NCBI GenBank assembly: GCA_044869275.1
Contig: JBIOXB010000048.1
Location: 18,441-82,440, forward strand
Direction: 5' to 3'
DNA: 64,000 bases
Source: a bacterium
Lineage (GTDB): Bacteria > Zhuqueibacterota > Zhuqueibacteria > Zhuqueibacterales > Zhuqueibacteraceae
Below the pieces are notes generated by a model. The model worked only from the letters and a program-made list of their open reading frames with translations, had not been told where the DNA came from and searched no databases. Shown here piece after piece: positions 1 to 64,000 of this stretch; position 1 is the first letter of the stretch; the number at the start of each line of letters is the position of its first letter. The position numbers were made by a program, and so were the translations under genes.

Positions 1-931
1 CCACCAGCGCGCCCGACGCATAGGGATGCCCGCCGCCGCCAAAAAGGCTGGCCAGGCCGTTGATGGCATATCTGCCCTTCGAGCGGAAGCTGATTTTGAC
101 TTTGCCTTCCTTCGTTTCCAAAAACATCAAGCTCAACTCCACGCCCGCGATGGTGCGCGGGAAATCGGAAAAGCTTTCGGTGTCCAAAACGCCGGTGTTC
201 GTCGTTTGCAAATCTTGCTGGGTTACCACGAACCACGCCAGCCGCCCGTCCTTTTCAAAATGCAGATTGCCGAGAATATGCGCCAGCAGCTTCATGCGCT
301 GCGGCGGCTGGTTTTCGTAAACTTTTTGATACAACTCATGCGGTTTCACACCAGCGGCAACCAAGGCCGCCGCGACTTTGAACGCGCCCACGGAGGTATT
401 GGAGAAGCGAAACCCTCCGGTGTCCGTCATCACTGCCGTGTAAAGCGCCTGCGCCAAGCGCTCCTCGAGACGGGCACCAAGAGAGATGAGCAATTCATGA
501 ATCATCTCACCGGTGGAAGAAGCGGGCGGATAAATGATATCGAGATCGACAAACGGTTCTTCGCTGGGGTGGTGATCGATGCAGATTTTCGGGACCGGCA
601 AGGTCCGTATCAATGTGCCCAGGTCGCGCAGCCGCTTCCAATCGCTGATGTCGAGAATGAAAATGGCATCGCTGGCGCGCACGAGATCGGCGTGCTTCTC
701 CTGGGAGAACAGCTCGATTTCACCATGCGGATCTAGAAACGCGTAATTTTCCGGCGTGGCACTGTGATTGAAGAGGTGAACCTTCTTGCCGATTTGTTGC
801 AGATATTCGGCCAACGCGATTTCCGAGCCGATGCCATCGCCGTCGGGATTGACGTGCGTGGTGAGAACGAAGGTTTTGCCGTGAGCTAAAATGTTTCGTA
901 TCTGTTGCAGGGCGGCTTGTGGGATCATCAT
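1..931 (-). CDS. nrnA: DHH family phosphoesterase (NrnA-like oligoribonuclease/pAp phosphatase), truncated by the window edge
   Basis: Not in the ORF track. Minus-strand translation from ATG 931/928 gives MIPQAALQQIRNILAHGKTFVLTTHVNPDGDGIGSE and later IDHH, both DHH-family motifs. Start overlaps the stop of the upstream gene (ATGA). Confidence 0.85.
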   Translation of the reverse strand, partial: MMIPQAALQQIRNILAHGKTFVLTTHVNPDGDGIGSEIALAEYLQQIGKKVHLFNHSATPENYAFLDPHGEIELFSQEKHADLVRASDAIFILDISDWKRLRDLGTLIRTLPVPKICIDHHPSEEPFVDLDIIYPPASSTGEMIHELLISLGARLEERLAQALYTAVMTDTGGFRFSNTSVGAFKVAAALVAAGVKPHELYQKVYENQPPQRMKLLAHILGNLHFEKDGRLAWFVVTQQDLQTTNTGVLDTESFSDFPRTIAGVELSLMFLETKEGKVKISFRSKGRYAINGLASLFGGGGHPYASGALV

Positions 932-3099
932 AAAGGATTGATTTGAACTTTGCGAAAACCCGTGTTGCCGTTCTTGTCCGATACTTTCACCGCCAGAACT
1001 TTGCCGCGGGAGTGTTCAGGAAGAGGCAAACGGTAACTTTCTTCTTTTTGATCCGAAACCTGATCGAGGGGATAGGCCAGTTCCCACTCGCCGGCGTCGA
1101 TGCAATAGCGCGCTTCCTGCAACGGTGAGAGGCGATCGCTGGCGGAAAAGCCGGCATAGAGCTTCTGATTTTCCATTTTGATTTGAAGCGCGCCGATTTC
1201 GGGCGGGCTGTTGTCGATCACGAAGATCTCGCTGATCTTTTCGTTTTCCAATGCCAGGTCCGCGGGGTTGCTGGGGCGATCGGAGGCGGTAATGCGAACT
1301 TGATATTCGCCGTCAGGCAGTGCCTGGCTATCCAGAGTATAAACCAGCCCGTGGTAGTTTTTCACCAATTCGCGCCAGCCGGATTCGCCTGCGCTGCGAA
1401 TTTCAAGGCGAAATTCCAGACGATCGCTGTTGTCGTCGCGCACCTGCCAGCCCAAGGATTGCGCACCCTTTTGATTGATTTTCCTGCCGGCCAGCGCCTG
1501 CTGGCCGCTGTCATTCATGGGGTTTTCGGCTTGTTCATTGACATGATTAGCGGCATTTTCTTTCGCTTCTGGAAATGACGCGCCTGGCTCATAGATTCTG
1601 ATTTGCGCGATTTCCGGCCTGACGTTTTTTTGCAAATAAGAAACCTGAATGCGTTTCGCCATGGCGTCGCGGCCCGAGAGCATCACTTTCCATTGCAAAA
1701 AACGCGAAGGCGATGATGCCACCACCCCGCCGGAAGGCGCCGGTTTGACCGCGGTCCAGTCACTCCACGTCTTGTCCGGTTTCCCCGTATTGCCACTGCG
1801 CGTGAAGAATTGCGCTGCGCCCGCGCTTTCCCAATTTAGCGCGCCCCAGTGTGAGGGTACATTGGCGTCCAGGACTTCGGAAACATAATCGCCGTTGCGT
1901 CGCTCGCCTGCGCCGAACACATAAGCGGCGCCAGGATTGGCCGTGGTCAAATAAATCGCACCTGAGGCCGTTTTCAGAAATGAGGTAATTTGGCTGGGCT
2001 CGGCTTGCCAAAGCAGCGTCGTGGTTTCATCATCTTCGAGGCGGTAGATTTTGCCCTTGTCGCCGGTGCCGATGAGTAGTTTGGGCGTGGCGCCCTCGAG
2101 CAGTTGCAAGGCATGCACGCGCTCGGAGGCCGAACTCCAGACCACTTTAACCATGCCGGTGTCATCGAGGAGATACACCGCGCCTGTGCCACCGGAGGTT
2201 TGCGCCGCCGGGGCCGTGTGCTCGGGAGGCGCCTCACCTTCCTCACCTGCGCTGATCACGATTACGTTTTCACCCTCTTCACCTTCCTGCACTTCGCCGG
2301 TGCTGGCCGTGGCGGTGGCACCAGGCGCTGCGCCGGGAAACACTGGAAAAAAGGGACCGCCACCGGCCGCGGCTGCATAAATCGCGCCCGTAGGCGACAA
2401 CAGGAGGCGGTGAATTTCGTCCAGCGGCGCGTCGTACATCACGGTTACACTGCCGTCACCTGGCAGGCGATAAATATAGCCGTTGCCGCTGGAGCCGGCA
2501 TAGAGTATCTGGTTGCGGCCATCCCAGCACAGCGAGCGGATATGTTTCTCTTCGCTTTCAAAGAAGATTTTGGCCTCACCCGAAGCCGAGACTTGATAAA
2601 TGCGCGCGGGCTCGCCGGTGGCAACAAACCATGCGCCGTCTTTTCCCGGTGCCATCGCCCAAATGTATTTCGCCTCGGGTTTGAAAAATATCTTTGCCGG
2701 CTGGTTCGCGCTGCGGCGATAAACTTGCCCCTCGGGAGAAGTGGCGATGAGTAAACCGTCGTTTTGCGGTGCAAGCGCGAATACCGCGACTTCTGCGCTG
2801 GTGAAAACTGTGTCCGCGCCTTGCGGCCGTACGCGCAATACCACAGCGGGGTTGCCGCCGCCAATATAGACTTCACCGCGTGCTTCCGCTGCGCACCAAA
2901 GATAAGGAACCGTGGCGCGAAACAATTCTTGCGTGGGGGGTGCGAGCTGGAGACGGCCGAAAGCGTCGAGTAACACGCCATGCGCCTCACCCCGGCTCAA
3001 TTGTTCCTGAGTGAAATAGGTCTTGAATTGCGGAGAAGCGGCGAGCATCATGAGGGCTAAACACGCGACAACGATCAAGCTATTCTTGTGAATCTGCAT
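928..3099 (-). CDS. Secreted beta-propeller-like protein with C-terminal Ig/FN3-like domains
   Basis: 723 aa, N-terminal signal peptide, repeated blade-like motifs (YIWAMA, IYAAA, GKIYRL), beta-rich C-terminus (LPDGEYQVRITASD). Confidence 0.7.
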   Translation of the reverse strand: MQIHKNSLIVVACLALMMLAASPQFKTYFTQEQLSRGEAHGVLLDAFGRLQLAPPTQELFRATVPYLWCAAEARGEVYIGGGNPAVVLRVRPQGADTVFTSAEVAVFALAPQNDGLLIATSPEGQVYRRSANQPAKIFFKPEAKYIWAMAPGKDGAWFVATGEPARIYQVSASGEAKIFFESEEKHIRSLCWDGRNQILYAGSSGNGYIYRLPGDGSVTVMYDAPLDEIHRLLLSPTGAIYAAAAGGGPFFPVFPGAAPGATATASTGEVQEGEEGENVIVISAGEEGEAPPEHTAPAAQTSGGTGAVYLLDDTGMVKVVWSSASERVHALQLLEGATPKLLIGTGDKGKIYRLEDDETTTLLWQAEPSQITSFLKTASGAIYLTTANPGAAYVFGAGERRNGDYVSEVLDANVPSHWGALNWESAGAAQFFTRSGNTGKPDKTWSDWTAVKPAPSGGVVASSPSRFLQWKVMLSGRDAMAKRIQVSYLQKNVRPEIAQIRIYEPGASFPEAKENAANHVNEQAENPMNDSGQQALAGRKINQKGAQSLGWQVRDDNSDRLEFRLEIRSAGESGWRELVKNYHGLVYTLDSQALPDGEYQVRITASDRPSNPADLALENEKISEIFVIDNSPPEIGALQIKMENQKLYAGFSASDRLSPLQEARYCIDAGEWELAYPLDQVSDQKEESYRLPLPEHSRGKVLAVKVSDKNGNTGFRKVQINPL

Positions 3100-3210
3100 A
3101 CTCCGTCCGTGTGAGGTCCAAATTTATATCGGAAGTTTTTGCAACACTTCAGCGCCAGCCTGCCCTTCCTGCCTGCGCAGGAATGACACCTGAACAGTTA
3201 CGATTTTTTT

Positions 3211-5091
3211 TCATTGCAAGCGCAAGCGAATGATCTCGGTTCCGGAAACGGCGTAAGGCCCTGCCGGCTGCCGGTTTTGGGGAGAGGATTCCGGAATGTG
3301 AACTTGCTGGTGCACCTCCGCCAAAACCCGCTCGCGCGCCGGCAAGACGCTGCCTTTGGCGTTCTGCGATTGCAGAATCGCGTAAGCCGTCGGTGGCAAT
3401 GAGGCCAGCTCTTCACCCTCAACGACGAGTCCGCGATCGGGAGCCCGCAGTTGAAAATAGATTTGATCGCCGCGCCGCTTCGCGTTCAGCAATTCGGCTA
3501 ATTGCGCGAAGTTGTTTGGAGCGAAACGCCCGGGCAAGGCGCGGTAATCGAGCTGCGTGAGCTCGCGGCTGCCGCCCACGACGACGGAAAGATACGGCCC
3601 GGTTGTGCTTTGGGGAACGACCAAGCTCTGTTGCACCAAAACATTCGCGCCACGATAAGCTTGCACGCGCGCAGAAACTTTGATCGTGTCGCCCGGCTGC
3701 GCCACGCTGCGATCGAGCCAAACCTGTTCAATGGTCGCGCTGCGCCAGCCCGGCAAGGAGGTGAAATGCAGCTCGATTTCCTGCAAGGTCACAGGCGGAA
3801 AGCGGCTCGCCATCACCGCGCCCAAGGCCGAGGCCACTTCGCCGGTGGCCTGTGCCACGCCGCTCAGATACCCGAAACCTGCAATCGGCGTCATGCCCGC
3901 GTAGAAATTGTCGAGATTGATCTTTTGCCCGTCTTGAAAACGCAGCTCGCCCTGCAATAGCAGGCTGTTTTCGCCGTTCGCCAGGCGTGCGGATTGCAAG
4001 GCATTCATCATGACCACGCGCAGAAACAACGGCATAATGGTGCTCAACGTGCGCTCGCCGGTAAACTGAAATTCAAACCGGCTTTCTTTTCCCCCTTCGT
4101 CCGTATAGCGCACGCGCATCGGCATCATACGGGGTGTCGCGCCGATTTCACCATAAATGCCGGTGGTACGATCCTGTCGCAAGGCGCCCAACAGCAAAGC
4201 GCTAGCGCCCATTTTGTAGGCGCTATATTCGCTGGGCACAACCGTCAAAATTTTTGCCAATGAAATGGGAATGTCGATCGGGCCATTGCTCATAAACGGG
4301 TGGCCGAAGGCCAGCACTTTTTTTTCGTCGCGATAGGTCAACGTGCCGATGGCTTCGATGCTCATATCGCCCGTGACGATCAGCGCGCCAATCGCCGCGC
4401 CGGGCACGAAATCCTTGACACTGACGCTGTCGTTCTGCAGCCGGCCGCCGCTGACCGCCATGAAGCCTGCGGGTCGCAAACAAGCCTCAATCTCCCGGAG
4501 CAAATCGGGATGAATTCCAGAAAAGGACAAAGGCAGAGTGAGAGGCTGCAGGGCGGCATTGCCAATGTTTTGTCGCGCCAATTGTGCCGGCGAAAAGTTT
4601 TCCCAGGAAACGTCTCGCAGGCGCAGTGCCATTTCCAAGAATCTGTTCTCTTGGGAGGAAAAATGCACGGTTGCAAGCTCCTGCCCGCGCGCCGCCTCAC
4701 GATCGAGAATCTCCATCATCTCGTGAATCGGCGTAATGCCTGCAAGCGGCTCTTTCATGAACACGCCCACCGAATATGACAAGGCGCCCGCCAGTTTACC
4801 GTCGAAATAGATGGGGCTGCCGCTCATGCCCGCAGCCACGCCGGTGAACTCTGCTTTTTTTCCGCTGAGACGCACGAGAATGAGGTTGCGGCGGGGATAG
4901 AAGTCGCGAAGGAGATCGATGACTTCGACGTCAAATTCTTCGGGGTGATAGCCGCTGAATACGGTTCGACCCACTCCGCGCATGCCGGGCTTGATTTGAT
5001 CAAGTGGCAAGAGTTCCTGCGCGAAAGCGGCAGCAGAGAGCAGGAGGAAAACAAGGTAAAACTGCAACGATCGCATTGTTCGCCTTTGCAT
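3211..5091 (-). CDS. SpoIVB peptidase S55 domain-containing secreted protein
   Basis: GVAAGMSGSPIY catalytic-Ser motif and AFGHPF; signal peptide after the likely start at ATG 5091 or 5076. Confidence 0.85.
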   Translation of the reverse strand: MQRRTMRSLQFYLVFLLLSAAAFAQELLPLDQIKPGMRGVGRTVFSGYHPEEFDVEVIDLLRDFYPRRNLILVRLSGKKAEFTGVAAGMSGSPIYFDGKLAGALSYSVGVFMKEPLAGITPIHEMMEILDREAARGQELATVHFSSQENRFLEMALRLRDVSWENFSPAQLARQNIGNAALQPLTLPLSFSGIHPDLLREIEACLRPAGFMAVSGGRLQNDSVSVKDFVPGAAIGALIVTGDMSIEAIGTLTYRDEKKVLAFGHPFMSNGPIDIPISLAKILTVVPSEYSAYKMGASALLLGALRQDRTTGIYGEIGATPRMMPMRVRYTDEGGKESRFEFQFTGERTLSTIMPLFLRVVMMNALQSARLANGENSLLLQGELRFQDGQKINLDNFYAGMTPIAGFGYLSGVAQATGEVASALGAVMASRFPPVTLQEIELHFTSLPGWRSATIEQVWLDRSVAQPGDTIKVSARVQAYRGANVLVQQSLVVPQSTTGPYLSVVVGGSRELTQLDYRALPGRFAPNNFAQLAELLNAKRRGDQIYFQLRAPDRGLVVEGEELASLPPTAYAILQSQNAKGSVLPARERVLAEVHQQVHIPESSPQNRQPAGPYAVSGTEIIRLRLQ

Positions 5092-5224
5092 AAAATGAAT
5101 ACGCAAAGTAAATGATTCGCTGCAGAATTGCAATGAAAATCCTCCGGATTTCACTGGCCAGTCTTTGTTCCATTCACGGGTTTCGCCTTAACTCAGGGCC
5201 AGCGACCGGTCAGCTTTGTCCTCC

Positions 5225-5265
5225 AAAAAAAATGGCGCGGTCACCTTCCATGGGTTCCCGCGCCA
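5225..5265 (-). terminator. Intrinsic terminator
   Basis: Minus strand TGGCGCGG...CCGCGCCA stem followed by T8. Confidence 0.75.
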
Positions 5266-5758
5266 ATATTCCGGTGCAGTGCAGAGTTGTAGTTCGTCAA
5301 AAGCGCGTGCTTGCGCTTTCGGGACTTCCATGCCCCGTGGCTCGTGCTTGAGCCTCATTCGTCGTCACATACCGCTTGGTTCCGAAATCGCATGAAGATC
5401 ACCAGGCAGAAAACAGCTTCCTCCCTGAAACTGCGTGCGAGAACAAGCCACAGCTGGCTGTCGCCTTCCGCGCATGACTCCTTGGCTGCTTGCCTGCCAG
5501 CCCAATTTTTCTGCGTGCCGGTCGCGCACGATGTCGGAGCCGAATGTCACTTTCATGAGATGGTTTGGAATCCATTCCGCCTCGCTGCATCCTCGTGCCG
5601 TCCTGTTCGCTGCGCCGGCGTTTCTTCCGGCGTTGGAGCCGGCCGATCGCCTGTTCCGTGTGTGGATTCGATTTTGTAAGCGAGGCCACGGCGTCATTCA
5701 ATTCTGTAAAACCATCGAATGGCGCAGGTGTATCCTCTCATGATCTGTAGATTCTGAT
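5225..5758 (-). ncRNA. Candidate GGA-rich small RNA (CsrB/Rsm-like)
   Basis: No convincing ORF; bounded by a sigma54-like promoter and a terminator; 16 GGA on the minus strand vs 5 on the plus strand, several in hairpin loops. Confidence 0.4.
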
Positions 5759-5768
5759 TCTATCTTAA

Positions 5769-5784
5769 TACACAAATCATGCCA
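5769..5784 (-). promoter_or_regulatory. Sigma54-like -24/-12 promoter
   Basis: TGGCATGATTTGTGTA (GG-N10-GT variant); inverted repeats about 80-140 bp upstream (e.g. TCGGTGCG...CGTACCGA at 5886-5910) could be activator sites. Confidence 0.45.
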
Positions 5785-6053
5785 CGCCGTTTCACCGGCG
5801 TTTTGTTTTTGAGAAAAACACTTCGCCTTGAAAAATCAGGTACCTGCGCGAAGAGCATCGCATACCATCGCGCAGATTTTGTAAATCGGTGCGCAAGATT
5901 TTCGTACCGATGTGAAGCAGGCGTGTTTCAATGTGGATGAAATTCAGACGGGGGCAAAGAAAAGCATAAATGCCGAGGGAATGGCGGGAAAACTTCTCCC
6001 GCTGGCAAGATAGATCATCGAGGCGGAAGCGGGCCAGGCAGAGATCATGAAAT

Positions 6054-7247
6054 TCAATTCACCTTGTCCGGCGCTGCGGAAACATGCTGCGTGCGCTTCG
6101 CATACATCTCATCAGGCATGCGGCACGGCAGGCCGCCTTCTTGCATTTCGCAATTGTCCCACAGAGGGCATTGGATGGAGCAGATGCGGCCCTCAGGGCT
6201 GTTGCGGCCTTGCAAGTCGAGCAGTGGAAGAATCGTGCGCGTTCTTAGTGAGCGATAGCGCACCCGCTCGCCGAGGATGTTCTGGCGTACCATCTGCAAA
6301 AAGCGCCGGCGGTTGTCTGAATCCGCCGTCAAAATGTCACCTGGCGACATCGAACGCACAGCCTTCGCGATGTTCGGGTCGTAAGTCATGTATCCCCAGA
6401 ACTCGAGGCGCAGGCGCAGCATATCCTGCGTCGCGATTTGCAGGGCCAGGCCCTCGCGTGTTTCGCCCAGATCGAAGACGCGGTTGAGAATGAGCTTCGG
6501 CGAAAAGTCATTGAGCAAGCGGAAAAAGCGCATGCCATCGCGCACACTTCTGCGCTTGACTTCCTCGCCGATTTCCGTGAGCAGGCGAAAATCGTGCGCG
6601 TGCGTCGGATCCTTGGAAAGATCGAGCAGCTCCAGCACGTCCGGCGCCTCGGCGAACTCACGGCGCAGGCGGCGGAAGACCGCGACTTTGAGAAAGTTGA
6701 AACATTCCTGTATCGAAGTAGGCTCGGGGTTGGCGACGACAATGGGAACGTCGCCCGCGTTGAACAAGTCGATTTCGTTGATCGACATGCCCGCACCGAT
6801 ATCCACCACGATATATTCCGCCAGCAAGCGCTGCAGATGGCGGATCAGTTTCAGCTTTTCCCAATGCTCCAAATTCGCCATGCCGATGGTGCCGGGCGAG
6901 CCGCAAATGATCTGCAAGCCGTCGAAGGGCGAAGCCAACAGCAGCTCGTCCAGCGTTTTGACCTTACGCGCGACGAAATCGAATAGGGTTTTCTCCGGGG
7001 CATAAATGCCCATCACGGTGTGCACGTTGGCGCCACCCAAATCCGCGTCGAGCAGCACCACGCGGCGGCCGGCTTCAGCCAGTGCGATGGAGATGCTTGC
7101 GCTCACCATGGTTTTGCCGATACCGCCCTTGCCGCCGGCGATGGCAATCACACGCGCCGAGCGGCGCGGGGCTTCCGGTGAATCAGAAGCAACTTCGGTG
7201 GCGGAAGAGGGATACTGCGTTTGTCGTGTGAGCCGTTTGAATTCCAT
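6054..7247 (-). CDS. MinD/ParA-family ATPase (FlhG/FleN-like) with a Cys-rich C-terminal tail
   Basis: Deviant Walker A GGKGGIGKT, DADLGGAN, VVDIGAG, NPEPTS; C-terminal CSIQCPLWDNCEMQEGGLPC. Start taken at ATG 7247. Confidence 0.8.
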   Translation of the reverse strand: MEFKRLTRQTQYPSSATEVASDSPEAPRRSARVIAIAGGKGGIGKTMVSASISIALAEAGRRVVLLDADLGGANVHTVMGIYAPEKTLFDFVARKVKTLDELLLASPFDGLQIICGSPGTIGMANLEHWEKLKLIRHLQRLLAEYIVVDIGAGMSINEIDLFNAGDVPIVVANPEPTSIQECFNFLKVAVFRRLRREFAEAPDVLELLDLSKDPTHAHDFRLLTEIGEEVKRRSVRDGMRFFRLLNDFSPKLILNRVFDLGETREGLALQIATQDMLRLRLEFWGYMTYDPNIAKAVRSMSPGDILTADSDNRRRFLQMVRQNILGERVRYRSLRTRTILPLLDLQGRNSPEGRICSIQCPLWDNCEMQEGGLPCRMPDEMYAKRTQHVSAAPDKVN

Positions 7248-7580
7248 TTCAAATGACGAGGTTCGGGGTGAAGAGGCAATCCTGCTTGGGTATAGGCTGT
7301 TCTCATGCCGCAAGGTAAACTCATGGAAGAAATTCCAGGCCTTTTCGCGCGAAATCCCAACAAAGTTCAGCGTGAAAAAAAGCGGCATGCTCTGGTTACG
7401 ATTTAGTTACAGGCAATCGCCCTCGTTTGCGCAAGCCTCACGCTCAGATTCATCGCGCTTTCGCAAGAAAGCGACAAAACATTGCCGGAATTTAACATGA
7501 TTCAGCCGGGGAAGGGGTTTGCTGGCAGTAGGGAACGGCCATGGCCAGAGCCGGGCGGAGCCGGAAGTGGAAGCGAGAAT

Positions 7581-7829
7581 TCAGAGCGACCAAACGAGGG
7601 AGAGCAAAGTGCCGCCGGCCATGATCGCGATCGCCAGCCAACGGTCCTCTGAAACGTGGTCGCGAAAGTACAGCACCGCGCTAAAAAAGGCGCACATGGA
7701 GATGCGCTCGAAGCGTTCGCCGAGGTCAAAAGCCGCCATCATCACCGTCAGGGTCACGACCAGGAGCAGCAGCAGCAGGCGAAGCCCGGAGCGGGAGTTG
7801 ATCCACGCCAGGATTTTTTGAGGGTTCAT
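7581..7829 (-). CDS. Small membrane protein
   Basis: About 82 aa with 2-3 hydrophobic segments, directly downstream of era. Confidence 0.55.
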   Translation of the reverse strand: MNPQKILAWINSRSGLRLLLLLLVVTLTVMMAAFDLGERFERISMCAFFSAVLYFRDHVSEDRWLAIAIMAGGTLLSLVWSL

Positions 7830-7900
7830 ATACAAAGAGGCCACAGAATTTCAACCGAAAGGTGCCGGACTTCTCTTCGCATGCTGCGTTCCGGACGAGC

Positions 7901-8815
7901 CTAGAGATAACCCAAATTCTTCAGCTCGTTCTCCCGGTCGCGCCATTTTTCCTTAACCGCCACGAACAGTTCCAGATAAATCGGGCGGTCGATCAGCGCT
8001 TCGATCTCCTCGCGCGCCATCTTGCCCACCTGTTTCAACGCCGCACCGCCTTTGCCGATGAGAATGCCCTTTTGCGATTCGCGCTCGACGTAGATCACGG
8101 CGCGGACGTAGTCTTTGTGCCCCGGCCGCTCGATGAATTCTTCCACGCGCACGCTGGTGGAATACGGAATCTCTTCGCCATAGCGCAGAAAGATTTTCTC
8201 CCGCACGATTTCCGCCGCGAGAAATCTCTCCGGATGATTGGTAACCTGATCCGGTGGATAAAAAGCTTCGTGCTCGGGCAGATATTTTTCCAGCGTCTGC
8301 GCCAGTTCTTCCACGCCGTCTTTGTTCAGGGCGGAAATGGGAACGATCTCTTTCACGTTCGGCTGGTCCTTGAATGCCGCGATGGCGGGCAGCAAATCCT
8401 CTTTTGCGACTTTGTCGATCTTGTTGAGGGCGACGATGATCGGCCGGCCGGTGTCGGACAAGCGCTTGAGAATTTCAAGATCAAACGGCCGTGGCGGCGC
8501 CTCCGGCTCGACGAGAAAGAGCTGCACATCCGCCTCTTTCATCGCGGCGTGCGCCACACGCACAAAAGTTTGTTGCAAGCGATAAGTCGGCTCAAGCATG
8601 CCCGGCGTATCAAAAAAAATTGTCTGGCTGCGCGGCCGGTTCAGGATGCCGAGAATCTGCCGGCGGGTGGTTTGCGGCTTGGGCGAAACAATGGAAAGCT
8701 TGTACTGCAGTAAAGCATTCAGCAAAGTCGACTTGCCAACATTGGGCTGGCCGATGATGGCAATGTATCCTGCACGAAAGCAGCCGCCCTCTTGGGTTCC
8801 GGAAGCAGTATCCAA
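7901..8815 (-). CDS. era: GTPase Era
   Basis: GQPNVGKST, PQTTR, DTPG, NKID and the KH-domain motif QKGILIGKGG. Confidence 0.97.
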   Translation of the reverse strand: MDTASGTQEGGCFRAGYIAIIGQPNVGKSTLLNALLQYKLSIVSPKPQTTRRQILGILNRPRSQTIFFDTPGMLEPTYRLQQTFVRVAHAAMKEADVQLFLVEPEAPPRPFDLEILKRLSDTGRPIIVALNKIDKVAKEDLLPAIAAFKDQPNVKEIVPISALNKDGVEELAQTLEKYLPEHEAFYPPDQVTNHPERFLAAEIVREKIFLRYGEEIPYSTSVRVEEFIERPGHKDYVRAVIYVERESQKGILIGKGGAALKQVGKMAREEIEALIDRPIYLELFVAVKEKWRDRENELKNLGYL

Positions 8816-9180
8816 CTATTTCTCACTCACGGCTTAGGGTACCGGTTGGTTTGAGCGTCCCTGCAATGCCTCGACCCGCCGGCCCTGGCTGGTCCGCGAA
8901 CAGCATGTTGTGCGCTGCGCTTTCCAATTTCGCTCAGGAAAAGCGCGCGACGTCTACAAAATAATATAACGAACAACAGTGTTGTACCGGCAGAACGCGG
9001 TTTCGCCGAGAGTCTTTAAGATTTTTTTGAAGAATTTACATTGCGCTTGCCTGGGCTTTGATTTCCGGCACGGCGGCTTGATGCGTGGCGGCAAGAAAGA
9101 AAATCCATAGCACGCCGCATAGCACGGTCATCAGCACGGTCACAAAAAGGGATTTCTTCACAACTCCTCCTGCCTGAGTT

Positions 9181-10668
9181 TCAATATGCTTTCGCGATCA
9201 AAACGCGCTGCGCCGAAGGCTTGCCCGTGATCAGGCACCTGCCCGATTCTCTCTCGCCTTCCAGCGGAATACAGCGGATGGTGGCCTTGGTTTCTTCCTG
9301 CAAGCGGTCCTCGGCCTCGCGCTCGCCGCTCCAATGCGCCCAGAAAAATCCGCCGGGTTCTTCGATTTCTTTTTTGAACTGATCGTAGTCGTCGATGATC
9401 TTGGTGTTCTGCTCGCGAAATTCCAATGCGCGGCGGTACAAATTGTTTTGAATATCATCCAACGTGCGCTGGATTTCCTCGGCCAGGCCGTTCTGCGTCA
9501 GCACGCGCTTCTCCGCGGTATCGCGGCGCACCATCACCACGTTGCCGCTTTGCACGTCTTTCGGCCCCAGCTCAACGCGCACAGGCACGCCGCGCTTTTC
9601 CCACTCGTTGAACTTCCAACCCGGGCGGTAATTGTCACGATCGTCCAATTTGAACGAGAATTTGCCTTTCCATTCTGCGACGATTTTTTGCGCACGCGCC
9701 ATTACTTGCGCTTTCTCGCCCTCCCCCTTCCAGATGGGCACCAGCACGGCTTGAATGGGCGCAAGCCGGGGGGGCAACACCAGGCCTTGGTCGTCGCTGT
9801 GGGTCATGATCAACGCGCCGATTAGACGCGTGGAGGTACCCCAGCTCGTGGCCCAGACGTATTCCTGCTTGCCCTCTTCGCTGAGATAGCGCACGTCGAA
9901 GGCCTTGGCGAAGTTTTGCCCGAGGTGATGCGAAGTGCCGCCCTGCAACGCCTTGCGATCTTGCATCATGGCTTCGATGCAATAGGTGTGCAGCGCGCCC
10001 GCGAATTTTTCTTTTTCGGTTTTGCGCCCGGGAATCACCGGCATGGCCATATACTGCTCGGCAAACGTTTTGTAGACTTCCAGCATCTGGCGCGTTTCTT
10101 TTTCCGCTTCGTCGTAAGTGGCGTGCGCGGTATGGCCCTCCTGCCACAGAAACTCGGTGGTGCGCAAAAACAATCGCGTGCGCATTTCCCAGCGCACCAC
10201 ATTGCACCATTGGTTCATCAAGATCGGCAGATCGCGATAGGACTGTATCCATTTGCGGAACATCGACCAAATAATGGTCTCGGAAGTCGGGCGCACCACC
10301 AGCGGCTCTTCGAGTTTCTTGCCGCCGCCGTGCGTCACCACGGCGAGTTCGGGCGAAAAACCTTCGACATGCTCCGCTTCTTTATGCATGAAGCTTTCGG
10401 GAATAAACAAAGGAAAATACGCGTTCACGTGGCCGGTCTCTTTGAAGAGGCCGTCCATTCCCGCTTGCACTTTTTCCCAAATCGCATAACCGTGCGGCCG
10501 GATCACCATGCAGCCTTTCACCGGTGCGTGGTCGGCCAATTCCGCCGCGGCGATGACGTCGTTGTACCAGCGCGAATAATCTTCGGAACGTTTCGTGATC
10601 CGTTGCGGGCGTCCTGATGGTTCCGTTTGTGTCCTGTCGTTTTCCATGTTCGGTTTCGATCCATGCAT
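9181..10668 (-). CDS. proS: Proline--tRNA ligase, archaeal/eukaryotic type
   Basis: [32 protein letters not shown]-terminal AKAY. Start may be 10647. Confidence 0.95.
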
Positions 10669-10749
10669 AAATTCATCGTCCGAGACGGGCTGGGTCTGCG
10701 ATCAGCCACCTATTCTACCGTTGAAACGTGTTGCTGAGGCCCGCAGGAC

Positions 10750-10791
10750 AAAAAAAATGGACAGTGCCCAGAAAGCTCCACGGTCTGTCCA
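10750..10791 (-). terminator. Intrinsic terminator in the proS leader
   Basis: Minus strand TGGACAG...CTGTCCA stem followed by T8. Confidence 0.65.
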
Positions 10792-10816
10792 CTCGCCTGG
10801 TTTTGAGCGATTTAGT

Positions 10817-10845
10817 AATATATCATTCATTCAAAATTTTGTCAA
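10817..10845 (-). promoter_or_regulatory. Sigma70-type promoter upstream of proS
   Basis: TTGACA-N17-TATATT on the minus strand. Confidence 0.7.
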
Positions 10846-11137
10846 GCCGAATTTCCCGGATTGACAGATAGTCTCAAGATAGAAATTTTGGAGAACAAAA
10901 ATACACTAATTGCCAATTCATGGGCTTTCTTATCAAGCGGGGTCGCATGCCTCACCTTATAATTTGCTGCAAGATGGGAAAACGGAAGGGAGCATTCTAT
11001 TTATCCGGAGTGGGACAAAGCAACTGAACTCTCACAGAAACAAAGTTGAATATTCAGTGAGAGTTCGTTGTATGGCGGGCGATCGGTTTTCAGTTTCCAC
11101 CCATTCTTGGCCTTGGAGCCCGCTAGCCCCAAGTTTT

Positions 11138-11608
11138 TCAATTGATGGAGTGGCGCAGCAGCGTTACAATTTCAGGAAAGTGCAATAGCGGCGGTAATTT
11201 TTGCCTGGGCTTCAAGCGCAGTTCCCGCGCCGCGATCTCTCCCACTTTTTTCAAGAAACTGCTGGCCGCCGCGGTCTTGTGCACGAGATAATTCACGCCC
11301 TGGCGGCACGCCTCGTCGGTCAGCGTACGTTCGGTATTCGCCGTTACCATGACCACGGGCCGGTGCCACGCTTGAAAACGCAGCTTTTTCAGCAAGGTTA
11401 AGCCGTCGAGATCGGGGAGAGCATAATCGAGAATCAGCAAATCAATTTTCTCCCTTTGCAGGATGGACCAGCCCTCATAGCCGGACTGGGTCACACGCAA
11501 GGCGACCCAATACGTATTGAGCTCATGTGCCAGCAGTTCGAGGTGATCGAAATTGTCTTCGATTACCAAAATCTGCGGCAGCGGCGCCGTTTTCCCTTGA
11601 GCGACCAT
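11138..11608 (-). CDS. Single-domain response regulator
   Basis: ILVIEDN, LLILDYALPDLDGL (phospho-Asp), VMVTA; AAGGAG upstream of ATG 11608 (alternative start 11641). Confidence 0.8.
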   Translation of the reverse strand: MVAQGKTAPLPQILVIEDNFDHLELLAHELNTYWVALRVTQSGYEGWSILQREKIDLLILDYALPDLDGLTLLKKLRFQAWHRPVVMVTANTERTLTDEACRQGVNYLVHKTAAASSFLKKVGEIAARELRLKPRQKLPPLLHFPEIVTLLRHSIN

Positions 11609-11900
11609 ACACCCACTTTCTCCTTTCACGATGTCGTTCATGCTGTGGTAAGGTATTTTTTGAAAGCATAGAGCCGGGATGATCAGTTTCTCTGGCGCAT
11701 CACCTCCTGACCGACAAGGCCAGACCCTCGAACAAAAGAATCTCGAGTCACTTTAGATTTTGAAAAAGAAGGGTCAGTGTAGTCATTGAGCTTTCACCTG
11801 CACATGAGGTTCGTCAGGCCAAGTGATCTACGAACGATCTGGACCGCAAAAATTCTGTTTGGAGAGCAGCATCCCAAACGGCAGATGCGCGAAGGCGGGT

Positions 11901-11931
11901 AAAACTAAAAATGCCGTGACTCGTCACGGCA
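11901..11931 (-). terminator. Terminator after the tRNA
   Basis: TGCCGTGAC/GTCACGGCA hairpin followed by a T-rich tract on the minus strand. Confidence 0.7.
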
Positions 11932-11937
11932 CACGCG

Positions 11938-12011
11938 TGGGCGATAGTGGGATCGAACCACCGACCTCTGGTATGTGAGACCAGCGCTCTAACCAGCTGA
12001 GCTAATCGCCC
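11938..12011 (-). tRNA. tRNA-Val(CAC)
   Basis: GGGCGATTAGCTCAGCTGGTTAGAGCG-CTGGT-CT-CAC-AT-ACCAG-AGGTCGGTGGTTCGATCCCACTATCGCCCA folds as a cloverleaf; CCA not encoded. Confidence 0.95.
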
Positions 12012-12080
12012 TTGTGAATTTGCCGGAAGTTTTTATCTTCAAACACGGCCCGGGAGCTGATAGGCAATTTCGATGCATCG

Positions 12081-12109
12081 ATTTTAACAATTGAGGAAGC
12101 AAAAGTCAA
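12081..12109 (-). promoter_or_regulatory. Sigma70-type promoter for the tRNA
   Basis: TTGACT-N17-TAAAAT on the minus strand. Confidence 0.6.
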
Positions 12110-12123
12110 GGAATTTTACCGCC

Positions 12124-13089
12124 ATGATTTTGACGTGCGAAGACATTCGAGCGGCGGCGAAGCGCTTGCAGGGCGTGGCGCATCGCACACCGGTGTTGAC
12201 TTCTTCTTATTTGAATCACCGCACCCGGAACCGGCTCTACTTCAAATGCGAGAATTTCCAGCGCGTGGGCGCCTTCAAGTTTCGCGGGGCATACCATGCC
12301 ATCTCACAACTGCAGGAAGCAGAGCGCCGGCGCGGAGTGGTGGCATTCTCTTCCGGCAACCACGCGCAGGGCGTGGCTTTGGCGGCCTCGCTGTTGCACG
12401 TTTCCGCCAAAATCGTCATGCCCCTCGATGCACCACCGGCGAAATTGCAAGCGACGAATTCCTATGGCGCGGAAGTGGTCTTGTACGATCGCTATCAACA
12501 GGATCGCGCCGCCATCGCCGCAGAGATTCAGAAAAATGAGCAACGCGTGCTGATTCCGCCATTCGATCACCGCGACGTCATTGCCGGGCAGGGAACGGTG
12601 GCGTTGGAATTCTACGAGCAAGTGCCGCAGCTCGAAATCTTGCTCGCGCCGGTGGGCGGCGGCGGCTTGATTTCCGGCTGTGCACTGGCGCTGCATCATC
12701 TTTCACCGCAGGCCGAAATCTACGGCGTCGAAGCGGAAGTGGCCAACGACACTTTTCTATCACTGCAAAAGGGCGAGCGCGTGACCATTCCGGTGCCTCC
12801 CACCATCGCCGACGGCATGCAAGTCACCAGCCCGGGCGAGATGACGTTCGCCCTCATGCGCGAGCACCTCGCCGGGGTGTTGCTGGTTTCCGAAGCAGAA
12901 ATCAAAAACGCAATGCTGCTGGTTTTGGAACGCATGAAGATTCTGATCGAACCGACGGCCGCGGTGCCGGTGGCGGCCGCGCTCAAGAATGAAAAGAGCT
13001 GGAAAGATCGTCATATCGGTGTCGTTTTGAGCGGCGGGAATGTGGGATGGGATAAATTGAAGTTATGCTTGGAGGAGAAATGGGCTTAG
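12124..13089 (+). CDS. PLP-dependent serine/threonine dehydratase family enzyme (no ACT domain)
   Basis: KCENFQRVGAFKFRGA, SSGNHAQG, VGGGGLISG, SGGN. Confidence 0.9.
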   Translation: MILTCEDIRAAAKRLQGVAHRTPVLTSSYLNHRTRNRLYFKCENFQRVGAFKFRGAYHAISQLQEAERRRGVVAFSSGNHAQGVALAASLLHVSAKIVMPLDAPPAKLQATNSYGAEVVLYDRYQQDRAAIAAEIQKNEQRVLIPPFDHRDVIAGQGTVALEFYEQVPQLEILLAPVGGGGLISGCALALHHLSPQAEIYGVEAEVANDTFLSLQKGERVTIPVPPTIADGMQVTSPGEMTFALMREHLAGVLLVSEAEIKNAMLLVLERMKILIEPTAAVPVAAALKNEKSWKDRHIGVVLSGGNVGWDKLKLCLEEKWA

Positions 13090-13254
13090 AGGCAAAGATC
13101 TGTCCGTGAGAGATGCCATCCGAGAGCGTTTAGGGGAAATCCAGAGCATTGAAAGTGAATTGGCGCGACTGCAAGGCAACAAGATAAACCTCGAAAGTAA
13201 TGCCGCACCTGTTGAGGAACTGGACAAATTATTTCAGCAAGCGCTTACCGAGGT

Positions 13255-14286
13255 ATGGCGATAAGAAGAAATTTGCGAAGAAAATTTGGGCACTTGATCG
13301 ACAGCCTGGCGTGGCTTGGCATGCACACCATCGCGCGGCGGCAGGAAGGCAGGGTTCGGCCTTTTTTTCCAGCATACATTCAAGGCTTGCCCTCCGATCC
13401 GGCATTTTTGTTTCCAATGCCCACCGCGCCAAATCAGGCCGAAATCAAATATACGCCATGGCAAAGCAAAAGTCGACATTGGCGGCGCGATTTTTCTTTT
13501 CCTTCCGCGCGACCTACACCTCATTCGGAAAACAATGCGGTCTTCGTGCGCACCTTTGCCTCTCAAAGAGGCGGGCACGAGCCGGCCATGATCATGCTGC
13601 ACGGTTTGATGAACGTCTCTTTGATCGCTTACCGCCCGTTTATCCATGCGGTGCTGGCGTGTGGGGCCTGCGCCTATGCTATCGAATTGCCCTATCACCA
13701 CCGCCGCACACCGGCCGGCTCGATCTCCGGCGATCTGTTTCACACGGCGAATCTGGAAATGACGCTGCACGCCGTGCAACAAGCGGTGAGCGACACGCGC
13801 CGGCTGATCGTGTGGCTGCGCCAGTCCGGTACGCGGCACATCGGCATTTTGGGTTTCAGTTTGGGTGCCTGGATCGGCGGGCTGGTGGCCTGCTGTGAGC
13901 CGGGGCTGGATTTCGCCTTCTTGGGCATGCCACCGAATCATTTGAACCATCTCGTCTGGCATACCGCGCTCGGCGCGCAACTGTGCCGCCGCTTCGCGGC
14001 GCAGGGTTGGGAAGAAAAATTCACGTCGTCATTTTATGACCAGCTCGATCCCAAAACCTATTCGCCCCTGTTGCCGCCGGAAAATCTGCACCTCTACGCG
14101 GCGGAATTTGACTCGCTGATCGCGCTGGAGCATGTGCACGCGCTGCGCCGGGCGTGGGCGATGCCGGCTTTGCGCATTTATCCGCACGGCCATCTATCGA
14201 TAATGCTTTCGCGGCAATTGCATCGCGACTTTCGCGAGGATCTCCGGCGGCAATTGGCCACTTGCCGCGCGTTTTCGGTCTCGTGA
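13255..14286 (+). CDS. Alpha/beta hydrolase
   Basis: LHGL, nucleophile elbow GFSLG, AEFD, HGH. Confidence 0.8.
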   Translation: MAIRRNLRRKFGHLIDSLAWLGMHTIARRQEGRVRPFFPAYIQGLPSDPAFLFPMPTAPNQAEIKYTPWQSKSRHWRRDFSFPSARPTPHSENNAVFVRTFASQRGGHEPAMIMLHGLMNVSLIAYRPFIHAVLACGACAYAIELPYHHRRTPAGSISGDLFHTANLEMTLHAVQQAVSDTRRLIVWLRQSGTRHIGILGFSLGAWIGGLVACCEPGLDFAFLGMPPNHLNHLVWHTALGAQLCRRFAAQGWEEKFTSSFYDQLDPKTYSPLLPPENLHLYAAEFDSLIALEHVHALRRAWAMPALRIYPHGHLSIMLSRQLHRDFREDLRRQLATCRAFSVS

Positions 14287-14300
14287 ACGCCAGGGCGAGT

Positions 14301-14669
14301 TCACCTGCCGCTCTTCATCTCCAGTGATTCTGGCATGCGCTCCTTCTCTTCGCGTTTTTCGAGAATCGCGGAAACGATCAGGGCCATGCCGACGAAAATC
14401 GGCACGAGAGCCAGCGCGATCTCTGCGCCGAAAGGAGAGCGCACGAATTCTTCAAAAACCTGCGCCATGAAAATGGCCAGACCCAGCGCGATCGCGACCA
14501 GGCCGTACTTGATGCTGTTGAGCGAGCGGTTGCCGGTGCTGGAGAATTCCAGTTTGCTCACGCCTTTGTCGATCATACTCATGCGCTGGCGATGCTGCAG
14601 GATCTGCACCACAATAAACGCCACCGCGGCGAAAAAGCTGATCGGGATCAAGATTTCAACATGCGACAT
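14301..14669 (-). CDS. DUF6249-like membrane protein
   Basis: TM segment, HRQRMSMIDKG, two further TMs (IKYGLVAIALGLA); divergent from an ECF sigma gene. Confidence 0.7.
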   Translation of the reverse strand: MSHVEILIPISFFAAVAFIVVQILQHRQRMSMIDKGVSKLEFSSTGNRSLNSIKYGLVAIALGLAIFMAQVFEEFVRSPFGAEIALALVPIFVGMALIVSAILEKREEKERMPESLEMKSGR

Positions 14670-14765
14670 AATATCCTCCGTTGATGAGAGATTGCGCTGC
14701 GCTTTGGAGATATCCGAGAGTTGTACGGCGCGCGCCGTCAGGCATGCGCTGTTCTCATAACGTAT

Positions 14766-14845
14766 TGATCGGGGATTTGCTCAAAATGTTTCACCGCCCC
14801 AGAAATATTCCGGTTTGCGAAACATTTTGCCGGTGCGGCGGGTCA
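14766..14845. promoter_or_regulatory. Back-to-back ECF-type promoters
   Basis: Plus strand GAAACATTTTG-N11-GGTCA (14819-14845); minus strand GAAACATTTTG-N11-GATCA (14792-14766). Confidence 0.65.
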
Positions 14846-14879
14846 TAACGATTGTCACCCAATCGTGGAATTCCGTCTG

Positions 14880-15443
14880 ATGGAACCTGATCACAAATTG
14901 GTTGCACGCGTTTGCAGCGGCGAACGCGAGGCGTTTGCGCAGCTGGTAGAGCGCTATCGCGCGCGCATTTTTCACACGACTCTGCGCATGCTGAAAAATC
15001 GCGAAGAGGCGGAGGAGGCGGCGCAGGATACCTTTTTGCGCGCTTATCGCGGCCTGCCCAATTTTCGCGAGGAGGCCAGCTTTTCCACCTGGGTTTACAA
15101 GATTTGCTATAATGTTTGTTTGAGTTATCTCGAGCGCAAGAAAATCAGAGCTACGGTTTCCGAAGAAGAATTGCTCGATCTGCCCGCTGCCGAGACACCG
15201 GAAAAACTGTTTGAGAATCGCGAATTCGAAGAACTCGTGAGCCACGCGCTGGCGGCTTTGCCCGTCGTTTATCGCAGTGTGCTGGTGCTGTATCACACGC
15301 AGCATCTGAGCTATCAGGAAATCGCGGAAATTACCGGGCAGCCCATCAACAGTGTGAAAACCCATCTTTTTCGCGGGCGGGCGCTGCTGCGACAACACAT
15401 TCTAAGCGTGCAGCCGCAGGAGGAGTGGATGTCAATGGTTTGA
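14880..15443 (+). CDS. ECF RNA polymerase sigma factor
   Basis: AEEAAQDTFLRAY, FSTWVYKI, LSYQEIAEITG..NSVKTHLFRGR. Confidence 0.92.
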   Translation: MEPDHKLVARVCSGEREAFAQLVERYRARIFHTTLRMLKNREEAEEAAQDTFLRAYRGLPNFREEASFSTWVYKICYNVCLSYLERKKIRATVSEEELLDLPAAETPEKLFENREFEELVSHALAALPVVYRSVLVLYHTQHLSYQEIAEITGQPINSVKTHLFRGRALLRQHILSVQPQEEWMSMV

Positions 15444-15502
15444 TTGCAGAGTGCTGCTTTGAGTTTTTCAACAAGCTGTTCAGTTCAACCATGGTTTTCC
15501 TC

Positions 15503-16054
15503 ATGAACTGCCAAGCCTTTCGCAAATTTTTGGATGAATCCGAGAGCGCCGCCCGCGTACAGGATTTGCCATTGCCGTTGCAGGAGCATCTGCACGGGTG
15601 TTTTTTGTGCCAAAGAGAATGGCAGCTCCATCAACGCCTGTTTGACGCCTTGGCACACGAGCCCGATTATCCCCCAGCTCAGGCCTTTGTGGCGGCGGTG
15701 ATGGCCAGGCTGCCGGCCGCGCCGTTTAAGAAGCGCCGGTTTGATTTCGATACGCTGCTCATGCTGGCGTTGGTTCCGGCGGCGTTCACGGCCTTGTGGT
15801 ATTTGAGCCGGGCGTTCTGGCCGCGCCTGATCTCGCGGGAAACACTGGAAACGTTTTATGGCTTGATCGAAAAAATTGGGCGGGATTTTCTGCGCATCAC
15901 GTTCGGGAAGATGCAGGAGATGATGATTCACACCTTTGGTCAGGACATGGTGGCGCAGGTGGGGCAGGTGATTTTCATCTCGGCGGTGACTTTTTTGGTG
16001 GCCAAGAGCGCGGTGTTGCTCGAGAGCCGCATCCGCCGCAGGTTAAACGGATGA
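15503..16054 (+). CDS. Membrane anti-sigma factor with a zf-HC2-type zinc motif
   Basis: MNCQAF...EHLHGCFLC (HxxxCxxC) plus TM segments, directly after the ECF sigma gene. Confidence 0.75.
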   Translation: MNCQAFRKFLDESESAARVQDLPLPLQEHLHGCFLCQREWQLHQRLFDALAHEPDYPPAQAFVAAVMARLPAAPFKKRRFDFDTLLMLALVPAAFTALWYLSRAFWPRLISRETLETFYGLIEKIGRDFLRITFGKMQEMMIHTFGQDMVAQVGQVIFISAVTFLVAKSAVLLESRIRRRLNG

Positions 16055-16070
16055 AAGCACCGCATCCCTC

Positions 16071-16859
16071 TCAAAGTCCCCCATACGCCCCCCCGTCAAC
16101 CAGAAACGTGCTGCCGGTAATATAACTCGCACGCTTGCTGGCGAGAAATGCCACGAGGGAAGCCACTTCTTCGGGCCGGCCCATTCTGCCTAACGGAATG
16201 CTGCGCTCTAAGCGCTCGACGGCTTCCTGCAGGGTGATGCCTTCGCGCTTGGCCTGCGCTTGCATGATGACGTTGACGCGGTCGGTAAGCGTCCAGCCGG
16301 TGCCGACGCTGTTCACGGTGATGTTGCTGGGCGCCAATTCCAGCGCCAGCGATTTGGCGAGGCCGCTCACCGCGCTGCGCAGGGCGTTGGGAATGACCAT
16401 GCCGTCGATGGGTTGTTTGACCGCGATGGAAGTAATGTGAATGATGCGCCCCCATTTTTGTTTTTTCATGTAAGGGATGGCGGCGCGGCAGAGATGGATC
16501 ACGCTCATCAACACCAGCTCGATGCCCTGCCGCCAATGCTGGTCTTCCACTTCGGGAAATTTTCCGGGCGCGGGCCCGCTGGCGTTCGTGACCAGGATGT
16601 CCAGCCCGCCGAATTTTTTCACGCAACTCTGCGTAACGCGCGCGACGTCTTCGGGCCTTGCCACGTCTGCGACTTCATATTCGACCTTGCCTCCGCCCAG
16701 CGCGCGGATGGCATCTGCCGCTTGTTCGAGCGCCACCACGCCGCGTGCGCACAGCATCACGTTCACTTCTTCTTGCACCAAAGCTTCGGCGGCGGCGCGG
16801 CCGAGGCCCTTGCTCGACGCCGTTACCAGCGCGGTTTTGCCGCTAATGTCAAGATCCAA
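16071..16859 (-). CDS. SDR family oxidoreductase
   Basis: TASSKGLG, LVTNASGP, GRMGRPEE, ITGSTFLVDGG. Confidence 0.9.
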   Translation of the reverse strand: MDLDISGKTALVTASSKGLGRAAAEALVQEEVNVMLCARGVVALEQAADAIRALGGGKVEYEVADVARPEDVARVTQSCVKKFGGLDILVTNASGPAPGKFPEVEDQHWRQGIELVLMSVIHLCRAAIPYMKKQKWGRIIHITSIAVKQPIDGMVIPNALRSAVSGLAKSLALELAPSNITVNSVGTGWTLTDRVNVIMQAQAKREGITLQEAVERLERSIPLGRMGRPEEVASLVAFLASKRASYITGSTFLVDGGAYGGL

Positions 16860-16964
16860 TTGCCCACCTCTCTGTACCCGTTGCGTGGATGCTTTTCCTG
16901 CTTTCCGGTGAAACGCTTCCTCTCCTTTCGGGAAGCGCTACCCCCTGCAAAAAAGCCGCGTGAA

Positions 16965-17423
16965 TTATTTGATTTCCGGACCCGCGCTCCAGTCATAGCC
17001 GATCATTTTGTCGTCGTGCGGAAGGCGTCCTTCTTCGGCAGGGTCATAAATCTTTGAAGTAATGTAAAACAAATGAGTCGCGCCGCTCAATGCTTTGCAG
17101 CCATGCGCCACGCCCGCGGGAATCTTGACGATCTGCGCCGGATAGTTCTCCCCTAAAAAGATCGTCTGCAATTTTCCCGCTGTCGGAGAATCGCGGCGTT
17201 TGTCGTACAACGCCACTTTGAGATTGCCGACAGGCACGTACCACCAATCGATTTGCGTCGGGTGAATGTGCCAGGCCTTGGCCACGCCGGCGTACATCAG
17301 CGAGTGGCTCCACTGTGCAAAGCCTTCTTTGAAAAACTCGTCCGTGTTGCGAATCAGTTCACGAAAAAAACCACGTTCATCGGCGTGCGTCGTGAGCGCT
17401 TTCACTCTTACGCCTTCAATCAT
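16965..17423 (-). CDS. dTDP-4-dehydrorhamnose 3,5-epimerase-like cupin
   Basis: DERGFFRE, KAWHIH, IPAGVAHG. Confidence 0.85.
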   Translation of the reverse strand: MIEGVRVKALTTHADERGFFRELIRNTDEFFKEGFAQWSHSLMYAGVAKAWHIHPTQIDWWYVPVGNLKVALYDKRRDSPTAGKLQTIFLGENYPAQIVKIPAGVAHGCKALSGATHLFYITSKIYDPAEEGRLPHDDKMIGYDWSAGPEIK

Positions 17424-17492
17424 GCAAAGCCTTGCCGGTTTGGAATTGGGAGGTGCGCTGTTTAAACAATTTCGGACGGGAAATGTAGAGAA

Positions 17493-19685
17493 TCAACGTG
17501 CGGGAAGCAACCGTTTTTTTGCGGCAGGTGCGTGCAACGAAAAGTCGAGCGTGCGGTCCGCGCTCTGGTGCGTGCTTAAATCGGTGATGGTAATGGTCAG
17601 ACGATATTCTCCCGGTTCCGCGCCGGTCAGCTCGAGGGCATGATACAGCTTTTCCTCCGGCGCCGTGCCCCGTGTTTCAAAAGAAGAAGCAATCACGGCT
17701 GGCTTGGCGCCCGCGCCAAACCAACGGCCCAGCGTTTTGAAGGCGCCGGCGAAGAGGTCGCGCTGCTCCACCACCGGCGCGACTTTATTTTCCACGCGAA
17801 AATACGTTCCGCCGGCTTCAGCCGTAGCGAGATTGTACACTTCGTAGTAAACATAGATCGGTGCGCCTACCTCAAATGCGCGCGACAGGCTGGGAATAAC
17901 GCTGACCTCACCTTTTTGATAAAGCACCAGTCCGGGCTGCGCCTCTGTGACCTGCCGGGCGAGCAAGACACTGCTCATTTGCAGCGCCCCGGCCGAAAAC
18001 CGCTCGACGGTAATGGCCTGGCGTTCGCTGCCGGAGCGCCCCGAGCCCGGCTCTTTGGCTTCCAGTACCAGATTGAATTCGCCGGGAGGCGCGCGCATCG
18101 TCCAACGCTCGATCAATAAAGCCTCGTCTTCGCCGGTATTTTTGAAGCGCAGGCGGCGCTGCTCGCGGCGCTGCACGATCGGCTTCCAATTCGCGTCGCA
18201 TAAAAACAGGCCGCGCTGCAACGCGAAAGCGCTCACCGTATCTGGGAGGAAGCGGGTCTCGAGATCCGAAGCGTGCAAGCCGTAATAGATCTCCAGCAGC
18301 GTGCTGTCTGCCGCCCCGCCGCTGGCCGCGGGCGCGCGAAACTGCGCGATCACGTGCGGCAGCTCGAGAGGCCGGCCCCCGCCGTGTGGAAAATAGAAGC
18401 GCTCGGGCTCTTTTTCAATTTTGGTCTCAAAGAGGTTTTTGCCGTCGAGATTGGGATCGAAGCTCCACGCGAACACGTAGTTCTGGCTCATGGCGCGGTC
18501 TTCGTAGAGCATGTAGAAATCGCCGTAATCCCACATTTCTTTCGAGGCCAGAAACGTCACGTGCCCAGAGGGCGATGTGCCCAGGTCCGCGGGCGTGCGC
18601 GTGCGGCTGCGCGGAAATCCGAAACGGATCAGCGTCTGGCCGCGGTCACTCTTCCAGCCTGCCACGCCTTTCAGCGGCTGGCTGAAGCGCAAATTGGCAT
18701 AGGCGATCCGGCTGAAATGTTCCATCAGCCGTTCGTTCACCGTGGTGAGAAAAAGCGGATCGCGCGCCTGCCAGAAACGCGCCGCCATCTGTGCGCGCCC
18801 TTCTGTTTTTTGTTTCATATACACGCGCAAGGAATCCGGCGCGAGCACCGTGGCAAGCGAATAGAACAATTCGCGCTCGACGAGCGACATTTGCGCAAAG
18901 GCCCCGTCGTAGGCCTGCTGCGCTTGCTCCATTTGGGACAAGCGCGTGTAGGCCAATCCTTGCAGCAATAAAAGATCGACCAGGCTCGGCTGCGGCAGGA
19001 AGTTGTTTTCCTCCGGGCCGGCCGGGCGATCGGCGTTGATGGTGAGCGCATCACGCAACAAATCAGACATTTCTTGAAAACGCTCCGCTTCGAAATACAA
19101 GCCTGCGAGCCGGTAATACGCGCCCAGCAACAGAGGATCGAGCGCGATCGCCGTGCGCAGCAGGCGCTCGGCTTCAAGGTAATCTTCCACCGCAAAGGAG
19201 TAAAACGAAATGGCGGCGTTTTCATGAAAGCTCACTTTGTCACGGTTGCGCAGCATCTCCTCTTCGGCAAAGAGCGCGAGCTGATAGTAGGGCCGGCCCT
19301 CGGCGGGATTCAATCGCATGATCTTTTTCAATTCACGCCGTGCGCAACCGAGAAAATCGCGTTGTACGTGAAGCTGGGCGAGAGCATAGCGGAAGGTGGT
19401 ATTGCGCGGCTCCAAAGTAACGGCGCGCTCCAAAGCTTCCAGCGCGTGCCTGCGGCCCTCGAGCGTGCCCTTTGCAGCCCACGCCAGGCCGAGTTGATGA
19501 TAACCTTCGGCGTTGCGGCGGTCCCAGCGCGTCACTTGGTCGAGTTTCTCGATAACCCTGGCGAGTGGCATGGAATCGCGTGCGGCCAGGGTTTCGCGCA
19601 AGAGCTGCTGCGCCATGGCGCTTTTGGACGCTTGCCCGTCGCCGGATGAAATCGCGAGGGTGGCAATTGTCAGCAGGGCGATCAT
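17493..19685 (-). CDS. TPR + GWxTD domain-containing secreted protein
   Basis: Signal peptide, TPR-like repeats, FWQARDP...RIAYANLRF...GWKSDRGQTLIRFGFP. Confidence 0.85.
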   Translation of the reverse strand: MIALLTIATLAISSGDGQASKSAMAQQLLRETLAARDSMPLARVIEKLDQVTRWDRRNAEGYHQLGLAWAAKGTLEGRRHALEALERAVTLEPRNTTFRYALAQLHVQRDFLGCARRELKKIMRLNPAEGRPYYQLALFAEEEMLRNRDKVSFHENAAISFYSFAVEDYLEAERLLRTAIALDPLLLGAYYRLAGLYFEAERFQEMSDLLRDALTINADRPAGPEENNFLPQPSLVDLLLLQGLAYTRLSQMEQAQQAYDGAFAQMSLVERELFYSLATVLAPDSLRVYMKQKTEGRAQMAARFWQARDPLFLTTVNERLMEHFSRIAYANLRFSQPLKGVAGWKSDRGQTLIRFGFPRSRTRTPADLGTSPSGHVTFLASKEMWDYGDFYMLYEDRAMSQNYVFAWSFDPNLDGKNLFETKIEKEPERFYFPHGGGRPLELPHVIAQFRAPAASGGAADSTLLEIYYGLHASDLETRFLPDTVSAFALQRGLFLCDANWKPIVQRREQRRLRFKNTGEDEALLIERWTMRAPPGEFNLVLEAKEPGSGRSGSERQAITVERFSAGALQMSSVLLARQVTEAQPGLVLYQKGEVSVIPSLSRAFEVGAPIYVYYEVYNLATAEAGGTYFRVENKVAPVVEQRDLFAGAFKTLGRWFGAGAKPAVIASSFETRGTAPEEKLYHALELTGAEPGEYRLTITITDLSTHQSADRTLDFSLHAPAAKKRLLPAR

Positions 19686-19835
19686 GGGGGGAAATTAAGA
19701 AAGCAAAGTTGAAAATCAAGGCTGGCGTGACGAACATCATCAAATAGAATTTGCACAACGACGCAATCCTAGAAGAGGCCGACCAAGCAGTATGCGCCCT
19801 CATTCTATTAATAACACCATGGCCAGCCTGCTCCT

Positions 19836-20756
19836 TTACTTCGGGCTTTGCTTCTCCAGCTCCTGCCCATAAAGATAATACCAATCTTCGTAATTGTTGA
19901 GCATATCGCGCAAGGCGTTGACCGTGGCGGGGCTGAAAGTCTTTTCGACTTTCTCCCATTTGTCGGAGAACAGGTGAGCATTTTCCGCGCGGAGATATTG
20001 CACGAATTCCAGGAACACCAGGGCAGGATTGGCCGGGCGCAGTTTGAACAGCTCGTAAAGGCTCGGGCTGGCGTCTTTATAGATCTTCTCAAATTCGCCC
20101 AGCGCCAAAAGATGCGCGGAACGGAGTTCCCGCTTGCGCACAGCCCAGGCCCGCGACTGCAGCAGGGCGTCGACCAATTGCCGCTGGCTTGGCGTCAATT
20201 GCCGGCGCTGCAAATCTCCGCTGCTCACTTCGTACAACAGCTGGCCGGCAAGGCCGCTTTCCGCAAGCAGGTCGGCGATTTCATTATAATTCAAGGCCGG
20301 GGAGGAATTGTCACGCGGCATTTCTGGCATGCGCAAGCCCACGCCTCCGCGCGCACGCAGGGTGTCGCGCGAGACGACGGACTGCAAACGCAACCCGGGG
20401 CCATATTCCCGCGGTGGAGGTGAAGGAGGGGGAGTGGTACGCATTGGCTCGGTTGTGGTCTTCGGTTCTGGGGTTTCTCCTTTCCAATATTCCACAAATT
20501 CTTGCGGTGCGAACAAGCGACCGTCTGCCATACGCACGCGCGCGAGTTGGGCGAGCGCCATCATTTCACCGTGTTCATAAGCCTGGCGCGCCGAGGCCGC
20601 GCGAAAATAAATCTCGCCCTTCCAAACGTCATAGACCGTGGCTTTGATTTCTTCGCCGTCTTTAAGGAACAAAGTCACAGCCTCTTCCTGCGCCGAGGCC
20701 GGACGAGTGAGGATCACACCAAGCGCAATGAGAATTCGATACAAAGGGCGGGACAT
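19836..20756 (-). CDS. Secreted hypothetical protein
   Basis: Signal peptide from ATG 20756 (MSRPLYRILIALGVILTRPASA), Pro-rich linker, helical C-terminus. Confidence 0.65.
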   Translation of the reverse strand: MSRPLYRILIALGVILTRPASAQEEAVTLFLKDGEEIKATVYDVWKGEIYFRAASARQAYEHGEMMALAQLARVRMADGRLFAPQEFVEYWKGETPEPKTTTEPMRTTPPPSPPPREYGPGLRLQSVVSRDTLRARGGVGLRMPEMPRDNSSPALNYNEIADLLAESGLAGQLLYEVSSGDLQRRQLTPSQRQLVDALLQSRAWAVRKRELRSAHLLALGEFEKIYKDASPSLYELFKLRPANPALVFLEFVQYLRAENAHLFSDKWEKVEKTFSPATVNALRDMLNNYEDWYYLYGQELEKQSPK

Positions 20757-20900
20757 AGTGATGCGGTTGAGTCTAACAGCTTTCGCATTTTTGTGGTTCG
20801 TTGTCAAGGCAACCGTCGCAATCAGGAGGAATCCTTTTGGACTCGAGCAGTGGTTATTCCGAAAAAGACTCCTCCTGCTGGGACGGGCGACCACCAGAGA

Positions 20901-22283
20901 TCAGAACCGGAATGCGATGGTCGCGAGAGCTTTATTGATCCGGATTTTTTCGGAAACGGGAATGACATCGATGTCATTGCCCTGGCCGTCGCCGTAATCA
21001 TACAGCGGCGCCTTGTATTCCTGCCATTCGCCCGTCATCACTGCCAGATCGAGCCGCACTTGTTTGTCCAGGAAAATGCCAAGGCCGGCGGTGAAGAACT
21101 CGTGATTGGCGTCTTGCGGCACCTCGCTGATATTGTAAAACTCTTGAAACGCTGCTTTGCTCAAAATGGTGGGATCGTAATAGTAGCCGCCGCGCACTTG
21201 CCAGTCGATGAGCGGAATCGTGAACTCCGCACCGAGATGCAGGCGCAGGGTCTCGCGATACTGCCGCCGGATGCGATCGTTGGCCTCACTTTCCGAAAGG
21301 CCTTCGATGGGGGGCTCGGTTTTGTAACGCACGTCCGACCAATCATTGTATTCCACAGCGCCGGCCAAGAGCAAGCCGGCGAGGTTGACAGAAGCGCCCG
21401 CGCCCAGGGCAATAGGTGAGCTGATTTTATACTCGTAACGGCCACCCTCTTCATACGTGCCCTGCGCGCCGTCATCGTCATTGGTTTCTTCGTACGTGCG
21501 CCATTGTTCTTTGACCGTCAGCGTGGTGGGGGTGGCGAGCGTGACGCCCAAGCGCAACAGCGAAGAAGGATGATACATCGCCGCCAGCTTCACATTGTAG
21601 CCGGAATAATCCGATTGAATGGTGTCGTCCGAGCGGAAATCATTGAAGGTGTAAATATTGAATTGATCCTTTTCGATGAAGCTGTATTGATACTCGTTTT
21701 TTCCGGTCCAAATGTTCAGCGCGCCGCCAACGGAAAAGCTCGGGGCAATTTCACTCGCGACTGCAACCGTCCAGTTGTTCAAGGCACCTTCTTCCACTTC
21801 GCTCCAGCGCTGGCTCACGGAGTCGCCCGGGCTGCTGTTGAACCAAGAAAACCCGAAATTGCTGTCATAGGGGTGGACGCGATTATAGCCCAAGGACAAG
21901 ACCAGGCTGCCGCGATACGTGGGAATTGGATACGCGAGGCCAACGCTGTTGAAGCGGGTATAAGTGTCTTTGTCGGTGAGCGCTGCCGCGGAGGCGGTGA
22001 CCTCGTCGTTGAATTGTGTGTAGCTCAATGAGCCAAAGCCTTCGATACGACGTATTTGAGTGAGCGCGGCGGGATTCCAATACGTAGCACTATAATCGTC
22101 GCTCACACCGATATACGCGCCGCCCATGCCGAGCGCGCGCGCGCCCACTCCGAATTCAATCCCACGCTGAAAAACTTCCTCTTGTGCTTGTGCAGCGGCG
22201 GCGGACAGTATGAACCCGAGAACGGCGGCCGAAAGGCCTTTGCGCGCGGCGGCTCCGCGATGCTTTGTCATGATCCTCTCCAA
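20901..22283 (-). CDS. OMPP1/FadL/TodX-family outer membrane protein
   Basis: GARALGMGGA..VSDDYSATYWNPAAL; C-terminal Phe. Confidence 0.85.
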   Translation of the reverse strand: MERIMTKHRGAAARKGLSAAVLGFILSAAAAQAQEEVFQRGIEFGVGARALGMGGAYIGVSDDYSATYWNPAALTQIRRIEGFGSLSYTQFNDEVTASAAALTDKDTYTRFNSVGLAYPIPTYRGSLVLSLGYNRVHPYDSNFGFSWFNSSPGDSVSQRWSEVEEGALNNWTVAVASEIAPSFSVGGALNIWTGKNEYQYSFIEKDQFNIYTFNDFRSDDTIQSDYSGYNVKLAAMYHPSSLLRLGVTLATPTTLTVKEQWRTYEETNDDDGAQGTYEEGGRYEYKISSPIALGAGASVNLAGLLLAGAVEYNDWSDVRYKTEPPIEGLSESEANDRIRRQYRETLRLHLGAEFTIPLIDWQVRGGYYYDPTILSKAAFQEFYNISEVPQDANHEFFTAGLGIFLDKQVRLDLAVMTGEWQEYKAPLYDYGDGQGNDIDVIPVSEKIRINKALATIAFRF

Positions 22284-22389
22284 ATCCTTTAAACGGCTTT
22301 AAAATCGTTTACCAAATTCTCCCAAATATATTCTGAATTCCGAAATCTCGAAGCTCCGGGACTTCAGAATGACGGAAATTTCTTGACTT

Positions 22390-23442
22390 TCAACTCTTGG
22401 AACGTCGCGACGAGCCGCTACTGCTCGAGCCCGAGGAAGAGCCGCGCGTCGAGGAGGAGCTTCCCGAAGAAGAAGTTGAGCCGGAGCTGCCGGAGTATCC
22501 GTGCCCGGAGGAAGAATTGCCATTCGATGAACCGCGGCGCGAAGTGCCACTGTCGCGCGCCGGCTGTGATACTTTCTCAGTTGGCCGTGAGCGCCTTTCG
22601 ACCGCGCCCCGGCCCGAGTTCTTTTCCCGCGTACCCCGCGCCGGTGCTTTTTCCACCTCGGGAGTGCGCGCTGGTTTGGCAACCGCGCCGGTGCCTATGG
22701 TTGGCGTGCTGATCGTTCCTCCGGTCTCCGGCACCGGTTCCTGGCGTGTCACGCGCCGGCGATCAGTAGCATGATCATCTGTCCCACTGCCACCGGTCGT
22801 TGCCACCGGCTCCGCAACTCTCCGTCGTTCGCGGCGATAACTGCCGTCTTCACCGCGTACATAAATTGATTCCGCCGGACGGCTCAAACTGCCGCGCTTG
22901 GCGATGGCGCCATTGCTCGGTGTGCCTCCATTCCGCTCACGATTGGTTGAGCGACGGGAGAACGGACGTTTCTCAGGTGTATAACCGCCGCCGCCGTGAG
23001 GATAAGGGTCATAAACTGGATAGTAAACATAACCTGGCCGGCCCCACGGCGAATACCAATAGCTTGGCCCACATCCCCCCCACCAAGGATCCCAACCCGA
23101 ACCACACCAGCCCGGTCCCGAGAAGGGGTCATACCAATAGGGGTCATAATAATGATAGCCGATGCCGACATACAAGCCGGTGGGAGGATAGCGATACCAC
23201 CACGCATCCCATGGGTCATACCAAGGGCGTCCATAGTAATAGTCGCTGTAGTCATAGGGGTAGGTGACTCGGCGGACATCATCAGTGCGCTGATCCTGCA
23301 CTTCTTCAACCGGCTCCGTGGTTTCGGAGTATTCCGGCTCACCTTCGCCACGATCCGGGCGCGCTACTTGCGTATAACAGCCATTCACCACCAACATGGT
23401 GATAACTGCCGTTACAGCCAGCACTGTTGAGCTTAATTTCAT
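22390..23442 (-). CDS. Lipoprotein with a Tyr/Trp/Pro/Gly-rich core and a Ser/Arg-rich tail
   Basis: Lipobox VVNGC; YYDPYWYDPF-type low complexity; poly-Ser tail; upstream of the FadL-like gene. Confidence 0.75.
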   Translation of the reverse strand: MKLSSTVLAVTAVITMLVVNGCYTQVARPDRGEGEPEYSETTEPVEEVQDQRTDDVRRVTYPYDYSDYYYGRPWYDPWDAWWYRYPPTGLYVGIGYHYYDPYWYDPFSGPGWCGSGWDPWWGGCGPSYWYSPWGRPGYVYYPVYDPYPHGGGGYTPEKRPFSRRSTNRERNGGTPSNGAIAKRGSLSRPAESIYVRGEDGSYRRERRRVAEPVATTGGSGTDDHATDRRRVTRQEPVPETGGTISTPTIGTGAVAKPARTPEVEKAPARGTREKNSGRGAVERRSRPTEKVSQPARDSGTSRRGSSNGNSSSGHGYSGSSGSTSSSGSSSSTRGSSSGSSSSGSSRRSKS

Positions 23443-23554
23443 GGCAACGAGCCTCCTTTTCAAATCTCAGGCGTTCGTTGAAAGTGGTTTCGTCCAATCT
23501 CAGCCAATTTGTTTAATCGCTTTGGGATGAATTGTGTTCCCAACTTTTTTTAAA

Positions 23555-23570
23555 TACAAGCATTATGCCA
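23555..23570 (-). promoter_or_regulatory. Sigma54-like promoter
   Basis: TGGCATAATGCTTGTA; inverted repeat CGTGTTA-AAA-TGACACG about 110 bp upstream. Confidence 0.5.
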
Positions 23571-23728
23571 TGGCAGCAACTGGAGAAATCACAAAAATGA
23601 ATGGAAGTGAGTCGCCATAAACTGTTTATTTGAGATAGGGGATCTTCACCTCATGACGACTCGTGTAGTTTCGCGTGTTAAAATGACACGTGCTTGTAAA
23701 AATCATGAACAATGAGGCCAATCCAGTT

Positions 23729-24150
23729 TCATTTCTTCACCCATTCTGGCAGTTTCTTCAGCATTTTTCTTAACGCCGGCTCGGAGACGGTAGCCATGGC
23801 CTCCTGCAATGACAGCCATTGCCGCGTGCGAAAATCAGCATCTTCCCAAACTTTGAAAACTTTAGTCACGCGCAGCAGATAAACTTGTACCTGGCACTTG
23901 CCGTCCCACTTCTCATACGAGTATTGACCGATTTTGCGTTCATCCACGATGCCGCTGACGCCCGCTTCTTCCAATGCTTCCTTGGCGGCCGATTCCGCCG
24001 GCGAAAGATCGTGCTCGATCACCCCTTTGGGAACGATCCAGCGGCCTTTGCGTGTGGTGATCAACAGGATTTCTACCTTGCCCTTGTGCGCGCGGTAAGG
24101 AATGACGGCGGATTGCCGATAGAGCCCGTCAGAATAGCTTGATTCCGTCA
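23729..24150 (-). CDS. NUDIX hydrolase (diadenosine/polyphosphate type)
   Basis: QSAVIPY, WIVPKG, AAKEALEEAGV. Confidence 0.88.
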
Positions 24151-24346
24151 TGTTGCTAGTCAAGTTGGTCGAATCAGCTCTCATGCCACCTCGCCACGCC
24201 AAGTCTTAGGGAACTTCCACTGTTTTGGAAAGCAAATTATGATTATTTTGGGAAAAGTCAAGCTACACTTTCTGCGGCGATGATTGGTTCTTTTGATCGC
24301 GGAATCAGTTTTGGATTTGGCGCCTCGCTTTCGAAAATTTGGCAGA

Positions 24347-25021
24347 ATGAAAAGTCTCGTAAAACCCGGCATAAGCTCGCGCGTGGCTACGTCACAAACG
24401 GACATACATCCGAAACTGCGAAGATTGCATGCGCAATATCAGCAAGCCGCTTTCAATAAACCGGCCTCCGAACACACGCGCCGCGCGTTTGCGCGCGCGG
24501 AAGAACTCGCGCGCACTCAGGGCAGGCCGCTGATTTTGGATTCCGGCTGTGGCGTGGGCGAAAGCACGGTAGCACTGGCAAAGGCGTTTCCCGATCATTT
24601 GGTGTTGGGCATTGACAAATCCGTCGCACGGTTGAACAAGCATCATGCCTATCGCGATCTACAGATTCAGAATTATGCCCTCCTGCGCGCGGATTTGGTG
24701 GACTTTTGGCGGCTGGCCGCCGCACACCAATGGCAGGTCGAGCGGCACTATATTTTGTATCCCAATCCCTGGCCCAAGAAAGAAGCGGTCAAGAAAAGAT
24801 GGCATGGCCATCCGGTGTTTGCCGATCTGCTCAAGCTGGGAAAGTATCTCGAGCTGCGCAGCAATTGGAGGATCTATGTGGAAGAATTCGCCTACGCGGT
24901 TTTTCTGTGCACCGGCAGAAAATTCGAAGTGACGTCCTATGCGCCCGCGCCGCCGATCACGCCGTTCGAGCGGAAATACCTGGCGAGCCAGCAAGAGTTC
25001 TATCGCTTGGTGATGAGTTAG
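24347..25021 (+). CDS. TrmB-like SAM-dependent methyltransferase
   Basis: LDSGCGVG, YPNPWPK, RWHGHP, TPFERKY. Confidence 0.8.
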   Translation: MKSLVKPGISSRVATSQTDIHPKLRRLHAQYQQAAFNKPASEHTRRAFARAEELARTQGRPLILDSGCGVGESTVALAKAFPDHLVLGIDKSVARLNKHHAYRDLQIQNYALLRADLVDFWRLAAAHQWQVERHYILYPNPWPKKEAVKKRWHGHPVFADLLKLGKYLELRSNWRIYVEEFAYAVFLCTGRKFEVTSYAPAPPITPFERKYLASQQEFYRLVMS

Positions 25022-25026
25022 CCGGG

Positions 25027-26970
25027 CTATTGTAATAAAACCAGTTTCTTGACCGCGGCAAACCGTTCCGTTTGCAGGCGGTAAAAATAAATCCCGCGCG
25101 CCACGGGCCGGCCCGCGCGATCCAAGCCGTTCCATTTCACCACCCGTTCTCCCGGCGGCAACAAGCCTTCCTGTAAACGAATGATTTCCTGGCCGAGCGT
25201 GTTGTAGATTGCCAATTGCACGGTCGCCGCTCCGGGCAGAACATACGCAATGCTGGTTTCGTGCAGCATGGGGTTGGGATGGTTCTGCCGCAATTCGAAC
25301 GCGACCGGCAGACTTCCGTCCACTTTTTCTTGCACAGCAACCATGCCGCTCGTGACCGGCAAAACCAGGTGTGACGGTTGCGCGGCGTCGAGATAAATTT
25401 TGTTGGTGGCCACGACGGTATCCTGCCCCACGCGGAAAGGGTTGCCGCTGTTGGGATTGGGATCGAAACGCGGGTCATTGCTGCTGCTGACCGCCACGCG
25501 CAGGCGATGCCCGCGATTGAACAGCATTGCCGTTGACCACAAATCAATCTCGCATTCATAAATCGAACCCGGCGAGAGCAAATCTTCACGCGAGGTGGAA
25601 AGGCGATGCCGCGCGCGCACCGCGCCGTCGGCGACCAGCATCGACCGGCCGTCGGGATACACGTCCGTCAGCTTCGCCATGAAATCCGTGTCTCGCGCCG
25701 AGGACGAGAACCAAAGTTTTACCTTGAGCGCGCCAACCACTTCCAGCGGCTCGGCCAAAACCGGTGAGGTGAAAACCAACACGTCGGCCCGCGCTTCGGT
25801 TGCGCGTTGATCGAAAGGCCCGGCAGGCATTGAAAGGTTCTTGCCGCCCACAGTGGGCACGGTTTGGCGCGGATCATAAACATAACTTGCAAAAGAGGAA
25901 GCTGCCGCCGGCCGGCTGGGTTGCAGCCCGCCACCGGCGTGAAAATAAAACGGAGTGGCTTGCGCTGCCGGCGGCCAGTCTTCCGCCGTGCGCCAGTCGT
26001 TTCCCGGCGCGCCTTCTTCAATCGCGCCCATGAGGTAATATTTCACCGCCGGTTCGGACATGACGCCGTTGTCCTTGCCGAGCAGCCAGTAATCAAGCCA
26101 GCGGAAGACTTCTTCCAGATCGTTGAGCTTGGAATTTGCCGGATAATCCAGCTCGCCCTGCCGGGTCTCACGCCACCCGCCATGCGTCCAGGGGCCGATC
26201 ACCAATTTTTGTCTGCCGCGCGCTACCTCGCCACCGAGATGTTGCGCGCCGGTGAAGGCTTCGATCGTGCCCTGCAAAAAGATGTCATACCAGCCGCCCC
26301 AATGATACATGGGCACATTCACCACGGGCCAGCGCGTTTTCAAATCAAGGCGCTGCCAGATGGCATCATAGCGCGGACGCCCCACCACGAACGGCAGCAA
26401 GTGTGGGTTGTCTTGCGAGATTAACCACTTTTCCACCAAGTTTTTCAAAAACACGCCGCCGGGATAAGCCGCTTGCGCATACATATCAGTCGCGCCGACG
26501 GCCACGAATTGGCACACGAGATGGGGCGGTGCGCTGCCGGCGAGCATATACTGCGTAATACCCAGGGCCGACGCGCCGAAAGTGCCTACCTTGCCATTGC
26601 TCCAGCTTTGCGCTGCGACCCACTCCACCGTGTCGTAGCCGTCCTGCTTCGCTCCCCAGCCGTCGTCCAGAAAAAGGCTGTCGATGCCTTCAGAAGCGAA
26701 ACGGCCGCGCGTATCCTGCGTCACCACGGCATAACCCAGGAGGGTCAGAAAGCCGAATATCGCTTCCTCGTCCGGATCGACGTTTTTGCCGTAGGGCGAG
26801 CGAATCAGGATCGTGGGCCATTTCCCGGGAGTTTCGGAGAGATAAACGTCCGTGGCCAGGCGAATACCGTCGCGCATGGTCACCATGAGAGTGGTTTTGA
26901 TGTAGGCGGGCAGCGGCGCAGCAAGGAGGCACAGCCAGCAGATGCTGTAGTGAATGATCTTCATTTTCAC
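25027..26970 (-). CDS. CocE/NonD-family hydrolase with C-terminal FlgD-Ig/T9SS-type sorting domain
   Basis: MRDGIRLATDVY, QDTRGRFASEG, GASALG, GPWTH; C-terminal QNHPNP...IYNTLGQ...GIYFYRL...KKLVLL. Confidence 0.9.
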   Translation of the reverse strand: MKMKIIHYSICWLCLLAAPLPAYIKTTLMVTMRDGIRLATDVYLSETPGKWPTILIRSPYGKNVDPDEEAIFGFLTLLGYAVVTQDTRGRFASEGIDSLFLDDGWGAKQDGYDTVEWVAAQSWSNGKVGTFGASALGITQYMLAGSAPPHLVCQFVAVGATDMYAQAAYPGGVFLKNLVEKWLISQDNPHLLPFVVGRPRYDAIWQRLDLKTRWPVVNVPMYHWGGWYDIFLQGTIEAFTGAQHLGGEVARGRQKLVIGPWTHGGWRETRQGELDYPANSKLNDLEEVFRWLDYWLLGKDNGVMSEPAVKYYLMGAIEEGAPGNDWRTAEDWPPAAQATPFYFHAGGGLQPSRPAAASSFASYVYDPRQTVPTVGGKNLSMPAGPFDQRATEARADVLVFTSPVLAEPLEVVGALKVKLWFSSSARDTDFMAKLTDVYPDGRSMLVADGAVRARHRLSTSREDLLSPGSIYECEIDLWSTAMLFNRGHRLRVAVSSSNDPRFDPNPNSGNPFRVGQDTVVATNKIYLDAAQPSHLVLPVTSGMVAVQEKVDGSLPVAFELRQNHPNPMLHETSIAYVLPGAATVQLAIYNTLGQEIIRLQEGLLPPGERVVKWNGLDRAGRPVARGIYFYRLQTERFAAVKKLVLLQ

Positions 26971-27255
26971 TTTCCATATACTTGATGAAATTCCAAGCGA
27001 GCAGTCTTCCTGCTGTGAGCATGAAGAAAATTCCCCTTCGAAGTCAATCTGTGTCAGAGAACAGCCCGGGGTGCGAACTGGTTAAACGATGGGCAGCGCC
27101 TCCTTTTGCTTAGCAAAATTCTTCGTGAATTGCAAGCAGAAGCTGAAATTGTCCGTCCGGCGCTGGCATTGCTGCCAGGCGATGGGGAGTCCAGTGGGCA
27201 GAAGGAAAAATTGGAAAATCTGAGCAGTTACTTGCAGCGTGAACGGAGGAGGCCG

Positions 27256-28467
27256 TTACTTTCCAAAGAAAATCGAAAAATCCACCCACGGCACGAATGG
27301 AAAACCGTTATTACCCCAGAATTCGTCCGAGCTGACCAGGGCCACGTCAACGGCCAATTTTTCGCCGAAGAAACGCACACCGCCCGAAAACATGAATATG
27401 TTGTTTTCATTAGTGAAAAGCCAGTTTTCGGTCAACACCTTCGCGCCGCTGGAGACCTGCACTTCACCGCCCAACAGCAGCACGGGGTGGGTATCCTCGT
27501 TGGCAACGAAAGGCATGCCCACGCCCAGCGTCACGCTGCCGCGGCTCGATCCGAATGTGCCGACACCATAGCCCAGGGCGGCATCCTCTCCGCCTTCAGG
27601 AATGGCCATGTACAAAAGCCCGGTGGAGAATGCAGCGTGAGAAGAAATCGGAAAGGAAAGTTTCGGGCCGAAGTAAGCGAGCTGCGAGGAAGCTCCGGGC
27701 ACCAGCGATATGCCGCCGCTTATGGCGATATTGTCGGTAATGCCCACCGCCAAAGTTGGAAAGAAGAGAAAATAATCGGCAAAATAAGCCTGGCCGGCTT
27801 TGAGGCCGCGCCCGGTGGGCGCCAGCAGCAAACGTGTGCTGTTGGGGTCCTGGAGATAGTATTCGCCGGCGACAATCTCGCCGGACAAGTCTTCGATGAG
27901 GTCGATTTGAGCGTCCGGCAGCGTGACTTGAACGCCGCCGGGCGTTTGCACGAATAAGGTATCGGTTTGTGCGCGCAGCAAAGCTGCATGAATGGCGCTG
28001 CCATCGCGCAAAGCGATTTTTTTGAGCCTGCCGCGTTCCTTCCAGAAGTGATCGGCAATGGGATAGACCGCGACCGCAGGCGTCCCTGCGTTGCGTGCTG
28101 AGGCTTGAACGCGGGCATCGATTCTCGCCAAGAATTGACGCTTACTCTCCGGCGTGAGTGCAATCCTTGCCCATTGCGCCCCGGCGGAATCATTGCGCAA
28201 AACGTGCAGAACAAAATTTCGTTCGCCATTCTGCGCGCGACCGGCATATAACCGCGCCGCGCTGAATCCACGGACCGCGCCAAAGAGATTGTAGCGCGCG
28301 TTTTCCTGCGCCTCCACCACCTCGCCCAACTCCGTGTGAAAAGACTGCACGTGCTCCTTCGAGTCCTGGGCAAATACCCCGCTCGCCGCCATTCCCAATG
28401 CCAGGATGGCGATCCCGGCGCGGATCGATCGTGTGTTCATGTTGAGATTCTCCTCGGTTTTGCGCAT
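27256..28467 (-). CDS. Secreted/outer-membrane hypothetical protein
   Basis: Signal peptide; C-terminal beta-strand-rich region (PNSTRLLLAPTGRGLKAG...PWVDFSIFFGK). Confidence 0.65.
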   Translation of the reverse strand: MRKTEENLNMNTRSIRAGIAILALGMAASGVFAQDSKEHVQSFHTELGEVVEAQENARYNLFGAVRGFSAARLYAGRAQNGERNFVLHVLRNDSAGAQWARIALTPESKRQFLARIDARVQASARNAGTPAVAVYPIADHFWKERGRLKKIALRDGSAIHAALLRAQTDTLFVQTPGGVQVTLPDAQIDLIEDLSGEIVAGEYYLQDPNSTRLLLAPTGRGLKAGQAYFADYFLFFPTLAVGITDNIAISGGISLVPGASSQLAYFGPKLSFPISSHAAFSTGLLYMAIPEGGEDAALGYGVGTFGSSRGSVTLGVGMPFVANEDTHPVLLLGGEVQVSSGAKVLTENWLFTNENNIFMFSGGVRFFGEKLAVDVALVSSDEFWGNNGFPFVPWVDFSIFFGK

Positions 28468-28604
28468 TGCTTTTTCCACCTCACGTATCATGGCGGAAGG
28501 AATTCATGAAACCCGTCTGGTTACTTATGGTATTGGACCACACCAGAAAGTCCATCAACGGGAGTGCCAAAACCATGGCCAGAAGGCGGAAAAGGGCGAA
28601 AGGC

Positions 28605-30221
28605 TCAAATTCCAAACCGGCGTGTAAAGGCATTGGAGAAAATTGCCTCCGGGTCCAATTGCCGCTTTGTTTCCAAAATGTCATTCCAACGCTCATATTG
28701 CGTCTTGAGGTATTCTTCGCGTAGCCACATGCTCTTTCCCCAGTGGGCGCGGCAGTGATGGTTCATCACCAGATTGGAAATCTGCTCCAGCAGGCGCGCG
28801 TTGTTCTGCATAAAAAAAGCCAGCCAAAGTGAATCACGCTTGTAGCAGGGGCTCAATAAGAAGTCTTCCTTTCCTCCGCATCGTACGCCCACCGGCAGCG
28901 AAGGAAAAGCCCTGTGCGCTTGAAATAACTTGTCCAATTCCAGCAGCAGGCAGGCGGCGTTTGCCAGGGGCACGGCAATCTCGACTTCCAACGGCCGTTT
29001 GAGATTATCTTTAAGATACCCGCTGACCCGCCCATCTTCTCCAATGGGAGCCAGGATCTCATCCCAGTCGCCCACGATGGATTCCTGGAACAACTTTTCC
29101 GGGAACAGGCCGGGAAGCGGGAGCCTGTTGCACATCATGCAGATCGAGTCATTCTTCAAGTTGAAGCGCTGCTCGCGTTTTCCTCCAGTTTTGTTTGCTT
29201 CCGTCGGCTGCGCCTTGTACAAAAGGACATTGCCGGCCGAGGGAATCCAGATGGCACTGAGATACCGCCACCGCCGGTTGACCTCATCCAGTGAATGAAT
29301 GAACTTCGCCAGCGAGACAATCTCCTTTTCCAGATGTAACCGGAAGTGAGGCACGCAGCGCAGCGTGACTTCGGAGATGATACCGAATATCCCAAAGGAG
29401 ATTCCGACATAATCAAAGAGCTCGTCCTCCCTATGAATCAGCCTGAGGGTGCCGTCGGCGAGCACAAGCTTCATCGCGTGCAGCGAGCTGGACATCGATC
29501 CATAATGCACCGAGCCGCCATGCGTGCCGGTTGAAACTGCCCCTGCCACTGTCACGCCCGCCCATTCTCCCAAGCTGGGCAGCGCCAGCCCGTTTGCTTT
29601 CAGAATCTGGAACAATTGGCTGAGCTTCATGCCGGCTTGAACCGTGACCAGATCACCGTCGATGGAGATGAGCTCATTAAGCGCGCCGAGGTCGAGCGAA
29701 ATTCCGGCCGTATGAAAATTTTTGTTCTTCGACCCCATGCCGCCTCGCGGCCTGATCGGAATGTTTTGCGCTAACTCGGAAAAGTACTTTGTACGGCTGT
29801 AATGGTTGAGCTGATCTATATTCTGTGGAACGCTCTCTTCGGTGTAGACGTTGTCCGGCGTGCACGTCGCCGCATAAACTGAAATCGAACTCACGTGCAC
29901 GAACAACCCGCATCTCGCTGCCGCGGCGTGTTGCGCCAGCCGCTTCGTGCCCAACACGTTGACGGCGTAGCTGCGCTCGTAATCGTGCTTGGCCATCGTG
30001 GCGGCACAGCGCAAAACGGCATCCGCGCCCTGCACCAGCTCAGCAAGTGCAGCGTCATCTGCAAGACCACCGAGTGAGACCTCGCAGCCCTGGCTCCTCC
30101 AATGACGGCTGATTTCGGATGCGCTGCGAAATAGAGCCTTCGTGCGGTATTTGCCTTGCAGTTCCTGGAGCAAAGCCTGGCCCAGACATCCACTCGCTCC
30201 GGTCACGCAAATGGTTTTCAT
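28605..30221 (-). CDS. Chimeric NAD-dependent epimerase N-terminus fused to an ALO-like FAD-linked oxidase
   Basis: TGASGCLG, SSISVY, YSRTK, then directly IRPRGGMGS, VQAGMKL, GAVSTGTHG, RAHWGK, LDPEAIFSN. Confidence 0.7.
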   Translation of the reverse strand: MKTICVTGASGCLGQALLQELQGKYRTKALFRSASEISRHWRSQGCEVSLGGLADDAALAELVQGADAVLRCAATMAKHDYERSYAVNVLGTKRLAQHAAAARCGLFVHVSSISVYAATCTPDNVYTEESVPQNIDQLNHYSRTKYFSELAQNIPIRPRGGMGSKNKNFHTAGISLDLGALNELISIDGDLVTVQAGMKLSQLFQILKANGLALPSLGEWAGVTVAGAVSTGTHGGSVHYGSMSSSLHAMKLVLADGTLRLIHREDELFDYVGISFGIFGIISEVTLRCVPHFRLHLEKEIVSLAKFIHSLDEVNRRWRYLSAIWIPSAGNVLLYKAQPTEANKTGGKREQRFNLKNDSICMMCNRLPLPGLFPEKLFQESIVGDWDEILAPIGEDGRVSGYLKDNLKRPLEVEIAVPLANAACLLLELDKLFQAHRAFPSLPVGVRCGGKEDFLLSPCYKRDSLWLAFFMQNNARLLEQISNLVMNHHCRAHWGKSMWLREEYLKTQYERWNDILETKRQLDPEAIFSNAFTRRFGI

Positions 30222-30611
30222 GGGCGCGCGTGTTGGTTGAGCTTCGGAGAATTGGGACGGGTGTTTGGCGGCCGCCGAGGCGACACGACTTCTCAACAGC
30301 CTTGCACCGTGGCAACGTTGATTGCTGAGATTGCGTTAGAGCAGATCAAATAGAGTGCCAAGCACTGCGGAGTTTTGAAGGGAGGCTATCTGTGGGCAGA
30401 GTTGTGATTTAGCGAAAGTGAAGCCGCACGTGGATGGTGTTCTCCAGCGGCCACATCCTTCGCTAAGAATAGCGAGTCCTTGCGGTGATTGTTTGCGCAG
30501 GAGTTGGGCTCGCTGAAACTCGTGTCCAAAGCCGGAGCCGGCATGGATCGCGGAGGTTCGATCGCGGCCCTTTTTGCGGAATGAGGTGTGCAGCGAAACA
30601 GGGGATACCGG

Positions 30612-31019
30612 CTATTCGAATTGTCGTGTCGCATTCCAATGCCGAATGTGTTCGATAATATCGCGCGTGTCCGTGCCCGGGCCGAAGACCCGGCTCACGC
30701 CTTGTTGCTCGAGCTCTTTCGCGTCGTCGGGCGGAATCGTGCCGCCGGCGAGCACGAGCACGTCCTCCATTTGATTCTTTTTGAGCAAGTCGATCACGCG
30801 CGGCATCAGCGTCATATGCGCGCCGGAGAGCAAGGAAATGCCGACGACGTCCACATCCTCCTGCAATGCTGCCTCCGCCAGCATTTCCGGGGTTTGGTGC
30901 AAACCGGAATAAATCACTTCGAAGCCGGCATCGCGCAGGGCGCTGGCGATGACCTTCGCACCGCGGTCGTGGCCATCGAGGCCAACCTTTCCCACCAGCA
31001 CTCGAACTTTGCGTTGCAT
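30612..31019 (-). CDS. B12-binding small subunit of an acyl-CoA mutase
   Basis: [10 protein letters not shown] (DxHxxG), SLLSGAH, GGTIP. Confidence 0.92.
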
Positions 31020-31054
31020 AGTATTGCTCCACGAATGGTTTGCCAATCCTACTT

Positions 31055-31145
31055 TTGCTCGTACTCCTACTCCTACTCTTGCTCCTACTCGCTTTGGGAA
31101 GGCGAAAAAACGAGTAAGAGTTAGGGGTGTGAGTATGAGCATGAG
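31055..31145. repeat. Hexamer-based imperfect inverted repeat
   Basis: (TACTCC)n-like tract facing a (GAGTAA/GAGTAT/GAGCAT) tract. Confidence 0.55.
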
Positions 31146-31172
31146 CTGGGTTGAGTTAAGGTGCAACCTTGG

Positions 31173-32837
31173 TCAAAACACCGGCTCTTCCCGCCAAGTG
31201 CCGTACACGCCCTTTAACTCGTTGATGATCTCACCCAACGTGCAATAGGCGCGACTGCAATCAATCAATGCCGGCATGACATTGCGATTTTCTTGAGCCG
31301 TTGATTTGAGCTGCGCCAAAGTTTGCCGCACCGCCGTGTTATTTCGTTCCTTGCGCAGTTTGGCAAGATGGCGCTGCTGCTCTTTTTCCACGGTGGTATC
31401 GATTTTTAAAATCGGGATCTCGAGCTTCTCGTCCGGGTCGGCATAGGCGTTCACGCCGACGATGATGCGCTCTTTCTTTTCGATCTCTTCCTGGTACTTG
31501 CGCGCTGCTGCCGCAATCTCGCGTTGCATAAAGCCTTGTTTGATCGCGGGAATCACGCCGCCGAGCGCGTCGATTTTTTCAAAGTACTCCTCCGCCTCGC
31601 GCTCCATTTGCGAGGTGAGATGTTCGATGAAATACGAGCCACCCAGGGGATCGACGGTGTTGATCACGCCGGTCTCGTGCGCGAGGATTTGCTGCGTGCG
31701 CAGCGCGATCTTCGCGGCCTGTTCTGTGGGCAGCGCCCAGGTTTCATCCAAAGAATTGGTGTGCAGCGATTGCGTGCCGCCGAGCACACCCGCGAGCGCT
31801 TCGATCGCGGTGCGGATGATGTTGTTCATCGGCTGCTGGCCGGTCAACGAGCAGCCCGCCGTCTGCGTATGAAACCGCAGTTTCCACGAGCGCTCGTCTT
31901 TGGCGCCGTACTTTTCGCGCATGCGGCGCGCGTAAATTCTCCGCGCCGCGCGGAATTTGGCAATCTCTTCAAAAAAATCTAAGTGTGAATTGAAGAAGAA
32001 CGACAGGCGCGGGGCGAAATCGTCGAGGTTCAGGCCGGCTTGCATCGCCGCTTCGATATAGGCAAAGCCGTCGGCGAGCGTAAACGCCAGTTCCTGCACC
32101 GCTGTGCTGCCTGCTTCACGAATGTGATAGCCGCTGATCGAAATGGTGTTCCATTCCGGCACATGGCGGGCACAGTATGCGATGGTGTCCACCACCAGCT
32201 TCATCGAAGGCTCGGGCGGGAAAATGAACTCTTTTTGCGCGATGTATTCTTTGAGAATGTCGTTCTGCAGCGTGCCGCGCAATTTGTGCTGCGGCACGCC
32301 CTGCTTTTCCGCCACGCAAATATAGAACGCCAGCAGCACCGCCGCCGGCGAGTTGATGGTCATCGAGGTGCTGACTTTGTCGAGTGGAATGCCCTCGAAC
32401 AGTATTTCCATGTCGCGCAAAGAAGAAATGGCCACGCCGCACACACCCACTTCGCCTTCGGCATGCGGATCATCCGCATCGCGGCCCATCAACGTGGGCA
32501 GATCGAAAGCGGTGGACAACCCGGTCTGGCCATGTTCGAGCAAATATTTGAAGCGCGCATTGGTGTCCGCGGCCGTACCGAAGCCGGCGAACTGCCGCAT
32601 GGTCCACAAGCGCCCGCGATACATGTTGGCGTGCACGCCGCGCGTGTAAGGATACTCTCCGGGGAAGCCGATATCGCGCTTGAAATCGAGCTGCTCGATA
32701 TCCTCCGGCCCATAGAGATCGTGAATCGGCACGCTGGAGGTGGTCATGAATTTGCCGGGGCGCTCTTTGAGCTGCGCGCGCGTTTCTTTCTCCCAGCGTT
32801 CGCGCTCGTGGCGATTGGAGGTCGGGTCGAGAGACAT
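31173..32837 (-). CDS. Acyl-CoA mutase large subunit (isobutyryl-CoA mutase-like residues)
   Basis: [44 protein letters not shown]; no fused B12 domain. Confidence 0.92.
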
Positions 32838-32909
32838 GGTCAACTCCGCGGGTTATGAGTGACAGCCAAGGCTTTGTGTTTTGAGTTTTTCGTTTCCGGC
32901 CTATCCGGG

Positions 32910-33872
32910 TTAGGCCGTTATGCGAATCGAAGCGCGGTACTTCTTCATCAACTCCGCCGCGATGCGATGCGGCGAAAGCCGCTGGTCGTTGAAATTCATC
33001 AAACTGTCGTGCAAGAGGCGCCGGGCTTCTTCGTCCCAGAATTCTTGCTTGAGCTGCCGGCTCACCAGGGCGCGCACGGTTTTTTCGAGGCGGTCGCGGC
33101 GCTTGGCTGACAGGCGGCCGTCTTGTTCATTGAATGCGCGGTGGCTGCAAATTTTTTCCCACAATTCCTCGAGGCCCTGGCCGTGCACCGCGATGGTGGA
33201 AAGCACGGGCGGAGGCCACGGCGCCGCCGGCCGCAAATGCAAGATCGCCTGCAACTCGCTCAGGGCGCGCGACGCGCCCTCGCGATCGGATTTATTCATG
33301 ACAAAAATATCCGCAATCTCCATCAGGCCGGCCTTCATCGCCTGCACAGCATCCCCGCTTTCGGGCACGAGCACGACCACGACCGTGTCAGCGGCTTCGA
33401 CGATATCCAATTCGGACTGGCCCACGCCCACGGTCTCATAAATGACGAAATCCTTGCCGAAGGCATCGAGCACGTCACCCGCCTCACGCGCTTTTTGCGA
33501 CAGCCCGCCGAGCGAGCCGCGCGTGGCCATGCTGCGAATGAACACGCCGGCATCGGTGGCGAGATCGTTCATGCGCACGCGATCGCCCAGGAGCGCGCCG
33601 CCGGTAAATGGACTGGTGGGATCGACCGCAACAATGCCGGCGGTGAAGCCGTTCTTGCGCAGCAGCTTGGCCAGTTGATCCACCACCGAGGATTTGCCCG
33701 CGCCCGGCGGGCCGGTGATGCCAAGCCGGTAGGCGCGGCCGACCCGGGGATAAATGGCATCCAAAAGCTCGGGCGCGCCGGGCGCCTCATTTTCAACGGC
33801 AGAGATAATTTTTGCCAAAGCCCGCCGCGAGCCGCTGGAGAACTGTTCGATCAGTTTATGATTGAAGGGCAT
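32910..33872 (-). CDS. meaB: MeaB/ArgK mutase-associated GTPase
   Basis: [43 protein letters not shown]. Confidence 0.93.
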
Positions 33873-34758
33873 CTTGTTGTTGTTTTGCCGCTTTCACGTG
33901 TTCGGTGTGTTTCGTGGGAAGTGAGGCGACAGATTTGGCATCTGGTTTTTGCAATTCCCACAACTTCGCATACTTGGCGAACACATATGCGGCGGACAAT
34001 CGCGCCAGGATGAATCCCGCCATGCCATCCAGGAATCCCGTTTTCAAAACGTACATGCGCAGAAAAAACCAGGCGGGCCGCAGCCACAAATCCCACCAAT
34101 GAAATCTCCGCCCTCCGCGTTGCAGCTCCTCTGCTGCCAGCGAAGTATAGCGATTGAATTTTTCGAAATAGTGCGCAAGATGAGGATCGGTGAAATGCAG
34201 CAAATGATTCTGCAAACGCCCGATCTTGCCCTGGATTTGCACGCCCTCATGCACGGCGCGGTCGTTGAAGCTGGCGTCTTCCCGCCGAAACAATCGCACA
34301 ACATGGCCCGGATACCAGCCGCCGTACACGATCCATTTTCCCAGGAAATTCGCCAGCCGGGGAATTTCGTAACCTGCGCACGAAGGCCGTTGCGCCAGCA
34401 TCCCGCAAATTTCGTCGCGCAATTCCGGCGTCACGCGCTCGTCGGCGTCGATCCACAACACCCATTCACACTCGCATTGCGCCAGCGCAAAGTTTTTCGC
34501 CGGCGCATACCCTTGCCAGGGGCGCACAAAAGTCTTATCGGTGTATTCCCTGGCGAGCTCGGCGGTGCCATCGTCACTTTCCGCATCCACGATCACGATT
34601 TCTTGCACCCAATTCAACGAGGCCAGGCACTCGGGCAGATTGTGCGCTTCGTTTTTGGTGATGATGATGGCCGAGAGCCTCGGGGCCTCTTGATCCTCTT
34701 TCGTTTCCGGAGAGGAGAGTACCGCCGGCACTGGCTTGTCGAGAGTGAAAGTGCTCAT
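33856..34758 (-). CDS. Glycosyltransferase family 2 (LPS core type)
   Basis: IITKNEA, DAESDDGT, WIDADER, VHE, GFLDG. Confidence 0.88.
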   Translation of the reverse strand: MSTFTLDKPVPAVLSSPETKEDQEAPRLSAIIITKNEAHNLPECLASLNWVQEIVIVDAESDDGTAELAREYTDKTFVRPWQGYAPAKNFALAQCECEWVLWIDADERVTPELRDEICGMLAQRPSCAGYEIPRLANFLGKWIVYGGWYPGHVVRLFRREDASFNDRAVHEGVQIQGKIGRLQNHLLHFTDPHLAHYFEKFNRYTSLAAEELQRGGRRFHWWDLWLRPAWFFLRMYVLKTGFLDGMAGFILARLSAAYVFAKYAKLWELQKPDAKSVASLPTKHTEHVKAAKQQQDALQS

Positions 34759-35135
34759 CGGGAAGCAACGTTTGCGCGTGCTGATGCCTTGCCGCGGCGC
34801 TTTGCGCGTTTCGAGTTTTCCGCGAGCTTTTGTTGCAGCCAACGATTGACCAGTGTTTCGCAAGAGATGCCGCGTTGCCGCGCGACTTTCGCAATCTTTC
34901 CCGCCAGTTCCTCTTCCAGCCGGAGACTTTGGGGCGCGGGAGCGACGGCCACGTTTTTGACTTCGCGAAACTCTTCAAGATAGTCTGTCAAATCGTGTGT
35001 GTCCCAAAACTCCGCCGCCGCTTCCATGCTTTTGAATTGATCAGGAATCACGTCGCGAGCCTTGGACTTGACATTTTTTCTGGCTCGAATTTCAGCGTTT
35101 GACTTTTGCATAATACTTGCGCTCACTTTTGGCAT
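34755..35135 (-). CDS. CopG/BrnA-like antitoxin (orphan)
   Basis: IPDQFKSMEAAAEFWDTHDLTDY and a C-terminal RHH-like segment (ARQRGISCETLVNRWL). Confidence 0.75.
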   Translation of the reverse strand: MPKVSASIMQKSNAEIRARKNVKSKARDVIPDQFKSMEAAAEFWDTHDLTDYLEEFREVKNVAVAPAPQSLRLEEELAGKIAKVARQRGISCETLVNRWLQQKLAENSKRAKRRGKASARANVASR

Positions 35136-36332
35136 TCACACCACCATTTCAAACGTTGATGCCGGCGTTGCAGCAACCCGCCTCGATTCTGTGCTGCTCA
35201 TCGCATGTATTTTCTGCACCGCCGCGACGATCCATTCCGGCTTGAATTCCGTCACACAAATCGGGCCATGGGGCATGTCACAGACCTTTTTCCAGCACGG
35301 CGCGCAGGGCAAGTCGCGAATGATTTTCACGCCGCGATCGTACAAATCGATCTCCGCCGCGCAAGAAAGCCCGAACCACGCGACCACGTGCTTTTTCAAT
35401 GCGATCGCGAGATGCATGCCCAGCGAATCGCCGCTGACCACGAGGTCCGCGAGGTTCTCCAAAATCATGCCCTCGCGCAAACCCAGGGTGGTCGGAGTGG
35501 GAATGGCGAAGCTGCCCGTTAGTTCGGCGAGGCGTTGATTGCGTTCCGTATCTTCGCGGCCGCCGAGCAAAATGAATTTTGCCTGCGGGTAGATTTCAGC
35601 AAGCTGCCGGATGGCAGCAGCCTGGGTTTCGATTTCGAGCTTCTTCAGCGAAAAAAGCTGCGAACAGCCGGTGTTGAAACCGATCACCCAATCTGCTTTT
35701 GACAAACCCAGCTCGCGGCGCCAGCGCTCGCCCTTGGCCCGTTCCGCTTCGGTCACCTGCAAAATATATTCGTCACGGCGATAATCGATTTCCCAGGCTT
35801 CCCCGAGCATGTCGTTGCCGCTGCGGCGATTGACGCGAAATTTGAAGTGATCGTCTACGCCCAGGCGATAGAGGTATTCCGCTCCCGCATTCAACGGAAT
35901 AATCGCGCCGTTGGCGTTCAAGCCAAAGCCGCGCTTGCTTTCCGCGTTCACGAGATTCATGAACCCCGCGGCGGGACGGCTTTTGTCGGCATTGAGCGCG
36001 ATTTCAAAACGCTGTTGCAGCAGCACCATGCGGTTTTCATCATTCCATTCCACAAGATGATCGATGAGCAAATTGTTTTGCAGCAGCGCCAGCGCATTGC
36101 CGCGCGTGATCCAGGTGATGTGGCTGTCGGGGCAGGCATGTTTGATCGCCGGCAATTGCGCCGTGGTCGCGAGCACCGTGCCCAGCGCGTCGAGGTTGAC
36201 GATCAAAATGCGCGTGCCCATGGGAACGCGATCCTGGCAGCCTTCACATAATTTGAATGGCACGCAGGGCTTGTAGCCGGTAAACAGACGGCAATCCGGA
36301 ACGAGGGTTTTGGGTTGATAAGATTGTTTCAT
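35136..36332 (-). CDS. Glycosyltransferase family 9 (heptosyltransferase-like)
   Basis: DALGTVL, SGDSLGMHLAIAL, FG, CAPC. Confidence 0.88.
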   Translation of the reverse strand: MKQSYQPKTLVPDCRLFTGYKPCVPFKLCEGCQDRVPMGTRILIVNLDALGTVLATTAQLPAIKHACPDSHITWITRGNALALLQNNLLIDHLVEWNDENRMVLLQQRFEIALNADKSRPAAGFMNLVNAESKRGFGLNANGAIIPLNAGAEYLYRLGVDDHFKFRVNRRSGNDMLGEAWEIDYRRDEYILQVTEAERAKGERWRRELGLSKADWVIGFNTGCSQLFSLKKLEIETQAAAIRQLAEIYPQAKFILLGGREDTERNQRLAELTGSFAIPTPTTLGLREGMILENLADLVVSGDSLGMHLAIALKKHVVAWFGLSCAAEIDLYDRGVKIIRDLPCAPCWKKVCDMPHGPICVTEFKPEWIVAAVQKIHAMSSTESRRVAATPASTFEMVV

Positions 36333-36405
36333 AACGATTGAATTTTGCCACGAAACTTAAAGATTCGGGCTTTGAAGTGCAAGGGGAAAGTGGGTGTTTG
36401 GCCCG

Positions 36406-36475
36406 TGGATGGTGGATGATAGATCGTGGGTAGAAGATAGATGATCGATGATCGATGATCGAGGATCGAGGATCG
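36406..36475 (+). repeat. Degenerate 7-mer tandem repeat
   Basis: GATGATC/GATCGAG units, e.g. gatgatcgatgatcgatgatcgaggatcgaggatcg. Confidence 0.6.
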
Positions 36476-36572
36476 CAAACCTGAATACACTGCACACCGT
36501 TATGTTGAAATCTGTATTTAGAAAAAAGAGATTGTTTTGCATACAAATCTCGTGTATCCTTTTGCAGGATTT

Positions 36573-37554
36573 TATGGAGAAAATCATGCTACCGGAGCTC
36601 CGCGTTTTGCCGCTGCCCACGCCGTTTCCCGTGGGGCCGGTGAATGTTTATCTGGCCGAAGGCGAACCGTTGACGTTGATCGATACCGGCCCAAAGTACG
36701 AAGCCTCGCGGCAAGCGTTGCAAGCGGGATTGGCGTTGCACGGTTATCGGTTCGATGATTTGCAGCAGATCGTATTGACGCATCATCATGTCGATCATAT
36801 CGGTTTGGCCGCAAAAATTGTGGCGCGCTCGGGCGCAAAAATTTTGACGCACTCCTATAATTTGCCCTGGCTCGAGAATTTTACAGAAAGATTCGACACC
36901 GACGCCGGCTTTTATCGCCGGTTTTATGAAGCGAATGGTGTGCCCCCGGAGACCATCGCCGCGATCGCCCGGGTTCGCAGCGACATTTCGCTGTTCGTCG
37001 ATCCGTGCGGAGGTCGCGTCGACATTCTCGCAGAAGGAATGAAAATATTTTTGGCGAAACGAGATTGGGAAGTCTTCCACACACCCGGGCACGCCGGCGG
37101 GCTGATTTGTTTGTGGGAAAAGGAAAGCCGGACGCTGCTCTGCAATGATCACTTGCTGCGTGACGTTTCGTCCAATGCGATCCTGGAGCCGCCGGCTGTT
37201 GCGCATCAACCGCGGCCGAAAAGACTGGTGGAATATCTGCATCACTTGCGCCGAATGGCCGAGCTAGATCCGCAACTGGCTTTGCCCGGGCACGGAGAAG
37301 CGATTTCAAATTTTCGCAGCCTGGTGCACGAGCGCGTCAATTTTCATCATCTCCGCGCGCAACAGATCTATGAAATGCTAACCGAGCGCCCGCGCACACT
37401 GTGGGAAATGACGCAAGCGATGTTTCCGACTTTGCGCCAAGGCATGGATTGGTTTTTGGGGCTGTCGGAAGTGCAGGGGCATTTGGATTGGCTGGAGCAG
37501 GAGGAGAAAATCAAAATGATTCAAAATCGATTTGTGGAATGGCAACGCATGTAG
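36573..37554 (+). CDS. MBL-fold metallo-hydrolase
   Basis: PFPVGPVNVYL, LIDTG, THHHVDHIG, TPGHA, LPGHG. Start approximate. Confidence 0.9.
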
Positions 37555-37702
37555 CTATTTTTGTCTCGTATTCTGCGACAGCCTGATTCGCCGCAATGAC
37601 AGTGAGCTTCCAAGCTCGTAATAAAAAAATTATGCCTGAAAGCATTTGCTGTGAACACTAACTAAGGTAATCGTTTCTCATTTAGAGCATGGGAGTCACT
37701 CC

Positions 37703-38197
37703 ATGGATTACCGCTTCTGCCCGATGTGCGGGCATGCTCTGGAGTTGCCGCCGAATGGAAGAAAGGATAAGCCGCGATGTCTACACTGTAACTTTGTTCA
37801 CTACAATAACCCAAGAGCCTGCGTCAGCGCCATCATTCATCGCCAAAATGAAATTCTCTTCGTGCAGCGCGCGCACGAGCCGTTCAAGCATTATTGGGAT
37901 TTTCCTGGAGGGTTTTTGGAAGCGGGAGAATCACCGGAAGCGGGCCTGCGGCGCGAGGTGCGGGAGGAGTTGCAGATTGAGATCAATATCTTAAAGTTAT
38001 GGAAGGCTTATGCGGATACTTATGGGCCGGAGAATACGCCCTTGGTGATTATTTATTATGTTTGTACACCAGGAGAAGGCATGATTCACCAGCAAGAGGA
38101 AATTGCGGACGTGCGTTGGTTTACATTAAACAAACCTCCAGAGAAGCTGGCTTTCAACCATATTCCTTCTGTGTTATCAGATTTGAGAAAGCAGTGA
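37703..38197 (+). CDS. NUDIX hydrolase with N-terminal zinc ribbon
   Basis: FCPMCG...CLHC, FPGGFLEAGESPEAGLRREVREEL. Confidence 0.88.
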   Translation: MDYRFCPMCGHALELPPNGRKDKPRCLHCNFVHYNNPRACVSAIIHRQNEILFVQRAHEPFKHYWDFPGGFLEAGESPEAGLRREVREELQIEINILKLWKAYADTYGPENTPLVIIYYVCTPGEGMIHQQEEIADVRWFTLNKPPEKLAFNHIPSVLSDLRKQ

Positions 38198-38315
38198 GCA
38201 TCACGCGGCAGAAAGCTAGAATGTTTTGGTCCCAATTTTAACTGCTGCAGAGTGGCAAAAATCAGAGTAGTGTCATGCTTGAAGGTAAAGGTGAGATCGA
38301 AAACATCAGAATCGT

Positions 38316-39806
38316 TTATCGGCGAGCTTGTGAAAAAACCTCGGGCTTCAAAGATTCGAAACCGGTATTTTCGTCGAACTTGCCAGAGCTGGGTGAGCCA
38401 GATTGGAAGCTGTTCTGGTTTTGTGAGGCGGTAGATGCCCGTTTTGACAGAAAGACTTGTTGAGATTGCTTTTTGGAGTGCTCGTGAAGCTCAACGAAAA
38501 CTTTGCAAACTCTCTCCACCTGCTCATTTGAAAGTTTTGCATGCATAGGTAAACAAAGAACCTGATCGGCCAAAGTTTCGCTGTGAAGCAATGTTATATC
38601 ATCAAAGTTACGGTAGGCTCTGGTTTTGTGCAAAATGGGATAAAAATACCTTTTGTACTCGATATTTTCCTCCGCAAGCCGATGACAGGCTTTTGCAGTA
38701 TCTATCCCGGCTTGATCGGAATCAATTCGAATCGCAAAATTACAGTAATTCATCTCGCTTTCTTCGACCTCTGCTTGGCATGAGACCCCGGAAAGATTTT
38801 GCAGTCCCAGTTTGTAAAGTTCCGCCAAGTCGTGGCGTCTCGCAATATTTGAATCCATCTTCTCGAGTGCCTTGAGCGCCAAGACGGCATGCACTTCGCT
38901 CAACTTGCCGTTATAACCATAAAAAGGGCAGTCACTTCGATCCGGCGAATAACCGTAGTTGCGCATGCAAACAATTTGATCTGCCAACAAGTCGTTATTC
39001 GTTGCAATAAAACCGCCCTCGCCGGCGCTGACGATTTTAGTTACACTCATGCTAAAGACCTCTGCGTCGCCGCGAGAGCCGAGATATTGGCCCTGGTATT
39101 TTGAGCCCATGGCCGGCGCTGAATCAAAGAATAGTTTGATCTTTTCCTTTTTAGCTAAATTTTCTAATTGTGCAATTCTGCAGGGGTTGCCAAAAATATT
39201 GACGGCTAAAATGGCGGAAGTACGATCATTGATCTTGGCAAGGAGATCTTCTAAAGAAATAGTGAAGGTTAAAGGATCAATATCGACAAAGCGCGGGATT
39301 AGGTTTGCATGAATAACGGCATGTGCCGTGGCGGGAAAGGTGAAGCTCGGCAACAACACTTCCGACTGTTGCGGCAAAGTTGATAAAAGTACTTGCAAGC
39401 CAGTGGTGGCATTGGGAACAGTTAGAATGTGCCGGACGCCAAGTTTCTGCTGAAGCCTATGCTCCAGCAGTTGTGAGTATTTCCCAAAATTTGAAAGTTG
39501 ACCGGATTGTAATATCTCGTTGAGATCGTTTTGAATTTCTGATATATTTTCGCAGATTACGGGATAAGAGAATCTGACTTTTTCCGGCTGCCCCTCTTTT
39601 CCATTTGCCGGCTTTCTGCAAGCAAGGGAATCGCTTAACTCAGATTTGTGGCCATTGGCAAACACATCTTTGGAGGCGATTGGATACCGTAACGTTGGTT
39701 CGCATCCATTTGTAGACTTGTCTCCGGATGCGAAAGATTCCAAGAGCCCGGCTTCATGTCCATTTGTATCTGCAGCGATTTTCATACGGAGACTCCGTCT
39801 CGACAA
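38316..39806 (-). CDS. DegT/DnrJ/EryC1/StrS aminotransferase with terminal extensions
   Basis: NATTGL, PSFTFPAT, FSMSVTK..GEGG (PLP Lys), GYNGKLSE, LCLPMH; AT-richer than neighbours. Confidence 0.85.
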   Translation of the reverse strand: MSRRSLRMKIAADTNGHEAGLLESFASGDKSTNGCEPTLRYPIASKDVFANGHKSELSDSLACRKPANGKEGQPEKVRFSYPVICENISEIQNDLNEILQSGQLSNFGKYSQLLEHRLQQKLGVRHILTVPNATTGLQVLLSTLPQQSEVLLPSFTFPATAHAVIHANLIPRFVDIDPLTFTISLEDLLAKINDRTSAILAVNIFGNPCRIAQLENLAKKEKIKLFFDSAPAMGSKYQGQYLGSRGDAEVFSMSVTKIVSAGEGGFIATNNDLLADQIVCMRNYGYSPDRSDCPFYGYNGKLSEVHAVLALKALEKMDSNIARRHDLAELYKLGLQNLSGVSCQAEVEESEMNYCNFAIRIDSDQAGIDTAKACHRLAEENIEYKRYFYPILHKTRAYRNFDDITLLHSETLADQVLCLPMHAKLSNEQVERVCKVFVELHEHSKKQSQQVFLSKRASTASQNQNSFQSGSPSSGKFDENTGFESLKPEVFSQARR

Positions 39807-39980
39807 AAATTTTCTACTCGATCCTTCGAGCCCACCAATTAGAAAACAAACTATTTCTGGCGTATTATTCTAGCCGCGGTCATGCGAAAGTGCAGAAAAT
39901 CTGCAAAAATGACAATACATTCAAGCGGCAAAAAGGATTTTGGCAGATAATGACAGATCGTTTACATTATAAAAACTTCC

Positions 39981-42900
39981 TTGCAGAAGATGACCATGTA
40001 CAACGCGACAGATAATGTTTTGCCACAAACACCGTCTCATCCCGGCTTGAGATTGGCCAGGCGTTTTGGCGATCTGGTGGCGAAAAGCGCCGACTTGCCT
40101 GACATTCTCCAAAAGTTGGTCGATGACGTCGTGGAGCACTTGGGGTTCGAGATTTGCGCGGTGATCTTGCGTGACGAGGAGAATCCACGCCGGTTGTACA
40201 TGGCGGCGGCTCACGGGCTGAGCGACGCGCACCAAAAACTATTCAACTTGACCATGGGAGAAGGCATCACCGGCCGCGTCGTTGCAACCGGGGAGTTACA
40301 AATCGTGCCGGATATCCGCAGCGAGCCCGCCTATCGCTATCCTGGCATTGCAGCCGTGGAGCGCTTGTGTGCCATGGCCAGCATTCCATTGCAGCATCAA
40401 AAAAGCGTCCTGGGGGCGCTCAATATCTACTCAAGCCAGGCGCACGTCTTTAGCGAAGACGAAATCAATCTCCTGATTATTCTGTCAGACTGGACCGCAT
40501 TCGCCCTGCACCACGCCGAGAAGCGCGAGGCCAAAGAACAGCGGCAAAGGAAATTGATCGAAGAGATCATCCTGCAGACGCAATCCTTTCACGTGTTGGA
40601 CAAAATGATCGCGTGGGTTTTGCAAAAGAGCGCGGAGTTGGTGCGCGGCGATCGGGGCTATATCGCCTTTGTCGATTACGAGAAAAAGCGCTTTTTCCCT
40701 GTGTTCGCGCACCAGCGCAAGGTGGCCAACATTCTGCGCTTGCGCATCGGCTCGCCCCACGAAGGCATTGCCGGTTCCGTGGTGCGGCGTGGACAGGGCG
40801 AGATCATCGACGAGGTGAATGCCGATGCTCGCGTCAAAATAAAGGGAGATCGTCACATCCAATCAAAGGTGCTGGTCCCCTTGCGCTATCAGAATCAAGT
40901 CATTGGCCTCATCAGCATCGACTCCAGGTGCAAAGCGCATTTTCACGAGCAGGACCAAAGAAACTTGGAAGTACTGGCCGGACATCTGGCTTCGATTTTT
41001 CAAAAACAGAAGCTCGATCAGGCGTTTCAAGCGCTGGGCCAGGCGTTTCGCACGATTCATGATCTCAATGAAATTTATAGTACCGTGGTGCGCTGTGGGG
41101 CGGATTTTGTAGGCACGAACGCCGTGGCGCTCTGGGAAAAGGACGGCAACGGCGGTTTCGTTTTGCGCGCCTGCGTGGGATTCGAAAAATTCAAGGCAAG
41201 AAAACTCAAAATCGCGTCAGACAAGGGTATTATCAGCCAGGTGATCGCGCTGCAAGACGTGGCCGTGATTGAAAACGTGAGCGCGAACAAAGAATATGTG
41301 TATCCGGAAATGCTCGCACACGTACGGCCCAAATGGCTGGTGTGCATCCCCATTTTTTTCGGCAACGAAGTTTTCGCCGTGCTGGATGTTTATTCCCGCC
41401 GGCCGCACACCTTTTTCGAGCAGGAGATCAATTATTTGAAGGCCCTGGCGTTGCAAGCCGGCGTGGCGATTCAAAACGCCAAGCTCATCGATCATTTCAA
41501 CCGCATCGGCCAGAGTATTACTTCGTCCCTGGACATTAAGACGATTTTGGCAAACATCGCGCGCAGTGCCCTGGAAGTGCTGTTTGCCGATCCGGTGACC
41601 TTATTCCAATATGATCAAACGACGGGCCGCCTGCTGCCACCGCCGATTTACGCCGGCGAATTGCTGGAGAGAAAAGACTACGTCGAAACTTTCGTCTTTA
41701 CCGGCCATTCCTTTGCGGAGCTGATCATCAAGAACGGTGAAACCCTTTATCTCGAAAGCGACATCGATCTTCACCCTTTAATGGTAGAAGTGAAAAGGCA
41801 CGAGCATGCGGGCATGGCCCCGACCCGGTTCCACGAGCGCGAGCGCATCAAGTCGATGGCGGCACTCGTGTTGAGAGTCGAAAACGAAACCGTCGGCTTG
41901 ATGTTTTTGAACTATCGCACGCGGCAGGAGTTTTCAAATATTGAAAAAAAGATCATGGAGACTTTTGCTTCCCACGCCGCCATCGCCATAAAAAACTCGC
42001 GCCTCATCGAACAATTGCGCAAGAAGGAAGCGTTTCTGCAGAACGTCGTCACCGGAGTGCCGGACCCGATCATTGTCACCGAGAATAAATTTGAAAACGG
42101 GGCACGGTGGTGGCGCATTGCCATGGCGAACCAGGCAGCGCACGAAATGTTCGGCTACGATTTCGCAGCCCAAGAGCTGCTGGGCAAAAACGCCCGCACG
42201 CTGTTCGGCGAGCAATTGCCGCGTTTGCGGGAGGCGTTATATGAAAACGACGGCGAAGTCGCGGACTTCGAAACCTCCTTTCTTCATAAAAACGGGCTCC
42301 CGATTCCGATCAGCTTATCGACTTCCGTGCTGCAAAGAAACGAGCGCCATCGCATTCTCCAGACCATCAGCATCGGAAAAAACTTGACCAATCGCAAGGC
42401 TTTGGAAAAACAGCTCGATCATTTGAACCGCGCCACCATTGCGTTGTTGGGCGCACGCACGCTGGAGCAAGCCTATGACGCCATCTTCGAAAATTTGCGC
42501 CAGATCGGTTATGACAAAGGCATGATCGCTTTGGTGGATGAAGTCTCGCGCAACCTCGTCGCGAAAAGAGCCGTGGGCGAAAAATGGAAAAAATTTATGG
42601 GGGCCGCCAACATCGAATTAGACAACAATCAGATTTTGGCGCAAGTGGTCAGAAAAGGGGAACATGTACTCGTGGAAGACTGCGGCAACGATCCGCGTTG
42701 CGACGTTGCGCTCACACGCCTTGCCGCGGTCAGGTCGCTCTACGTCACGCCGTTGATCGCGCAGAACAAGGTCATCGGCGCGCTGCAAATTGATCTTTCC
42801 GACCGGCAAGACTTGCTCAAGGGCGACAAATACTTTCTGGCGGAAAGCCTGAAAATTCTCTCCGGCTTCGCCAATCAAATCGCCGTGGCGATCGAGGCCG

Positions 42901-43664
42901 ACCACCACAAGATCACCATCGACAAGCTGCGGCTCAAGCTCGCCGACGTCGGCCACGAATTTCGCTCGCCGTTGCACATCATCATCGCGCAGCTCGGCGG
43001 CTTGAACTATCATCTCGCAAAAAAACAGAGTGAAGATCCGCACATGGCAGCCACCTTGCGCATCATGGAGGAAGAAGCCTTTCGCGCCACCCGCCAAATG
43101 ACGAACACGCTGTTTTCCACGGTGCAGTCTTTGGATGCCATGGGCATCAATCTGGAAAAGGGCTACATCAGCAGCACGATCAAGCTCTGCGCCAGCCGCT
43201 TTTTTGAAACCGCGGAAAAGCGGGGCATACGCCTGATCGTGTTCGACAGCATCAAAAAACTGCCGCATCTGTATTATGATACAACCAAATTGGAGCAGGT
43301 CTTCACCAATCTGCTGGACAATGCGGTGAAGTATTCGCATTTCAACCAAAACATCGAGATCAGGGGCCGGGAGGTGGGCAGGAAGATCGAGATTACGGTT
43401 ATGGATCGCGGCCTGGGCATTCCGGAGAATCAATACGAACGCATTTTTCAAGGCTTCACGCGCAGCGAAATTTTGGACGGCACGCGCTACATTCCGGGAA
43501 CCGGGCTCGGCCTCACCATCGCGCGAGAATTCATCGAACAACACAAAGGCAAAATCTGGGTCAAAAGCACGGCGTTCATGAAAGACCCGCGCAAGATTCG
43601 GAACTTCGAAGGCTACGAAACTACTTTCTTCGTACTTCTGCCGCTCAATCCCAAGGAGGTCTAG
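39981..43664 (+). CDS. Soluble multi-GAF/PAS sensor histidine kinase
   Basis: Repeated GAF motifs (GEGITGRV, EGIAGSV, KGIISQV, AAIAIKN), PAS (ANQAAHEMFGY), H-box GHEFRSPL, NLLDNAVKYS, DRGLGI, GTGLGL; no TM segment. Confidence 0.92.
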   Translation: MQKMTMYNATDNVLPQTPSHPGLRLARRFGDLVAKSADLPDILQKLVDDVVEHLGFEICAVILRDEENPRRLYMAAAHGLSDAHQKLFNLTMGEGITGRVVATGELQIVPDIRSEPAYRYPGIAAVERLCAMASIPLQHQKSVLGALNIYSSQAHVFSEDEINLLIILSDWTAFALHHAEKREAKEQRQRKLIEEIILQTQSFHVLDKMIAWVLQKSAELVRGDRGYIAFVDYEKKRFFPVFAHQRKVANILRLRIGSPHEGIAGSVVRRGQGEIIDEVNADARVKIKGDRHIQSKVLVPLRYQNQVIGLISIDSRCKAHFHEQDQRNLEVLAGHLASIFQKQKLDQAFQALGQAFRTIHDLNEIYSTVVRCGADFVGTNAVALWEKDGNGGFVLRACVGFEKFKARKLKIASDKGIISQVIALQDVAVIENVSANKEYVYPEMLAHVRPKWLVCIPIFFGNEVFAVLDVYSRRPHTFFEQEINYLKALALQAGVAIQNAKLIDHFNRIGQSITSSLDIKTILANIARSALEVLFADPVTLFQYDQTTGRLLPPPIYAGELLERKDYVETFVFTGHSFAELIIKNGETLYLESDIDLHPLMVEVKRHEHAGMAPTRFHERERIKSMAALVLRVENETVGLMFLNYRTRQEFSNIEKKIMETFASHAAIAIKNSRLIEQLRKKEAFLQNVVTGVPDPIIVTENKFENGARWWRIAMANQAAHEMFGYDFAAQELLGKNARTLFGEQLPRLREALYENDGEVADFETSFLHKNGLPIPISLSTSVLQRNERHRILQTISIGKNLTNRKALEKQLDHLNRATIALLGARTLEQAYDAIFENLRQIGYDKGMIALVDEVSRNLVAKRAVGEKWKKFMGAANIELDNNQILAQVVRKGEHVLVEDCGNDPRCDVALTRLAAVRSLYVTPLIAQNKVIGALQIDLSDRQDLLKGDKYFLAESLKILSGFANQIAVAIEADHHKITIDKLRLKLADVGHEFRSPLHIIIAQLGGLNYHLAKKQSEDPHMAATLRIMEEEAFRATRQMTNTLFSTVQSLDAMGINLEKGYISSTIKLCASRFFETAEKRGIRLIVFDSIKKLPHLYYDTTKLEQVFTNLLDNAVKYSHFNQNIEIRGREVGRKIEITVMDRGLGIPENQYERIFQGFTRSEILDGTRYIPGTGLGLTIAREFIEQHKGKIWVKSTAFMKDPRKIRNFEGYETTFFVLLPLNPKEV

Positions 43665-43668
43665 GAAC

Positions 43669-44082
43669 ATGTCGAAACGCGTTCTTTTTGTTGACGACGA
43701 GGACTGGAGCGTCACGCCTTATTTCGAAAAGCTGCGCGACCATGGTCTGATCGTGGATCTGGCCGTGAACGGCGACGAAGCCCTGGCGCGGCTGCAGCAG
43801 AACCGCTATGATTTGGTGGTGTTGGATATCATGCTGCCGCCGGGGGAAAAGATGGGAGAGAACGTCGAGCCGCGCAAGGCCGGCGAAGTGCTCTTGCGCC
43901 GGCTGCGTGCCGGCGAGCTTCCCAATCTCAAAACGGCCTCGAACGTTCCCGTGGTGGTGCTGACCGCGGTGACCGATCAAAAGCTTTCGGAAAAAATTCA
44001 AGAGCTGGAAGTCCAGGAGATTTTTCAAAAACCGGCGTCGTTCACCGAGGTGACCGATCGCATTTTAGATTTATTGCAGTAG
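43669..44082 (+). CDS. Single-domain response regulator
   Basis: VLFVDDE, VVLDIMLP, VLTAV, QKP; directly after the kinase. Confidence 0.9.
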   Translation: MSKRVLFVDDEDWSVTPYFEKLRDHGLIVDLAVNGDEALARLQQNRYDLVVLDIMLPPGEKMGENVEPRKAGEVLLRRLRAGELPNLKTASNVPVVVLTAVTDQKLSEKIQELEVQEIFQKPASFTEVTDRILDLLQ

Positions 44083-44165
44083 CAATAGCACCAGACGAAC
44101 GCACAGCACCAAACGGGCCGAAGCGACTTGCGCGTGACCTCTCACGCATTATTTTTCTAACATGA

Positions 44166-44460
44166 TGCTGAAAAACTCTTTTGATGTCATACCCGCGAAG
44201 GCGAGAGGCAGGCCCAATATCTGAGCCCCAACGGGGCGAAATGGACAGGCTTGGGATCGTCAATTGGTTTCATCACACCTTCTTTCGCCCTTTCAGGGCT
44301 AAAGAAACCGTTGTGGTTCGCGCTTACCCAGGGCGTTGCCCTGGGCTTGGCTTATTTTGCCCCTTCGGGGCATGTGGTTCATCTCTACCACAGCGTTAGG
44401 TTGACGCCTATGCGCTTTCGCGGAAATGACAAATCCGACCAATTTGAGACTTTTTCAGCA
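44166..44460. mobile_element. MITE-like element with nested REP-like palindromes
   Basis: Ends TGCTGAAAAACTC / GACTTTTTCAGCA; inner TGTCATACCCGCGAAGGCG / CGCTTTCGCGGAAATGACA; central GCCCTTTCAGGGC, CCCAGGGCGTTGCCCTGGG and GCCCCTTCGGGGC hairpins. Confidence 0.65.
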
Positions 44461-44561
44461 CCCGCCAAGGCGTAAAACTTTGGGTGTAAAAAATTCTCGC
44501 GAAGACGCAGTTTATAAAAGAATATCTACTGGCTGTGGACCCGCAGTGGGGATATCCGTAA

Positions 44562-45278
44562 ATGACAATACTCGAAAACGAATTCGGCAAATTCGTCGAA
44601 AAGCATCCGGCGATTTTGTCCGCGGTCGTCAACAGTTCTTCACTGAATCTCGAGACGCTTTGGAGTTTTCTCGTTTACATATTTGAGCTGAACTATTTGG
44701 CGGTGTTCGAGACCGAGGACGGGGTGCATTTTCGCAAAGTTCATGAAGTGGCAAGAAACCTGCATAAAGAATTGCCGCCGCAACCGGCGCTGGAGGCGAT
44801 GATGCAATCCGCTTATGCCTGGCGCAAGCCGGAATCGCTGCAGAATGAAGCAGAATGCGGGCACGAGCAATGCGCGGTGCAGGCGGTCGCGGCGATTCCG
44901 CTGACCCTCGCCGCGCAACACAAGATGTTGTTGATCTGCAAGCAGCTCACCATGCCGAAGCAGGAAGTCGTGCGCGGATACGTGTTCAACAGTTATGAGC
45001 TGCAACGGTATTTGACGGTCATCAAAAACTTCCTGCGCGTGGCAGAGCAGCAAAAGCAAATACAGGGCGATCGCAAGAAAATCTACATGGGCAAGGCGGT
45101 GGCGATCGCCAGCGGTGTCTTCGGCTCGCTCCAAGCGCTGCAGGCCATCCGCGATCTTTTTGGCAACTTGGGACCGCCGGAGATTCTGAAAGGATTGGTT
45201 ACGATTGCGTTTTTGGCGTTTGCCGTGATCGTTGCTTTTCGTTTGTCGCAATCGGACGAGCCGTTTCAGTTGTTGTAA
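44562..45278 (+). CDS. Hypothetical protein, GAF-like N-terminus plus two C-terminal TM helices
   Basis: 238 aa; AVAAIPL...LLIC...FNSYELQRYL resembles a GAF end; two hydrophobic segments at the C-terminus. Confidence 0.6.
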   Translation: MTILENEFGKFVEKHPAILSAVVNSSSLNLETLWSFLVYIFELNYLAVFETEDGVHFRKVHEVARNLHKELPPQPALEAMMQSAYAWRKPESLQNEAECGHEQCAVQAVAAIPLTLAAQHKMLLICKQLTMPKQEVVRGYVFNSYELQRYLTVIKNFLRVAEQQKQIQGDRKKIYMGKAVAIASGVFGSLQALQAIRDLFGNLGPPEILKGLVTIAFLAFAVIVAFRLSQSDEPFQLL

Positions 45279-45340
45279 GATTTGCCAGCACTTCCTTATC
45301 ATTTGCATTTCCCGCCCTGCGTTTCTATATTTCGAAAAAT

Positions 45341-45553
45341 CGTAACCATTCAGAAGTTTTTTGAGAAAGCAAAACGATTACGGGCAAAACTATTAAAAAG
45401 CTTTGGACAAGATGATTTAATGGCAAAATGATTTCAAATCATTTTGCCATTAAATTATCTTGCCATAAAACGTTTAGGTTTTTTCTGACTTTTGTTGCCA
45501 ATTTCCCATTATGTCAAATGTTTTGCCTGTCATTTTTCTCCTGAATAGTCACG
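45341..45553. mobile_element. 213-bp MITE-like element with target-site duplication
   Basis: TIRs CGTAACCATTCAG / CTGAATAGTCACG (11/13), AAAAAT on both sides, internal palindrome with perfect 20-bp arms at 45415-45455. Confidence 0.7.
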
Positions 45554-45567
45554 AAAAATCGTCATAG

Positions 45568-48500
45568 ATGATGAGTTATGGAAATGAGACTTCCGGGGAC
45601 TATATGCCGCGCCCGCTTGCAGCTTTTGTGATTATTCTTCTCGTTTTTTGGGGTGTTCATTCTTCCCTCGTTCACAGCGCGCAAATTGTGCCGGATTCTG
45701 CGCGCACATCCTCGCTCGCAGCAATAGCCTCGGTTCGCGATACCTCCCTCTCGCACAAAACCGCAGTAAAAGATTCAACCTCCTGGTTTGAAAAACATCC
45801 GGCGCTGACCGGTTTGTTCGGCGCGATTATTGGCGCTCTCGTAGCACTGCTCGGATTGCAAACGATTAAGAAAGCGAGAAAATTTGCGAAAGCCGCAAAG
45901 CAAGGTGAGCTGGAAGCTGCGCATGAGCGCGAAAAAGAAATTCAAATTCAGGCGCAAGACGAGATCGAGCGCCGCTATCTGAACGGCGTGAAGAACGAGC
46001 ACGATTCCCTCAAGCTCTACGGTTTTCAATCCCGCGTAAATTTGGACGTACGCACGCTGGAGGTGTTCGTCTCTCTGCGCTTGATGCCGGAAGAGCGCGC
46101 GGACGAGATGCGCGCTTGGGCGGAAAGAGATGATGGCCGTGCGCTTTCGCCCGAGGAAGTCTTGCAGCGCGCCGCGCGCAAAAAGCGGCTGCTGCTCATC
46201 GTGGGCGATCCCGGCTCCGGCAAAACGACCTTGTTGAAATACTACGCTATTTCCTGTTTGGAAGAGCCGGAGCGCAAGCGTCTGGGCCTGCCACAGCCGC
46301 TCATTCCCATTCTGCTGCCGTTGCGCAAGGTCGATCCCAAGCTGCCGTTTTGCGAGGCGCTGAGCGCCTGGGCCACGCGGCGCAACCGGCCGGTGACTGC
46401 TACTTTGTTCGATCAATGGCTAGAAAAGCGCGGCGCGCTGGTTATGCTCGACGGCCTCGATGAAATCAGCGATCTCGGCAAGCGCCAGCAGGTGTGCGAA
46501 TGGATCGACAACGCCGCGGATTATTACGGCCGTTCGCAGTTCGTCGTGACTTCTCGCTACACCGGCTATCGCGTGTCCGAAGGCATCGCGTTGCACGCCG
46601 ATCATTTGCGCGCGGACGTGCTCGATCTCGACCCCGGCCAGCAGGAAGCCTTTTTGAAAAACTGGTTTGCCGCCATTTACGGCAGAGAGAGCGAAGATGC
46701 GGATTTGACCGCCGAAGCCCGGCAACGGGAAGCTGCCGCCCAGGCGCAGGATTTGGCAGATGCCATTGGGAAATATCTCACACGGCCCGAGAATGAGAGC
46801 CTGCACCGGATGGCGGGCACGCCGATGTTGCTGCAAATCATGGCGCTGTTGTGGAAGGAGTATCACAACCTCCCGCCGGCGCGCGCGGCTTTATATGAAA
46901 AATGTCTCGACTATTTGCTGGATTATCGCGACCGCGATCGCGAGAAGGAAATCATTCCCCTGCTGCCGGCGGACGACGCCAAGATCGTGCTGCGGCCCTT
47001 GTGTTTGTGGTTGCAGGAGATTCGCAAAAGTGATGAAGTCACGGCGAAAGAGATTGCCGCGCAAATCGCCGGCCTTTTGGAGGAGGTCAAGCCGGGCTCG
47101 AAGCCGGCGGAATTCGTCAAAAACCTTTGCGTCCGCGCCGGCATTTTGCAGGAGCTGGGCGAAGGTAGTTACATGTTCCGCCACAAATCTTTTCGCGAAT
47201 ATCTCGCCGCAACGCATTTGGCGGAAGAAGTGAAGCGTGATCCGGCCCGCGCCACAGTGCTGGTGGAAAATTTTCACGAAGGCTGGTGGCGGGAGACCAT
47301 TTTGTTTGCCTTGAGCCTGCCCAAGCCCGTGATCTTTGCGGATTTCTTCACGCGTTTTTTGCCGCATGCCGGCAACGCGCCCAATGCCCTGCCTTTGCTG
47401 GAGCTGGCCATCAAAGAAGCGCGGCAAAAATCCATCGAGCCTTTTGCCGCATTCGTGCTCGATCCGCTGCAGGATTGGCAAAAGCGCTACAATACCTTGC
47501 AATGCCTGCGCCTGATCGCCTCGGAGCCAGCCAAAGACTTGATGCAGCGCGTCTGGGATCTGGAAAAACACCGCGAGCATCAAAACCATGAAGGCCGGCG
47601 CTTGTTACAAAAAGCCGAAGAGATTTTGATCGAATGGAAACTTCGCCGGCCGGAGCCACTGCCTGCGCCGGCGCACGGAACGAAAGTGAGGGCTCATGTT
47701 GCCCAGTCTGAGTATTTGCCGGCCTTTGAATTGGCACAAATTCAGTCACCGAGCTGGCGCAATCCATTCGAATTGGACTCGGAGTATATTCTCATTCTCG
47801 GTGGCAAATATGAATTCTCCGTGACCAATGCAGAGACTGTCGTGCCGGATCTTTACTTCGCCAAATTTCCATTGACCAACAAACTCTATCGCCGGTTTGT
47901 GGACTATCTCGCGGACCAAAACACCGAAGAGATTTTCAAAAAATTGCCGGTGGAACAATTTGCCCAAAACCTGCTGACAAAAGCGACAAAGCTCGAAGGC
48001 CTAGCAGATTATTTGGGCAAAAATCCGCGAGCATGGCATGTTAAGCTGCGGTCGCGCCACAACGACGAGAAGCGCTTCAATAGCGACGATCAACCCGTGG
48101 TGGGCGTAAGCTGGTATGCTGCGATGGCGTATTGTCAATGGCTCACGGAGATGCAAAAGGCAAACAGCTGGGAGCAGAGGGCGGAGGGCATAGCGCAGAG
48201 CGGGCATGCACAAGAGGTTTATCGTTTGCCCACGGAGGCGGAATGGGAATGGGCGGCGAGTGGAGGCAAACGCGAATATCCTTGGGGCAATGAGAAGCCA
48301 GATGAAAGGCACGCAAATTATGGCGGGAGAGTCGGCCACACTACAGCCGTGGGTGCTTATCCCGCCGGTGCAACTCCCGAACCCGAAGGCTTGATGGATA
48401 TGGCAGGCAATGTGTGGGAATGGATGGAAAATCGGTATGATAATAACAAGGCTGCGCGCGCTCTTCGTGGCGGCTCGTGGAACGATGACGCTGACGATCT

Positions 48501-48603
48501 GCGCTGTGCCGCCCGGGGCAGCTGGGGCCCTGATTCTTGGAACTACGTCATCGGTTTCCGTGTGGTGCGCGCCCAGTCCGTCTTTGATACTCTGAAACTC
48601 TGA
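45568..48603 (+). CDS. Membrane-anchored NACHT NTPase with C-terminal FGE-sulfatase (SUMF1/CLec) domain
   Basis: Two N-terminal hydrophobic segments; Walker A GDPGSGKTT, Walker B LDGLDE, VTSR, TPMLL, FRHKSFREYLAA; CLec motifs QPVVGVSW, YRLPTEAEWEWAA, DMAGNVWEW, RGGSW, GFR. Start may be ATG 45604. Confidence 0.92.
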   Translation: MMSYGNETSGDYMPRPLAAFVIILLVFWGVHSSLVHSAQIVPDSARTSSLAAIASVRDTSLSHKTAVKDSTSWFEKHPALTGLFGAIIGALVALLGLQTIKKARKFAKAAKQGELEAAHEREKEIQIQAQDEIERRYLNGVKNEHDSLKLYGFQSRVNLDVRTLEVFVSLRLMPEERADEMRAWAERDDGRALSPEEVLQRAARKKRLLLIVGDPGSGKTTLLKYYAISCLEEPERKRLGLPQPLIPILLPLRKVDPKLPFCEALSAWATRRNRPVTATLFDQWLEKRGALVMLDGLDEISDLGKRQQVCEWIDNAADYYGRSQFVVTSRYTGYRVSEGIALHADHLRADVLDLDPGQQEAFLKNWFAAIYGRESEDADLTAEARQREAAAQAQDLADAIGKYLTRPENESLHRMAGTPMLLQIMALLWKEYHNLPPARAALYEKCLDYLLDYRDRDREKEIIPLLPADDAKIVLRPLCLWLQEIRKSDEVTAKEIAAQIAGLLEEVKPGSKPAEFVKNLCVRAGILQELGEGSYMFRHKSFREYLAATHLAEEVKRDPARATVLVENFHEGWWRETILFALSLPKPVIFADFFTRFLPHAGNAPNALPLLELAIKEARQKSIEPFAAFVLDPLQDWQKRYNTLQCLRLIASEPAKDLMQRVWDLEKHREHQNHEGRRLLQKAEEILIEWKLRRPEPLPAPAHGTKVRAHVAQSEYLPAFELAQIQSPSWRNPFELDSEYILILGGKYEFSVTNAETVVPDLYFAKFPLTNKLYRRFVDYLADQNTEEIFKKLPVEQFAQNLLTKATKLEGLADYLGKNPRAWHVKLRSRHNDEKRFNSDDQPVVGVSWYAAMAYCQWLTEMQKANSWEQRAEGIAQSGHAQEVYRLPTEAEWEWAASGGKREYPWGNEKPDERHANYGGRVGHTTAVGAYPAGATPEPEGLMDMAGNVWEWMENRYDNNKAARALRGGSWNDDADDLRCAARGSWGPDSWNYVIGFRVVRAQSVFDTLKL

Positions 48604-48660
48604 CGATCTGTTACTCTGAAAAGCCGGCGCGGCACGCGCTGGCCTCGAAATTTTTTTCGA
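48466..48660 (+). other. Candidate DGR variable region with downstream hairpin
   Basis: RGGSW..GFR segment dominated by NNY codons; TCTG-ending repeats; stem-loop GCCGGCGCG-GCA-CGCGCTGGC at 48623-48643. Confidence 0.55.
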
Positions 48661-48680
48661 ACTGCAGGAGGTACTTATCC

Positions 48681-48789
48681 TGACTATGTCAGATTCATCG
48701 CTGAGACGCAGAGTGCGCTGAGAATTCAGGCCAATCCCACTCTGCGAACTCCGCAACTCTGCGGTAATTCTTGGAATGTGACATAGTCA
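48681..48789. repeat. MITE/REP-like inverted-repeat element
   Basis: TGACTATGTCAGATTC ... GAATGTGACATAGTCA ends; inner CGCAGAG/CTCTGCG. Confidence 0.6.
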
Positions 48790-48819
48790 AGTTATGAAGG
48801 AAAACGTTGAGAATCGCAA

Positions 48820-49155
48820 TCATTTGCTGGCTTGCAGCTCTTCTCGAATGACGCGCCGCAACACGGTTTCCAAAGCGCTCGTGCGAATTTTTTCTTTGAG
48901 CGCTTCATTGATCAGAGTTTGAAAGCCACGCCCGCCAGCTTGCGCCTTGAAATAGGCGAGAACACCGGCATCAAGAGCGAGGCTCACACGCACTTTTTCT
49001 CGCGGCAAAGGTTTTCTTCCGAGACGCAATTGCGCACGGGCCATCTGTTCTTCCGTCACCTCCGGAATTTCAGAAAGGTCGATATCCTCGTCGCGCATTT
49101 GCGCCAAGCTTTTCCAATCAGCTTGAGAATCCCTTGTCATAGATTTTTTGCTCAT
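48820..49155 (-). CDS. BrnA-family antitoxin
   Basis: DIDLSEIPE, VSLALDAGVLAYFKA..GRGFQTLINEAL. Confidence 0.85.
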   Translation of the reverse strand: MSKKSMTRDSQADWKSLAQMRDEDIDLSEIPEVTEEQMARAQLRLGRKPLPREKVRVSLALDAGVLAYFKAQAGGRGFQTLINEALKEKIRTSALETVLRRVIREELQASK

Positions 49156-49294
49156 TCTTGGTAGCCTTTCGCATGGAAATGATCCGAATTTCGCGCTCAC
49201 TTTCAGTATGCGCAATGACCACCACCATCTTCTGCTGCTCCAAACGCCCCAGTACCGATTTGTAGTCGCTCGGAAGCTGGCAAATGTGGTTCAT
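49118..49294 (-). pseudogene. 5'-truncated BrnT-family toxin
   Basis: 58-aa frame ending VVVIAHTESEREIRIISMRKATKNEQKIY; lacks the N-terminal FEWD..KHG motif; overlaps the brnA start. Confidence 0.7.
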
Positions 49295-49341
49295 CAATCT
49301 AATTTCTTATGAACACGGCTTTAGCAGACGCGCATGGGCAA

Positions 49342-51099
49342 TCACTTCCCCCCACTCCTGCACAGCAACTGAATGCCCTCACCAATCCGGTATTTTCCCG
49401 GGATGGTGACCGGCAGCCTGCCGGTGATATCGATCGCGCCGAGCAGCGCTCGAGCAATCGCGCGTTCCCCGATCTTTGCGCCATTATAGGGCGTCATTAT
49501 CACCGCCGTTTCCGGCAATTTGCCGATGACATAGGGATCACCAAAGGCCGCGGTGATGACGGGTTTGGGCAAATCGCCCAGCCGGGCAAAAAACTCCTGC
49601 AGCGCCGGGGAGAAACTCGGTTTGCCTTTCCACGCGCCAATCGAGAGATAAAGCCCCAGCAAAATAACGTCAGCGTCCTCGCCTTGCAGGCTCTGCTGAA
49701 TCAGCTCGCGGCTCGATTCATTCGACAAGCGCACCAGTGAAATCGCCGGGAGACGCGACTCGAGATGCCGCTGCAATTCCCGGCCGAACTCGGAATTGGC
49801 CTCATCCGAGACCACCACCATCTTCAGGCGCGTGTGCGCTGGCAAAGGCAGCAGATTATGCTGATGGCGCAGCAGCGTTACCGCCGCGTTGGAGATGCTA
49901 TCGGCCAGCGCTTCCGTCTCCGGCGCGGCCACGATCTCGGAAATCTTTTCAACTTCCACCACACGCGCGCGCTCCAAACCGAGCCATGATTTGACCGCCA
50001 AAATCCTGCGCACCGATTCTTCTAAACGTTGCATGCTCAGGCGTCCCGATTGCACTGCATTGCGCACACTGTCAAAGGATTTTTGAAAATCCGCGGCGAT
50101 GAGAAAAACGTCCGCGCCGGCCTCAAGGGCGAGTACGGCGGCCTCTGCCGCGCCATAATGATCGGTGATGCCCTGCATGATCATGCTGTCGGTCAGAATA
50201 ATGCCCTGAAAGCCAAGCTGCTGCCGCAGCAGCCCGGTCAAAATGGGATAGGACAAAGTCGCGGGCCGTTGCGTCGCGTCGATTTGAGGCAATGCCAGAT
50301 GCGCCGTCATCACGGCCCTGGCGCCCGCGGCAATGCCGGCTTGGAAGGGCACCAGCTCGACGGCGCGCAGGCGCTGCGCGTCAAACGGCAGGACCGGCAG
50401 CCCCATGTGGGTATCTTCCGCCGTGTCGCCATGGCCGGGGAAATGTTTGAGCGTGGCGATCATGCCGCCCTCCTGCAAGCCGCGCACGCACGCCGCGACA
50501 AATCTCGCCACCTGCGCCGGGTCTTCGCCAAACGAGCGCGTGTTGATGATCGAATTGTCGGGATTGTTGTTTACATCGGCGACGGGCGAGTTCGTCCAAT
50601 GAATGCCCACCGCGCGCGCTTCACGCGCCATGGCGCGGCCGAACGCATAGGCGAATCCGGGATTGCCGGTTGCGCCAAAAGCCATCATCGAGGGAAAGCC
50701 GGTGCCGCCGCCGGCAACGAAGCGCGGCAATTCCGGCATGCGTCCGCGCACCCACCACCAGGGCGTCGCGTACGTCAGGCCGTTCTCGAGATCGGAATTG
50801 ATGAGCAGCGGGATTTTCGCCTCGCGTTGCAGCGCGTTCGTCATCAACGCGATGTCGCTGAGCGTGCCGCCGCCGAGAATGAAAGCGCCCACGTGATAGC
50901 GCCGCACCATCTCCAGCGCATAGCGGTAATTCGGACTTTGTTCGTGACTGTAAACCGCGACGAGATCGGCGACGAACAACTGCCCGATTTTTTCTTCGAG
51001 CGTCATGGCCGCCAATGTCGTTTCGACCCAATTCGGGTCTTGCGCCCAACCTCGTGCGGTGGACATCAGCAGGATGACGGCAAGAAATATTTTTTTCAT
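49342..51099 (-). CDS. Glycoside hydrolase family 3 (beta-N-acetylglucosaminidase-like), secreted
   Basis: MTLEEKIGQL, RSFGEDP, KHFPGHGDTAEDTH, ILTDSM, GRLPVTIP. Confidence 0.92.
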   Translation of the reverse strand: MKKIFLAVILLMSTARGWAQDPNWVETTLAAMTLEEKIGQLFVADLVAVYSHEQSPNYRYALEMVRRYHVGAFILGGGTLSDIALMTNALQREAKIPLLINSDLENGLTYATPWWWVRGRMPELPRFVAGGGTGFPSMMAFGATGNPGFAYAFGRAMAREARAVGIHWTNSPVADVNNNPDNSIINTRSFGEDPAQVARFVAACVRGLQEGGMIATLKHFPGHGDTAEDTHMGLPVLPFDAQRLRAVELVPFQAGIAAGARAVMTAHLALPQIDATQRPATLSYPILTGLLRQQLGFQGIILTDSMIMQGITDHYGAAEAAVLALEAGADVFLIAADFQKSFDSVRNAVQSGRLSMQRLEESVRRILAVKSWLGLERARVVEVEKISEIVAAPETEALADSISNAAVTLLRHQHNLLPLPAHTRLKMVVVSDEANSEFGRELQRHLESRLPAISLVRLSNESSRELIQQSLQGEDADVILLGLYLSIGAWKGKPSFSPALQEFFARLGDLPKPVITAAFGDPYVIGKLPETAVIMTPYNGAKIGERAIARALLGAIDITGRLPVTIPGKYRIGEGIQLLCRSGGK

Positions 51100-51303
51100 G
51101 TTTTGCAGCGCTCAAGTTAACGAGCTCGAATCAAAGGAGTTTAATCATTTTGACTTCAAGTATTTTGACTTAAACATTCCATTGAAACATTCATATTTTT
51201 ATTCTATCCGTGTTAATCCGCGGCATCCGTGTCATCCGCGTTCAAAAGAATAACCAGAAAACTTTCAGATCATATTCTGAATAACGTAGCGCCCAACAGT
51301 ATT

Positions 51304-51421
51304 CAGACTGTGTGAAAACGCCTGGTTTCAACGCCGGCTGAGCTTGTGGAAGCCGGATTCTTGAACTTAGCACCCTTCGACAAGCTCAGGGTGCGGCATT
51401 CCCAAGTTTTCACACAAGCTG
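51304..51421. mobile_element. 118-bp MITE-like repeat, copy 1
   Basis: TGTGTGAAAAC / GTTTTCACACA ends; inner CACCCTTCGACAAGCTCAGGGTG hairpin; second copy at 63925. Confidence 0.75.
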
Positions 51422-51487
51422 ATTGCTGCAAAATATAAACTACAAGAACGCTCCCGCAATTTCAAAAAGAATCTAAGCAAATTGTAT

Positions 51488-51516
51488 TTGCATGCAAGCA
51501 CTCTTTGTGCTAATAT
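51488..51516 (+). promoter_or_regulatory. Sigma70-type promoter
   Basis: TTGCAT-N17-TAATAT. Confidence 0.45.
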
Positions 51517-51551
51517 ATTGACGGCTGTACCAATCCCAGCGGCCTGTTTGC

Positions 51552-51697
51552 CCGCACTTGATAACATCGGATTCGCCGACACGAGGCGTGGACTTGGCGC
51601 CGCTGGAAAAATTTGAAACGATGACGCACACCTTTTCGATAGTCTAGTAAGAGAGCAGTGCTTTCGGTGACGGCAAGGTGCGTGACTTTGATCAGCG
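51552..51697 (+). pseudogene. Decayed copy of a ligA 5' segment
   Basis: Translates PHLITSDSPTRGVDLAPLEKFETMTHTFSIV* vs Lig[35 protein letters not shown] similarity continues to GATCAGCG (ligA 52709-52852). Confidence 0.8.
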
Positions 51698-51743
51698 GTA
51701 GCAAGAGTTTTTTTATTCACTGTGTTCAAACGATTTGTCTGGA

Positions 51744-52229
51744 ATGCTGACAGTACCGTACTTCAAACAAAATCGCTATTACACATGTGGTCCTGTCTGT
51801 CTGCGGATGGTGCTGGCTTATTGGGGTTACGAAACCGACGAAGTCAGTTTAACCATATTGTGCGGCACAGATGTCTTCGGTACTTCGGCAAGGCACATGA
51901 TGAAGGCCGCCCAAAATTTGGAATTCGAATGTGAGTATCGTTTCAAAGCATCTTATTCAGCGTTGGGCGCGGCACTCAGCAAAAGAATACCACCAATTGT
52001 TGCGGTGAACCCAAATATTCTTCATGCCAGGCCTCAACGGCTTTATGCCAGGCATGACATTGTCTTGCTTGATATCACTCGAAGTGGTATCTTATATCAT
52101 GATCCCGAAGCCGGCGCCAGCCTATCTGTGTCACCGGCCATCTTCAAAGAGGCATGGCAACAAGCGCAAAAGGAGGTAATTCTAGTATGGCCTACCCAGC
52201 AAATACTTACCAGGATATCAAGGAAATAA
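51744..52229 (+). CDS. Stand-alone peptidase C39-like cysteine protease
   Basis: VPYFKQNRYYTCGPVCLRMVLAYWG (Q..C), RHDIVL (H), YHDP (D). Confidence 0.8.
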   Translation: MLTVPYFKQNRYYTCGPVCLRMVLAYWGYETDEVSLTILCGTDVFGTSARHMMKAAQNLEFECEYRFKASYSALGAALSKRIPPIVAVNPNILHARPQRLYARHDIVLLDITRSGILYHDPEAGASLSVSPAIFKEAWQQAQKEVILVWPTQQILTRISRK

Positions 52230-52513
52230 CCGGCCAGTATCTTTTAGAAAACATTGGTGAGATGGCGGTCACGGGAACAATTCGTTACCAGCAAGAACGC
52301 CGGCGCTGGATCGTGTCGGTATTGTGTGAAACCCTTCGCGGGGTTTTGCCCGCCGGTCGTATCGAGCTGGACGATGATTTGAACCTCGTTCATGCCACCC
52401 CGCGCGCGGATATGACACGCGCCGTTGAGGAGCAGTTGCGGCGCTTGCCTTATTTCGTTCTCGCGGATGAAGAAGAGCTGAAAGCCAAAGGTCTCGAAGT
52501 CATTACCATTTGA
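52187..52513 (+). CDS. Small hypothetical protein (108 aa), partner of the C39 peptidase
   Basis: AGGAGG RBS at 52171-52176, ATG 52187; overlaps the protease gene by 43 nt. Confidence 0.65.
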   Translation: MAYPANTYQDIKEITGQYLLENIGEMAVTGTIRYQQERRRWIVSVLCETLRGVLPAGRIELDDDLNLVHATPRADMTRAVEEQLRRLPYFVLADEEELKAKGLEVITI

Positions 52514-52544
52514 CCCGCGAGCATTGAAACACAAACTGGCATAA

Positions 52545-54566
<2,022 letters not shown>

Positions 54567-54595
54567 CAGTAGTGATATCAAAAGCGGAATTTGAT

Positions 54596-54742
54596 TAGCG
54601 CAGTGTCACCTTGAAAACTGTACCTTTATCATGTCATTCTGAAAGAATCTTGGTTGAATCAAGCACTGTGGTTATGCTGCACAGGATTCTTTCTGAATGA
54701 CAGTTTATGAAGGGGTACGAAGATTAAGGTGACAGCGCACTA
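54596..54742. repeat. Long hairpin MITE/REP-like element
   Basis: TGTCACCTT / AAGGTGACA ends; inner TGTCATTCTGAAAGAATC / GATTCTTTCTGAATGACA. Confidence 0.65.
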
Positions 54743-54758
54743 GAATCGTGGGCTGATC

Positions 54759-55169
54759 ATGAAGTGGAAAGAATGGAAAGAATTCGCCAGTAACGAGGCT
54801 TATTGGCGGAAGCATGAGGAAAAAGGGCTGCTGAAGGCGGAGCATGTGCGTGATTACGTATTGCGGCTTTGGTTTGAAGAGGAGTTGGATGTCTCGATTT
54901 ATGAATTGGATTTTTATCCTCTCATTGTGGAAGATAATCCGGGCGGGGTATTTGCATCTTTGCGCGACTTAGAAAAGTTTAGTTTGGTGCAAGGCGAATA
55001 CGCGTTGATTTGGCTAAAACCTGAAACCGGAACTTATGATGATAAGGCGATCGACATTGCCCCGGAATGTGTGCGGTTTTTTTGTGAGAAATATGGCAAA
55101 AAACTAAAACGTTCCCGGCCGGCGAGGATATTGACAAGATTGACTCGCAAGCATGCTGTCGCGGCGTGA
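54759..55169 (+). CDS. DUF2442-like protein
   Basis: YVLRLWFE...[15 protein letters not shown]...LIW...DIAPE pattern. Confidence 0.7.
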
Positions 55170-55453
55170 AGATTCGCGAAGTGGCCAGGCCGAAAGCGGC
55201 GGATCAAAAATTTGCCGGCAAGACCTTCGTCTTCACCGGTGCGCTGGAGAAATTCACGCGCGACGAGGCCGAGCGCATGGTGGATGAACGCGGCGGCCGC
55301 GCTTCCGGCTCGGTGAGCAAGAAAACGGATTTTGTCGTCGCCGGCCCGGGCGCGGGCAGCAAGCTGGAGAAGGCGCGCGAGCTGGGGGTCGAAGTGATTT
55401 CGGAGGAAGAGTTAATGTGTGCGTGTTTTGTGAGGGGTATGGCAAAAATCTGA
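55166..55453 (+). pseudogene. Duplicated ligA 3' end (BRCT-only ORF)
   Basis: 55161-55413 matches 54295-54547 with about 13 mismatches in 253 bp. Confidence 0.85.
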
Positions 55454-55548
55454 ACGCTCCCAGCAGGCGAAAACATTGAAAAGAACAGCCTGGGGCCATG
55501 TTACAGGCGCGTGAGTATGCGGCCTTTCGAGCCGAAGCGGGGGCAAAC

Positions 55549-55839
55549 ATGCTTTTCGAATGGGATGATGAGAAAAATCGAATAAATCGCAAAAAGCACG
55601 GGGTCTCTTTTGAAGAAGCTCAAACCGTTTTTGATGATCCTTTGGCATTGAGTAGCATCGATGCCAAACATTCATTTGATGAAGAAAGATGGTTAACCAT
55701 TGGCATGTCACGCAGCGGCAGAATGCTTGTAGTAGCCCATCAATATCGAGCAGCGCGAGAAGATGAGTGCATTCGTATCATTAGCGCTCGCAAACCGGCA
55801 ATGCAAGAAAGCAGAGAATATGAAAAGGAATGGCACTAA
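55549..55839 (+). CDS. BrnT-family toxin
   Basis: MLFEWDDEKNRINRKKHGVSFEEA...EERWLTIG...IRIISAR. Confidence 0.9.
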   Translation: MLFEWDDEKNRINRKKHGVSFEEAQTVFDDPLALSSIDAKHSFDEERWLTIGMSRSGRMLVVAHQYRAAREDECIRIISARKPAMQESREYEKEWH

Positions 55840-56110
55840 AAAAAACGATGCGCACGGCAGACATGATTTCTCCACTGGCGAGCGCGGAAAATTTTTCCGT
55901 TTGCGAAACGCATAAATCATGATACCATTGGACGTTGATATTGTGCAGCATTTTCAAAAACTGGCACGCAAAGAAAAGAAAGCGTACTATATATTGATCA
56001 ATGAAGCTCTGCGTGGTGCCATGCAGGAGGAAAAGTCGGCGCAAGATTTCACCAAGTTGTTGCGCCAAATGGTGGCCAGCGAAATTCGAAAATCCGCGGC
56101 GCAGCGTTGA
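55820..56110 (+). pseudogene. BrnA-family antitoxin interrupted by an in-frame TAA
   Basis: MKRNGTKKNDAHGRHDFSTGERGKFFRLRNA*IMIPLDVDIVQHF...YYILINEALR; stop at 55913-55915. Confidence 0.7.
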
Positions 56111-56181
56111 GCGTCCGCGACACGTGGTTGATATTGGAACGAGCAGTTGTTTTGGTACAGGACCAAGGAAAGGAGCAAGTC

Positions 56182-56643
56182 ATGTCTGAAGAACGTGGAT
56201 TTTTGAAGGGATTGTTTCTCGGTGGTATGCTCGGCGCGATTGCCGCGCTGCTGTATGCGCCCAAGAGCGGCAAGGAAATGCGGCGCGACCTCCGCCGCAA
56301 ATCGCGCGACATTTACGAAGCCGCGGACGAGAGTCTGGGCGAGTTGAAGCGCGAGGCCGTCGACATTCTTGAAGAGGGCAAGCGCCAAGCCATTAAGCTG
56401 CGCCGCCAGGCCGATGAAAAACTGCATGAAGCCAGGGAGTCGGCCGAGCGCTTGATGCACGAAGGCCGCGAGCTGGTCGGTAATTCGGGCGAAAAGGTCG
56501 CCGACATCAAGGCGCAGGCGCAAAACATCATCGAAGAAGGAAAAAAAAAATTCGTAAGTGGAAAAGATAAGCTGAAATCCGCGGTCGATGCCGGCAGGCA
56601 GGCCTATCACGACGAAGTCAACGGCGGCGAGCCAGCAAATTGA
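56182..56643 (+). CDS. YtxH domain-containing protein
   Basis: GFLKGLFLGGMLGAIAALLYAPKSGKEMR; AAGGAG RBS. Confidence 0.88.
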   Translation: MSEERGFLKGLFLGGMLGAIAALLYAPKSGKEMRRDLRRKSRDIYEAADESLGELKREAVDILEEGKRQAIKLRRQADEKLHEARESAERLMHEGRELVGNSGEKVADIKAQAQNIIEEGKKKFVSGKDKLKSAVDAGRQAYHDEVNGGEPAN

Positions 56644-56689
56644 TCGGCGCTTCTGCCAAACCTGTTGAATGCCAGAGGGAGAAGTGCCG

Positions 56690-57076
56690 ATGGAAATGGT
56701 GTTGACCGTCAGTGTGGCGTTTATTGCGTTTTGTATGCTGCTGATCATGGCCGCGATTGTCATGACTTTGATGCGGGTGCGCAGCCTGTTGCGCGAAGCC
56801 GAGAAGTTTGTGGAAACGGTGCGCATGCACGTGCCGCCTTTGATGCATGACGTCACGCAAATCAGCTCGGATGTGCGTAGCATAGTCAGAAGCGTCGAGC
56901 GCGACATGCCCAAGCTCAGTCGCGCCATGGATTCTTTGCGCGCCACCGCTGGCGACATTCACGATCTGGAGCGCGCCATTCGCGAGCGCATTGAACGGCC
57001 GTTGCTGGGCCTATCCGGTGTGATTGGCGGATTGTTGCACGGCTTTAACGCTTTTTGGCGCAAGCTCTTGGGATAG
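56690..57076 (+). CDS. DUF948/YtxG-like membrane protein
   Basis: N-terminal TM plus coiled-coil region; paired with the YtxH gene. Confidence 0.65.
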   Translation: MEMVLTVSVAFIAFCMLLIMAAIVMTLMRVRSLLREAEKFVETVRMHVPPLMHDVTQISSDVRSIVRSVERDMPKLSRAMDSLRATAGDIHDLERAIRERIERPLLGLSGVIGGLLHGFNAFWRKLLG

Positions 57077-57084
57077 TTATTTTG

Positions 57085-57146
57085 CCACAGAGCATACAGA
57101 GTTGGGCGAGGTTTTCGTAAGCCTCAACTCTGGCCGCTTTGTGGCA
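57085..57146. repeat. REP-like hairpin
   Basis: GCCACAGAGC..CAGAGTTG / CAACTCTG..GCTTTGTGGC. Confidence 0.5.
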
Positions 57147-57182
57147 TTCATTTTTGAGGAATTTGTTGACAGGAGTTCAAAC

Positions 57183-58013
57183 ATGCAGGCAACCGAGCTG
57201 GACCGACGGCTGCAGCTGTTGCGCGAAATTGTGCAGGCAGCCAGCGCAGTGGTTTTGGAGTATTACGACGAACGCGTCGCCATCGAATGGAAAGCGCCGG
57301 GCGATCCGGTGACCGTGGCGGATCACGCCGCCAACGAATTGATCCTGGCGCAATTGCATCGCCATTTCCCCGGTGAAACCGTGCTCTCGGAGGAAAGCAG
57401 CGACGACATGCGCCGCCTGGGCGCGGCACAGTTTTGGGTGGTCGATCCGCTGGACGGCACGAAAGAATTCATCAAGCGCAACGGCGAGTTTTCGATCATG
57501 ATCGGCATGATCGAAAATGGGCTGCCCGCTCTGGGCGTGGTGGGCCAGCCGGCGACGCAGTTTTTATATTCCGGAGCGGAGGGCTTGGGCGCGTGGCTGA
57601 GCACGCCGCGCGGCGAGCAAGTTTTGCGCGTCTCGACGATGTCCGCGCCCGCGCAATTGCGCATGGTCGCCAGCCGTTCGCATTTCGATCCGCGCGTGGA
57701 CCGCGTGCGCCAGCGTTTGGGCATACACGAGATTCTGCGCTCGGGTAGTGTGGGCTTGAAATGCGGCCTGATCGCGCGCGGCGATTGCGAGGTCTACGTG
57801 CATCCCAGCTCGCGGGTGAATTTGTGGGACAGTTGCGGCCCGGCCGCAATTCTCACTGCCGCAGGCGGCAAAATGACGGATTTGCACGGAGAAACATTGA
57901 ATTATTCCGGTGTCGAAGTGCGCCATCGCCATGGCCTGCTGGCGACGCACGGCCGCTTGCACGAGCAAGTGGTTGAGACGCTGGCGAGTGAGGGTGTTGT
58001 TGTTCAGGAATAG
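57183..58013 (+). CDS. cysQ: 3'(2'),5'-bisphosphate nucleotidase CysQ / inositol monophosphatase family
   Basis: PVTVAD, LSEE, WVVDPLDGTKEF, GSVGLK, WDSCG. Confidence 0.82.
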   Translation: MQATELDRRLQLLREIVQAASAVVLEYYDERVAIEWKAPGDPVTVADHAANELILAQLHRHFPGETVLSEESSDDMRRLGAAQFWVVDPLDGTKEFIKRNGEFSIMIGMIENGLPALGVVGQPATQFLYSGAEGLGAWLSTPRGEQVLRVSTMSAPAQLRMVASRSHFDPRVDRVRQRLGIHEILRSGSVGLKCGLIARGDCEVYVHPSSRVNLWDSCGPAAILTAAGGKMTDLHGETLNYSGVEVRHRHGLLATHGRLHEQVVETLASEGVVVQE

Positions 58014-58076
58014 AAGGGGAGGAGGCCTGGCGGAATTGCATGATTCCGGCAGGTATGCACGACGGCCGGCCGCCGG

Positions 58077-61000
58077 TTAACTGAAGAGCCCGCGAATATC
58101 CTCCGCCGTCAGGTGCTTGAACAAGCCCGTGTCCGCAGTGAGAATCTGCGAGACCAGCATGTCTTTGCGCTTTTGCAATTCCAGGATTTTTTCTTCCACG
58201 GTTTCGTGCGTGATCATTTTATAGACGAACACGCTGCGATCCTGCCCGATGCGATGCGCGCGGTCGATGGCCTGCCTTTCCGCCGCGGGGTTCCACCAGG
58301 GATCGTAAAGAATGACGTAATCTGCCGCAGTCAAATTCAAGCCCAAGCCCCCGGCTTTCAAGCTGATCAGAAAAACTTTGACACTTGCCTCAGTTTGAAA
58401 GCGCTCGACGCAGGCTTCGCGATGGCGCGTTTGGCCGGTGAGCATTTCGAAAAGAAAGCCCTCCTGTTTCAACTGCGCGGCCATGATCTTGAGCATGCGC
58501 ACGAACTGTGAGAACACCAGCACTTTGTGGCCCTCTGCGACAATCTCGCGCAACAGTTCCATGAACGCTTCAAATTTGCCGGATTCGATCTTTTGCCCTT
58601 CCTCGATCAATGCCGGGTGGCAGGCAATCTGCCGCAATTTGGTAAGCCCCTGCAAAACTTTGAAGCGCGATTTGTCCATGCCCTGGTCCGAGAGTAAATT
58701 CATGATCTCGGCGCGGTAGTGGTCGCGCATTTGCTGGTACAGTCTTTTCTGCGCACCTTCCATCGGGCTGTAAAAAATCTGCTCGCTTTTGGCCGGCAGC
58801 TCGCGCGCCACCTGGTCTTTGGTGCGGCGCAACAAAAACGGCGCAATCATTTTCTTCAGCAGGGCGGCGGACTCTTCGTCGCCATAGCGCTCGATGGGCA
58901 GCGAGAAGGCCGAGCGGAAATAATGCAGGGAACCCAGCATCCCGGGATTCAAAAACGAAAACTGCGACCACAATTCCAGCGTGTTGTTTTCCACCGGCGT
59001 GCCGGTCAACACCAGGCGGTGATTGCTCTGCATAATCGCAGCGGCTTTTGCGGTTTGCGAAATGGGGTTTTTGATGTTCTGCGATTCATCGAGGATGAGA
59101 TAGTGAAAGCGAAAGTCCTTCAAGAATTCGACATCGTTGCGCATCGTGGCGTAGGTGGTGAGCACGATGTCGTGATCGGAAAAATGCGCCGTGGTGCGCT
59201 CGCGTTCGAGGCCGTGATGCACGAATATCTTTAAGTCGGGCGCAAAGCGCGCGCATTCATTTTCCCAATTGAACACCACGGACAGAGGCGCGACAATCAA
59301 ACTCGTGTGCCGGCGGGTTTTCGCTTCCGCGCCATTTTCCTTTACCGCGGCAGGGTTTCTTTTTGTTTTTTGCTTTTTTCCGTTTATGCCCGCCACGCCG
59401 TTGGTTTCTTTCTCGCGCAGCAAGCATGCCAGTGCTTGAATGGTTTTGCCCAACCCCATGTCGTCGGCGAGGCAGCCGTTGAGGCCATAGTCGCGCAGAA
59501 ACGCCAGCCAGTTCAAGCCCGCGTGCTGGTAAGGCCGCAGCGCGCCGCGAAAACTTTTCGGCACCGGCACTTCTCGAATGCCTTTAAAGTCCGAGAGTTT
59601 TTCAACCTGCTCACGGAACTCGTCGTCGTAGCGTCTTTCTTGCACCTGGTCGAATAAGGCGTCGATGAGCAGAGCGTGGGCGGGAGCGACTTGCGTGCGG
59701 CCGTCGTTGAGGTGCGCGAAATGGAAGAAATGGCGGAAGCGCTTTTCCCACTCTTCCGGCAGGCGCGCCACGCTGCCGTCGGCGAGCTTCATGAAGCGGT
59801 TTTGTTGCTTGAGCCCATGCCGCAAATCCGCCACGGAAAGCAGCACGCCACCGAAATCGATTTCCATATTGAGATCGAACCAATCGATGCCGGACGACAC
59901 CGCCAGGCGCACGTTGGGCAAAGCGCGATTGACGCGATGGTATTTGAGCGTTTCCTCGCCGAAAACCTCGAATCCCGCGGCGGCGAGCTTGGGCAATTCG
60001 TCAAACACCCAGAGCAGCGCTTCCTGGCGAGGCGTATAAAATGCCCCGCTTTCGTCCGGCTTCAACCCGGCTTCCACCAACGCTTCTTGTGCCGCGGCCT
60101 CGGCCGGGCGATCACGCTCGACGCGCCAAAGAATATTCGAGTGGCCGTTGCTGGCGACATTCAGTTCTTGCGCCGCCGCGCTCGGCACTTCGACTTCGCC
60201 GTAGGCAAACTTCAATTCCAAACGCAGCACGCGCTCCTGTTCCTTCAAATACAAGCGCCGCGCGGTCAGTTCGCGCACGGTTTGCAGCTCGAAATTTTCA
60301 GGGAGCGAAATCTCGAGATTGTGCTTGAGGTGCGGGCTGAAGTTTTTCAGAAAATCGCCGATACGGTCGGCGGGAATCTGCACTTGATAATCCGGCGCAA
60401 GAAAAGGCAGCACATAAGCGGCGGGCAGCGTGCTGTCAAAGCGATAGATGGTGTGCTCGTGCAGCAGCCAGAAAGGCCGCGCCGCCAGCAGGCGAAATTT
60501 TTCTCCCAGCGTTTCGTGACGATCGCGCCATTGTAACTCCGGGAAAAAGCGATAGGAGCCCGGAGGGCCGTTTTCGGCCGCCACACCCTCAAGACGAAAA
60601 GACAATTTTCCCGCCGCCGCCTGTACCCGCACCTTGCGCGCTTCGGATTCGCCGCCGTGCAAATAAAGCTCGCTCTCGGCGAGCAGATCCAAGATGTAGC
60701 CGATCTCTTCGCCGTATTCGAAATCGAATTCCGATACGGTCTCGTAGGAATAGAACGAATGCTGATAGCGATGCTTTTCTACACGCTGGCGTTGCAGCAG
60801 ATAGTTGATCGCGCGCTCTTCGGCCGGCGTGGCTTCGTGATGGTTGTATTCCGCTTGCAGATTGAAGTGCATGGCCGAGCGGTGGCCGAGTTCGCCGTTT
60901 TTCTTGATATAGACGCGCAGCGGGCGCAGCGTCCAGCGCGCGGGCCGCAGTTCGACAAAAAAGATGATACGATGCGCTTTGACTGCCGGCGGGTTCGTAT

Positions 61001-61385
61001 TTTGCGCGTGCAAGTGCTGCAGGTTCTGCAAATAACTTTCCCAGGACGGTTGCTCGCGTACGGGTTTCCCGCGAGATTCTTCCTCTCCGATATGAGCCAG
61101 CAACAGGGCGATGACGTGCGGGCAGGGCGCCTCAAAGGTATAGCAGGTGCACGAGCTGCTCAACTGGCCGTTGGATTGCTGCCGCACCGTGATTTTTCGG
61201 TCGATGTAATCGTGCACCGCGCCGCGCACCATGCGATCGTCTTGCGCGAGAATCTTGACCGCGCCTTGCTGGAAAAGTTTTTCTCCCTGGCGAAAGATCG
61301 CGGCGCGCGCCGCCAGGCGGAGTTCCGTGCGTGTAATTCTCAAACAATTTTCCTCTTTCGAAAGAATAACCTCGCGCTCTGACAT
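58077..61385 (-). CDS. SWIM zinc finger + SNF2 family helicase
   Basis: CTC....CPH SWIM motif; LRPYQ, LADDMGLGKT, DESQ, LTGTPVEN, QAIDRAHRIGQ. Confidence 0.93.
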   Translation of the reverse strand: MSEREVILSKEENCLRITRTELRLAARAAIFRQGEKLFQQGAVKILAQDDRMVRGAVHDYIDRKITVRQQSNGQLSSSCTCYTFEAPCPHVIALLLAHIGEEESRGKPVREQPSWESYLQNLQHLHAQNTNPPAVKAHRIIFFVELRPARWTLRPLRVYIKKNGELGHRSAMHFNLQAEYNHHEATPAEERAINYLLQRQRVEKHRYQHSFYSYETVSEFDFEYGEEIGYILDLLAESELYLHGGESEARKVRVQAAAGKLSFRLEGVAAENGPPGSYRFFPELQWRDRHETLGEKFRLLAARPFWLLHEHTIYRFDSTLPAAYVLPFLAPDYQVQIPADRIGDFLKNFSPHLKHNLEISLPENFELQTVRELTARRLYLKEQERVLRLELKFAYGEVEVPSAAAQELNVASNGHSNILWRVERDRPAEAAAQEALVEAGLKPDESGAFYTPRQEALLWVFDELPKLAAAGFEVFGEETLKYHRVNRALPNVRLAVSSGIDWFDLNMEIDFGGVLLSVADLRHGLKQQNRFMKLADGSVARLPEEWEKRFRHFFHFAHLNDGRTQVAPAHALLIDALFDQVQERRYDDEFREQVEKLSDFKGIREVPVPKSFRGALRPYQHAGLNWLAFLRDYGLNGCLADDMGLGKTIQALACLLREKETNGVAGINGKKQKTKRNPAAVKENGAEAKTRRHTSLIVAPLSVVFNWENECARFAPDLKIFVHHGLERERTTAHFSDHDIVLTTYATMRNDVEFLKDFRFHYLILDESQNIKNPISQTAKAAAIMQSNHRLVLTGTPVENNTLELWSQFSFLNPGMLGSLHYFRSAFSLPIERYGDEESAALLKKMIAPFLLRRTKDQVARELPAKSEQIFYSPMEGAQKRLYQQMRDHYRAEIMNLLSDQGMDKSRFKVLQGLTKLRQIACHPALIEEGQKIESGKFEAFMELLREIVAEGHKVLVFSQFVRMLKIMAAQLKQEGFLFEMLTGQTRHREACVERFQTEASVKVFLISLKAGGLGLNLTAADYVILYDPWWNPAAERQAIDRAHRIGQDRSVFVYKMITHETVEEKILELQKRKDMLVSQILTADTGLFKHLTAEDIRGLFS

Positions 61386-61412
61386 GTCCTGTCAGGTCAA
61401 ATAGCCTCTGGT

Positions 61413-61940
61413 TCATTTTTCAACAATCAGCTCGTACCCGAGCAATTCCTCGCCATCGAACAGAAAGCGGCCCTCAAAACGCCGGCCCGCCAGCAACAAC
61501 GGCAGCCAGATGCGATCATCCGCCCACATGTGGTCGTAGGGAATGTGATGCAACGAAGTCCATTGCGGCGTGGCCTCCTCCGTTTCTTGCGGCTCGCCGA
61601 GGCAAGCCGTGGCGGTAAAGACTTCGCAATGCAACGCCAGGCCGTCGACGAATTGAAAACAGAGAACGCCTCTCGCTTCGAGGCCGGCGGGCGTGACGCG
61701 CAGTTCCTCCTGCACTTCACGGACCGCGCATTGGTAGGAGGTCTCTCCTGGATCGATGCGCCCGCCCGGCCCGTTAATCTTGCCGGCGCCCAGGCCTCGT
61801 TTTTTGCGGATCAGCAAAATCTGCCCCTCGCGAATGACGAACACCAGCGTCGCGCGCTGTTGTGGAATCCAGGTATCCCAGACGATGGCTTCGAATTGAA
61901 CTTGCGCCGCTGTTTTTGGCGTATTCATGCCGGTGGCCAT
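61413..61940 (-). CDS. 8-oxo-dGTP diphosphatase (MTH1/MutT-like NUDIX)
   Basis: [38 protein letters not shown]. Start approximate. Confidence 0.85.
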
Positions 61941-61986
61941 GCCGTCGCCAGGCACCGCCGGCTGGAAAGCACGGGAGCTTTGCATC

Positions 61987-63681
61987 TTACGCCTTCTTCT
62001 CAATCTTGGCCCAGGTATCGCGCAGCGTCACGGTGCGATTAAACACGAGCCGGTCGGTGGCTGAATCCTGGGTGTCGACGCAAAAATAGCCGTTGCGTTC
62101 GAATTGCAGCACCGTGCCCGGTGTGGCATGCTTCAAACTGCGCTCGACAAAGGAATCCGTCAGCGTTTCCAAGGAATTCGGGTTGAGGTTTGCCGAAAAA
62201 TCCTGGCCCTCGGGAGCATCATCCGGATTCGGCTTGACGAAAAGATGATCATAGAGCCTCATTTCTGCGGGCAGTGCCTGCGCCGCCGACAGCCAATGAA
62301 TCGTGCCTTTCACTTTGCGCGTTTCCGCCGCGGTGCTGCCGCTTTTGGTGGCGGGATCATAGGTGCAGCGCACTTCCACGATCTCGCCCTTTTCATTCTT
62401 CACCACACCGACGCACTTAATAATGTAGGCATAACGCAAGCGCACTTCATTGCCAGGAAACAGGCGGAAGTATTTTTTCGGCGGAGCTTCGCGGAAATCG
62501 TCCTGTTCGATATACAACACACGCGAAAACGGAATTTTGCGCATGCCCTGGCTCGGGTCTTCGGGATTGTTGACCGCTTCCAATTCCTCCACCTGGCCTT
62601 CCGGATAATTTTCGATCACGAGCTTGAGCGGCCGCAGCACGGCCATCACCCGCGGCGCGCGCCGGTTCAGGTCTTCGCGCAGGCAGTGTTCAAGCAAAGA
62701 AATGTCCACCGTGCTGTTGCTTTTCGCCACGCCAATGCGTTCACAGAAATCGCGAATGGCTTCCGGCGTGTAGCCGCGGCGGCGCAGGCCCGCGAGCGTG
62801 GGCATGCGCGGATCATCCCAGCCGGTGACGTGGTCGTTCTCAACCAGGGTGAGCAGTTTGCGTTTGCTCATGATGGTATAAGTGAGATTGAGGCGCGCAA
62901 ACTCGATTTGCCGCGGATGATGGATGCCGAGTTCATCCAAATACCAATCGTACAGCGGGCGATGATCTTCATATTCCAGTGTGCACAAGGAATGGGTGAT
63001 GCCCTCGATGGCATCCGACTGCCCGTGCGCCCAATCGTACATCGGATAAATGCACCATTTGTCCCCGGTGCGATGATGCTCGGCTTTGCGGATGCGATAC
63101 ATCACGGGATCGCGCCAGTTCAGGTTCGGAGAGGCCATGTCGATCTTCGCGCGCAGGGTTTTGCTGCCGTCGGGAAATTCGCCGGCGCGCATGCGGGCGA
63201 ACAGATCCAGATTCTCTGTGACGGAGCGAATGCGATACGGGCTGTTTTTCCCCGGCTCGGTCAGGGTGCCACGAAAGTCCCGCATTTCGTCTGCGCTCAA
63301 ATCATCGACATAAGCCTTTCCGGCTTTGATCAACTGCACGGCAAATTCATAAAGCTGCTCGAAGTAATCCGAAGCGAAATATAAATGCCGTCCCCAATCG
63401 AAGCCCAGCCAGCGCACGTCGGCCATGATAGAATCGACATACTCCTGCTCTTCTTTGGTGGGATTGGTATCATCAAAGCGCAAATGGCAGCGTCCGCCAA
63501 ATTCCTTCGCCATGCCGAAGTCTAGGCAAATCGCTTTGGCGTGTCCGATGTGTAAATAACCGTTCGGCTCGGGCGGAAAACGGGTGAGCACTTTTCCGCC
63601 GAAACGATTGGTTTTCATATCTTCCAAAATACTGTCACGAACGAAGTGAGAAGCGATCGCATTGGTTGCTGTGGCCATCAT
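61987..63681 (-). CDS. glnS: Glutamine--tRNA ligase
   Basis: [48 protein letters not shown]. Confidence 0.97.
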
Positions 63682-63870
63682 GTTCACTGTTCCTTTGCTT
63701 GAAAAAGCCAATGGCGAAATTCGTCGAAAGTACGAAGATTCTATTTCAAATTCAAGAGTGATAAAGTGGGATTTTTGACTTCTTTTTAGGTAAGGAGGGC
63801 CGCTTAAATCTACTTTGCAAGAGGAAATAAGGCGAATGGATGCAAGAAAATCCTGAGAATTGCGCTGGTC

Positions 63871-63906
63871 CACGAAATATGCGAAAAATTTTTCGCATAT
63901 TTCGTG
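63871..63906. repeat. Perfect 36-bp palindrome
   Basis: CACGAAATATGCGAAAAA|TTTTTCGCATATTTCGTG. Confidence 0.75.
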
Positions 63907-63924
63907 TGTGCGCTCCGCAGCGTT

Positions 63925-64000
63925 CAGACTGTGTGAAAACGCTTGGTTTCAACGCCGGCTGAGCTTGTCGAAGCCGGATTTTTGAACTTAGCACCCTTCG
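63925..64000. mobile_element. MITE-like repeat, copy 2 (truncated by the window edge)
   Basis: Matches 51304-51379 with 3 mismatches. Confidence 0.75.

Follow-up and report, generated by a model that had tools for sequence, protein, structure and literature searches.

The gene at 45568-48603 of the 64,000-nucleotide stretch analysed here (the window) has the 3' end of a likely DGR target, which raises the question of whether this end is still being rewritten and, if so, from where. The probable answer is that it is a former cis target, stranded when its cassette was deleted, and that its tip is now frozen. The genome (G000) is available as an assembly of 6.67 Mb in 255 contigs, 94% complete. 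It was compared with a relative of the same genus (G001) and with another relative (G004).

Gene and protein architecture

The coding features are the following.

45568..48603, + strand: gene for a signal peptide/TM-NACHT-helical-FGE/CLec protein, an ORF of 1011 aa without internal stop, start possibly at 45604
45604..45678, + strand: predicted signal peptide, aa 13-37, with a hydropathy peak at aa 17-35; homologs open with a similar segment, then a polar linker
45802..45858, + strand: predicted single TM helix, aa 79-97, Gly/Ala-rich and followed by a basic stretch, from hydropathy and homolog comparison
46186..46671, + strand: NACHT NTPase, aa 207-368, above the Pfam cut-off, Walker A and B intact
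47833..48570, + strand: FGE-type C-type-lectin domain (FGE-sulfatase, aa 756-1001), above the Pfam cut-off, related to TvpA (PDB 2y3c)

The order of N-terminal hydrophobic segments, NACHT and C-terminal FGE/CLec domain given in the initial annotation was borne out on an intact frame of 1011 codons. The true start may be the ATG at 45604, because the G001 ortholog begins near there. The segments at aa 17-35 and aa 79-97 are both hydrophobic, with a Kyte-Doolittle value of 2.3 each in a hydropathy scan, which is not a TM predictor. The topology follows from the positive-inside rule: with a basic stretch after the TM helix, the NACHT and CLec domains are predicted to be cytoplasmic. Like the topology, the fold and the oligomerisation of the protein are predictions from its sequence.

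The Walker A (GDPGSGKT) and Walker B (MLDGLDE) motifs are invariant across 79 aligned homologs. With an intact NACHT and a C-terminal sensor domain, the protein appears to belong to the NACHT/STAND NLR-like receptors. It does not appear to be a formylglycine-generating enzyme, in which a Cys-containing insert after RGGS has a catalytic role; this insert is absent from the CLec domain of the window and present in an FGE-like paralog on contig C164 of the same genome. No Pfam match was seen ahead of aa 190 and no N-terminal enzymatic effector or adaptor domain was found; the N-terminus consists of the signal peptide, the TM helix and a charged helix only. In an Atlas comparison of this part no score reached 0.9, the highest being 0.87 to clusters without a name, and PADLOC and NCBIfam gave no defence family above cut-off, the matches being weak and below the cut-off where one is given. 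A TM segment in this position had been regarded as unusual, but an N-terminal hydrophobic segment is present in 88 of 114 homologs, and a TM N-terminus appears to be the norm for the NACHT-CLec family.

Selection on the scaffold is purifying, with dN/dS of 0.14-0.16 outside the variable region (VR) against the G001 ortholog and 0.84 within it. The G001 ortholog carries a frameshift and an in-frame stop, so the protein is apparently dispensable in the G001 lineage. The NACHT-CLec gene is preceded, in the same orientation, by genes for a GAF histidine kinase and a response regulator. One homolog is annotated 'signal transduction protein'.

The variable region and the 3' elements

The end of the gene carries three features.

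48453..48578, + strand: DGR variable region, with the variable codons at 48481-48552; it can be aligned to the G001 template and is now without a matching template
48591..48618, + strand: four TCTG units with an 8-nt period, a 3' mark common to DGR targets of the NACHT-CLec family
48623..48643, + strand: GC-rich hairpin of 9 pairs including one G.T, with a GCA loop, 20 nt after the stop

Column entropy is high at aa 972-977, 984-987 and 989-995, between fixed scaffold residues. From RGGSW to GFR (48481-48552), 20 of 24 codons end in C or T, as compared to a fraction of 0.50 in the remaining gene (binomial p 7.6e-4). The NNY pattern noted earlier is thus real, but two TGG codons, which together with CTG and CGG are the exceptions, were missing from the list given then. 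No other 24-codon window of the gene reaches 20 such codons, but several reach 19, and the bias conditioned on the amino acids has a p of 0.048, so the codon bias of the VR alone is modest evidence.

The VR differs from the G001 template at 20 of 31 template A's and at 13 of 85 other sites (p 7e-7), and its divergence from six further templates of relatives is also A-biased (p 2e-4 to 2e-3). In G001 itself, the VR of the ortholog on contig C75 differs from the template on contig C144 at 21 of 31 A sites and at none of the 85 non-A sites; by this match, the ortholog of the window gene is a verified target of an intact template. It is likely, from the distribution of these differences and from a hairpin that does not resemble a terminator, that the 3' end of the window gene has a DGR ancestry, as the initial annotation proposed.

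The TCTG units were found as first described, and the strict array of four occurs only once in the 6.67-Mb assembly. We considered whether the array could be the heptamer flank of four-helix-bundle genes, 9 of 10 of which have such arrays by eye, and rejected this; those arrays are purine-rich upstream and pyrimidine-rich downstream of their genes, whereas the array in the window is pyrimidine-rich and lies upstream of avd. The position, the nine pairs and the loop of the hairpin also agreed with the first description, but with one G.T pair it is not a perfect GC stem. The hairpin was not called as a terminator. In relatives the hairpin is located between the target and avd, and several targets of the family are without one. 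It is likely that 48623-48643 is a DGR homing hairpin rather than a terminator, and the target-side elements, an IMH-like end and a hairpin, appear to be present at this putative orphan target.

The downstream junction

Downstream of the hairpin the window contains the following.

48666..48671, + strand: leftover ribosome-binding site AGGAGG; the G001 ortholog alignment runs to 48671, where avd starts in G001; left edge of the proposed deletion
48679..48791, unstranded: MITE-like element of 113 bp that has terminal inverted repeats and is flanked by TTAT on each side; at the proposed deletion junction
48820..49215, - strand: BrnA antitoxin gene, right flank of the proposed deletion; in G001 the ortholog of this gene comes after the second DGR target

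The corresponding region of G001 is found on two contigs. C75 has the left flank (window 40314-48671, 77-80% nt identity), followed by avd, and terminates in an IS end. C144 has a 96%-identical copy of the IS, the template, the RT, a second NACHT-CLec target and then the right flank, which is shared with the window at 48810-49173 (BrnA), 52554-54559 (ligA) and 56233-57986. Of the 9 nt compared, 8 agree between the left flank of the IS on C75 and the right flank of the IS on C144, whereas the left flank on C144 itself shows no such agreement. Between these flanks G001 thus has avd, template, RT and second target, about 5.8 kb split at the IS, and the window has only the leftover ribosome-binding site and the 113-bp MITE. 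Only in G001 did the upstream neighbours also adjoin the gene. True trans targeting of the G001 ortholog was considered as well; this was dropped after the synteny result, and the ortholog is better read as part of a cis cassette split at the IS.

The ancestral order, reconstructed from one relative and across the contig break at the IS, would have been target 1 (the window gene), avd, template repeat, RT, target 2, BrnA and ligA. In the window lineage about 5.8 kb, from the start of avd to the end of target 2, would then have been lost, leaving the ribosome-binding site and the MITE. Recombination between the two targets is not favoured as the cause, because the tail of the window gene can be aligned with target 1 up to and including the ribosome-binding site, and the CLec domain of the gene is closer to that of target 1. 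Copies of the MITE-like element were found on contigs C91 and C139, and the same end motif at seven contig ends. Similar decay was observed in G004, where a 5' piece of the template is fused to the 3' end of the RT and three targets are without a template.

Template and reverse transcriptase searches

No matching template was found in the G000 assembly by blastn, by an A-aware sliding scan of the whole genome or by a scan for AAC tracts, and a scaffold motif search with 2 mismatches gave none either. A template pattern scan gave one match, on contig C184, which misfits the window VR; the whole-genome blastn proposed earlier, for a template beside an RT and avd, also led only to this template. 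C184 carries the sole complete DGR of the genome, with its one DGR RT and its one avd above cut-off, both intact-looking. Over the same 69-nt core the C184 template has 0 non-A mismatches to its own VR and 15 to that of the window. The genome has three RVT_1 matches (C154, C184 and C137) and none lies in the window, as had been observed. The RT on C154 was rejected as a DGR RT because it adjoins genes which, from family names recognised in their translations, we take to be cas1/cas2-like, and that on C137 because its best scores are to retron-type models.

The scaffold pattern of the VR gave 0 matches in metagenome contigs and 0 in viral contigs, and in genome contigs only the G001 loci. A protein scan of the metagenome contigs retained 79 loci, whose best segments were 30-62% identical, and among 220 loci every template had 12 or more non-A mismatches over 80 nt.

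Run X1, with a depth of about 13, is the probable source run and may be the source of the assembly; its data are contigs, which drop rare variants, and some records were filtered out. One X1 contig of 3291 nt is identical to the window from 45438 to 48728, and at 48516-48649 there is no further depth from any other contig. The comparison of the VR rests on X1, and runs X2-X4 have no cover over it. No template matching the window VR was found among the X1 contigs. An X1 contig with 16 differences in 98 nt at 48226-48323, the same figure as for the C184 paralog, was recovered, and a template as similar as that of the G001 target/template pair, at about 82% identity and with exact runs of 25 nt, should therefore be detectable.

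The initial annotation saw the gene as hypervariable and diversified in trans. On this view the tip would still be rewritten from a fitting template by an RT, both encoded at another site in the cell or carried by some members of the population. We find this unlikely. It is true that the VR, the TCTG array and the hairpin are all still there, that the assembly is incomplete and that intact-looking RT and Avd remain on C184, and the available text of PMC10907252 reports trans targeting as well as intact and degraded variants existing together. In our family census, 3 of 19 target-like ends match a template on another contig, but one of these three is the G001 ortholog on C75, better explained by the split cassette. 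The empty template searches in the assembly and X1, the X1 contig without variation and the restriction of the scaffold pattern to G001 also speak against remote rewriting, and the G001 synteny makes it most likely that the cassette lay directly downstream and was deleted. With no matching template and the adjacent retroelement apparently deleted, the tip is probably frozen.

It is very hard to maintain that the gene was never a DGR target in this lineage and encodes an ordinary FGE-fold signalling protein or enzyme followed by a terminator. The weak amino-acid-conditioned codon bias, the two-component genes upstream and the label of one homolog would fit such a gene, but among 232 loci the two-component genes adjoin the target in G001 only, the ortholog VR agrees with a real template at every non-A site and has avd after it, the hairpin precedes avd in relatives and was not called as a terminator, and the Cys-containing insert is absent. 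As to DGR ancestry this explanation is largely refuted.

Diversification of the window gene by the C184 DGR despite imperfect homology is extremely improbable and largely refuted: the two are in the same genome, and the C184 target is a paralog (45% identity) with the same VR length and with common 3' motifs, including CCTCGAAATTTTTT, present at both target ends and at one unrelated site, but DGR homing copies the non-A bases of the template into the VR, and those of the C184 template, expected in the window VR, are absent there.

Probable function and relation to known systems

The DGR that remains in the genome, on C184, serves its own target with a template of another sequence type. Following the NLR/STAND model, the CLec tip would bind a single, specific ligand in the cytoplasm, probably derived from a phage or another invader, and the NACHT module would exchange nucleotide and oligomerise at the inner membrane, held by the single TM. 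No enzymatic effector is fused that would supply the output step. An NLR-like immune role is a published hypothesis for the NACHT-CLec family.

A more far-reaching proposal, which we regard as unlikely, is that of a bacterial NLR lineage with a single conserved Gly-rich membrane helix as its sole output. Ligand at the DGR-written tip would make the NACHT wheel gather the helices into a depolarising pore, like the plant resistosome, frequent DGR deletion would fix successful specificities as a memory that is inherited, and the address read by this DGR clade would be the TCTG octamer array rather than the hairpin. As a probable former cis target whose tip is probably frozen, the window gene is an ordinary member of a known family; both DGR-diversified NACHT-CLec sensors and leftover targets have already been published.

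The closest published systems are compared here as far as the accessible text of each paper goes. Dore et al. 2024 (PMC10907252) describe clade 5D DGR-diversified STAND/NACHT-CLec sensors, proposed to be antigen sensors, which like the window protein have a NACHT, a C-terminal CLec VR and N-terminal extensions without known domains. Their cassettes commonly have two targets, and MITE-like repeats replace the RT or template, as here, whereas the window gene is one stranded target with a signal peptide, one TM and no template found. The NACHT targets of DGR 3 are predicted on either membrane side, and CLec-STAND fusions had no experimental characterisation as of that paper. The host studied here appears, from the labels of homologs, to be related to KSB1, which is not mentioned in the accessible text of the supplements of that paper.

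In Treponema denticola, 8 of 17 isolates have targets without RT or template, and isolate SP32, like the genome studied here, has a leftover FGE-type target from one DGR type while the complete DGR of the genome is of another type (Nimkulrat et al. 2016, PMC4891356). Those leftover targets are lipoprotein-type CLec proteins without NACHT. In the window, synteny allows the site of the deletion to be placed. The FGS-type 'antigen receptor' NACHT proteins (Kibby et al., bioRxiv 10.1101/2022.07.19.500537; Kaur et al. 2021, PMC8195603) also combine a STAND NTPase with an FGS domain, have DGR components close by or in another part of the genome and are proposed as analogs of adaptive receptors. They have enzymatic or adaptor N-termini and multi-TM C-termini, and a signal peptide with a single N-terminal TM is not singled out in the accessible text; the window protein is without an effector-associated domain or fused enzyme. 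The hairpin of Bordetella BPP-1 (Guo et al. 2011, PMC3240598; Wu et al. 2018, PMC5758913) is like that of the window in its GC-rich stem of 8-10 bp shortly 3' of the VR, but the loop in the window is a 3-nt GCA as compared to the 4-nt GRNA consensus. Such repeats occur in 34% of DGRs (PMC5758913), and the TCTG array is not described in the accessible parts of these two papers.

The window locus is a well-resolved example of DGR turnover, with the deletion placed to about 140 bp by synteny and with a second DGR of incompatible template coexisting with the stranded target in the genome. A VR and hairpin without a nearby RT need not imply activity in trans, and a target and template on separate contigs may belong to a single cassette that is split at an IS. 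Signal-peptide/TM-NACHT-CLec proteins form a large family, and an intact, probably frozen member would be a convenient clone for asking what role the TM plays.

The gene and its protein

The features of the window used here are the following.

45568-48603: gene under study, an intact open reading frame of 1011 aa
48591-48618: four TCTG units with an 8-nt period
48623-48643: hairpin after the TCTG units, GCA loop, 9 pairs of which one is G.T
48666-48671: AGGAGG, at the position of the avd (DGR accessory gene) start in the ortholog of G001, a relative of the same genus
48679-48791: MITE (short element with terminal inverted repeats), 113 bp, flanked by TTAT left and right; copies also on two contigs of the genome, C91 and C139
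48820-49215: BrnA antitoxin gene; its ortholog also lies 3' of the diversity-generating retroelement (DGR) in G001

Pfam places a NACHT domain at aa 207-368 and an FGE-sulfatase domain (C-type lectin, CLec) at aa 756-1001. The NTPase motifs are intact, and hydrophobic segments are found at aa 17-35 and aa 79-97, both before the NTPase, with basic residues after the second. The domain order and the four TCTG units of the initial annotation are borne out. A profile of 79 homologs matched TvpA (Treponema variable protein, PDB 2y3c) with E 9e-17, among 28 FGE-fold sequences. Judging from the sequence, aa 17-35 would be a signal peptide and aa 79-97 the single transmembrane (TM) segment, which would leave NACHT and CLec on the cytoplasmic side. 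Conservation is lower in the TM columns, where Gly and Ala recur, than in NACHT (mean entropy 2.37 and 1.49 bits, respectively); the segment may only anchor the sensor, or may itself be the effector. In an NLR-like cycle, ligand binding would lead to oligomerisation.

Of 7997 candidates scored in the protein search, 565 matched at E 1e-30; those with labels include several from KSB1, as well as Calditrichaceae, Aminicenantes and Sedimentisphaerales. The Walker A pattern is present in 114 of the 120 matches listed (query and its paralog included), and these have two hydrophobic segments before it in 54 cases, one in 34 and none in 26. The N-terminus is thus modular, as other homologs start with soluble regions of unrelated kinds. 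Both Kibby et al. and PMC8195603 describe NACHT sensors of the FGS type with links to DGRs, FGE-sulfatase is counted among STAND sensors (PMC13581612), and most clusters of cellular DGR targets have an N-terminal TM or signal peptide (PMC8144416). Among the papers listed, none had a title on a NACHT effector consisting of a TM only or on the TCTG array, which is not proof of absence.

The variable region

The gene is a real former DGR target. Codons ending in C or T make up 20 of the 24 in 48481-48552 (background 0.50, p 7.6e-4; p 0.048 once conditioned on amino acids), and dN/dS against the G001 ortholog is 0.84 within the variable region (VR) as compared to 0.14-0.16 outside it. Compared with the G001 template, the VR is changed at 20/31 A's and 13/85 other sites; it bears the DGR bias, but the non-A differences imply that it was written by a diverged template. 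This suggests continued activity of the cassette for a period past the species split. The hairpin proposed earlier is present, with a G.T pair in its stem, and the terminator scan did not call it as a terminator. Hairpins and non-adjacent DGR targets are treated in PMC5758913 and PMC3240598.

The cassette in G001

Contig C75 of G001 matches window 40314-48671 at 77-80%, followed by avd and an insertion sequence (IS) end at the contig end. Contig C144 carries a DDE transposase, its start 96% identical to the C75 IS end, then template, RT and a second NACHT-CLec target, followed by orthologs of window 48810-49173 (BrnA), 52554-54559 (ligA), 54745-55108 and 56233-57986. Both G001 VRs agree with the C144 template at 85/85 non-A sites. 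The IS left flank of C75 matches the IS right flank of C144 at 8/9 nt, and C144's own left flank does not match. From this we infer one ancestral cassette, target 1-avd-template-RT-target 2, which the IS would have split in G001, in the assembly or in fact. A cassette between the same flanks argues against the gene being a remote target, as first proposed. The span between the flanks is 5.8 kb in G001 (751 + 5054 nt without the IS) as compared to about 140 bp in the window, where the AGGAGG and the MITE lie.

The best matches in the window's genome, G000, to the G001 RT (59%) and second target (40%) are more distant paralogs only. The MITE may be the cause of the deletion or a later arrival. 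Its end motif also occurs at seven contig ends (C22, C129, C154, C156, C234, C235, C252), and is common to two multi-copy, unassembled IS-like elements there. In the G001 ortholog (L035) the reading frame shifts past the TM and an in-frame stop interrupts NACHT, which speaks against an essential role of the protein, yet the ortholog's VR still agrees with the template at every non-A site.

Search for a template

G000 has three RTs, and a DGR only on C184 (1000-6051), complete with NACHT-CLec target, avd (NF033474 over cut-off), template and RT. Its target has 1026 codons, a soluble N-terminus and 45% identity to the window protein. Between the template and the VR of its own target, 14/23 A's and 0/61 other sites differ, as compared to 15 non-A sites within a 69-nt core for the window VR; the C184 DGR does not fit the window VR. 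No candidate template besides C184 was found by A-aware scanning of the 255 G000 contigs, all of them on both strands, an AAC-tract scan, a scaffold-motif search with 2 mismatches allowed or a template-pattern search. At the C184 target end the TCTG array is degenerate, and no strong GC hairpin precedes the T tract. A leftover target alongside an incompatible DGR is described in PMC4891356. Of the other RTs, one stands alone immediately 5' of cas1- and cas2-like genes (C154:39276-41957), a probable RT-linked CRISPR adaptation module, and one is retron-like and overlaps the end of an HTH gene (C137:2313-3597).

Four DNA sequencing runs of one study, X1-X4, were compared as assembled contigs, where rare variants drop out, with some records filtered. 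The VR lacks coverage in X2-X4 and the result rests on X1, a possible source of the assembly, in which 45438-48728 is spanned by a single contig of 3291 nt, with 0 differences and a depth of 13.2; no further contig adds depth at 48516-48649. Another X1 contig aligned at 48226-48323 with 16 differences in 98 nt, the figure of the C184 paralog. Since so diverged a contig aligned, and a true template-VR pair of G001 shares 82% identity and an exact run of 25 nt, X1 would probably have revealed a template. Current hypervariability in trans, as claimed initially, is thus not supported. The depth peak in the run comparison is due to a multi-copy palindromic intergenic repeat at 45340-45480, 5' of the gene; 13 other contigs carry related copies.

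Cassette decay in the family

A DGR-like RT was matched in 15/19 family genomes, where some weaker matches may be other RTs. The 74 family loci include 19 target-like ends with a TCTG array: a template lies within 10 kb in 6, and on another contig in 3, one of them G001 C75. For the other 10 none was found, an upper bound since in several cases a contig end is close by or the genome is incomplete. The G004 genome is 100% complete; three such targets in it lack a template, and a stub of template is joined to what remains of an RT. In L041 (G004:C19) and L051 (G055:C62) the template is joined directly to the 3' part of the RT gene; these fusions are internal deletions disabling the cassette. L043 (G009:C28, about 45700-45780) lacks an RT and has a template-like repeat without mutations, 5' of a 3' end of target type with TCTG array and hairpin, as if recombination between template and a second VR had removed the RT. 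PMC10907252 describes STAND/NACHT-CLec DGRs with two targets, loci that act in trans or are disrupted, and MITEs in place of RT or template.

The TCTG octamer array was seen at 41 distinct family target ends, chosen by the array itself, with or without hairpin. In L014, L020 and L024 it leads directly into the avd start without a stem-loop, and a second sub-lineage (L032, L053) has CTTT-type arrays at that position. Of the G000 TIGR02436 four-helix-bundle genes (L221-L230), 9/10 have, by eye, degenerate 7-9-nt arrays on either side, rich in purines upstream and in pyrimidines downstream, the unit differing gene by gene. It is possible that the TCTG array is a clade-specific targeting element.

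Most likely, the window gene is a target stranded by deletion of its own cis cassette, and its VR would now be frozen.
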